DNA from: Microcystis aeruginosa NIES-2549
Lineage (GTDB): Bacteria; Cyanobacteriota; Cyanobacteriia; Cyanobacteriales; Microcystaceae
DNA: 32,000 bases
Direction: 5' to 3'
Assembly: GCF_000981785.2 (NCBI RefSeq)
Contig: NZ_CP011304.1
Coordinates: forward strand, 60,001 to 92,000
The notes below the pieces were generated by a model that was not told where the DNA came from, did not search any database, and saw only the letters and a list, made by a program, of their open reading frames with translations. Position numbers and translations under genes: made by a program. This document shows positions 1 through 32,000 of the stretch, one piece after another. How positions within the stretch are numbered: position 1 is the first letter of the stretch; each line of letters opens with the position of its first letter.

Positions 1-189
1 TTCCGTATCCGTAACCACGGCGTAGATTTCCAAACGGTTACAGGTGCTGATAATAGCCACCTCTTGGATGTGGGGATAACCCTTGAGGTGGGTAAGGGCG
101 GACTCGATTTTCGCTTCCGGGATACTCAATTTTTCGCGAATTTCCACAGGGGCTGTCTTGTGACTCAAGCCCACTACAGCAATATTCAT
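1..189 (-). CDS. hemA: glutamyl-tRNA reductase, N-terminal 63 codons (gene runs off the window at position 1)
   Basis: Hand translation of the reverse strand from ATG (187-189) gives [63 protein letters not shown]. This is the canonical GluTR N-terminus, including the STCNR catalytic-Cys motif. It is absent from the ORF track because it is truncated. Confidence 0.85.
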
Positions 190-373
190 TTATGTTCTCC
201 TACAAATGTTGCTCAGGCTACAAAAATTATTGATAAAGATCAGTGCGTTATGTCTCTAATTGTTGCAATTTAGTCCCAATCGGGATGCAAATAAAAGATG
301 TTTGAAAAAAAACTTTATATATTTTTACCAATGGGGGCGAGGTGAGCCATGCCCACCCCACCCGATCAGAGAA

Positions 374-1411
374 TTATCTCAGTTGAATGTATTTGGGTTG
401 GTCGAACAGGTGAACGGTATCGACGAAGCGAGCGGTTTTCGATTGGGTGGAGATAACCAAGCTTTGGGTACGAGCGCCACCATGGAAGAAGCGTACCCCT
501 TCCATCAGGGTGCCGGGGGTGATCCCACAGGCGGCAAAGAGGACGGTTTGGCCACTGGCTAATTCTTCGCAACCGTAAACGCGATCGGGATTAGTGATGC
601 CCATTTCTTGCAGACGAGCGAGATTACCCTCGCGGCTTTCGCCGATTAAACCGGTTTTGACCACTTCCGGATCATAGATTAATTGTCCCTGGAAGTGACC
701 GCCTAGACAACGCATAGCCGCCGCCGAGATTACCCCTTCTGGAGCGGCACCGATACCCATGAGAGCATGAATATTAGTTCCCGAAAAAGCGCAGGAAATA
801 GCGGCCGATACGTCACCATCGCTGATCAGACGAACTCTGGCCCCGGCGTTGCGGATTTCTTGGATTAATTCCTTGTGACGGGGACGATCCATCACCACTA
901 CCACCAGTTCTTCGATCGAACGATTGAGACAATCGGAAAGAACTTTCAGGTTTTCCGTCGCCGATTTATTAATATCCACATGACCTTTAGCTGCTGGGGG
1001 AGCGGCTAATTTTTTCATATAAAAGTCAGGAGCGGCGAATAACCCACCTTTTTCGGAGATCGCTAACACGGCCATAGAACCATTTTGACCGTAGGCAACC
1101 AAGTTAGTGCCTTCGCAGGGATCGACGGCGATATCGATTTCGACTAATTCGTCGGGATTACAATATTGTTTGGCATCAGCTTGGGTACAGATACCCACTT
1201 CTTCGCCAATATAGAGCATAGGAGCTTCGTCTCTTTCCCCTTCTCCAATAACGATGCGACCACGCATATGGATTTTATTCATCCGTTCGCGCATCGCTTC
1301 CACAGCGACGTGATCGGCGATATTTTTTTCGCCTTTACCCATCCACTTCGAGGAGGCAATGGCAGCCTGTTCGACCACTTCGATAATTTCTAACCCTAGC
1401 GTACTTTCCAC
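374..1411 (-). CDS. glpX: class II fructose-1,6-bisphosphatase / sedoheptulose-1,7-bisphosphatase (cyanobacterial bifunctional FBP/SBPase)
   Basis: 345-aa ORF with a GTG start preceded by GGGAGGA. Full-length GlpX-type sequence ([20 protein letters not shown]...[18 protein letters not shown]...VDPCEGTNL...VMDRPRH) matches my recollection of the Synechocystis Slr2094 family. Confidence 0.95.
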
Positions 1412-1908
1412 TCGATGATCCTCCCTACAGCTGATCTATGATTTATCTAGTGAGTTTGTTTCCTTAACAGTCAAAAGTCTATCACCAGACGGGGATCATT
1501 CTTAAGTTTTTATGCAGATCATCTGGAGGAGACCGGTATAGCTAGGGAGTTTTTGCCAGCACTGTCGCCTCCATCTCAGTTATGGAGAGCTTGTTCGCTG
1601 ATGGCGGCTGGCGATCGCAGAAAGGTATGTTCTTCCCCCTGTTGTGAATGCTAGACAAGGGCAGCTTTGTCGATACTAAACATCTGGTCAGGTTTTGCCG
1701 AGCAAAATTATCCACCCTATTCCGTTAATCCTTCAGTGTGTTTAACCGATGCTAGAATGCAGCAAGAGACTCGGTTATTCTAGACAAGCTAAAACCCACT
1801 TTTCTTGGCAATTGAGTTAAAACGTCATCGGGTAAGGTTTTAAACTGTTGCCTGATCTCAACAAGCAATTTAAATGCGCGGGCAGCTTAACTGCCATAAA
1901 TCGGTTTG

Positions 1909-2670
1909 TTAACGAAGCCAATAAACTATAGCGGTAATAATACTCAGAATTACCACGGTCTGACGCAGATAACTAGGAGAGATAATTCTAGCTAGTTTTC
2001 CCCCCAATAAACCCCCAATTAAAGAGCCAATTGCTACCACTATCGCTGCCGACCAATATACGTGATTAGAAAAGAGAAAAAACCAAGATGCAGCCACATT
2101 AACCACCAAAGAAAGCAACTGTTTTAAAGCATTTAATCTCGTGAGATTATCCTTGAGAAATAAGCCCAAAATTGCCAACTTAATCACCCCTAAACCCGCT
2201 CCAAAATAACCACCATAAATTGAAGCGAGAGCGATGGGTAAAACCGCCAAAATTTCTGGTATATGACCATTTTCGTCCCCCTGTCGCCGCTGCAACCAAG
2301 AGCGTAAAGTATCTTGAAAAGCCAATAAAGCCGCCGCTAAAAGAATCAAAAAAGGAATCAGGCGCTCAAATACTTTATCACTACTATTTAACAGCAAAAT
2401 ACCACCGATAATGCCGCCAATAACTGCCGATGGTAGTAATAACCAAATCCGTTTTTGTTGCCCGTGCAGGTCTTTTTTTTGGGCGAGGGTTGCCCCCAGA
2501 TAACCGGGGCATAAAGCGACGGTATTAGTCACATTTGCCATCACCGGTGGGATACCCACCGCCATCAGCGTTGGAAAAGTAATCAGACTACCGCCACCGG
2601 CAAGAGCGTTAATTAAGCCGGCAGCCACCGCAGCGATTGCCAAGAAGCCATACTGAATAGGCGTGAGCAT
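1909..2670 (-). CDS. TauE/SafE (DUF81) family sulfite/anion exporter, polytopic membrane protein
   Basis: 253-aa hydrophobic ORF with Gly-rich TM helices (AGLINALAGGGSLITFP, GGYFGAGLG) typical of the TauE/SafE family. Its ATG directly abuts the stop of the upstream gene (TAAATG). Confidence 0.8.
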   Translation of the reverse strand: MLTPIQYGFLAIAAVAAGLINALAGGGSLITFPTLMAVGIPPVMANVTNTVALCPGYLGATLAQKKDLHGQQKRIWLLLPSAVIGGIIGGILLLNSSDKVFERLIPFLILLAAALLAFQDTLRSWLQRRQGDENGHIPEILAVLPIALASIYGGYFGAGLGVIKLAILGLFLKDNLTRLNALKQLLSLVVNVAASWFFLFSNHVYWSAAIVVAIGSLIGGLLGGKLARIISPSYLRQTVVILSIITAIVYWLR

Positions 2671-3222
2671 TTAGGCGTTAGGGATAGTAATTAGGGCTAA
2701 ATCAATTTTTTCCTCGTCAACTTGCTTAATTTCGGCTCTAATTCCTGGTCCAAAGTATCTCTCGATTTTTTCCTGTTTTGCCAGCCACTTTTCTAGGGGT
2801 AAAAGGGGCGATTCAAATTCTAGGGTGAGACAATAGGCGGAATCAACAGCAGTTTCACGAATTGCCACTAAAGTGGGTCTTTCCTCGTCCGTGGGGCTTA
2901 ATCCCAGCTTTTCTAGGGCTTCATCCAGATGCACCTCCTGTCCGTAGCGATAGCGGGTGACATCGTTGCGAAGTTTGGTTTGGGTGACAGTAGCCTGTTG
3001 TTGGCGCAATTGCAAGATTTCGGGGCTACTGGGTTGACTAAAGGGTATGGGTTTGATTTCTGAAGCTTTTAGGGCTAAACCTCCCAATAATAAGGGTAAT
3101 CCGTAGAAAAACCCCGCTAAATTGACCGTGGCGTTACCTTGGGCATAACCGATAATCCCGATAACCGTTAAAATACTGCCTAAAATTAAGCCAAAGTACG
3201 ATAGTCTAATTTTCCTGAGCAT
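2671..3222 (-). CDS. conserved cyanobacterial membrane protein (DUF2854-like; family assignment tentative)
   Basis: 183-aa ORF with two N-terminal TM helices and a soluble C-terminal domain. Stop codon is contiguous with the start of the TauE-family gene, implying an operon. Confidence 0.65.
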   Translation of the reverse strand: MLRKIRLSYFGLILGSILTVIGIIGYAQGNATVNLAGFFYGLPLLLGGLALKASEIKPIPFSQPSSPEILQLRQQQATVTQTKLRNDVTRYRYGQEVHLDEALEKLGLSPTDEERPTLVAIRETAVDSAYCLTLEFESPLLPLEKWLAKQEKIERYFGPGIRAEIKQVDEEKIDLALITIPNA

Positions 3223-3296
3223 GAAATAATTTTTTTCTTGAGTACGCTAATCCTTTAGAGATTATACAACTCAAGAGAATCTTTTTTGCAGAGGGG

Positions 3297-3345
3297 CAGT
3301 GGGGAGATTTTTGAGCTATCAGTAAACAGTCATCAGTCATCAGTG
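3297..3345 (+). repeat. dispersed repeat ending in STRR-like heptamers (cagtcat cagtcat cagtg); second copy at 20509-20554
   Basis: cagtggggagatttttgagctatcagtaaacagtcatcagtcatcagtg aligns by eye with aagtggggaactttttcagttatcagtgaacagtaatcagtaatcag at about 40/48 identity. Confidence 0.75.
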
Positions 3346-3469
3346 AAAAGAAAGCGGCGAACTTGCCACTTAATAAGTAAGTAATCTGAATTAATTGTTA
3401 GATAGTGGCACAGGCTTCTGGTTCTTTGTATTTTATCTTTGATTGTAACCAGCTACTTAGTTGATGATA

Positions 3470-3509
3470 GGTGGTGCGTCAGGAATTTTTGCCGTCTAAC
3501 GCACCCTAC
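3470..3509. repeat. small imperfect palindromic element of the GTAGGGTGCGTTA...TAACGCACC(CTAC) family
   Basis: ggtggtgcgtcagg-aatttttgccgt-ctaacgcaccctac forms inverted arms. Related copies occur at 22186-22242, 22265-22331 and 13400-13505. Confidence 0.7.
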
Positions 3510-3515
3510 GTTTTA

Positions 3516-5198
3516 CTATTGCCTATGTACTCGCAATTTTTCAATTAATTGAGATAATTTCTGGTCAGAAGCGGCAGTAATAAAGTCTAATTTAAACTTT
3601 TGTCCCTGACTGAGATATTCTGCATAACTAGACAGAAGAAAAGGACGAAACTTGTCATTATCGGCAATATAAACTTCAAAAAAAGCGACAAATAAAGCCC
3701 CCGCGTAATCCCCGATTAAATTTTGATCGGGTAAAGTGATATTGACCACAGACTTCAGTGTTTTTTGCATTCCTGCATCCAATTCTGTAAAATTTACATG
3801 AGCTTGTCCCTCGACCATGGCCAGATATTTATCCGGGGTTTTTAACCAAGTAAAAGGAATGGCCTGTTCAAAAATCGGATTAGCTGCCGGGTCATAACTT
3901 CCCGAACCCAAGAGGACAGGAATTGCTATTTTGCTTAAACCTTTTTCCCCAAAAATACTGCGGTTAACGGGATTAGTCGCAAAGACGGCCGTGACTCGTT
4001 CATCGCGAAAATTATAGACCTGTCTAGGCAATTCCAGGGCGCGACATTCCAGTAAAATGGCGATATTAATCCCGGAGTAAGGACGATTACAATCTTGGGC
4101 GAGATTATCAAAATCAATTTGTGCGCCAGCAACAGCTAGAGATGTATAACCTCCAAAGGAATGACCCGCTACTCCCACATTAGTGAGGTCCAGTTTACCT
4201 TGAAATTGACTAGGATTACGTCTGGCTAATTCATCGATGACAAAGCTAATATCTTTGGGTCGATTAATAAACTCATTGCCATCAAAAATATTGCGATAAT
4301 ACCCCCCTAACATTCCTTGCAGGTATTTGATATCACTGCCGGGGTGTTGCGGTGCCGCTACTAAAAATCCGTAGGAAGCTAGATGTTCAATTGCTTGGGC
4401 ATAATCTTCCGGTCGCGAGGCTAATCCGTGGGAAAAAATAATTACAGGTGTTTTGCCTTCTCGGAAAGTTTGCGGGATATAAACATCCACATATAAACTG
4501 CGATTGCGACTGCTATCGGTTAGGTTCCAAACTTCTTTTTTTACCTGAAAGCTACCGCGCTGGCGCAGATCGGGTAAACTGGTATAATTAATCGGTGGTT
4601 TAACGGCAGCGGCTTCCTCGGCTGTCCAGAGGCGCATATCTTTAATAAATATTTCCGCCACATAAACCGCATAATCGATGGTTTTAGCTAATCCGAGGAT
4701 TTCTTCCCCCTGTAACTGGATATTATTGGGGAATTTTTTCAGCACATTTAAAAGGGTTAATCCTCCCGGATCGAAAGCGGCACTAACAATCGCACCCCGC
4801 AGGGCATATTTACCATTAATTCCCCCTTGAATGGTGATGCCTTTGCCCAAACGAGAGAGCATATCAGCACCCATCACACTATTAAAAAAACGAGATAGTA
4901 AAATAGGATCGATGTCAATCTTTGTTAATAAAGCCTCACGAAACTTCTCTCTTGCTTCGGGAGTTGCTCTGGCCAGAAATCTTTTTAAATTATCATCGAT
5001 TTTTCCTTCTTTAGCAAAGGTTTCTAGGGATGCTACCGATACGGAAAAGACGAGGGGAGTATAGACAAATTCAATTTCTTCGGCGGCTTTTAGGGGTAAA
5101 GTGGTGATACCTGCAGCGAAAAGACCTAGAAGGAAAGCTCGCAGCCGACGGGTGGTATTATTTCTGGGAAAACGATTTTGTAACCTGGGTATAATCAT
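3516..5198 (-). CDS. secreted alpha/beta-hydrolase with N-terminal DUF1400-like domain (PAF-acetylhydrolase/dienelactone-hydrolase-like)
   Basis: 560-aa ORF with an N-terminal signal/anchor (LRAFLLGLFAAGITTLPLKA), a DUF1400-like region and a nucleophile-elbow motif GHSFGG. Confidence 0.8.
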   Translation of the reverse strand: MIIPRLQNRFPRNNTTRRLRAFLLGLFAAGITTLPLKAAEEIEFVYTPLVFSVSVASLETFAKEGKIDDNLKRFLARATPEAREKFREALLTKIDIDPILLSRFFNSVMGADMLSRLGKGITIQGGINGKYALRGAIVSAAFDPGGLTLLNVLKKFPNNIQLQGEEILGLAKTIDYAVYVAEIFIKDMRLWTAEEAAAVKPPINYTSLPDLRQRGSFQVKKEVWNLTDSSRNRSLYVDVYIPQTFREGKTPVIIFSHGLASRPEDYAQAIEHLASYGFLVAAPQHPGSDIKYLQGMLGGYYRNIFDGNEFINRPKDISFVIDELARRNPSQFQGKLDLTNVGVAGHSFGGYTSLAVAGAQIDFDNLAQDCNRPYSGINIAILLECRALELPRQVYNFRDERVTAVFATNPVNRSIFGEKGLSKIAIPVLLGSGSYDPAANPIFEQAIPFTWLKTPDKYLAMVEGQAHVNFTELDAGMQKTLKSVVNITLPDQNLIGDYAGALFVAFFEVYIADNDKFRPFLLSSYAEYLSQGQKFKLDFITAASDQKLSQLIEKLRVHRQ

Positions 5199-5545
5199 AG
5201 GATTTTTAGTTAAGTTAGATGACAGAAATTAAAGGAAAAAGTGACACTGTGATTGATATCTACAGCCAACAAACATCGACAAAATTTTAGGTAGATTAGA
5301 ATAAAAAATCATGAGTAAAATCTCGATGTTTACTTATTAAAACCATAGATTGCTTTCGAGGATTTTGATTTTAGACAATTAATGTTTTCCGAATATATTA
5401 CCTAGTATTGACTATATATTAAAATTGGTTTTTTGTCAAGATATTAGCTATTAATAAAAAAGAATAAGCACATTAATTTAATAAGTGAAAGTGATATATT
5501 TTCAGATGAAAATAATCAGATAAGATTTCTGACCAAGATAAATTG

Positions 5546-6856
5546 CTAATCATTGCGAATGTAAATATTTTGTTGCGGGAAGGGAATCTCGATACCCTGT
5601 TGAGTAAACCTAGCGAGAATAGCACAATTAATATCACTAATTACTCGCTTTTTTCTGTTGACATCATCCAACCAAAACTTTAATTCAAAGTTTAAACTAG
5701 AATCACCAAAATTAATAAAAAATGCTACTGGTTGCGGGTTTTTAAGTATGTGAGGATGTTGATCAGCAATGTCTAGTAATAAACTCATCACCTGTTGTGC
5801 GTTAGAATTATAACCAACTGCGATAACAATTGAACAATAAATCAAGTTATCACTACCCGTATAGGTGGTGACATCCTCAGTAAAAAACTTTTGATTGGGA
5901 ATAATTTTTTCGGAATTGTCCGTGAGTATTTGCACTGTTGTCGCTCGGATACCTAGCTTTTTTACCTGAGAAGTCTGTCCTTCAATATTAATTATATCAC
6001 CGGGTTTGAGAACTTTTTCAAATAATAGTAAAATCCCGCTAATAAAATTACTGACTACTTGCTGCATACCGAAACCAATACCCACCGATAAACCGCCAGT
6101 AATTGCCGCTATTGCTGTTGCATTAACTCCCACATAACCCAAGATGAGAATAAAACCTAAGACAATGAAAAAATAACGTCCTAAAAGTAAAGTTGCTTCA
6201 ATTTCACCGCGACTAGCTTGCTGATTTAAATTAGTAATACTCAGAATTATGCTCTCTATAAGAATAACAATAATTACCAGAAAATAGGGAGCTATTATCA
6301 AAATAAATATGCTTCTCAATGTGATCGGACTATTGAATAAATTAAAGGGAGATACTTGGGCAATTTCCTGAATATTATTGTAGAAACCAATCATGGTTCT
6401 CAGGAGGAATAATAGCAATAAAGGTGCTAAAAGCCGCCAATGATAATATTTAATTGTCTTGACGGAAAACTTGGCGTATAATCCAGCTAATAAACCACGA
6501 TAAACGAAATAAAACCACATTAGTTTTATCGATAAACTAATCATTCCTCTTGTCCAGTTTTGACCCAAAAAAATTAGATAACTTAAGTCAAGTAAAATTA
6601 GGCTAATAACTGGAAAATTAAGAAACTGTATCAGGATAGCAAAATATTGACGGAGGGTTAACTTTTCATCACTATGGATCAAACTGGTAACGTGAGGAAA
6701 TCTTTTTTCTAAGTAAGACCATAACCATTTTGATAATAACCAAGCAAGAATTAAAGACAGAAAAATGATCGTTAATTGATTTTGAACATTTCTGCGTCCT
6801 AAAAATAATAATTGGTTAGCAATTATCTCCGAAAGAGAGGGAATATTGTTGTTCAT
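5546..6856 (-). CDS. MscS-family mechanosensitive channel protein with extended N-terminal TM region
   Basis: 436-aa ORF with multiple TM helices followed by the MscS pore/beta-domain signature (ISGILLLFEKVLKPGDIINIEGQTSQVKKLGIRATTVQ). The start codon lies 1 nt after the stop of the upstream SBP gene (TAA T ATG). Confidence 0.85.
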   Translation of the reverse strand: MNNNIPSLSEIIANQLLFLGRRNVQNQLTIIFLSLILAWLLSKWLWSYLEKRFPHVTSLIHSDEKLTLRQYFAILIQFLNFPVISLILLDLSYLIFLGQNWTRGMISLSIKLMWFYFVYRGLLAGLYAKFSVKTIKYYHWRLLAPLLLLFLLRTMIGFYNNIQEIAQVSPFNLFNSPITLRSIFILIIAPYFLVIIVILIESIILSITNLNQQASRGEIEATLLLGRYFFIVLGFILILGYVGVNATAIAAITGGLSVGIGFGMQQVVSNFISGILLLFEKVLKPGDIINIEGQTSQVKKLGIRATTVQILTDNSEKIIPNQKFFTEDVTTYTGSDNLIYCSIVIAVGYNSNAQQVMSLLLDIADQHPHILKNPQPVAFFINFGDSSLNFELKFWLDDVNRKKRVISDINCAILARFTQQGIEIPFPQQNIYIRND

Positions 6857-6857
6857 A

Positions 6858-8150
6858 TTAATTTATTTTCCTGACTTCCTGATCAATATCTGATTGAATA
6901 TAAAGTGTCAGTTTTTCGGCTGCTGCTGAGGGAGATATTTCACCAGCGATCGCTCTTTCATACCAAAATTCTCCTTGTTCTAAAATTTTATTCAACTTTT
7001 CCCAATCATCCAGAGGAACTGCCACGGCATTTTGAGATTGTTGTAATAATACTGATTCAGTTGGTAGTAATTTTCCTTCGATCTGCACCCGTCGATTAGT
7101 GGGAATAAAACTTTCGGTTTGGGTGATTGCTTGTAATTGTTGTTCGGGATTAGTGAGAAATTTTCCTAAAGCTAATCCCAAACGATTTTCATTATCACTA
7201 TTATTGCGATTAAATACCATCACCCGTGTATAGAGAATTGGTGCTGCTTTACCTTGAGTTTCTTGGGGAAGTAAAGCGACTCTGAGATCATCTTGTAGGC
7301 TATTTTTTAAATCGGCAATTTCAATAGAACTACACACATAATAGGTTAAGCGGCCTCTAGCAAAGGCATCATGGAGTAATTCCCGTTGACGATTGAGGAT
7401 AAAATTAGGCTGTGACGAGGCAAATTTTAGCCATTCTAGCCATTTTGCCCAACCATATAGGCGAGGTTGCAGGCTACCCTGATCATCCCACAAATAGCCG
7501 CCAAAAATTGCCATTCCCCAAAAAGTATCTTCAAAAGAGGACACCATCCCCACAGAATAGCCTTTGCGCGCACGTTCCACTAATCCCTCTAAACTGGTGG
7601 GAGGTTGCTTCAGCAGCGGATCGGGACTAACTTGTAATTTTTTTTGATTATAACACAGTACATTGGTACGAGAACCCAAGGGAATGCCATAGATTTTTCC
7701 TTGATAGCTAACTTGTTTCAGCGTCGGGGGATAATAAATAGATAAATCTAGATTTTTCTGGTCAATTTCCTTCAGTACTCCTTGGGATACTAATCTGGGT
7801 ATATTTCTCGAAAAAATTAGAATAACACTCGCACCCAATCCGCTTTGAGATTGTTTAAAAAAACGTTCGGGTATCTCATCGATAGGAATAGCTTTTTCGA
7901 GAATTGTCACTTGCGGATTTAATTTTTCAAACTCTTGCAAACCCAGACCTAGTACTTCAGTTAAATTTCTCTCTTCTGGATACCAAACCGAGAGGGTTCC
8001 TTGCAGTTGCTCCGATGATTGAGTAGGAAGATAACTAAAACAGGCATAAAGAAAAATTGGCATCAAGATAAAAAGCAATAGGAGCGATATAATTCTCCTT
8101 ATTTTTTTACTTCCCCAAGCAGTTTTAACTTTGAGCCTTAGAAATTGCAT
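6858..8150 (-). CDS. extracellular solute-binding protein (ABC-type family-1 SBP fold), N-terminally anchored
   Basis: 430-aa ORF with an N-terminal TM/signal anchor (IISLLLLFILMPIFLYAC) and an SBP_bac_1-like body. No permease or ATPase genes are adjacent. Confidence 0.7.
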   Translation of the reverse strand: MQFLRLKVKTAWGSKKIRRIISLLLLFILMPIFLYACFSYLPTQSSEQLQGTLSVWYPEERNLTEVLGLGLQEFEKLNPQVTILEKAIPIDEIPERFFKQSQSGLGASVILIFSRNIPRLVSQGVLKEIDQKNLDLSIYYPPTLKQVSYQGKIYGIPLGSRTNVLCYNQKKLQVSPDPLLKQPPTSLEGLVERARKGYSVGMVSSFEDTFWGMAIFGGYLWDDQGSLQPRLYGWAKWLEWLKFASSQPNFILNRQRELLHDAFARGRLTYYVCSSIEIADLKNSLQDDLRVALLPQETQGKAAPILYTRVMVFNRNNSDNENRLGLALGKFLTNPEQQLQAITQTESFIPTNRRVQIEGKLLPTESVLLQQSQNAVAVPLDDWEKLNKILEQGEFWYERAIAGEISPSAAAEKLTLYIQSDIDQEVRKIN

Positions 8151-8607
8151 CGCTCGTGATCCTTCAAAAATCTTGCCATATATTCATAGTACATGAAAAG
8201 GTGAATAATAATCTTCATCAGAAAAATAATTAACATGATCTTTTGTCAAAAGCCCCCAGTATAGAAACAATTCCAGTTAAAAATTTGTGCGAGTTAAGCT
8301 GCTGACGTATCTAAATTACCTGTTACGTCCAGAACCCTATTTATAAATCTTTGTTAAGTACAATTTATACCAAATTGGGTGAGCTTCCCCTGCATACCAA
8401 ATAGGTTTTTAATAGTATGATTAACCACCGAGTTATGGATTATTTCTCCCCGCTCTCCTATACCTTTCAAATAGGATTTAGTATCAGTCCTCCTCATTTC
8501 CTCAAAATCTTTTCCCATTTGGGGCATTTAATCCCTCCTTTTCAAGGATAATTGGCTAGTGGCAATAAATATTAGGATGAGGTTCGGGATTTTGGGGAGG
8601 AGGGTAT

Positions 8608-10254
8608 TTAGTTAAATAATCTTTGCAGAAAAGTGCTTTGATCCCGCAGAAAAACCTGAGCGCAATTACGCCCCGGCATTCCCGAAATTGAGCCGCCGGG
8701 GTGAGTTCCTGCCCCAGTTAAATAAAGGTTTTTAATGGGGGTTTTGTAGTTAGCTATTTCCGGCAAAGGACGCAGGAAAATCATCTGATCTAAGGTCATA
8801 TCAAGATGATAGTAATTACCCTTATAGGAACCCAAACGATTAGCTAATTCGGCCGGACTTTCCACCCGACGAGCAATAATGGCGGATTTGAGATTGGGGG
8901 CATAATTGGCCAGTTTATCAAGAACTCGATCGGCCACGCGATTTTTTAATTCTTCCGTCCATCCCGTGCCGTTTAATCCCGTTCCCTCAGCCCCGGCAAT
9001 CTGATAGGGGGCAAAAAATTCGATCCAGAGGGTATGCTTGCCCTGGGGAGCCATGGAGGGATCGAGAATAGTGGGGACATCTAGGTACATCGAGGGATTT
9101 TCGTCGGGAATCTGCCCCAAAATCGTTAAAGCGTGGGCTTGTTCAACGTGACGCACGGAATCGGCGATGAGAATCGTTCCCTGTAAATACTCCTCTTTGT
9201 GATCATAAGCCTCGAACCTTGGCGCTTCGGCGAGGGCGCAGTCAATTTTAAGAATTGTTTCATTGTTATTGACAATTCGCCGTTCTACCCTTTCTCGCAA
9301 TTCCGGATCGGCGGCATCCACATCGGCGGAGGCGACTAACTGTAAAAAAACTCGTCTAGCGTCAATATTAGAGATAACACCCGCTTTGGCCAGATATTCC
9401 TGTCCAGAGTCCACCCTAACCCCGATCGCTTCTCCTTCCTCGATTAGAATCTGTTTAACTTTCTGCTCGGTTAAAATCACCCCACCGAGACTAACAACGC
9501 ATTTCACCAGAGCCTCGGTTAGTGCGCCCGTACCACCACGAGGGCGAGCCACCCCGGGGGAATGACGCATCGCCATCATCATCATCCCGGAGGTAATGCC
9601 TTTTTGGGAGGGAGGAGCGCCAATTTCCGCCGCTAGACGAGCCAGGGGTGCTTTGACAAATTCGCTTTCGAACCACTCATTAAGGACATCTTCGGGGGAA
9701 GTAATCATCGTGCGGATGAAGTCGAGCAGTTTCTTTTTCGAGCCGATCGCTTTCCAGACACTAGCTAAGGCACTAGAGTTATAATTGCGGGCGATTCTGA
9801 GCAAATCTTGGGGCGGAGCGTTAAACCAAGGACCGATCGCATTCATCAACTGCGCCCAATAGTCGATAAACTGAAGGTAGCGATCGGCATCTCGCGGACA
9901 AAACTGGGCAATTGCGGCGTGAGTTTTTTCCAGAGAGCGATAGGAAAGAAAATATTGGCCGGAGGGATGGGGACAGAAAACGGTAGGATCGAAGAATAAA
10001 TACTCTAATCCGTGCCGTTTTAGCTCTAATTCCTCAATTACTGGTCCCAAAAAGATAAATTCGTGATCGATCGCACAGAGATTAAACTTAAAATCGGGGG
10101 CTAGATCTGGGATAACCGCTTCTGTGGTAGCCGCTCCTCCTGGTACGCTACGCTGTTCCAGAAGGAGGACGCGATAACCAGCTTTGAGGAGATAGGCGGC
10201 ACAAACTAAACCATTATGCCCCGCACCGATGAGGATGACATCGTAACTTTCCAT
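8608..10254 (-). CDS. crtO: CrtI-family FAD-dependent oxidoreductase, CrtO-type beta-carotene ketolase
   Basis: 548-aa ORF with an N-terminal dinucleotide-binding motif (DVILIGAGHNGLVCAAYL). Its length and C-terminal GTHPGGSISGMPGRN motif fit CrtO-type ketolases such as Synechocystis Slr0088. Product-level assignment is from memory and was not searched. Confidence 0.65.
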   Translation of the reverse strand: MESYDVILIGAGHNGLVCAAYLLKAGYRVLLLEQRSVPGGAATTEAVIPDLAPDFKFNLCAIDHEFIFLGPVIEELELKRHGLEYLFFDPTVFCPHPSGQYFLSYRSLEKTHAAIAQFCPRDADRYLQFIDYWAQLMNAIGPWFNAPPQDLLRIARNYNSSALASVWKAIGSKKKLLDFIRTMITSPEDVLNEWFESEFVKAPLARLAAEIGAPPSQKGITSGMMMMAMRHSPGVARPRGGTGALTEALVKCVVSLGGVILTEQKVKQILIEEGEAIGVRVDSGQEYLAKAGVISNIDARRVFLQLVASADVDAADPELRERVERRIVNNNETILKIDCALAEAPRFEAYDHKEEYLQGTILIADSVRHVEQAHALTILGQIPDENPSMYLDVPTILDPSMAPQGKHTLWIEFFAPYQIAGAEGTGLNGTGWTEELKNRVADRVLDKLANYAPNLKSAIIARRVESPAELANRLGSYKGNYYHLDMTLDQMIFLRPLPEIANYKTPIKNLYLTGAGTHPGGSISGMPGRNCAQVFLRDQSTFLQRLFN

Positions 10255-10399
10255 GCAGTTTCAAAAATTCCTATTTTTAATTTTGCGCTTTTCTTGGCCT
10301 TAATATGTTAAAAATAGTTAAAGATTCGCTGCTGTCAGCAGATTTCAGCGAGCAGTTATGAGTGAGCAGGTAGAAAACATTTAATTTTTCCTTTTTTTT

Positions 10400-10726
10400 A
10401 TGAGTTCTTCCATCAAAGTTATTCAACCATCGGGTATTTTAGATGGCAACCAAGCCAGCCAATTTCGCCAAGAAATTGCCGAAGCCGTGCGGGGAGGTTC
10501 AGAGGTTATTATCGTTGATTTCAAGGATGTCACCTTTATGGATAGTTCTGGTTTAGGGGCGCTAGTTTTATCCTTAAAAACCGTGCGTTCTGCGGGGGGT
10601 AAACTATTGATCTGCTCGATTAATGATCAGATAAAAATGTTATTTGAATTGACCGATATGGATCGAGTTTTTGAAATTTTTAATAACCGAGAAGAATTAG
10701 AACAAATAATCTCGGAAATTAATTAA
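10400..10726 (+). CDS. STAS-domain anti-sigma-factor antagonist (SpoIIAA/RsbV-like)
   Basis: 108-aa ORF with the typical STAS sequence, including the phosphorylatable-Ser region FMDSSGLGALV. Confidence 0.9.
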   Translation: MSSSIKVIQPSGILDGNQASQFRQEIAEAVRGGSEVIIVDFKDVTFMDSSGLGALVLSLKTVRSAGGKLLICSINDQIKMLFELTDMDRVFEIFNNREELEQIISEIN

Positions 10727-11859
10727 TAAAAATCCACCTGCATGATCGAAAGATCATCCTTAAAATTACCATCGAATTGTAAAGCTTGAATTTCTTCAAT
10801 AAAATTATTGAGATTTTTGGCGGAATTACAGTGATAATTTCGCAAAGATTGAATAAATTTCTCTAGTCCCCACATCCTACCATCAGCACAATCGATCTCG
10901 TAAATTCCATCGCTAAAAAGATAAAGGCTACTGGGTAAATTCAGGCATTTAACCTGATTAATATATTCCGCTTCTGGAAACATCCCGATGGGAAAACCGG
11001 GGGCTTTCAGTCTGGTTTCCATCACCTGGCCAAAAGGTTTTTGAGTCAGGAGAACTGCCGGGGGATGACCGGCACTGGCATAGGTTAACTGTTGTTGTTT
11101 CCGATCATAAATTCCGTACCAAATAGTAAAATATTTATCATTCCTAGGACTGATTTGATACACTTGATTTAACCCCTGTAAAACCTGATTAGGTTGATAG
11201 TAATTCACCTGACTTAAACCACGAGAACGGAGTAAATTAATCACCGAAAGAGAGGGTAAAGCCGCTCGCAAACCATGGCCCGCCACATCTAAAAGATATA
11301 ACACCAAATGGTCATTATCTAACCAATAATAATCAAAGCCATCCCCCCCCAATCGACGAGAAGGAAGGAAGCGAAAATCGATAGCAAGTTTTGGAGAAAT
11401 GAAAGGCTCTGGTAACAGCGATCGCACATATTCCGCCGCTTCCGCTAACTCCATTTCTAGTAATTGTTTTTGCGCTCGCAGATCATGACTTAATTGATGC
11501 AAACGCATTCCCGCCCGCACGCGCGCTCTTAACTCATTAATCTCGATCGGTTTACATAAAAAATCATCTGCCCCCGCATCCAATCCCTTCACCCGATCCC
11601 CCACCGATCCCAAAGAAGTTAAGAGGATAAAAAAAGTCGTTGACAGTTGGGGATTGAGCTTAATTTGCCGGCAAACTTCCAACCCATCGATCCCCGGCAT
11701 CATCCAATCACAAATAATCATCGCCGGTTTTATTTGCCCCGCTTGCTTTAATCCTTCTTCCCCATCACTGGCAACAAAAACCTCGTATTCCTTCTGCAAA
11801 GCGCGGCTCAAAAACGTTTGAATTACTCCATCATCATCAATTACTAGAATTCGTACCAT
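10723..11859 (-). CDS. response-regulator receiver domain fused to PP2C/SpoIIE-type Ser phosphatase (RsbU-like)
   Basis: 378-aa ORF with a REC domain (ILVIDDD...ICDWMMPGIDG...K) followed by a PP2C/SpoIIE region (GGDGFDY..., DVAGHG, FSDGIYE). Its 3' end overlaps the STAS gene 3' end by 4 nt (convergent). Confidence 0.9.
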   Translation of the reverse strand: MVRILVIDDDGVIQTFLSRALQKEYEVFVASDGEEGLKQAGQIKPAMIICDWMMPGIDGLEVCRQIKLNPQLSTTFFILLTSLGSVGDRVKGLDAGADDFLCKPIEINELRARVRAGMRLHQLSHDLRAQKQLLEMELAEAAEYVRSLLPEPFISPKLAIDFRFLPSRRLGGDGFDYYWLDNDHLVLYLLDVAGHGLRAALPSLSVINLLRSRGLSQVNYYQPNQVLQGLNQVYQISPRNDKYFTIWYGIYDRKQQQLTYASAGHPPAVLLTQKPFGQVMETRLKAPGFPIGMFPEAEYINQVKCLNLPSSLYLFSDGIYEIDCADGRMWGLEKFIQSLRNYHCNSAKNLNNFIEEIQALQFDGNFKDDLSIMQVDFY

Positions 11860-12029
11860 CTTTTTTGTGACTCGACTATCTCAATCTTACTGCTTACACT
11901 AGAGGGGAGTGGACGACTTTGCTTGTACCTCAAGACAGGATTAAATCCAGAATCGAGCTAATACATCAGTCATAGTTTGGGAAAAATGGTATAACTTCTA
12001 GCGTAAGGCATTGCAGAGGTAAACCGGGG

Positions 12030-12473
12030 GTGAAGATTTCTTTTCAGGTAGATAGCGATCTCAGGTCCTTAGATACCGTTTTAAAGTATTTTGAGCAACT
12101 CGAACCGGCGGGCATTCCCCAAAAAGACTGGCTCCAGTGTCAGCTTGCTCTTGCCGAAGGTTTTACCAATGCTGTCCGTCACGCTCACCGACACCTCCCC
12201 CCCGAAATCCCGATCGAGATCGAGATCGATATTACCCGATCCCAGATGGAACTTCGCATCTGGGATCGGGGTTCCGTCTTCGATTTAGAGGGCTTTATCG
12301 AGAAAAACGCCCATCTTCGCCATAGTTTCTCCGGTCATGGGCAAGGACTGCCGATCCTCCAAAAAATCGCCGATCAACTCAGTTATACTCGCAGCGAAGA
12401 TCAGCGCAACTGTCTGTTAATTATTAAACAATTTTCCCGCCATGAATCCGATCGCGCCCCTCGTTTCTCCTAG
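12030..12473 (+). CDS. anti-sigma regulatory factor / HATPase_c Ser-protein kinase (RsbW/SpoIIAB-like)
   Basis: 147-aa ORF with a GTG start and GAGG about 10 nt upstream. It has an N-box (EGFTNAVRHA) and a G-box (GHGQGLPIL). Confidence 0.85.
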   Translation: MKISFQVDSDLRSLDTVLKYFEQLEPAGIPQKDWLQCQLALAEGFTNAVRHAHRHLPPEIPIEIEIDITRSQMELRIWDRGSVFDLEGFIEKNAHLRHSFSGHGQGLPILQKIADQLSYTRSEDQRNCLLIIKQFSRHESDRAPRFS

Positions 12474-13266
12474 TTGGTTAGTTAACAATCTCGATCGCCC
12501 CGATCTGATGGTTATTGACTGTCGTTTTCAATTAAACGATCCCGATCTCGGTTATCAAGAGTATTTAGCCAATCATATTGAAAATTCCTTCTATTTACAC
12601 CTAGACCGCGATTTATCGGCTCCCGTTGCCCCTCATGGCGGACGTCATCCTTTACCGAATCCGCAGACAATAGCCGCTAAATTAAGCTCTCTAGGGGTGA
12701 TTTCCGGCCAAACCCATGTCATCGCCTACGATGCCTCCCGTTTTGCCTTTGCCAGTCGTCTCTGGTGGTTATTGCGTTATCTGGGCCATGAAAAAGTCAG
12801 TATTCTCGATGGTGGTTGGCAAAATTGGTTAAATGCGGGTTATCCCGTCTCCAATCAGATACCTGTGCCGAAAACCGGCGCTTTTCTCCCCCAAGTTCAA
12901 GAGGATTGGGTAGTCACAATTGAGCAGGTAAAAAGGCACAAAGAGCAAGCGGGAGTGGTGTTAATTGATGCTAGGGAAAGCGATCGCTATCGGGGTGAAA
13001 GGGAACCGATCGATCCGATCGCCGGCCACATCGAGGGGGCGCTGAATTATCCCTGGTTGGAAGTCACCGATAGTCAGGGTTTTTCTCAACCCCAGGACCA
13101 GCAAACACAACGTTGGCAAGAGCGGCAAGGCGATCGAGAAATTATCCTCTACTGTGGTTCAGGAGTGACAGCCTGTGTTAATATCTTTTCCCTTACCCTA
13201 GTCGGATACGAGAATGTTAAGCTATATTCTGGAGGTTGGAGTGATTGGTGTTCCTACCTGATCTAA
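12442..13266 (+). CDS. tandem-rhodanese sulfurtransferase (3-mercaptopyruvate/thiosulfate sulfurtransferase type)
   Basis: 274-aa ORF with two rhodanese domains and an active-site loop CGSGVTAC (the CGSGVTA form is typical of MST/SseA-type enzymes). It overlaps the kinase gene by 32 nt. Confidence 0.85.
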   Translation: MNPIAPLVSPSWLVNNLDRPDLMVIDCRFQLNDPDLGYQEYLANHIENSFYLHLDRDLSAPVAPHGGRHPLPNPQTIAAKLSSLGVISGQTHVIAYDASRFAFASRLWWLLRYLGHEKVSILDGGWQNWLNAGYPVSNQIPVPKTGAFLPQVQEDWVVTIEQVKRHKEQAGVVLIDARESDRYRGEREPIDPIAGHIEGALNYPWLEVTDSQGFSQPQDQQTQRWQERQGDREIILYCGSGVTACVNIFSLTLVGYENVKLYSGGWSDWCSYLI

Positions 13267-13378
13267 CCGGCCCTATTGATACCCATCTATCGAGAAAGAT
13301 TATCAAAATGACCTAATTACTGTACAATCCCTCTATTATCACTTTTAATTATTCCGAAACTATTATCTAATTTGTCTC

Positions 13379-13529
13379 CTAAGTGGGTGGGTGGAATTAA
13401 ATATAAGATGAACGTAGGTTGGTCTTCGGCCGTGAGCTTTTGCCGAACGGTTGAAGCATGAAACCCAACGCCAGATTATGTTACGCTACCGCTAACCCAT
13501 CCTACAAATAATTGTGCCGCCCTACTTAG
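13379..13529. repeat. composite nested-palindrome, MITE-like intergenic element
   Basis: Outer inverted arms are ctaagtgggtgggtgg (13379-13394) and ccgccctacttag (about 13517-13529). Inside are gtaggttgg.../...gaaacccaacg and gttacgctaccgctaacccatcctac motifs related to the GTAGGGTG family, plus an inner ttcggc/gccgaa inverted pair. Confidence 0.55.
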
Positions 13530-13674
13530 ACAAAAAAGCTAATTTTTATTTTAGTTGCTATCTTTTTGCTCTCAAATCACCGCTATTCCTCAAAGAATAG
13601 TCATTTTCCCCCGTAAAATTACTAAAAAGTAATTTTATAGTTAAACTCTATAAAAAATTAGGTATGTATTTTGT

Positions 13675-14226
13675 ATGACAGAAGCCGGTCTTTGTCATTG
13701 TAATGGTGGCACCCGTCCGAAAGATCGCCTTTCGATTTTTGTGGATGGCAATAATATGTTTTATGCTCAACAAAAAAATGGTTGGTTTTTTGACCCGCGC
13801 AAGGTGTTAAATTACTTCACTAATGACCCGAATATTATGTTAATTAATGCCTTTTGGTACACGGGTTTAAAAGATTCCCAAGATCAAAGAGGTTTTCGCG
13901 ATGCTTTAATTAGTTTGGGTTATACGGTGAGAACAAAAATTTTGAAAGAATATTATGATGATAGTTCCGGTCGTTTTTCTCAGAAAGCTAATTTAGATAT
14001 CGAAATTGTCGTCGATATGTTTAATACCGTCGATCAATACGATCGAGTGATTTTATTTAGTGGTGATGGCGATTTTGAACGAGCGATCGAACTATTGCGC
14101 TCTAAAAATACTCATATTACCGTAGTTTCTACGGAAGGGATGATCGCTAGGGAATTGCGAAATGCCACCGATCGCTATATTGACCTGAATGATCTTCGCA
14201 AAGATATCGAAAAAAGTGATTATTAA
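13675..14226 (+). CDS. NYN-domain (LabA/DUF88-like) protein, predicted RNase fold
   Basis: 183-aa ORF with LabA-type NYN motifs: RLSIFVDGNNMFYA, DIEIVVDM and ILFSGDGDFERAIELL. Confidence 0.8.
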   Translation: MTEAGLCHCNGGTRPKDRLSIFVDGNNMFYAQQKNGWFFDPRKVLNYFTNDPNIMLINAFWYTGLKDSQDQRGFRDALISLGYTVRTKILKEYYDDSSGRFSQKANLDIEIVVDMFNTVDQYDRVILFSGDGDFERAIELLRSKNTHITVVSTEGMIARELRNATDRYIDLNDLRKDIEKSDY

Positions 14227-14280
14227 TCGGCCGTTTTGTCTTTAAACCGGCTATTTATCCCATTTTTCTTTATTGGTATT

Positions 14281-14319
14281 CCTCACCCCAATCCCTCTCC
14301 CAGAAGGGGATAGGTGAGG
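14281..14319. terminator. GC-rich imperfect hairpin between convergent genes (possible bidirectional terminator or small repeat)
   Basis: cctcacc-ccaatccctctcccagaaggggata-ggtgagg has a 7-bp outer stem plus inner partial pairing. It lies between the 3' ends of the NYN gene (+) and the phytase-like gene (-). There is no clear U-tract. Confidence 0.35.
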
Positions 14320-14337
14320 CAATTAACCATCTCTTGT

Positions 14338-15513
14338 TTATTTTTCCTTGAGTCGAAAGAGTAAAAACTGATTGACCTGATTCGGATTAAAATTATCATC
14401 ACTGACTAAAATCAAAGAGCGACTACCATCAGCTAATCTTGGACCGAGGGTCATTCCTTCTAAATTATCTAAATCAATCCCCAAAGTCCCTAAATCTAGT
14501 AATAATTTTTTCCGCAAGGGTTGCACCTGTAAAGCTTCTAATTCTCCCGGTATCCGAGCAATTTTCGACGTATCAGTGGCACTACCATTAACTACCTGAA
14601 ATAGTTTCGCTCCAAAACCTTCTAAACCAAAAGTTCGCTCTAAACTGAGAAAATAACCCTCTTTTTCTAAAGCTAATAATTCCGTTAAACCGTAGTATCT
14701 CGCACCACTGGGCGGCTCATCTAACACATACAATTGTTCTGATACTAACACCGGCGCACCAATCGGATCAATAACATAATGAAGAAGTCGCACTCTGAGA
14801 TTTTCTGCTCTTTTTCCCGTGGGACTATCTTGAATTAAAGCGTTTTCTGTGGCAGTAAACAAACGAAAAGGATCGTCTTTGAGAGTGCTGGTAATCCCTA
14901 AAGTTAAGGATTCAAACCCTAAATTATCCTCTATTCCCTTTTGATTGCTATCATCTGGTAAAAAGCGATTAGGAATTAACAAAGACTCCTTTAATTGTCC
15001 CTGCAAATCAAATTCAGCAATAAAAGGAGCAATTCCCTCTTTAACCGCACCTTCACTGGAAATAAATAACGTTTGTCGGGGCGAAAAAGCGATACCTTCC
15101 GGGTCGATCGATCCCTTTTTAAACGTTTCTCCCTTGCCATCTTTTAGGAACGTGACCGCCTCTAAATTCACTTTTTCGATTTTTTCATCATTTATCTGCA
15201 AACTAGCCGTATAAAAGCGGGCCGGAGCTTTCTGAGAACGATCATCACTGAGGAGATAAAAGCGGTTATTGGCACGATCATAGGTAATTGCCGATAATCC
15301 CCCCACTCTTGTCTCCTGATAATCCGCTTCTGGTAATTGATATTCTCCCAAAAACTCGACCGAGAGGGGTAGAAACATTCGTTGTTCTGCCAAAACTTGT
15401 GGGGAGACACCACAGGCAGCCAGAGTAAAGGTTACAATCAAACTAGCAATTAAACCCAAAATTGGCAAACGCAAATTTTCGGCAGTCAGTCTCTTATAGA
15501 ATCGATCAATCAC
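14338..15513 (-). CDS. secreted/lipoprotein 'esterase-like activity of phytase' family protein (beta-propeller)
   Basis: 391-aa ORF with a signal peptide and lipobox-like LAAC. GGLSAITYDRANNRFYLLSDDRS is typical of the phytase-like (PF13449) family. The annotated start is GTG; an internal TTG start near 15474 is possible. Confidence 0.75.
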   Translation of the reverse strand: MIDRFYKRLTAENLRLPILGLIASLIVTFTLAACGVSPQVLAEQRMFLPLSVEFLGEYQLPEADYQETRVGGLSAITYDRANNRFYLLSDDRSQKAPARFYTASLQINDEKIEKVNLEAVTFLKDGKGETFKKGSIDPEGIAFSPRQTLFISSEGAVKEGIAPFIAEFDLQGQLKESLLIPNRFLPDDSNQKGIEDNLGFESLTLGITSTLKDDPFRLFTATENALIQDSPTGKRAENLRVRLLHYVIDPIGAPVLVSEQLYVLDEPPSGARYYGLTELLALEKEGYFLSLERTFGLEGFGAKLFQVVNGSATDTSKIARIPGELEALQVQPLRKKLLLDLGTLGIDLDNLEGMTLGPRLADGSRSLILVSDDNFNPNQVNQFLLFRLKEK

Positions 15514-15550
15514 AAAATATCACCCTCTACTACGCTCCTATCAATCTATT

Positions 15551-16735
15551 ATGCTACGTTTTTCTCTCGGTTTATGGCTCTGTTTGATCGGTACTTCCCT
15601 TCCTCTCCTAGCACAAACAGAAACCCCTGCACCCAATCCCCTCGAAACTCCCTTAAAAAGTCCTTTATTACCCGCAATCGATCGCCCTTTAACTCCCTTG
15701 GAGCGTCGTCAACTGTTATTATACATCGATCAACGCGATGCTGAAGCTCAAGCTAAATACGATGCGGGATTAAATGAGGAAGCTTTTCCCATCTGGTATG
15801 AAGTGATTAAATTAAATCGTTATTTAGGGGCCAAAGAAGAAGTAAAATCTTTGGGAAAAGTGGGGTTAGCCGCTTGGAATCGAGATCGAACCGAGGATGT
15901 TAAATTAATTACTGCTCGTTTAAAATCTCTGCAACAAACCGCAGAAACTAACCAGACAATGGACGGGGAATTATTAGCATTACTAGGTACATCCTATCAA
16001 CAGGTACGAGCTTTTAATGAGGCGATAATCATCTATGATCAAATTCTAGCTAATGCCAGACAATCTGGAGATAACGACGCAGTAGAAGCAACTCTAAATC
16101 AACTTGGTCAAATTCATTTATCCCGTTTTGATTATCAAAAAGCCGCCCCAGTATATGAGGAATTATTAACTATTTCTAAGGGGCAGAATAATTCTTTAAC
16201 TCAAGGAATTTATTTGCAAAGACTAGCAGAAATTTATCGAGAATCTTTGCAACCAGCTAACGCAGTAAAAATTAAAGAAGAAATAGCTGAAACCCAGATC
16301 AGAAATCAGCAAATACAGTTAATTCCCGCTCTAAAAATTCAAATTGGTTTAGATTACCAAGCTTTAAAAGATGCAAATAAAGCCAGCCAAAACTTTCAAG
16401 AAGCCTATTCTCTCGCTTTTGCTTTACAACAGTACGGCACCGCAGGAGAAGCTTTAAATAAGTTGGCAGAACTTTATAAAAGTTATCAACAGGTAGATTA
16501 TGCCCTACAAATCTATCAAGAACTAATTAAAGTCCATGAATTGGGTTATAATTACTACGGTTTAATGAACACCTACGATCAAATCGGTCAAATTTATCTA
16601 GAGAGAAAAAATTATCCCCAAGCTTTACTCGCTTTCCAAAAAGGTGCGGAATTAGCCCAAGCTATCCGTTATCGTGAACAATATTTTCAAACCCAAATCA
16701 CCCAAGTTAATCAAGCAATAAATAATCCTGAATAG
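15551..16735 (+). CDS. secreted TPR-repeat protein
   Basis: 394-aa ORF with a signal peptide (LCLIGTSLPLLAQTE) and multiple 34-aa TPR-like repeats (A..Y..AL.I...). Confidence 0.75.
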   Translation: MLRFSLGLWLCLIGTSLPLLAQTETPAPNPLETPLKSPLLPAIDRPLTPLERRQLLLYIDQRDAEAQAKYDAGLNEEAFPIWYEVIKLNRYLGAKEEVKSLGKVGLAAWNRDRTEDVKLITARLKSLQQTAETNQTMDGELLALLGTSYQQVRAFNEAIIIYDQILANARQSGDNDAVEATLNQLGQIHLSRFDYQKAAPVYEELLTISKGQNNSLTQGIYLQRLAEIYRESLQPANAVKIKEEIAETQIRNQQIQLIPALKIQIGLDYQALKDANKASQNFQEAYSLAFALQQYGTAGEALNKLAELYKSYQQVDYALQIYQELIKVHELGYNYYGLMNTYDQIGQIYLERKNYPQALLAFQKGAELAQAIRYREQYFQTQITQVNQAINNPE

Positions 16736-16774
16736 TGATCTTTAAGTCTTTGAATAGTTAACTATCAGATGGAC

Positions 16775-16815
16775 GGGGAAATGGAGAAGTGGGGAAATGG
16801 GGAAGTGGGGAAATT
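16775..16815 (+). repeat. tandem 16-nt repeat ggggaaatggRgaagt (2.5 copies) followed by ccctaaaa x2
   Basis: Read directly: ggggaaatggagaagt ggggaaatggggaagt ggggaaatt. It shares the agtgggga core with the repeats at 3297 and 20509. Confidence 0.8.
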
Positions 16816-17019
16816 TCAACTCATCCCCTAAAACCCTAAAACCCCCCGCAACGCGCACGCAGTGACCACCCCAAAACTCTAACACCCAAAACCCTAAGCG
16901 GGGAACAGAGCGAACAAATTAACCAAAACTTCGGCGATATCGTAGTTAAGGGGAAAATCGAACCTAAGGACTTGAGTCCTCTAGTCGCCCTCGAAGAGCA
17001 TCCCGAAAGAAAATCAACC

Positions 17020-17409
17020 CTAGGCCAGAGTTTCCGGACAGTATCCTAAACCCTTAGTAAATTGTTGGCGAAAAGCCTCTATATCTTGCTGATCCGGGGT
17101 ACCATGGGAGACGATCGCCACTTGGTAACGACGCATGACATCAATGGGAGATTGTCCCGTTTCCAAACTCCAAAAAACCATCTGGAGACGCATTTCCGGT
17201 TGATAGGGAATCCCTAACTCATTCATGTAGGCGCGAAAATCACCGTGTTGGCAAGGAGTGAGCATTTGATTAAACTTGACCTTGACTACCCAACCGTTAA
17301 TCTGATGAATAACCGTCATGACGGAGGAGGGCAGATGAGTCATCGATCGCAGGTATTCGGTGACTCGTAGCGTTAAACTAGCATTAGCAAGAAAATAGAG
17401 ATAGTCCAT
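17020..17409 (-). CDS. hypothetical protein (family not recognised); the true start may be the internal Met at about 17343
   Basis: 129-aa ORF divergent from queA. No motif was recognised. Its composition looks coding. Confidence 0.5.
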   Translation of the reverse strand: MDYLYFLANASLTLRVTEYLRSMTHLPSSVMTVIHQINGWVVKVKFNQMLTPCQHGDFRAYMNELGIPYQPEMRLQMVFWSLETGQSPIDVMRRYQVAIVSHGTPDQQDIEAFRQQFTKGLGYCPETLA

Positions 17410-17557
17410 AGTGGCCGCTGGGCTGTTGGCTAATAGTCACAATTAGTGTTATATCTCTAGTCTGACGATAAACCGTTCCATACACCAAGGGGAGAAATCC
17501 CCGATTTAGTGAAGTTCGCCTGGGTAGGATTACCCAACTTTTGCGAAGATCTTTATT

Positions 17558-18667
17558 ATGATAATGATGATGATCCCTGACCAATTACTCTCCAGCTACG
17601 ATTATCACCTTCCTCCGGAGTTAATTGCCCAAAATCCCGCAGAACCCCGAGACAGTTCCCGTCTTTTGGTGGTAGATTCTCCCAATAGTCATAATTTGGC
17701 TATTTTTCGGGATTTACCCACCTGGTTAGAGTCGGGGGATTTGCTGGTTTTCAACGATACTCGCGTGATTCCAGCCCGTTTATTTGGACGTAAAACCACG
17801 GGCGCCCCCGTAGAAATATTACTACTAGAAGAACAGGATGACCATCGTTGGTTATCCCTAGTCAAACCGGGAAAACGCTTTAAAGTCGGTTCAGAAGTCC
17901 TTTTTTATCCGAAAACAGGGCGAACAGAAGACGAAGCAAAATTATGGTTAGCGAAAATAATCGACCGAGATATGAATACCGGTGGTCGTCTGCTGGAATT
18001 TCAACGTCATCCCGGGCGCAGTTTTTGGGATATGTTGGAGGAGTACGGTCATATTCCTTTCCCCCCCTACGTCACCGAATCGGAGGCGGAAGAAGACCGT
18101 TATCAAACAGTTTACGCTGATAAACAGGGTTCTGTGGCCGCTCCCACGGCCGGACTACATTTTACTCCCGAATTATTCCATAAGCTCGCCCAGAAGGCCA
18201 TAGATACCGCCTATATCACCCTTCATGTGGGAGTGGGAACCTTTCGTCCCGTGGAAGTAGAAAATATTGCAGAACACATAATGCACCAAGAATTTTTAGA
18301 GATTTCCGCCGAAACTGCCGAAAAAATCGCCCAAACAAAGGCCAGAGGTGGCCGGGTTATTGCCGTGGGAACCACCGTAGCCCGGGCCTTGGAAGGGGCG
18401 ATTAAAGAAAGTAAGAGCGAGAAATTAACCGCTTTTCAGGGAAAAACGAATTTATTTGTCTATCCTGGTTATCAATGGCGGATTATCGACGGCATGATCA
18501 CTAATTTTCACCTACCTAAGTCTAGTTTGATGATGTTAGTTAGTGCCTTAGTCGGACGGGAAAGACTACTGGCATTGTATCAAGCAGCTATCCAAGAGCG
18601 TTTCCGTTTCTATTCCTTCGGTGACGCTATGTTAATCCTACCCAGCGCTTGCAGCAGTAATCGGTAA
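17558..18667 (+). CDS. queA: S-adenosylmethionine:tRNA ribosyltransferase-isomerase
   Basis: 369-aa ORF with QueA signatures: [37 protein letters not shown] and GTTVARALE. Several alternative ATGs occur within the first 5 codons. Confidence 0.93.
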
Positions 18668-18798
18668 GTAGAAGGAGGAGCAGAACTGCGGAAAGGACAA
18701 CAGGGAAGGGAAAAATATGTGTAAGCTGCCCGCGCATCTAAATTGGTCTAGGTCAATTATCGAACCACCTCTACCCTGTTGTCTATCCCAACCAAGAA

Positions 18799-20487
18799 AT
18801 GAAAAGAAAAGAGCTTAAAATCGGTCGCCGCTATTCTGGCAAATCCTGGCAAATATTTGTAATTATTGCCTTCATCGCCGCCGCTCCCTTCGCTATTTTT
18901 TATCTGATTGCCTTGGCTTATCTTTGGCAAGGCGATCAACTTTTGGCCGCGGGGGAGAAGGAATCGGCTCTGTCTGCTTACCAAACAGTTTTATCTTTTC
19001 ACGAAAATTCAGTCCAAGCCCATATAAAAATCGCTCAGGTCTTACAAAGTCAAAAACGCTATTCTGAAGCCTTACAAGCATATAATCGTGGCTTTATCAT
19101 TAATGATAAACCACCGATGGAACCCTCCCTAAGTAATCATTTAGTCGCTTTGGGAGATATTTTCGCCCAAGAGGAAAAATGGTCAGAGGCGATCGATGCT
19201 TACCAAAAAGCAATGATCATTAAACCAACTTTTAAAGGGCAATTTCAGCTAGGAAAAGCCCTTTATAGTTTACAACGTTGGGATGAGGCGGCGAAAGCTC
19301 TGCAAGCAGCGGTTTTTCTCGATCCTAGTCAGGGAAAAGCCTATTTTTATCTGGGAAAGGCCTACAGTGAACAGCAACTCTGGCAAGAGGCCAGTTATGC
19401 CTATCAGCAAGCTCTAGAATTGATACCTAGTCAGGGTGAAATATACAAAAAATTAGGAGAAACCCTAGCAAAACAGGGAAAATGGGAGCAAGCAGAGCAA
19501 ATATATCGACAGGCTCTAATTTACTCCCCTAAAGATGGGGATATTTATAATTATTTAGGGAAAGCTTTAGCGGAACAGGGAAAACTAGGGGAAGCCATGG
19601 CAGTTTTTCAACAGGCACGCCAAATTAGCCCCAAAAATGCCGAGATTTACGAAAATCTCTGTTATACCTATATCGATAGTGGTCAGATCGATGAGGGTCT
19701 AAATTGGTGTCGGCAGGCCGTAGAAATTGATCCCAATTTATCAGAAGCTAGATTTATTTTACAGGAAATCCAACGGGGGCGATTAATTCACGACAATCCC
19801 GAATTATTAAAAATGCCAGAGATAATTCCCAGTGTTAACAGTGATCCTCTGGTGAATTTAAAACGCTCAATTGTTAAAATTGTCATTCGCGGCAAAAATA
19901 ACAATGGGATCGGCACTGGTTGGTTATTAAAACGAGATCAAGATAGAGCTTGGATCGTGACTAACCGTCATGTGGTGACGAATTCCCGTCAGGAAATCGA
20001 TGCAGGAGCGCGCATTTTTGTCGAGTATTATAGCCAACCCCCCCAGGGAAAAATTCGCAAGCGTTCAAAAGCTAAAATTCTCCACACTACCCCCCCTAAC
20101 GATTGGCTCGATTTAGCAGTATTAGAGGTAAAAAATCCCCCGCCAGATTTAAAACCTTTAGCTTTAGCACCCCTACCAATTGCCCCTAATCAACCGGTAA
20201 TCTCGATCGGTAATCCTTTTAATCAAAAAGATTGGACTGTCAGCAAAGGCACGGTTAATGATAATAACGAAAAATCCTTAAGTTTGTCCATGTTTGTCGT
20301 TTCTGGACAGTCGGGAAGTCCAGTTTTAAACGATAAAAATCAAGTGGTGGGAGTGATTTCCCAAGCGAGTTTATTTTGTGATAATCCCTCCACTCCTAAA
20401 CCCCTAGAAAATGCCGTTAGATTGGGCTGCGGTTTAGCGATTCCCATTGACAGAGTGCGAGAAAGGTTAAGGGAGTGGCAATTATAA
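18799..20487 (+). CDS. membrane-anchored TPR-repeat protein with C-terminal trypsin-like (S1/S1C) serine peptidase domain
   Basis: 562-aa ORF with an N-terminal TM helix (WQIFVIIAFIAAAPFAIFYLIALAYLW) and about 8 TPRs. The C-terminal domain has an apparent triad in TNRHVV (His), DLAVLEV (Asp) and GQSGSPVLN (Ser). Confidence 0.85.
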   Translation: MKRKELKIGRRYSGKSWQIFVIIAFIAAAPFAIFYLIALAYLWQGDQLLAAGEKESALSAYQTVLSFHENSVQAHIKIAQVLQSQKRYSEALQAYNRGFIINDKPPMEPSLSNHLVALGDIFAQEEKWSEAIDAYQKAMIIKPTFKGQFQLGKALYSLQRWDEAAKALQAAVFLDPSQGKAYFYLGKAYSEQQLWQEASYAYQQALELIPSQGEIYKKLGETLAKQGKWEQAEQIYRQALIYSPKDGDIYNYLGKALAEQGKLGEAMAVFQQARQISPKNAEIYENLCYTYIDSGQIDEGLNWCRQAVEIDPNLSEARFILQEIQRGRLIHDNPELLKMPEIIPSVNSDPLVNLKRSIVKIVIRGKNNNGIGTGWLLKRDQDRAWIVTNRHVVTNSRQEIDAGARIFVEYYSQPPQGKIRKRSKAKILHTTPPNDWLDLAVLEVKNPPPDLKPLALAPLPIAPNQPVISIGNPFNQKDWTVSKGTVNDNNEKSLSLSMFVVSGQSGSPVLNDKNQVVGVISQASLFCDNPSTPKPLENAVRLGCGLAIPIDRVRERLREWQL

Positions 20488-20508
20488 ATTATGAATTATA
20501 AATTATGA

Positions 20509-20554
20509 AGTGGGGAACTTTTTCAGTTATCAGTGAACAGTAATCAGTAATCAG
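20509..20554 (+). repeat. second copy of the agtgggga...tatcagtNaacagtNatcagtNatcag repeat (STRR-like heptamers)
   Basis: See the alignment with 3297-3345. Confidence 0.75.
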
Positions 20555-20684
20555 CTTCTGAAGGCAAGAGGTAAAAGAAAGAATCTGGCAATTCTCCTAC
20601 CTAAAAAGAAGGTTATAAACTAAGTACATCAAAGCTTTTAGCTTAACAAATTAGGTTTTAGTTTCGGCCTTTGTTATCAGTTAT

Positions 20685-20815
20685 CAGTGGATAGTGATAC
20701 TAAATCCAGTTATTAAAAACTGATTATTTATTCCCCTTTGCATGAGTGCCTCTTGCATGACTGCTTCTCCGCATAACTAGCCTGTACTCAACGGATTTAG
20801 TATGATTGATCACTG
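20685..20815. mobile_element. MITE-like element bounded by inverted repeats
   Basis: A perfect 11-bp inverted repeat, atactaaatcc (20697-20707) / ggatttagtat (20793-20803), lies inside outer cagtg/cactg arms. There is an internal direct repeat ttgcatgaStgc. The motif ggatttagtatcagt recurs at 8474-8488. No coding capacity. Confidence 0.4.
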
Positions 20816-20901
20816 TTTACTGTTTACTAAGTAGCTGGTTATAATTAAATTAAAAATGGATTTTAGGTTCGATCCCCCCTTAGTCCTAGGCTTGATTCAT
20901 A

Positions 20902-20929
20902 GTAGGGTTGATTCATGAATCAACCCTAC
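20902..20929. repeat. perfect 28-bp palindrome GTAGGGTTGATTCATGAATCAACCCTAC flanked by 9-bp direct repeats
   Basis: Checked by hand: the sequence equals its own reverse complement. CCTTAGTCC occurs at 20878-20886 and 20930-20938 on either side. Confidence 0.9.
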
Positions 20930-20996
20930 CCTTAGTCCCCCTTGATAACGGTGGTGTCTGATAATTTTTAACGCCTACCTACTTATTTACTGTCTC

Positions 20997-21042
20997 CTGG
21001 TTACTGATAACTGATAACTGGTTACTGATAACTGATAACTGC
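20997..21042 (+). repeat. heptanucleotide (STRR-like) tandem repeat: ctggtta ctgataa ctgataa, twice
   Basis: Read directly: a 21-nt super-unit is repeated twice (20997-21017, 21018-21038) plus a partial unit. It lies about 40 nt upstream of the gcvT start. Confidence 0.9.
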
Positions 21043-21082
21043 TATGCTAGTCTAGGCAGAAAACCAGTCGATCGAAATCACC

Positions 21083-22189
21083 GTGGCTAACCAAGAAGCA
21101 ACTTCCCCCGCTATTCGTACCCCTTTATACGACCTAATTGCCCAACAAACCAGCAAATTTACCCCTTTTGCGGGTTGGGAGATGCCGATACAGTTTAGCG
21201 GCCTAAAAATCGAACATAATGCTGTCCGCAATGGTGTCGGGATGTTTGACATTTCCCACATGGGCAAATTTATCTTAACTGGAGATAATCTGGTTCAATC
21301 TCTCCAAACCCTAGTTCCCTCTAATTTAGCCCGTTTAAGGGCAGGAAAGGCACAATATAGCGTTTTACTCAACCCGGACGGCGGTATTATCGATGATATT
21401 ATCTTTTACTACCAAAGCGAAAACCAAGGCGTATTAATTGTTAATGCTTCAACCACCGATAAAGATCGAGAGTGGATTTTAGGCAATTTAGAGGGATCGG
21501 GGGTCAAATTAAAGGATTTATCCCGAGAAAGGGTCTTAATCGCCCTGCAAGGACCCAAGGCGGCGACAATTTTACAGCCCTTGATCGGGGAAAAATTAAG
21601 CGATTTTGGGCTATTTAATCACTGGGAAAGCCAGCTTTTCGGGGAAAAAGTTTTTATCGCTAGGACCGGTTACACGGGAGAAGATGGTTTTGAAATTATG
21701 GCCCCCCCTGAAATCGGACAGCAACTTTGGACGGAATTTTTAAATTTAGGGGTGACTCCCTGCGGTTTGGGGGCGCGGGATACCCTGCGTTTAGAGGCAG
21801 CTTTAGCCCTTTATGGACAGGATATCGACGATAGCACGAGTCCTCTAGAGGCTGGCTTAAATTGGTTGGTTCATCTGCCAGAAAAAGGCGATTTTATCGG
21901 TCGCAATGTCCTCGAAGACCAAAAACTTAATGGTGTGAATCGGCGCTTGGTGGGATTGCAGATGTCCGGCAAACATATCGCTCGTCACGATTATCCGGTA
22001 GTATTCGCCGGGGAAGTGGTGGGTAAAGTCACCAGTGGCACTTTATCACCAACTTTAAACACAGCGATTGCTTTAGCCTATCTTCCCACACCTTTCGCCT
22101 CGATCGGACAGGCGATCGAAGTGGAAATCCGCGGCACCACCTACCCCGCTACCGTCGTTAAAAAACCCTTTTACAAAAGTAAAAAGTAG
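21083..22189 (+). CDS. gcvT: glycine cleavage system aminomethyltransferase (T protein)
   Basis: 368-aa ORF with a GTG start. GcvT signatures are present: TPLYDLI...FAGWEMPIQF, VRNGVGMFDISHMGKF and ARTGYTGEDGFEI. Confidence 0.93.
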   Translation: MANQEATSPAIRTPLYDLIAQQTSKFTPFAGWEMPIQFSGLKIEHNAVRNGVGMFDISHMGKFILTGDNLVQSLQTLVPSNLARLRAGKAQYSVLLNPDGGIIDDIIFYYQSENQGVLIVNASTTDKDREWILGNLEGSGVKLKDLSRERVLIALQGPKAATILQPLIGEKLSDFGLFNHWESQLFGEKVFIARTGYTGEDGFEIMAPPEIGQQLWTEFLNLGVTPCGLGARDTLRLEAALALYGQDIDDSTSPLEAGLNWLVHLPEKGDFIGRNVLEDQKLNGVNRRLVGLQMSGKHIARHDYPVVFAGEVVGKVTSGTLSPTLNTAIALAYLPTPFASIGQAIEVEIRGTTYPATVVKKPFYKSKK

Positions 22190-22331
22190 GGTGCGTTGCT
22201 AACCATTGGTGTCAATCCAGTAGGGTGCGTTAGTAACGCACCGAGAAAAAAGGAGCAATAATTTGGTGGGTTACGGCGAACACAAAATCAATACTAAACT
22301 GTAGCAGTTACCGTCGCCTAACCCACCCTAC
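22186..22331. repeat. cluster of three GTAGGGTGCGTT / TAACCCACCCTAC-family palindromic elements
   Basis: gtagggtgcgtt (22186-22197) overlaps the gcvT stop. gtagggtgcgttagtaacgcacc (22220-22242) is a near-perfect hairpin. ggtgggttacggcga...tcgcctaacccaccctac spans 22265-22331. Confidence 0.8.
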
Positions 22332-22346
22332 AGCTGAATCCTGAAA

Positions 22347-24077
22347 ATGCAATCCGTAGACTTTACCACCCTCAGCGCCACTTGTGCCGAAATTGCCGCC
22401 ACTTGGCTACCGGCGAGACTAGAACAAGTGTATCAAATTGATCGCCAAACGATCGCCCTCTATTTACGAACCTTCGATCGCAAGGGATGGTTAATTATTT
22501 CTTGGCATCCCCAAGGAGCGCGGCTGCATATTGGTGAGCCACCGCCAAAAGTCCCTGATACCTTCACTTTCAGCGATCAATTGCGTCATCAACTCAATGG
22601 TTTTGCGCTGACAAAATTAGCATTTGTTGCCCCGTGGGAAAGAGTCGTCGATCTACAATTTGCCCAACGTCCCGATGATCCGGCGCTGTGGCATTTGTAT
22701 ATAGAAATTATCGGCAAATATAGCAATGTGATTTTAACAGCTGCCGATCGGCAAATTGTCACCGTTGCCCATCAAGTCAATGCCACCCAGTCCAGTGTTC
22801 GCACCGTACAAACGGGACAAATCTATCAACTACCCCCCGTTTTATTGGCAACAGATCCCAGTTTAGAAGAATCCTTGAGCAGTTGGCAAGCTAGGGTTAG
22901 TTTAATCCCTAAAACTCTCGAAAAACAGTTAGTTAGTACCTATCGTGGGGTTAGTCCAGTCATCGCTCGATCGCTGTTGCAAAAAGCCAAGATTAACCCG
23001 AAATTAAACACGGATCAGTTAGATAATACTGATTGGGAAAAGCTCTTTTCAGCTTGGCAAGAATGGTTAAAAATGCTCGAAAATAAAACCTTTCAACCGG
23101 GATGGACAAGAGAAGGTTATACAGTGATCGGTGGGGAGATACTGGCAACGGCTAAAAATGTTCAAGAATTATTAAACCGTTATTATAGCGACCAAATTAA
23201 TCAAGAAAGCTTTCGACAACTACAGCAAAAATTAAACCAAAAAGTCATCTCTTTACTGACTAAACTGCAAACCAAAGCCGCAGGATTTCAAACAAGACTA
23301 GCAGAATCTGCTGATGCTGATCGCTATAAAGAGCAAGGGGATTTATTAATGGCCAATCTGCAACAAATACAGCAGGGAATGACTAGCATTACTTTGGCAG
23401 ATTTCCAGACAGGAAAACCTGTCATTATTCCTCTCGATCCCGAAAGAAATCCCGTACAGAATGCCCAATATTTTTATAAACAACATCAGAAATTAAAAAG
23501 AGCGCGGTTAGCGGTGGAACCTTTATTAGAGGAAGTGGTCAGTGAAATTAATTATCTCGAACAAGTGCGATCGAGTTTAAGTCAACTAGAGAATTATAGC
23601 AGCAGCCAAGATTTAGAGGCATTAGATGAGATACAAGAAGAATTAATTCAACAAAAGTATCTAGAAAGCAATTACCAGCGTAATCGGGCGAATAACAAAG
23701 AATCAGAACCCATGCGCTTTACTACTCCCTCTGGAGTAGAATTATGGATTGGCAGAAATAACCGTCAAAATGATCGGCTAACTTTTCGTAGCGCCGGCGA
23801 TTACGATATCTGGTTTCATAGTCAAGAAATCGCTGGTAGTCACGTTTTACTCCGTTTAACCCCCGGTACAGTTCCAGAAGCCACCGATCTGCAATTTGCC
23901 GCGGATTACGCCGCTTATTATAGCCGCGCTCGCCATAGTGAACAGGTTCCCGTCGTCTATACCCGTCCCAAATACGTCTATAAGCCCAAGGGCGCCAAGC
24001 CAGGTATGGTGGTTTACAAACAGGAAACGGTAATCTGGGGCTGTCCTCAGAGGGTTGAGGATTACCGCAAAAAATAA
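22347..24077 (+). CDS. NFACT-family protein (FbpA/RqcH-like ribosome quality-control factor; NFACT-N, coiled coil, NFACT-R/DUF814)
   Basis: 576-aa ORF with an N-terminal NFACT-N-like region, a long Q/E/L-rich coiled coil, and a C-terminal DUF814-type region (ELWIGRNNRQNDRLTF...DIWFHSQEIAGSHVLL). Confidence 0.85.
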   Translation: MQSVDFTTLSATCAEIAATWLPARLEQVYQIDRQTIALYLRTFDRKGWLIISWHPQGARLHIGEPPPKVPDTFTFSDQLRHQLNGFALTKLAFVAPWERVVDLQFAQRPDDPALWHLYIEIIGKYSNVILTAADRQIVTVAHQVNATQSSVRTVQTGQIYQLPPVLLATDPSLEESLSSWQARVSLIPKTLEKQLVSTYRGVSPVIARSLLQKAKINPKLNTDQLDNTDWEKLFSAWQEWLKMLENKTFQPGWTREGYTVIGGEILATAKNVQELLNRYYSDQINQESFRQLQQKLNQKVISLLTKLQTKAAGFQTRLAESADADRYKEQGDLLMANLQQIQQGMTSITLADFQTGKPVIIPLDPERNPVQNAQYFYKQHQKLKRARLAVEPLLEEVVSEINYLEQVRSSLSQLENYSSSQDLEALDEIQEELIQQKYLESNYQRNRANNKESEPMRFTTPSGVELWIGRNNRQNDRLTFRSAGDYDIWFHSQEIAGSHVLLRLTPGTVPEATDLQFAADYAAYYSRARHSEQVPVVYTRPKYVYKPKGAKPGMVVYKQETVIWGCPQRVEDYRKK

Positions 24078-24801
24078 TTTTTTACCAAATTGTTTACTTT
24101 TTTTTACACAAAATGGGTATTGTCTGTTACAATTGTTACTAGAGAGACAAATGCAGTTCAGGCGCTTGGGAACGCAAGAACTATATTTCCTCGGATTACA
24201 ACAACAAACAACAGCAAACCAGTGGTAGCAGCCGATAGTCTCGGGAAAGACACAAAAAACCGACTATTTAGGTGGTATTAAAGCGACCACTGGTATTTTA
24301 TCTTCACCTAACTGGTTCTGTCACATTTTGTAGTCGTGCAAAATTAATTTCCCTGCAGCCAGAAGGCTTTAAAACATCTAGCCTTTTCCTTGATCCCAGC
24401 CATGTAAACTTTGATTAAGAGAAAGATTTCTAGCTCCGCTCCGATGTTATATTAATAATTGAAGCTAAAGAAAAAAGCTTCCCTGACAGATCAACTGGCA
24501 AGGTTATAAAGGTCAAGTTCACAAAGGAGTAAACCCTGTTAAAGTTACATTCTGTCTCGATAACGACGATAACAGCGATCGACCTGAACGCTCATATTTC
24601 CTAGAGTAGAGAACAAGGGAGTTAGGCAATTGGAACTAAGGTTCAATGCTTCTCCAACCAGTCTCAAGTTATGAGGGGAAATACCTGAGAATCGGTAAAC
24701 TGATCGCTGTTATTGTTTGTCAACACAAGTAATTGATAATTGCAGTCGTTCTCCTTTGGTGAGATAATAGAAAGTCTTCTGTTCAAAAGGATATCGATAG
24801 G

Positions 24802-26613
24802 ATGCGACTCTCTCAACAGCTTTTTGTCACTCTCCGGGAAGACCCGGCCGAGGCGGAAATCCCCAGTCATAAATGCTTGGTCCGTGCCGGTTACATTCGT
24901 CGCATTGGCAGCGGCATTTACGCCTATTTACCCCTGATGTGGCGGGTTTTACAGAAAGTCTCCCAGATAGTCCGGGAAGAAATGAATAAAGCCGGCGCCC
25001 AAGAATGTTTGCTTCCCCAACTGCAACCGGCGGAACTCTGGCAAGAATCAGGCCGTTGGGACACCTACACAAAAGCAGAAGGGATTATGTTTGCCCTGAC
25101 GGACCGGCAAAACCGGGAGTTAGGATTAGGACCGACTCACGAAGAAGTAATTACTGCCGTCGCTCGTGATTTAATTCGTTCCTATCGACAATTGCCGGTT
25201 AATTTATATCAGATTCAAACTAAATTTCGCGATGAAATTCGCCCTCGTTTTGGTTTAATGCGGGGACGAGAATTTATTATGAAAGATGCCTATTCTTTCA
25301 ATCTCGACGAGGAATGTTTAAAGAAAACCTATCAAGCGATGGATATAGCTTACCGGAATATTTTCCGCCGTTGTGGGTTAGCTTTTCGGGCAGTAGAAGC
25401 CGATTCTGGAGCGATTGGCGGTTCCGCATCCCAAGAATTTATGGTCTTAGCTGATGCTGGAGAAGATGAGGTTTTATTTACTGCCGATGAAAAGTATGCG
25501 GCTAATGTGGAAAAAGCCGTTTCTTTGCCAGCAGATAAAGTGGCTTCTCCCTTTAAAAAGTTTACTAAAAAAGAGACTCCTAACACCAACACTATCGAAA
25601 GTTTAGCTAAATTTCTCGATTGTTCTGCCACTGCTATCGTCAAAAATGTTCTCTACGAAGTGGTTTATGATAGCGGCATAACTGTTTTAGTTTTACTGCA
25701 TATTCGCGGTGATCAAGAAGTTAACGAAGTTAAACTACAAAATGAATTAGTTAGACAGGCGGGCCGTTACAATGCTAAAACAATTTTGGCTTTAAAAATA
25801 CCCGATGCTGCCGCTCAACAGCAATGGGCAACTAAACCTTTACCTTTAGGTTATATTGCTCCTGACTTAGAAGATAATTTGCTCAAAAAAGCCAGCGATA
25901 TCGCTCCTCAGTTTTTACGCATAGCAGACAACACAGTGACAGACTTAGAAAACTTTATCACTGGTGCTAATGAAACTGGGTTTCATGTAGTGGGGGCGAA
26001 TTGGGGTAAGGATTTTATCTTACCGGAATTAATCGTCGATCTACGCAAAGCCCGGGTAGGCGATCGAGCTATTCATGATCCTAATCAAACCTTGCAAAGT
26101 GCCAGAGGAATTGAAGTCGGTCATATCTTCCAATTGGGCTATAAATATTCTCAAGCTATGAATGCTTTTTATACTAATGAAGCGGGAGAATCTACCCCCA
26201 TTTGTATGGGTTGTTATGGTATAGGAGTATCGCGTTTAGCCCAGGCAGCCGTAGAACAATCCTACGATAAAGATGGCATTATTTGGCCCGTAGCTATTGC
26301 CCCCTATCAAGCGATTGTGGTTATTCCTAATTTAGCCGATGCCGAGCAGGTAAAAACCGCCGAAAGTTTATACAATGAGTTAAATCAAGCGGGCATTGAA
26401 ACCCTTTTAGATGACCGGAATGAACGTGCAGGTGTTAAGTTCAAAGATGCGGATTTAATTGGGATTCCCTATCGCATTGTCACGGGTAAATCTCTCAAAT
26501 CGGGTAAGGTGGAATTAGTCGAAAGAGCCAGTAAAAAAGCGTCAGAAGTAGCAATTAATGAGGTGGTTTCCTATTTAAAAACTGCTATTTCAAAGGTAAA
26601 TGCTTCTGATTAA
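24802..26613 (+). CDS. proS: proline--tRNA ligase (bacterial type with INS editing domain)
   Basis: 603-aa ORF with ProRS motifs: [74 protein letters not shown] and [10 protein letters not shown]. Confidence 0.95.
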
Positions 26614-26955
26614 GTGATTAAATATACAGATAATTTTGCCTGTTTATAGTTCTGATGATCGAATATGAGTCGGGGGACCTCCTGTTATAAAGGGCATCTC
26701 AAAAGCTATTGACAATTGGCCAATTTTGTGATCCGCGTGGGCATTTTAAGTGATACCAGTCAATCAGAATAGTTACGAACTCGACCTATTTGGTCGATTG
26801 TTGCTTAACAATTGAGATGGCAAATTCTACTCAAATATGCCTGAATTGCCCTCTGGGTAGGCAACCCACATAAAGTTCATTTTGTCAAGGATTGTTAGGA
26901 TGCGCTTACCCTGTTTGCTAGAGTGGGAGCATTCCATTTGAGATAATAATTTTTT

Positions 26956-27153
26956 TCAAGTAATAGGGTGGCCGCTTCTAAGGGAAATGGGCCCCTTTAA
27001 TACGACCATAATATCAATATCTGAGTCCTCATTGGCGTTACCCCGCGCTTGTGAACCAAAAAGGATGAGTTTTACTAACCGTTTTCCATAAAACTTTGCT
27101 AATTCTTGGCGAAATTCTTGTAGTATAGGCATTAGGGTTTGTAATTGAGCCAT
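26956..27153 (-). CDS. minimal nucleotidyltransferase (MNT-type antitoxin-like), probably 3'-truncated or decaying
   Basis: 65-aa ORF carrying the NTase motif LFGSQARGNANEDSDIDI (GS...DxD), but shorter than typical MNT proteins. No HEPN partner ORF was found in the 342 bp downstream. Confidence 0.55.
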   Translation of the reverse strand: MAQLQTLMPILQEFRQELAKFYGKRLVKLILFGSQARGNANEDSDIDIMVVLKGPISLRSGHPIT

Positions 27154-27338
27154 TGTTTTATTAGCTAGAAATTATTTTTTGTAATAAATTGTATTGATGG
27201 ATGTCACTTATTCACTATTTTATCGGATTTTTGCGATTGCGTAGGGAGTGTGGAAAGATGGGGAGGAATGCGATCGCCAATGAAATGTGGATGGGTCATT
27301 CATTCGACGGCTCATAGCGTTCTAAACTTTTAATAAAA

Positions 27339-27560
27339 TCATCGGTTTTCTTCTCGCCATGCTGCTTGACGGATAGATTTAGGGGTGATATTTCTGTCTT
27401 CCCACAATCCTGCCAGGGCAAAGAATTCTTGCTCGTTATCAGATAATGTTGTTTGATCTTCGATGATTTCTACAGAGTCAACAAAATCTAAAGCAGTTAA
27501 AATTTTAGAGAGTGTTTCTGCTTTTTCTTGGTCACGAATGTGTACGATTAGTTGTTTCAT
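27339..27560 (-). CDS. small hypothetical protein, antitoxin-like, with no adjacent partner
   Basis: 73-aa ORF whose C-terminal LAGLWEDRNITPKSIRQAAW motif resembles small proteins I recall next to PIN toxins in cyanobacteria. That resemblance is unverified. Confidence 0.5.
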   Translation of the reverse strand: MKQLIVHIRDQEKAETLSKILTALDFVDSVEIIEDQTTLSDNEQEFFALAGLWEDRNITPKSIRQAAWREENR

Positions 27561-27587
27561 GGTAGTTTATTTTGCATTGATTTGATA

Positions 27588-28082
27588 TTAATGATCATTG
27601 TCTAATTCTGTTTTTAGCCAATTAAGAATCGGAGAACTAATACGAATTCCATAATTAACTAACTGTTGTGATAAATCTAAAATTTCTTGTTTAGATAGAT
27701 AACCTGCATAAAAACCAACCAAGAGAATTCCTAATGTTCCTTTGACGGTTAATTCCATAGCTTTGGCAACTCTTCTTGCTAATTTCTCATCTATAATTAC
27801 CCAGTCTAGTTTAATTGAAATTGCCAAGAGAATAACTTCTAATTCTCCTCGATCTAATCCTAGTAATAGCGGTTCAAGAGGAGATGATGATGCAACTTCT
27901 TGAACTTGAATCCAATTGGCATTTTTGAGTTCTTTTGCCCCCGGTTTATTATCTCCAGCGATGACAATTTCTTGATAAACTGCCCAAGGAATAATCACTT
28001 CATTAAATAGCTGATTAAGAAGATCTAATTGATTAATCAAAGATAAGGCGATGATCGGTGTAGAATTAACAATTATCTTCAT
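27588..28082 (-). CDS. DUF3368 / PIN-like predicted nucleic-acid-binding protein (putative toxin)
   Basis: 164-aa ORF whose N-terminus (IIVNSTPIIALSLINQLDLLNQLF...VIIPWAVYQEI) is typical of COG2405/DUF3368. It overlaps the upstream UPF0175 gene by 17 nt. Confidence 0.75.
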   Translation of the reverse strand: MKIIVNSTPIIALSLINQLDLLNQLFNEVIIPWAVYQEIVIAGDNKPGAKELKNANWIQVQEVASSSPLEPLLLGLDRGELEVILLAISIKLDWVIIDEKLARRVAKAMELTVKGTLGILLVGFYAGYLSKQEILDLSQQLVNYGIRISSPILNWLKTELDNDH

Positions 28083-28356
28083 TCTCTTGGATTTTTTGGG
28101 CTAATTTACGGCTGGTTTGTATTTCTGATTCCCATTCTTCTGCTGTGTAATCAATAATGGAAAAACCATACTCAGAGAGAAGTGTATAAAATGTATATTT
28201 ATCGCATCCTAATACTTGTGCGCCAATTCCTGCTGAAATTTTTCCTTCTTGATAAAGATGCCCTAATGTATAAATTATGACTTTACGAGAGAATGCTTCT
28301 TTTTCTTCTCTGGCAGCAATGAGGAGTTCTTCGGGAAATGTTACATTAATGCTCAT
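28066..28356 (-). CDS. UPF0175 family protein (putative antitoxin paired with DUF3368)
   Basis: 96-aa ORF. LYQEGKISAGIGAQVLGCDKYTFYTLLSEYG is typical of UPF0175 (COG2886). Confidence 0.75.
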   Translation of the reverse strand: MSINVTFPEELLIAAREEKEAFSRKVIIYTLGHLYQEGKISAGIGAQVLGCDKYTFYTLLSEYGFSIIDYTAEEWESEIQTSRKLAQKIQENEDNC

Positions 28357-28438
28357 GAGTGTTTAAAGATAATTTGTTTTTCTTGATTTTAGCAGGAATA
28401 ATATCGCTAATTAATTGATGGTTGATAATTAAGATTCT

Positions 28439-28708
28439 CTATATTGTTCTCTTTAGTTGTTTATAAATTTCATCATCGTTTCGTTTGTCAATCAGCAAGA
28501 TTTCTAGTGTTTGCTCCTCAACACGATAAACGATTCGATATTCACCAATATCGGCTCTATGATAGGAGTATCCTTTTAACTTTAGAGAATCTTGGGGATA
28601 GGGATTTGTTCTCAGTTCGGTTATTTTTGTGGCTACTTGTTTGGCGTGTTTATCTGGCAGTTTTTTTAAGCGTTTAGTTGCCTGTCGAGATAGGTTAATC
28701 TTAAGCAT
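28439..28708 (-). CDS. RelE/ParE-family type II toxin
   Basis: 89-aa ORF containing ...LKGYSYHRADIGEYRIVYRVEEQTLEILLIDKRNDDEIY, typical of the RelE/ParE superfamily. Its ATG overlaps the Phd stop (ATGCTTAA, 8-nt overlap). Confidence 0.85.
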   Translation of the reverse strand: MLKINLSRQATKRLKKLPDKHAKQVATKITELRTNPYPQDSLKLKGYSYHRADIGEYRIVYRVEEQTLEILLIDKRNDDEIYKQLKRTI

Positions 28709-28949
28709 TTAAAATTTCTGACAGTAAAGCCTCACTTTCTGTTGTTCCGATAAAACCTTCTTGATGAGCTTTTTCTGCCTGTAAAGCCAAAAGTTGATTT
28801 TCTAACTCGGAAAATCTCTCAAATTCCTCGATTGACAGCACGACTGCAACATTACGTCCCTTTTTTGCTATCTTTACTGGTTCTCTTCGAGCCAAGTCTA
28901 ACAGTTCGCCAAAGCGATTTTTTGCTTCTGAGGCTCCTAATGTTTTCAT
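28701..28949 (-). CDS. Phd/YefM-family type II antitoxin
   Basis: 82-aa ORF with the N-terminal Phd/YefM signature (SEAKNRFGELLDLARREPVKIAKKGRNVAVVLSIEEFE). Confidence 0.85.
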   Translation of the reverse strand: MKTLGASEAKNRFGELLDLARREPVKIAKKGRNVAVVLSIEEFERFSELENQLLALQAEKAHQEGFIGTTESEALLSEILNA

Positions 28950-29016
28950 AACTAACCTTTATAGAAACTAGCCATTATGACCATTTTAGCTATTATAGCA
29001 ATTATTGACAGGAGAA

Positions 29017-32000
29017 TCACCGCCACCAGCGGCTGACTTCTCTAATTGCTTGATGGATTTCTCTTAAAGCGACCTCTCCCCCAAAATGAAGGATTAAAGG
29101 CGCTAAGTTGGGAATAGTTTCGAGGAAATTAGGACGAGTGAGAGTACCCAAAGCCTGAAGGACATCTTGCCAGAAAGATAAGTCAACATTAGCAGGGGTT
29201 AAGGTGGCTGTTAATGCTTCTAATGCCTCTGCACGAGATTCTTCAGACCCAATCCCTCTGGCAATTTCTAAGGCTTCGGGTAACACTTCAGGTAAATGGG
29301 GAGCTAACCGTGTCAATGCCCTTGCACGCAAGTATTCATACTCAATCCCTCTGGCAATTTCTAAGGCTTCGGGTAACACTTCCGGTAAATGGGGAACTAA
29401 ATTGGTCAATGCCCATGCACGGTTATCTTCATCCCTAATCCCTCTGGCAACCGCTAAAGCTTCGGGTAACAAACTGACCGGTAAATGGGGAGCTAACTCT
29501 CTCAATGCCTCTGCACGGTTATCTTCATCCCTAATCCCTCTGGCAACCGCTAAAGCTTCGGGTAACACTTCCGGTAAATAGGGAGCTAACCCTGTCAATG
29601 CCCTTGCACGGTAGTATTCAGACCCAATCCCTCTGGCAATTTCTAAGGCTTCGGGTAACACTTCCGGTAAATAGGGAGCTAACCCGGTCAATGCCCTTGC
29701 ACGGTAGTATTCATACCCAATCCCTCTGGCAATTTCTAAGGCTTCGGGTAACAAACTTTCCGGTAAATGGGGAGCTAACTCTCTCAATGCCTCTGCACGG
29801 TAACGGTAGGACAAAATCCCTCTGGCAATTTCTAAGGCTTCAGGTAATAAACTGGGCAAATGGGGAGCTAACCCTGTCAATGCCCTTCCACGGTCGTATT
29901 TATCCCAAATGGCTCTGGCAATTTCTAAGGCTTCGGGTAACACTTCAGGTAAATAGGGAGCTAACCCTGTCAAGGCTTCTGCACGAGAAAATTTATCGTC
30001 AATGACTCTGGCAAGTTCTAAGGCTTCGGGTAACACTTCAGGTAAATAGGGAGCTAACCCGGTCAATGCCCTTGCACGGTAGTATTCATCCCTAATCCCT
30101 CTGGCAACCGCTAAAGCTTCGGGTAACAAACTGACCGGTAAATAGGGAGCTAACCCGGTCAATGCCTCTGCACGGTCGTATTCATCCCTAATCCCTCTGG
30201 CAATTTCCAAGGCTTCGGATAACACTTCGGGTAAATAGGGAGCTAACCCGGTCAATGCCCTTGCACGGAAGTCTTCAACCCGAATCCCTCTGGCAGCTTC
30301 TAAGGCTTCGGGTAACAAACTTTCCGGTAAATAGGGAGCTAACCCTGTCAATGCCCTTGCACGGAAGTTTTCAACCCGAATCCCTCTGGCAGCTTCTAAA
30401 GCTTCGGGTAACACTTCCGGTAAATAGGGAGCTAACCCGGTCAATGCCCTTGCACGGTAGTATTCATACCCAATCCCTCTGGCAATTTCTAAGGCTTCGG
30501 GTAACACTTCCGGTAAATAGGGAGCTAACCCGGTCAATGCCCAAGCACGGTTGTATTCATACCCAATCCCTCTGGCAACTTCTAAGGCTTCGGGTAACAC
30601 TTCAGGTAAATGAGGAACTAACTCAGTCAATGCCCATGCACGGTCAGATTTATCCCCAATCCCTCTGGCAATTTCTAAGGCTTCGGATAACAAAGTAGAA
30701 GTAAGATAGGGACTAATTGCTGTTAATCCTCCGGCTTGCTTCTCAGAATCTGGATTTTGCCGTACATAAGCCAAACCCTGAGCAGGTGTCCAGATTTCAT
30801 GTTTAATCAGTGCCGCAATTAATTCTGGTGGAATATTAGTCGCCAAACTATTAAGAGAAGTGGTGATTAAAGCATAACGCACCTGTAACCCCATAGACTC
30901 ACTCTTGTTCTCAATAAAATGCTCCTCCGCCAGTTGCCAAGCCCGGGAAACATCCTTAATAAAAACTGCTGTTTTCCCTTCCCTTTCACATTGACTATAC
31001 CAACCATTATGACCTTCTGCGGTTTCTTCCCTCAGTAATAGATGAATCTGGGCTATCTGTCCCGCTTTTTCCAAATGCCAGAGCAATTGATTATAAATAT
31101 AGCCATCATCCTCTAAACTGTGCCAATTTGATCCCCCTAAATCCCCCTTACTAAGGGGGACTTCCACCTCTTTTCCCCCCTTTTCAAGGGGGGTTAGGGG
31201 GGATCTCTCCTTTTCAAGGGGGGTTAGGGGGGATATCTCCTTTTCAAGGGGGGTTAGGGGGGATATCTTAATTTGTCTTTGATACCGTTGTAAAAGTTGC
31301 CCATGCGCTTCAGAAATCGACAAACCTAACCCCGGTAATCGATAATCCGTTTCAGTATTAGGAGACGCTAGGATCAGATTTCGGGCTAAATCATGTAACA
31401 AATCATGGACCCGATAACTCGTTAATAGTTCACTAGAAACCCCCGTTAATAATAAAGCTTTACCCCGTAAATATCTTAAAGTTTGCCTCGCTTCTCTAAC
31501 CGGACAATCCCATAAAGTCGTCGCCATTTTTTCGGTAATGGTAACATCATCGGGTAACACCCCTAACCAGCTAAATTGTCTCAATCTTTGCCCATTTAAC
31601 CGCTTTAAACTGAGATTAAAGCAAGCAATTAAACTATAATGTTTTCGTTTTTCTTCATTGACAGTATCTCCAGCTTCCAAGCGATCTAAAATTTCTAAAT
31701 GAGCGATTTCTGCTCGTAAATCTTCGATTAATTCAGCCCAAGGAATCCCATCTTCAATTTGTGCCGCCGTCAACTCCAAAGCTAAGGGTAAATAACCGAC
31801 AATTTTGGCTAATATTTTGGCTTGTTTCTGATCTGCTAAATTTAATTCATGCTTTAAATAACCCGTTAATAAGGCTAAAGATTGGCTTTCCGTCATCACA
31901 TTCAAATCATAACGAATTGCTCCTTTAACGGGAACTTCCCTAGTGGTTACTAATAATTTACATTGATTTACTGCTACTCTAAAAGGATCAATATCTTCCA
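29017..32000 (-). CDS. NB-ARC (APAF-1/R-protein type) STAND NTPase, 5'-truncated by the window edge, with a C-terminal array of 31-32-aa alpha-solenoid repeats
   Basis: The frame stays open upstream of the track's TTG 'start' at 31905, to the window end (...EDIDPFRVAVNQCKLLVTTREVPVKGAIRYDLNVMTESQSLALL). NB-ARC motifs seen: LLVTTR (sensor-1/RNBS-B), GYLPLAL (GLPL/GxP) and VHDLLHDLA (MHD-like). A helical HD2-like region (DDGYIYNQLLWHLEKAG) follows, then 16 repeats and a 58-aa unique tail. Confidence 0.85.
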   Translation of the reverse strand, partial: EDIDPFRVAVNQCKLLVTTREVPVKGAIRYDLNVMTESQSLALLTGYLKHELNLADQKQAKILAKIVGYLPLALELTAAQIEDGIPWAELIEDLRAEIAHLEILDRLEAGDTVNEEKRKHYSLIACFNLSLKRLNGQRLRQFSWLGVLPDDVTITEKMATTLWDCPVREARQTLRYLRGKALLLTGVSSELLTSYRVHDLLHDLARNLILASPNTETDYRLPGLGLSISEAHGQLLQRYQRQIKISPLTPLEKEISPLTPLEKERSPLTPLEKGGKEVEVPLSKGDLGGSNWHSLEDDGYIYNQLLWHLEKAGQIAQIHLLLREETAEGHNGWYSQCEREGKTAVFIKDVSRAWQLAEEHFIENKSESMGLQVRYALITTSLNSLATNIPPELIAALIKHEIWTPAQGLAYVRQNPDSEKQAGGLTAISPYLTSTLLSEALEIARGIGDKSDRAWALTELVPHLPEVLPEALEVARGIGYEYNRAWALTGLAPYLPEVLPEALEIARGIGYEYYRARALTGLAPYLPEVLPEALEAARGIRVENFRARALTGLAPYLPESLLPEALEAARGIRVEDFRARALTGLAPYLPEVLSEALEIARGIRDEYDRAEALTGLAPYLPVSLLPEALAVARGIRDEYYRARALTGLAPYLPEVLPEALELARVIDDKFSRAEALTGLAPYLPEVLPEALEIARAIWDKYDRGRALTGLAPHLPSLLPEALEIARGILSYRYRAEALRELAPHLPESLLPEALEIARGIGYEYYRARALTGLAPYLPEVLPEALEIARGIGSEYYRARALTGLAPYLPEVLPEALAVARGIRDEDNRAEALRELAPHLPVSLLPEALAVARGIRDEDNRAWALTNLVPHLPEVLPEALEIARGIEYEYLRARALTRLAPHLPEVLPEALEIARGIGSEESRAEALEALTATLTPANVDLSFWQDVLQALGTLTRPNFLETIPNLAPLILHFGGEVALREIHQAIREVSRWWR
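29194..30714 (-). repeat. intragenic tandem array: 16 units of 93 or 96 bp (31-32 aa; consensus EALEIARGI-xxxxx-RAxALTGLAPYLPEVLP)
   Basis: Units were counted from the translation (residues about 398-904 of the track ORF). A 106-nt perfect duplicate occurs at 29648-29753 and 30401-30506 (offset 753 nt = 8 units). Confidence 0.95.
31177..31266 (-). repeat. three tandem 30-bp G6-rich units inside the STAND ORF (encoding ISPLTPLEKE x3), adjacent to a 19-nt palindrome at 31142-31160
   Basis: Plus-strand units at 31177-31206, 31207-31236 and 31237-31266. The last two are identical (ctccttttcaaggggggttaggggggatat) and the first differs at 2 positions. Confidence 0.9.

Follow-up and report, generated by a model that had tools for sequence, protein, structure and literature searches.

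A probable NLR-like receptor gene of Microcystis with rapidly evolving helical repeats as its likely invader sensor

The stretch of Microcystis aeruginosa NIES-2549 DNA that was analysed, 32,000 nucleotides long and referred to below as the window, ends within a long gene on the minus strand. The frame runs from position 31998 to a stop codon at 29019-29017 and comprises 993 codons without an internal stop, in line with the claim of an earlier note on this DNA that a single long minus-strand open reading frame reaches the window edge. This open reading frame (29017..32000) encodes what is probably the C-terminal two-thirds of an NLR-like receptor. It represents the 3' part, stop codon included, of a gene whose predicted product is a STAND protein combining a protease, an NB-ARC module and repeats. 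Full-length relatives measure 1432-1789 aa. Judging from the orthologues, about 1.1 kb of 5' sequence, with the protease, Walker A and Walker B, would lie past position 32000. The closest allele, that of M. aeruginosa NIES-87, is 93% (P0001) or 98% (L001) identical to the window gene.

Directly downstream, also on the minus strand, lie a Phd/YefM antitoxin gene (28701-28949, Pfam E 1.5e-15) and a ParE toxin gene (28439-28708, E 1.3e-9). They are followed on the same strand by an UPF0175 antitoxin (28066-28356), a DUF3368/PIN-like protein (27588-28082), a 73-aa ORF (27339-27560) and a truncated MNT nucleotidyltransferase of 65 aa (26956-27153), as assigned with Pfam. The gene order of this toxin-antitoxin block matches that of strain KW and of the Microcystis contig L093. 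The Phd/ParE pair does not belong to the receptor system, because it also occurs in strains without the NB-ARC gene. Of the defence-island context that had been proposed, the TA modules (Phd/ParE, UPF0175/DUF3368 and the truncated MNT) stand, but the remaining neighbours are housekeeping genes and there is no large island. Similarly, the description of the surroundings as an AT-richer block holds for the TA block at 27-29 kb, with a G + C content of 0.35, and not for the NB-ARC gene, where it is 0.40-0.475.

The first 212 residues of the fragment (31363..31998, minus strand) form the C-terminal half of an NB-ARC module, as delimited by motifs, by alignment to AfsR and by a family profile compared with Apaf-1. 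The three motifs that had been read from the sequence were mapped to an RNBS-B motif LLVTTR (fragment residue 15, 31956-31939), a GLPL-type motif GYLPLAL (residue 68, 31797-31777) and, in the winged-helix part, an MHD-type motif VHDLLHDLA (residue 197, 31410-31384). When the orthologue P0009 was searched against PDB sequences, all three aligned to AfsR, in which the counterparts of LLVTTR, GYLPLAL and VHDLLHD are LVTAR, GFLPLAI and FHDLV. By itself the window fragment gave only weak NCBIfam STAND matches (residues 9-209), because the P-loop half is absent from it. The orthologues scored 65 bits against Pfam NB-ARC (PF00931; cut-off 23.5), and P0009, P0001 and the gene of the syntenic contig L093 each had Walker A (GLGGIGKST) and Walker B (LLVVDDLW). 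In the PDB the family profile found AfsR (E 2e-36), Apaf-1 (E 7e-33) and plant NLRs (1e-9 to 1e-15). The profile searches thereby place the ATPase inside the STAND class, which the earlier note had assumed and whose failure it had regarded as fatal to its reading. The Avs, bNACHT and NLR models of PADLOC-DB 2.0.0 gave no matches for the window fragment, and full-length P0009 searched against the same database gave weak matches to RT-Protease_XI and HamA, confined to the protease region.

Between the NB-ARC module and the following domain lies a disordered linker insert (residues 246-288; 31135..31263, minus strand), recognised by Tandem Repeats Finder, inverted repeats and a pLDDT below 50. 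It consists of SPLTPLEKE three times over, followed by GGKEVEVPLSKGDLGG. At the DNA level a GATC-bounded palindrome with runs of G and C (31130-31205) is combined with a 30-nt tandem repeat in three copies (31179-31268). The copy number varies from 0 to 4 across Microcystis alleles, and the insert is missing from the family consensus of alignment A1, which consists mostly of non-Microcystis cyanobacteria. Residues 291-436 (30691..31128, minus strand) form an all-helical, Apaf-1 HD2-like domain, modelled by AlphaFold with a pLDDT of 85-96. The HD2-like assignment made earlier is borne out by the family profile, whose alignment with Apaf-1 runs as far as residue 504 of that protein, by Foldseek, which matched Apaf-1 (3shf) over 309 columns, and by Pfam APAF1_C, which is precomputed in many relatives and was found in P0227; the window fragment itself matched this model weakly (E 0.3).

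The larger part of the fragment, residues 437-938 (29185..30690, minus strand), is an array of repeats that would act as the ligand sensor. The unit map gave exactly 16 repeats with a spacing of 31 or 32 aa, the number and length reported in the earlier note. Tandem Repeats Finder detected a 93-nt period in 15.5 copies with 84% matches and a score of 1836, so the array is not due to chance. In the AlphaFold model (pLDDT 81 over the entire fragment, 91.5 over the repeats) each unit consists of two helices, one of 12 aa and one of 14 aa, and the units stack as an α-solenoid. A Pfam search of the window fragment at E<=1 matched no HEAT, ARM or TPR model, and the repeats matched no other Pfam model and no PADLOC model. 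The TPR models did match a positive control, the genuine TPR protein encoded at 18799-20487 of the window, down to E 2e-43. Assignment of the repeats to the TPR class was rejected, as their period is 31/32 aa, not 34, and no TPR model matched. The fold comparison by AlphaFold and Foldseek that had been suggested thus gave a confident solenoid of two helices per unit with weak PDB neighbours, and the description of the solenoid as unclassified was retained. The best structural matches (Ton1535, LGN TPR and HEAT proteins) reached a TM-score of 0.3-0.5; the HEAT proteins mTOR, karyopherins, CAND1 and VPS35 were among the matches at just 0.2-0.48, and TPR proteins did equally well. The array is closed by a conserved, non-repeat C-terminal segment of 55 aa (residues 939-993; 29020..29184, minus strand), modelled as two helices (940-950 and 955-991). 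It corresponds to the unique cap noted earlier, and in a 52-sequence alignment W943, R955 and W992 were invariant.

Units of one array share about 74% identity at the protein level and as much as 100% at the DNA level, units 3 and 11 being identical over their whole DNA sequence. Entropy and pN/pS pointed to unit positions 12, 13, 15, 16, 19, 23 and 27 as hypervariable. Positions 13, 15, 16 and 19 were the most variable, and were so across 28 non-Microcystis loci as well. Compared with the NIES-87 orthologue, the 112 hypervariable codons of the window gene carried 10 nonsynonymous and 2 synonymous differences, versus 2 nonsynonymous and 4 synonymous differences in the 387 framework codons (Fisher p = 1e-5), a pN/pS contrast that is crude and confounded by gene conversion among units. 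In the model the hypervariable residues make up one stripe, which covers the loop between the two helices and a single face of the longer one. The comparison of alleles suggests that units have been reshuffled within the array, and the fast-evolving helical repeats probably sense invaders.

The missing 5' part could be approached through orthologues. The contig L093 is fully syntenic with the window and 97.6% identical to it over 13.7 kb, and its gene is intact, encoding 1477 aa in the order trypsin-like serine protease, NB-ARC module (including Walker A and B), HD2, repeats and cap. The protease head of the orthologues matches Trypsin_2 at residues 18-185 and has the S1-type motifs TCRH, DIALVEL and GTSGS, which we take to be those of the S1 peptidase catalytic triad. 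About 118 nt upstream of the L093 gene, on the same strand, lies a gene of 100 aa for Trypco2 (PF19631, = Pepco; Pfam E 5e-24). Beyond the Pfam domain the Microcystis Trypco2 has a tail of 17 aa rich in Gly, Pro, Asp and Lys, IGKDGGPIKTGSDDIPD. A Trypco2 gene also adjoins the protease gene in Crocosphaera (L003) and Snowella (L004). Among 80 related loci it was found upstream of all four trypsin-headed members and of two CHAT-headed members, and upstream of none of the others. From these orthologues, the effector domain of the window gene is predicted to be a trypsin-like protease, paired with an upstream Trypco2/Pepco gene.

In other strains the same chromosomal site contains this NB-ARC gene with 15-29 repeats, IS-disrupted copies, other cassettes or none. 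The alternative occupants include a CHAT cassette and a version in which Trypco2 and the protease are retained but joined to another STAND sensor; in one allele of this kind Trypco2 is 99% and the protease 91% identical, yet the sensor is of an unrelated nSTAND5/TPR type. Six of the 11 Microcystis loci compared (10 plus L093) carry the NB-ARC gene. It is intact in five (L083, L085, L089, L091 and L093), and in all five Trypco2 lies upstream; in the sixth (L084) it is broken up by a Tn5-like transposase and further inserts. At a contig edge in NIES-87 (L001), the protease domain meets the end of a transposase at codon ~34. The final ~275 nt of the NB-ARC gene, cap included, persist in strains that have lost the rest of it. 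This remnant and the disruptions in L084 and NIES-87 indicate frequent decay at the site. The window copy, too, could therefore be dead, since its closest allele carries an IS inside the protease domain; it would then have the same architecture but be an inactive remnant, a decaying pseudogene whose 5' end past 32000 is IS-interrupted or truncated. We consider this unlikely: the 993 visible codons contain no stop or frameshift, the framework positions of the repeats are conserved with few nonsynonymous changes relative to NIES-87, L093 with its identical flanking synteny has an intact gene plus Trypco2, and only one of the six gene-bearing loci of the comparison is disrupted.

The N-terminal heads across the family comprise EAD4, CHAT/caspase, trypsin, TIR and PNP-type phosphorylase modules, and its members occur predominantly in colonial and filamentous cyanobacteria. 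AfsR is the top PDB sequence match and some homologues are named 'regulatory protein AfsR' by NCBI, as would fit a regulatory or scaffolding STAND (cf. AfsR, MalT) or a housekeeping HEAT-type scaffold without a role in conflict. A regulatory or scaffolding function of this kind is most implausible, given that there is no DNA-binding domain, that the heads of the relatives are proteases, TIR, EAD and phosphorylase, and that the gene is paired with a pro-toxin gene family. Because it is absent, replaced or IS-disrupted at the same site in many strains, the gene is not a housekeeping gene; the universally conserved scaffold that the earlier note had named as evidence against its reading is thus not what was found at this fixed locus. 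The swapped N-terminal modules, the variable fixed locus and the restriction of repeat variation to one stripe all favour the earlier interpretation as an NLR-like conflict receptor.

The gene arrangement resembles that of known defence modules. Pepco (Trypco1/Trypco2)-protease defence modules were predicted by Kaur et al. (eLife 2020, PMC7159879). Pepco forms a β-barrel pore pro-toxin that is toxic only once its C-terminal tail is cleaved; the cut is made by an Avs4-fused trypsin-like protease, activated by a phage portal protein, as characterised for the Streptomyces pair SsPepco-SsAvs4, and Pepco modules were reported to be prevalent in cyanobacteria (bioRxiv 10.1101/2025.11.14.688446). Shared with these modules are, in the Microcystis orthologues, the small Trypco2 directly upstream of a STAND protein with an N-terminal trypsin-like protease, the C-terminal repeat sensor, and a short Trypco2 tail with charged residues, Pro and Gly, the last a resemblance by sequence only. 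However, in SsPepco-SsAvs4, the one Pepco system studied by experiment, the STAND is of the Avs4 type with a portal-binding TPR-like sensor domain, whereas the Microcystis STAND is NB-ARC/Apaf-1-like with HD2 and its sensor is the hypervariable 31/32-aa solenoid. With Avs and bNACHT proteins in general it shares the tripartite logic of effector, STAND ATPase and repeat sensor and the modular heads including proteases, and recognition of a protein ligand followed by oligomerisation would be expected of it as well; it differs in matching no PADLOC Avs/NLR model and in having an ATPase of the NB-ARC clade.

The Apaf-1/NB-ARC clade is the lineage nearest to the eukaryotic apoptosome and the plant NLRs. 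Like Apaf-1, CED-4, plant R proteins (AP-ATPases) and AfsR, the Microcystis protein has RNBS-B, GLPL and MHD motifs, the order NBD-HD1-WHD-HD2 and a repeat sensor C-terminal of the ATPase. Unlike them it lacks a CARD, CC or TIR, its protease is fused and not recruited, and its sensor is an α-solenoid instead of WD40 (Apaf-1), LRR (plants) or TPR (AfsR); the SARP DNA-binding domain of AfsR is absent from the Microcystis family.

Microcystis forms toxic blooms in which strain turnover is thought to be phage-driven. We regard the window gene and Trypco2/Pepco, with a probability of roughly 0.6, as an NLR-like receptor with a protease-activated pore pro-toxin, presumably directed against cyanophages. 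The solenoid would use its hypervariable stripe to bind a foreign protein, most probably one of cyanophage origin. Binding would free the NB-ARC switch for ATP-dependent oligomerisation, as in Apaf-1 and Avs proteins, upon which the clustered N-terminal proteases would switch on and clip the charged, proline-containing C-terminal tail from Trypco2/Pepco. The trimmed β-barrels would permeabilise the membrane, so that the infected cell dies ahead of phage release (abortive infection) and clonal colony mates are shielded. Recombination among near-identical units and whole-cassette exchange at the locus may maintain diverse recognition specificities across the population.

A working NLR-like death switch might instead respond to a self/non-self or stress cue in Microcystis colonies, serving allorecognition or programmed cell death, as in fungal HET-type NLRs and the caspase-linked death proposed for bloom collapse. 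In fungal and some bacterial NLRs, internally conserved WD40, TPR and ANK repeats diversify via unit reshuffling (bioRxiv 10.1101/2020.01.06.895854). The Microcystis array is alike in its ~74% unit identity, its few variable positions and the strain-dependent number and order of units, but its 31/32-aa HEAT/TPR-like hairpin lies outside all Pfam models. High internal conservation with hypervariable positions, described in that study for fungal incompatibility NLRs and mentioned for bacterial NLRs too, would fit a non-phage trigger, as would the concentration of the family in colonial and filamentous cyanobacteria and the strain-to-strain polymorphism expected of recognition loci. Such a trigger nevertheless seems quite unlikely, considering that the experimentally characterised bacterial STANDs with a fused death effector all respond to phage proteins, the one tested Pepco-protease pair among them, and that a partner 'allele' gene is not evident at the locus.

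No new principle is involved: the architecture had been foreseen in the 2020 prediction, the work of 2025 demonstrated the effector logic, and these proteins already carry the label NB-ARC in databases. The evidence supports placing the window gene in a recently described kind of immune system, which makes the NLR-like conflict receptor more specific. If the anti-phage reading is true, the protease-activated Pepco pore mechanism extends to the Apaf-1/NB-ARC clade. The locus would then be a natural experiment in which one Trypco2-protease pair is joined to differing sensors or arrays of 15-29 repeats, so that a defined stripe of residues could be linked to recognition specificity.

The explanation would, if true, also draw attention to a large repeat family that escapes current domain libraries. 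It is possible, though doubtful, that the 31/32-aa solenoid represents a very large class of repeats in bacterial immune receptors that has gone unrecognised and that diversifies by unit reshuffling and gene conversion, in the manner of fungal NLRs or lamprey VLRs. In that case Microcystis populations would maintain a polymorphic, fast-changing repertoire of cyanophage recognition at one hotspot, and the array composition would predict the phages resisted by each bloom strain. The top PDB match of the repeats, both by profile (E 1e-8) and by Foldseek (E 3e-5), was Ton1535 of Thermococcus onnurineus (PDB 3zpj), an uncharacterised, stand-alone archaeal α-solenoid with irregular repeats. The two have the pattern A..I.d...Ra.aL..lA..L in common, but the TM-score is ~0.3 and the identity 16%. 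At E<=1e-30 the solenoid was found in about 1200 sequences, each representing a cluster at 50% identity, and the NTPases to which it is fused are of the NB-ARC, NACHT-like and KAP types.

On the minus strand, the frame read from 31998, where it runs off the window edge, was open for 993 codons and ended with a TAA/TGA-type stop at 29019-29017. The motifs listed in the earlier note were found at fragment residues 15 (LLVTTR), 68 (GYLPLAL) and 197 (VHDLLHDLA). Its count of 16 tandem repeats was exact (16 units, 31 or 32 residues apart), and the unique C-terminal cap that it described corresponds to a 55-residue non-repeat segment after the repeats. The fragment shared 93% identity with a 1291-aa Microcystis aeruginosa NIES-87 protein and 65-85% with dozens of other proteins of Microcystis, 1300-1600 aa long, which NCBI lists as 'NB-ARC domain-containing protein', 'trypsin-like serine protease' or 'apoptotic protease-activating factor 1 like protein'. 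All features upstream of 32000 in NIES-2549 were deduced from orthologues. In the full-length orthologue P0009 and the full-length relatives P0006 and P0025, the domain order was a trypsin-like peptidase (residues 18-185; Pfam Trypsin_2 and Trypsin), Walker A and B (GLGGIGKST and LLVVDDLW), and then the part visible in the window. The peptidase contains the S1-type motifs TCRH, DIALVEL and GTSGS, which, by what is generally known of S1 peptidases, would be the catalytic triad.

Pfam NB-ARC matched the full-length relatives with 65 bits (cut-off 23.5). Searching the PDB with the P0009 sequence gave AfsR (8.5e-22), Apaf-1 (4e-15) and also plant NLRs, and a profile of the 52-member family improved on this (AfsR 2e-36, Apaf-1 7e-33), the Apaf-1 alignment extending to residue 504, inside HD2. 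The PDB matches therefore make the STAND/NB-ARC assignment solid and support the HD2-like helical region, both in line with the earlier note. A Foldseek match to Apaf-1 (3shf), and APAF1_C on record for many relatives, support the HD2-like region further. That note had also pointed to Avs and bNACHT-type receptors. PADLOC-DB 2.0.0 matched neither the ATPase nor the sensor of the fragment and the full-length relatives with an Avs/NLR model, and the gene is therefore not filed as Avs or bNACHT.

The 16-unit array, anchored on EAL[EA]xAR, occupies residues 437-938 (30690-29185, minus strand). At the DNA level it has a 93-nt period with 15.5 copies and 84% matches (Tandem Repeats Finder score 1836), a signal far beyond chance. 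No Pfam repeat model matched the fragment at E<=1, and the TPR protein encoded at 18799-20487 in the same window, used as a control, matched TPR models up to 2e-43; this agrees with the proposal that the solenoid is unclassified and not of the TPR type. DUF4644, ELYS and DUF5112 gave sub-threshold, chance-level Pfam matches on the repeats of the fragment and were discarded, as were designed helical repeat proteins, the sole PDB matches in a single-sequence phmmer search of the repeats, which were judged compositional. Folding of the fragment with AlphaFold2 and a 52-sequence alignment, a check suggested earlier, gave a pLDDT of 81 and a pTM of 0.73 for the whole fragment and a pLDDT of 91.5 for the last nine units plus cap. 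In the model each unit pairs a 12-residue with a 14-residue helix, and the units stack as an α-solenoid. Foldseek returned generic solenoids only, at low TM-scores, both for the whole fragment (mTOR, karyopherins, CRM1, SF3B1) and for the repeat region (Ton1535, LGN TPR, VPS35, CAND1, Kap121). Ton1535 (3zpj) was also the sole natural protein that a sequence profile built from the repeats matched (E 1e-8), and a literature search on it found nothing. As no Pfam repeat model matched and the generic solenoids had low TM-scores, 'unclassified HEAT/TPR-like hairpin solenoid' is the honest description. The repeat family is large: of 1.84 billion cluster representatives searched, 1214 matched at E<=1e-30 and as many as 5063 at E<=1e-3. 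Among these matches, the repeats lie behind a head of DUF4062 and a NACHT-like (NPHP3_N) NTPase in the 3205-aa protein P0197 and beside a KAP NTPase in the 2205-aa protein P0189, and are therefore a sensor module common to several NTPase classes.

Twelve unit positions do not vary within the window array (L1, E3, A4, L5, A8, R9, I11, R17, A20, L21, L24 and L28), and positions 12, 13, 15, 16, 19, 23 and 27 have an entropy of 1.3-2.4 bits. Placed on the secondary structure of the model rather than on atomic coordinates, the hypervariable positions would fall in the inter-helix loop and on every fourth residue of the longer helix, forming one surface stripe. In the window, the DNA of unit 3 is 100% identical to that of unit 11, whereas the two differ from each other in NIES-87, which points to gene conversion. 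Crude pN/pS, computed over 43 distinct units of four Microcystis alleles, was 0.417/0.084 at the hypervariable positions versus 0.094/0.143 elsewhere, although any simple dN/dS reading is confounded by gene conversion between units. Compared with NIES-87, the 112 hypervariable codons had 10 nonsynonymous and 2 synonymous changes, against 2 and 4, respectively, in 387 framework codons (Fisher p = 1e-5 for nonsynonymous enrichment in the hypervariable codons). Arrays of other strains have 15-29 units (29 in L091) and quite different hypervariable 'words', with flanking DNA 97-98% identical. The median within-array identity was 0.74 (32 loci of the family), and positions 13, 15, 16 and 19 were also the most variable in 28 non-Microcystis loci. 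This variation fits the regime of 'high internal conservation' that has been described in the repeats of fungal NLRs and noted in those of bacterial ones (10.1101/2020.01.06.895854). Neither the annotated ORFs of the window nor the Pfam annotation precomputed for the Microcystis loci included a reverse transcriptase, the enzyme of DGR-type diversification.

The names Trypco1 and Trypco2 were given to domains that co-occur with trypsin in NTP-dependent conflict systems (Kaur et al., eLife 2020, PMC7159879); a 2025 preprint (10.1101/2025.11.14.688446) renames them Pepco. According to the latter, Streptomyces Pepco forms SDS-stable β-barrels of 9-10 subunits; the Avs4 trypsin-like protease, activated by a phage portal protein, cuts a tail of ~2 kDa, rich in charged residues and proline, off Pepco after a conserved Ile, and only precisely truncated Pepco is lethal to cells, apparently via membrane permeabilisation. 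In Microcystis strain KW, a 99-aa Trypco2 protein is encoded directly upstream of the protease-NB-ARC gene. Look-up of a truncated MNT protein of the window yielded a syntenic contig (L093; BJCJ01000012, assembly GCA_009811855.1), which matches the window at 97.6% identity across 13.7 kb and has exactly the same gene order (queA, TPR-trypsin gene, gcvT, NFACT gene, proS, TA modules). Its receptor gene is intact (1477 aa), and a 100-aa Trypco2 gene (Pfam E 5e-24) lies 118 nt upstream on the same strand. Beyond the Pfam domain, the C-terminus of Microcystis Trypco2 reads IGKDGGPIKTGSDDIPD, comparable to the cleaved tail of Streptomyces Pepco. Trypco2 was present upstream in 6 of the 80 related loci listed from species-representative genomes, and these were exactly the protease-headed ones among the 80 (4 trypsin, 2 CHAT).

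Contigs with an identical downstream Phd antitoxin were compared over the site from pdxH/scpA to the Phd-ParE pair, and this proved to be a hotspot of variable content. Four loci (L083, L085, L089 and L091) contain Trypco2 and a protease-NB-ARC gene of up to 1789 aa. In L086-L088 (5527-9837) the site holds a shortened 85-aa Trypco2 with a different C-terminus, COP23 and a CHAT protease of ~860 aa, and L090 has other small genes in place of Trypco2 and a protease/STAND cassette. In L092 (5625-9750), Trypco2 is followed by the same trypsin domain, here joined to an unrelated nSTAND5/TPR protein. Identity to the NB-ARC allele is 99% for Trypco2 and 91% for the protease, and similarity ends at residue 225, which amounts to exchange of the sensor while the effector pair stays constant. 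Strains that lack the receptor gene retain its last ~275 nt. Elsewhere the gene is broken: in L084 (2442-9100) a Tn5-like transposase splits it, together with several ORFs that have been inserted, and in NIES-87, the closest allele, the end of a transposase gene lies inside the protease domain at the contig edge (L001, 1-130). IS inactivation appears frequent at this locus and, because it has struck the closest allele, some weight has to be given to the NIES-2549 copy being dead as well, although we consider this unlikely. Being absent, replaced or broken in other strains, the gene cannot be the housekeeping scaffold, conserved in all strains, that the earlier note had named as refuting its proposal. 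An AfsR-like regulatory role is very improbable, because a DNA-binding domain is lacking, death effectors form the heads, and strains can do without the gene.

A two-gene abortive-infection module of receptor and Trypco2 is the best-supported reading of the architecture, partner gene and diversification demonstrated here. By analogy with the Apaf-1/Avs paradigm and the Pepco preprint (10.1101/2025.11.14.688446), a foreign protein would be bound by the solenoid, the NB-ARC module would then oligomerise, the fused proteases would be activated by proximity, and cleavage of the Pepco tail would produce a pore and cell death. A trigger other than phage, in the form of allorecognition or stress-induced death in colonies, is a less probable alternative. 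Cyanobacterial AP-ATPase-protease fusions were known already, as were Trypco-trypsin pairs (2020) and the Pepco mechanism (2025), and the NB-ARC label of the relatives is already in databases; not yet catalogued are the repeat class with its hypervariability and the exchange of cassettes at the Microcystis site.

Between the winged helix and HD2, the receptor gene carries an in-frame linker insert (31130-31268, minus strand). It consists of a GATC-bounded 76-nt imperfect palindrome of G5-6/C5-6 runs and a threefold 30-nt tandem amplification of one palindrome arm, and encodes SPLTPLEKE three times followed by GGKEVEVPLSKGDLGG; the encoded insert is predicted to be disordered. Microcystis alleles have 0-4 copies; the family consensus, to which other cyanobacteria contribute most, has none. 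Outside the receptor gene, neither the window nor ~250 kb of Microcystis loci contained a copy of the G/C-run palindrome. Could the insert be a small mobile palindrome?

The AT-richer, TA-packed block proposed as a defence island was recovered in part: the TA block has a GC content of 0.35, but that of the gene itself is 0.40-0.475 and, as the window outside the TA cluster contains ordinary cellular genes, the island is small. No tRNA gene, as an integration landmark, was found in the window. A truncated 65-aa MNT-type nucleotidyltransferase antitoxin (26956-27153, minus strand, with the adjoining 26614-26955) lacks a HEPN partner. At this site strain KW has a 108-aa MNT and a 125-aa HEPN; in the window and in L093-L095, proS follows the truncated MNT instead, and this junction marks a rearrangement or deletion breakpoint. 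A 73-aa ORF (27339-27560, minus strand) without a Pfam match is kept beside UPF0175/DUF3368 in nearly all Microcystis loci examined, and may be an unannotated antitoxin-like component. The TPR protein at 18799-20487 (plus strand; 562 aa, about eight canonical TPRs followed by a Trypsin_2 domain) is a second, unrelated trypsin-domain protein in the window. Finally, a STAS anti-anti-sigma-like gene (10400-10726, plus strand), a response-regulator/SpoIIE phosphatase gene (10723-11859, minus strand) and a HATPase_c_2 anti-sigma kinase-like gene (12030-12473, plus strand), assigned by size and order relative to the annotated syntenic loci L084 and L091, together look like a partner-switching module (10400-12473).

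Follow-up and report, generated by a model that had tools for sequence, protein, structure and literature searches.

Results

The locus and the protein that carries the array

We analysed a window of 32,000 nucleotides from Microcystis aeruginosa NIES-2549 (contig NZ_CP011304.1). Close to its right-hand edge, an array of 16 repeat units lies within a minus-strand reading frame that is still open at the window end. The visible part of this gene (29017..32000; 993 codons plus stop) is a partial coding sequence for an NB-ARC protein of the STAND / NLR-like kind, with its N-terminus beyond the window end. Downstream, on the same strand, follows a conserved flank (27588..28949) of genes for a PhD/YefM antitoxin (28701-28949), a ParE toxin (28439-28708), a UPF0175 protein (28066-28356) and a DUF3368 protein (27588-28082).

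The C-terminal two thirds of the NB-ARC module (31369..32000, minus strand) are present, as judged from translation motifs, NCBIfam and Foldseek. Three motifs can be read from the window translation: LLVTTR (31939-31956), an RNBS-B motif of the hhhTTR type; GYLPLALE (31774-31797), the GLPL motif; and VHD (31402-31410), the MHD motif. Residues 9-209 of the visible protein match NCBIfam AfsR/FxSxx NB-ARC regions, Foldseek matches the NB-ARC part to Apaf-1 (3shf), and the homologue P0009 matches Pfam NB-ARC with E = 8e-18. The Walker A (GLGGIGKST) and Walker B (LLVVDD) motifs fall just outside the window and were read in 93-80% identical homologues. The NB-ARC motifs, the Pfam matches of homologues and Foldseek together support an NLR-like STAND NTPase as the protein hosting the array.

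The protease domain and the Trypco2 gene, like the Walker motifs, lie outside the window and are known here from homologues and syntenic loci. Full-length Microcystis homologues (1100-1677 aa) run from a trypsin-like protease through NB-ARC, a helical domain and the array to a C-terminal cap. Their N-terminus is a trypsin-like domain (PF13365/PF00089), with His in TCRHLF, Asp in DIALVEL and Ser in GTSGSA; judged on homologues, the protein has a tripartite effector/NOD/repeat architecture, the effector part of which is outside the window. In all five syntenic loci with the gene (L002, L009, L010, L014 and L017), a small Trypco2 gene (PF19631, E = 5e-24) stands directly upstream, beside the gene for the trypsin-like protease; the corresponding position in the source strain is past the window end. 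Pepco, the name covering Trypco1/2, is reported to form a beta-barrel pore activated via C-terminal cleavage by the trypsin-like protease fused to Avs4; cleavage of Pepco upon sensor activation and the ensuing phage protection are known only for a Streptomyces Avs4 system (PMC12642450). The array protein family is absent from PADLOC v2.

Between the NB-ARC module and the array lie a predicted disordered linker (aa 246-288, window 31135-31263) and a helical domain (aa 289-438; 30685..31134, minus strand; translation and AF2), which ends in a degenerate half unit of 15 residues (GLTAISPYLTSTLLS). Inside the linker, an in-frame 30-bp mini-repeat occurs three times (SPLTPLEKE...; 31179..31268, minus strand), its period and copy number differing among alleles. 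That it might be a dispersed element found no support: across the window and the fetched loci it was met only inside this gene. On the other side of the array, AF2 gives the C-terminal cap (aa 939-993; 29020..29184, minus strand) two long helices, ending in ...VSRWWR.

Sixteen units with defined variable columns

The array itself (29185..30684, minus strand; aa 439-938 of the visible protein) comprises 16 tandem units of 93 or 96 nt, each encoding a two-helix repeat of 31 or 32 aa with the consensus EALEIARGIGDEYYRARALTGLAPYLPE-VLP, as delimited by our own segmentation, TRF and AF2. TRF reports a period of 93 nt, 15.5 copies, 84% matches and a score of 1836 at 29242-30692. The coordinates given in the first-pass annotation (29194-30714) covered the array, each end being off by about 10-30 nt. 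Twelve of the 16 units have 31 aa and four have 32, the added residue being a Ser at column 29; segmentation thus agrees with the described toggling between LPE-VLP and LPESLLP/LPVSLLP. Three plus-strand ORFs within the array arise from the repeat as antisense by-products.

Identity to the consensus averages 0.80, against an HIC threshold of Psim at least 0.7, and units 1-15 are pairwise 0.74 identical in amino acids and 0.84 in nucleotides. The perfect 106-nt duplicate that had been noticed is real: the segment 30401..30506 (minus strand), made up of unit 3 and a few flanking bases, is identical to 29648..29753 (minus strand), which covers unit 11, and identity stops at both ends. The latter copy is a unit-sized duplication or conversion tract. 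Units 3 and 11 encode the same peptide, as reported, and their DNA is identical too.

The five-residue patches after ARGI were all listed correctly, and the differences between units do cluster as described: entropy is 1.0-2.4 bits at columns 10-14, 1.5 at column 17 (the middle of RA[R/E/W]AL) and 0.9-1.6 at columns 20-21. It is zero at E1, A2, L3, A6, R7, I9, R15, A18, L19, L22 and L26. Between units, the framework is 86% identical and the eight variable columns (10-14, 17, 20, 21) 39%. The same columns vary when 1656 units of 120 proteins are compared, across genera about 50% identical overall. At columns 13 and 14, Y, S, D, N, H and F together account for about 80% of residues.

Predicted fold and variable face

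The array is predicted to be a HEAT-like alpha-solenoid with two antiparallel helices per unit (AF2; pLDDT 81.6, pTM 0.70): helix A in columns 27-7, a loop in columns 8-11 and helix B in columns 12-25. HEAT solenoids (karyopherins, mTOR, SF3B1) and designed helical repeats are the best PDB matches in Foldseek, the top natural ones being HEAT proteins, in line with the AF2 secondary structure. A Pfam search of the repeat gave no match to HEAT, ARM or TPR families at E <= 1, hence we call the array HEAT-like by fold only. Pfam, NCBIfam and PADLOC offered only spurious sub-threshold matches for the repeat (DUF4644, ELYS), which we discarded, and a PDB sequence search with it returned designed helical repeats only.

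In the model, A2, L3, A6, I9, A18, L19, L22, L26 and other invariant residues would form the core, and the A-B loop (columns 10-11) would join one face of helix B (columns 13, 14, 17, 20, 21 and 25) to form an unbroken, exposed stripe. Tyr, Asp, Ser and Asn are frequent in this stripe, the putative binding surface. For helix B the entropy moment, based on helical phase, comes to 0.43 (P = 0.00035 by permutation). The expectation that variable sites form one face, namely the A-B loop and one side of helix B, therefore holds in terms of AF2 and helical phase, as distinct from a measured surface.

Homogenised units and shuffled alleles

Eight framework columns use a single codon in 16/16 units, and framework identity is 0.77-0.94 within an array compared with 0.60-0.77 between genera; both observations support homogenisation of the units. 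We collected alleles through the ParE neighbour, a scan of the genome collection having given six loci, several of them cut inside the array. The 43 complete Microcystis proteins contain 5-28 units, and alleles from the same slot differ in unit order as well as count (again 5-28), with stretches in which neighbouring units are identical. Arrays also differ among the syntenic alleles of closed genomes, so that unit number and order are polymorphic at one locus, an HIC criterion; the comparison between strains that the first-pass annotation had called for finds the patches varying there too. The 854 Microcystis units hold 284 distinct patches, and 12 of the 14 patches in the window are found again in other alleles. 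Strains without the gene retain a 90-aa remnant corresponding to the last unit and the C-terminal cap.

The closest allele, from M. aeruginosa NIES-87 (L001), has 16 units in unchanged order. Its 23 nucleotide differences are confined to 5 of the 16 units (P < 1e-5), leaving 11 units 100% identical, and of the 12 amino-acid replacements in the array 11 are at variable columns, where pN/pS is 0.81 as against 0.15 in the framework. These differences resemble the products of short-tract conversion more than those of point mutation. In the NIES-87 allele the first ~36 residues, catalytic His included, are swapped for unrelated sequence, and for this reason this gene copy could be an inactive relic.

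Selection on the variable columns

By rough methods that ignore recombination, dN/dS is 1.06-1.14 in the variable columns and about 0.55 elsewhere. A home-made, SLAC-like parsimony count (site-wise, on an NJ tree of 119 unique units) found no column under significant positive selection and seven under purifying selection. In variable codons, positions 1-2 differ while position 3 is kept, and they have an NNY/NNG look; at columns 13-14 synonymous change is raised as well. With dN/dS about 1.0-1.1 and no significant column, the variable columns may instead be under relaxed constraint. Concerted evolution plus diversification, which the first-pass annotation had likened to fungal NLRs, is largely supported: homogenised units, shuffling and one-face variability uphold it, with positive selection, at dN/dS ~1, a possible rather than a demonstrated part of it.

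Discussion

Relation to known systems

The fungal analogy is apt, and it has already been drawn in the literature for bacterial NLRs. Fungal HIC NLRs with WD40, ANK, TPR or HEAT repeats (HET-E/D, NWD; Paoletti 2007; Dyrka 2014, PMC4986451; Ament-Velasquez 2026, PMC13449251) likewise combine an effector, a NOD and repeats about 80% identical to consensus; they too have strain-level polymorphism in repeat number and few hypervariable positions on one repeat face, and their diversity is proposed to come from unit reshuffling. The Microcystis protein differs in being bacterial, in its 31/32-aa HEAT-like unit with no Pfam model, in its fused trypsin-like protease as effector, in the dN/dS ~1 of its variable columns and in the absence of RIP and the fungal context.

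Bacterial HIC NLR-like repeats have been described in cyanobacteria and actinobacteria (Dyrka/Daskalov 2020, bioRxiv 10.1101/2020.01.06.895854), and further HIC repeats are 42-residue TPR-like (Marold 2015) or WD40 (Hu 2017). As here, multicellular or colonial hosts join NB-ARC or NACHT to highly self-similar repeats, for which rapid diversification is proposed. These surveys cover WD40, TPR, ANK and LRR and explicitly exclude HEAT-like repeats, and the Microcystis family, having no domain model, would have gone uncounted in them; its allele-level polymorphism at one syntenic locus is a further difference. For bacterial NLRs whose repeats are WD40 or TPR, the idea is already in print; novel here are a HEAT-like repeat family for which Pfam has no model and the polymorphism that it shows between strains.

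Avs systems with Pepco/Trypco-protease modules (Gao 2022; PMC12642450; Kaur 2020, PMC7159879) share the STAND NTPase, the N-terminal trypsin-like protease, the adjoining small Trypco2/Pepco gene and a C-terminal helical repeat domain as sensor, a role predicted for the Microcystis array. Characterised Avs sensors are conserved, TPR-like and recognise conserved phage proteins, whereas the candidate Microcystis sensor is hypervariable and strain-specific. Apaf-1 and CED-4 AP-ATPases have the same NB-ARC fold with TTR, GLPL and MHD motifs, as the Foldseek match to Apaf-1 reflects; they differ in having WD40 propellers in place of the HEAT-like solenoid and a CARD-recruited rather than fused protease.

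Proposed mechanism and alternatives

Our proposal is that Microcystis uses the array to sense ligands, as the sensor arm of an NLR-like bacterial protein that acts in immunity or cell death; we put the probability of this reading at roughly 0.7. At about 84% identity, the DNA of the units would be open to unequal crossing-over and to gene conversion in short tracts; such recombination would homogenise the framework (concerted evolution), alter unit number and move patches between units and alleles, and each strain would thereby draw its own sensor surface from a shared pool of cassettes. Microcystis, whose blooms in fresh water are toxic, faces heavy pressure from phages. The ligand would most likely be a phage protein. 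If the characterised Avs/STAND systems are a guide, ligand binding would release NB-ARC oligomerisation, which would gather the N-terminal trypsin-like protease domains; these would cleave the neighbouring Trypco2/Pepco protein, and the cleaved product would form a membrane pore and kill the infected cell.

A structural or scaffolding solenoid would also explain a dN/dS of about 1.0-1.1, the neutral expectation, with no significant column, and the elevated synonymous change at columns 13-14: the variable positions would be unconstrained surface and homogenisation purely mechanical, and no binding site would be diversifying adaptively. We find this unlikely, since the narrow Y/D/S/N/H/F alphabet (~80%) of the variable columns is at odds with free drift, and these columns are the same across genera and lie on a single helical face. 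Nor would it predict the NIES-87 pattern, with nearly all replacements in variable columns and most units untouched, or the position of the array, which is that of the sensor domain in characterised STAND/NLR proteins.

A stronger version of the sensor reading, which we regard as unlikely, makes the array a programmed diversification device, in which short tracts of conversion, directed to the variable patch of 30 nt, would combine with unit shuffling to turn specificities over on ecological timescales such as that of a bloom season. If true, a few hundred cassettes would supply a population-level repertoire of NLR sensors, a bacterial counterpart, in an innate immune receptor, of VLR-like or antigenic-variation-like cassette diversification.

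Instead of detecting phage, the sensor might work in kin recognition or allorecognition among the Microcystis genotypes of a colony, as het NLRs do in fungi. Such a role, a possibility that the literature (PMC10907252) mentions for multicellular bacteria with diversified STAND sensors, would suit a colony-forming genus and the extreme between-strain polymorphism, presence/absence included, at one locus. The evidence here fits phage and kin ligands alike, but Pepco-protease modules characterised to date answer to phage proteins and a polymorphic partner locus was not identified, which makes this alternative a little less probable still.

Assembly expansion or collapse is very improbable as the source of the array or of the number and order of its units. 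Draft assemblies (L004, L006/L007, L008) do break within the array, and one metagenome contig (L009) has a split gene with 5 units; however, the ORF is uninterrupted, the independent NIES-87 assembly has the same 16 units in identical order, and the closed chromosomes CP116295, CP046973 and CP134413 contain comparable, intact arrays of ~17-20 recognisable units, which answers the first-pass concern.

A diversity-generating retroelement writing the variable patch by adenine-specific mutagenic retrohoming, an idea prompted by the NNY/NNG look of codons that vary at positions 1-2 and keep position 3, and by DGR-diversified STAND sensors in multicellular bacteria (PMC10907252), is the least probable explanation and was rejected for want of a reverse transcriptase (among the 21 scanned window ORFs of at least 100 aa and in syntenic loci) and of an off-array template copy of the unit (in the window and in flanks of up to 10 kb at other loci); known DGR targets, besides, have a C-type-lectin or Ig fold and one VR each rather than 16-28 tandem units, and most patches are common to several alleles, which fits shuffling of existing cassettes.

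Implications

Whole repeat families can escape surveys based on domain models, as this one, with no Pfam model and no place in PADLOC, illustrates. The 31-residue unit with its defined variable stripe is also a ready natural scaffold for binder engineering. According to the 2026 survey of HIC NLRs (PMC13449251), it is yet to be seen whether the HIC mechanism operates and is of adaptive benefit outside fungi; the many natural alleles at one syntenic locus make this directly testable. If the array is indeed a sensor, an NLR armed with a protease would here carry a recognition surface that is strain-specific and reshuffled, and bacteria would offer a concrete example of receptors diversified through the shuffling of repeats.

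Anatomy of the array and its host protein

The array lies in a minus-strand ORF whose stop end is at 29017 and which remains open where the window ends (32000), leaving 993 codons in view. TRF places it at 29242-30692 (15.5 copies of a 93-nt period, 84% matches); segmentation anchored on EAL..AR yields 16 repeat units (29185-30684, minus strand), with a degenerate half unit ahead of them and a final unit that merges into a 55-aa helical cap. Units 1-15 share a mean pairwise identity of 74% in amino acids and 84% in nucleotides, and unit identity to the consensus is 0.80. The first-pass annotation described the array accurately: the exact 106-nt duplicate (the size of one unit), the identity of units 3 and 11, every pentapeptide listed after ARGI and the toggle in unit length are all confirmed, with 12 units of 31 aa and four of 32 aa, the latter carrying an additional Ser at column 29. 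Differences between units do cluster, being concentrated at columns 10-14, 17 and 20-21: these eight columns are 39% identical, against 86% for the framework. Three plus-strand ORFs of 125-147 aa opposite the array (29204-29581, 29598-30005 and 30255-30698) were rejected as genes, as they are repetitive themselves and by-products of the repeat.

In the N-terminal part in view, the NB-ARC motifs LLVTTR, GYLPLAL and VHD can be read from the translation, and this part matches NB-ARC regions of AfsR- and FxSxx-type proteins. The protein has hundreds of database relatives, the nearest in Microcystis (NIES-87 first, at 93% identity) and remoter ones in Moorena, Nostoc, Tolypothrix, Scytonema, Crocosphaera and Leptothoe. 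In Microcystis, the full-length proteins measure 1100-1677 aa and run from a trypsin-like protease, whose His/Asp/Ser triad is recognisable, through NB-ARC (Pfam E = 8e-18 in one homologue) and a helical domain to the array and the C-terminal cap. According to precomputed Pfam matches, relatives from other genera carry EAD (PF19959) or caspase (PF00656) in place of trypsin, and some Microcystis homologues match PP2C (PF00481). No model in Pfam or NCBIfam recognises the repeat unit, no PADLOC model the protein, and a sequence search of the PDB with the array turns up no natural match.

The same gene holds an in-frame mini-repeat unrelated to the array, SPLTPLEKE (30 bp x3, 31179-31268, minus strand), within a linker predicted by AF2 to be disordered (aa 246-288). 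Copy number in other alleles is 1-4, with 63-nt spacing in one Microcystis locus (L002); throughout the window and every locus retrieved, the element is confined to this NLR gene.

Concerted evolution and unit shuffling

Eight framework columns use a single codon throughout all 16 units, six-fold Arg and Leu codons included. Framework identity is 0.77-0.94 within arrays versus 0.60-0.77 between arrays of different genera, and higher within in nearly every comparison. Unit number ranges from 5 to 28 across 43 complete Microcystis proteins, and closed genomes carry, in the same chromosomal slot, alleles whose unit orders are unrelated and in which identical units adjoin in runs. Of the 854 Microcystis units 593 are distinct, and they display 284 different five-residue patches; since 12 of the 14 window patches are found again in other alleles, this points to patches drawn from a shared cassette pool.

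A diversity-generating retroelement is rejected: reverse transcriptase is absent among the window ORFs scanned and the syntenic loci, as is a template copy. That the array is an assembly artefact is unlikely: breaks inside it are frequent in draft assemblies, but an independent assembly is concordant and closed genomes carry comparable arrays. In short-read drafts (L004, L006/L007, L008) contigs stop inside or beside the array, making unit counts from draft genomes and metagenomes unreliable.

The closest allele, NIES-87 (L001), has 16 units in identical order. All 23 nucleotide differences fall in five units (P < 1e-5), the other 11 (~1 kb) being 100% identical. Adjoining non-repeat coding sequence differs by 3-7% and the NB-ARC part (31153-31998) by 5.3% (94.7% identity; strain KW is equally distant). 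The stretch 28061-31222 is 98.2% identical to L001, and a divergent tract over unit 16 and the C-cap has 19 differences in ~260 nt. Identical units beside diverged coding sequence indicate that the gene is a recombination mosaic with breakpoints inside it. In units 3, 6 and 11, changes are confined to unit nucleotides 31-60 and include linked synonymous ones, so that short conversion tracts would fit better than independent point mutations. NIES-87 is without the first ~36 protease-domain residues, catalytic His among them (L001 1-400), and has stop-containing unrelated sequence ahead of LFDNSNDCKV.

Predicted fold and variable face

AlphaFold2, run on a 67-sequence alignment (pLDDT 81.6, pTM 0.70), predicts a unit of helix A (columns 27 to 7), a four-residue loop (8-11) and helix B (12-25). 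Against the PDB, Foldseek gives Apaf-1 for the NB-ARC part and, for the array, HEAT solenoids (karyopherins, mTOR, SF3B1) together with designed helical repeats; we thus call the array HEAT-like in its predicted fold, though it belongs to no HEAT sequence family. Variable columns map to the loop end and to helix B positions i, i+1, i+4, i+7 and i+8 (entropy-weighted helical moment 0.43, permutation P = 0.00035), with invariant R15, A18, L19, L22 and L26 on the opposite face by helical phase. Mapped in this way, the variable residues would form one surface stripe, as helical phase and solenoid geometry suggest. The same columns vary across 1656 units of 120 proteins. At columns 13/14, Y, S, D, N, H or F make up ~80% of residues, an alphabet that appears restricted and binding-site-like rather than freely drifting.

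Selection

By pooled Nei-Gojobori counting, dN/dS is 1.12-1.13 at the variable columns (1.13 in the five-residue patch), compared with 0.51 over the remaining columns. A parsimony count along a neighbour-joining tree built from 119 unique units yields 1.06 to 1.14 versus 0.56; both methods ignore recombination. In that count purifying selection is significant at seven framework columns and no column is significantly above 1. Of the diversification proposed earlier, strong heterogeneity among sites therefore stands, and positive selection falls short of demonstration. Between strains, unit number and order differ; against NIES-87, 11 of 12 array replacements lie in variable columns, where pN/pS is 0.81, compared with 0.15 for framework columns and 0.44 for the sequence beyond the array. 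Neutral variation at an exposed surface is compatible with the dN/dS values, but is disfavoured by this allele comparison, by the restricted alphabet and by the fact that the same columns vary across genera.

Genomic context and proposed mechanism

Upstream of the gene lies Trypco2 (PF19631, E = 5e-24), found in five syntenic loci; its position in NIES-2549 falls outside the window. Directly downstream are the PhD/YefM-ParE toxin-antitoxin pair and the UPF0175-DUF3368 pair (27588-28949, minus strand). PhD and ParE occur in every strain examined regardless of slot occupant, UPF0175-DUF3368 in most; other strains have more toxin-antitoxin genes beyond (HEPN/NTase, HicAB, PIN). With such genes following one another downstream of the slot, the region behaves like a defence/TA island.

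In some Microcystis strains this chromosomal slot holds COP23 and a CHAT (caspase-like) protease gene in place of the NLR gene, or neither (L011, L012, L013, L015 and L018, about 5200-9700, and L016; compared with window 29017-32000). A ~90-aa remnant of the NLR last repeat and C-cap persists upstream of PhD in five of six loci lacking the NLR gene, the match in L013 being limited to the last 33 residues. Trypco2 is kept in three translated CHAT-cassette loci with its C-terminal tail swapped (...IKIPLSFCQ). Because remnant and Trypco2 persist, the NLR system looks ancestral and partly deleted in these strains.

According to a 2025 preprint (PMC12642450), Pepco (= Trypco1/2) forms a beta-barrel pore and becomes active once its C-terminus is cut off by a trypsin-like protease that is fused to a STAND sensor. 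If the present system works alike, a ligand bound by the solenoid would cause NB-ARC oligomerisation and protease activation, after which Trypco2 would be cleaved and the membrane permeabilised. Kin recognition, in place of phage sensing, is a less probable alternative.

Elsewhere, the window encodes a second protease-plus-repeat protein (562 aa, N-terminal TPRs and C-terminal Trypsin_2; 18799-20487, plus strand), a TPR protein (15551-16735) and an NYN-domain protein (13675-14226). A partner-switching module spans 10400-12473: a STAS anti-anti-sigma protein (10400-10726, plus), a response-regulator/SpoIIE PP2C phosphatase (10723-11859, minus) and a HATPase_c_2 anti-sigma kinase (12030-12473, plus).

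A 2026 survey of highly internally conserved (HIC) repeats explicitly left out HEAT-type repeats and used SMART annotations (Ament-Velasquez, PMC13449251), so a Pfam-less family would escape it; according to the survey, the adaptive benefit of such repeats outside fungi "remains to be seen". The principle itself is already known. New here are an additional type of repeat and, in an ecologically important bacterium, a single syntenic locus with a rich series of natural alleles.
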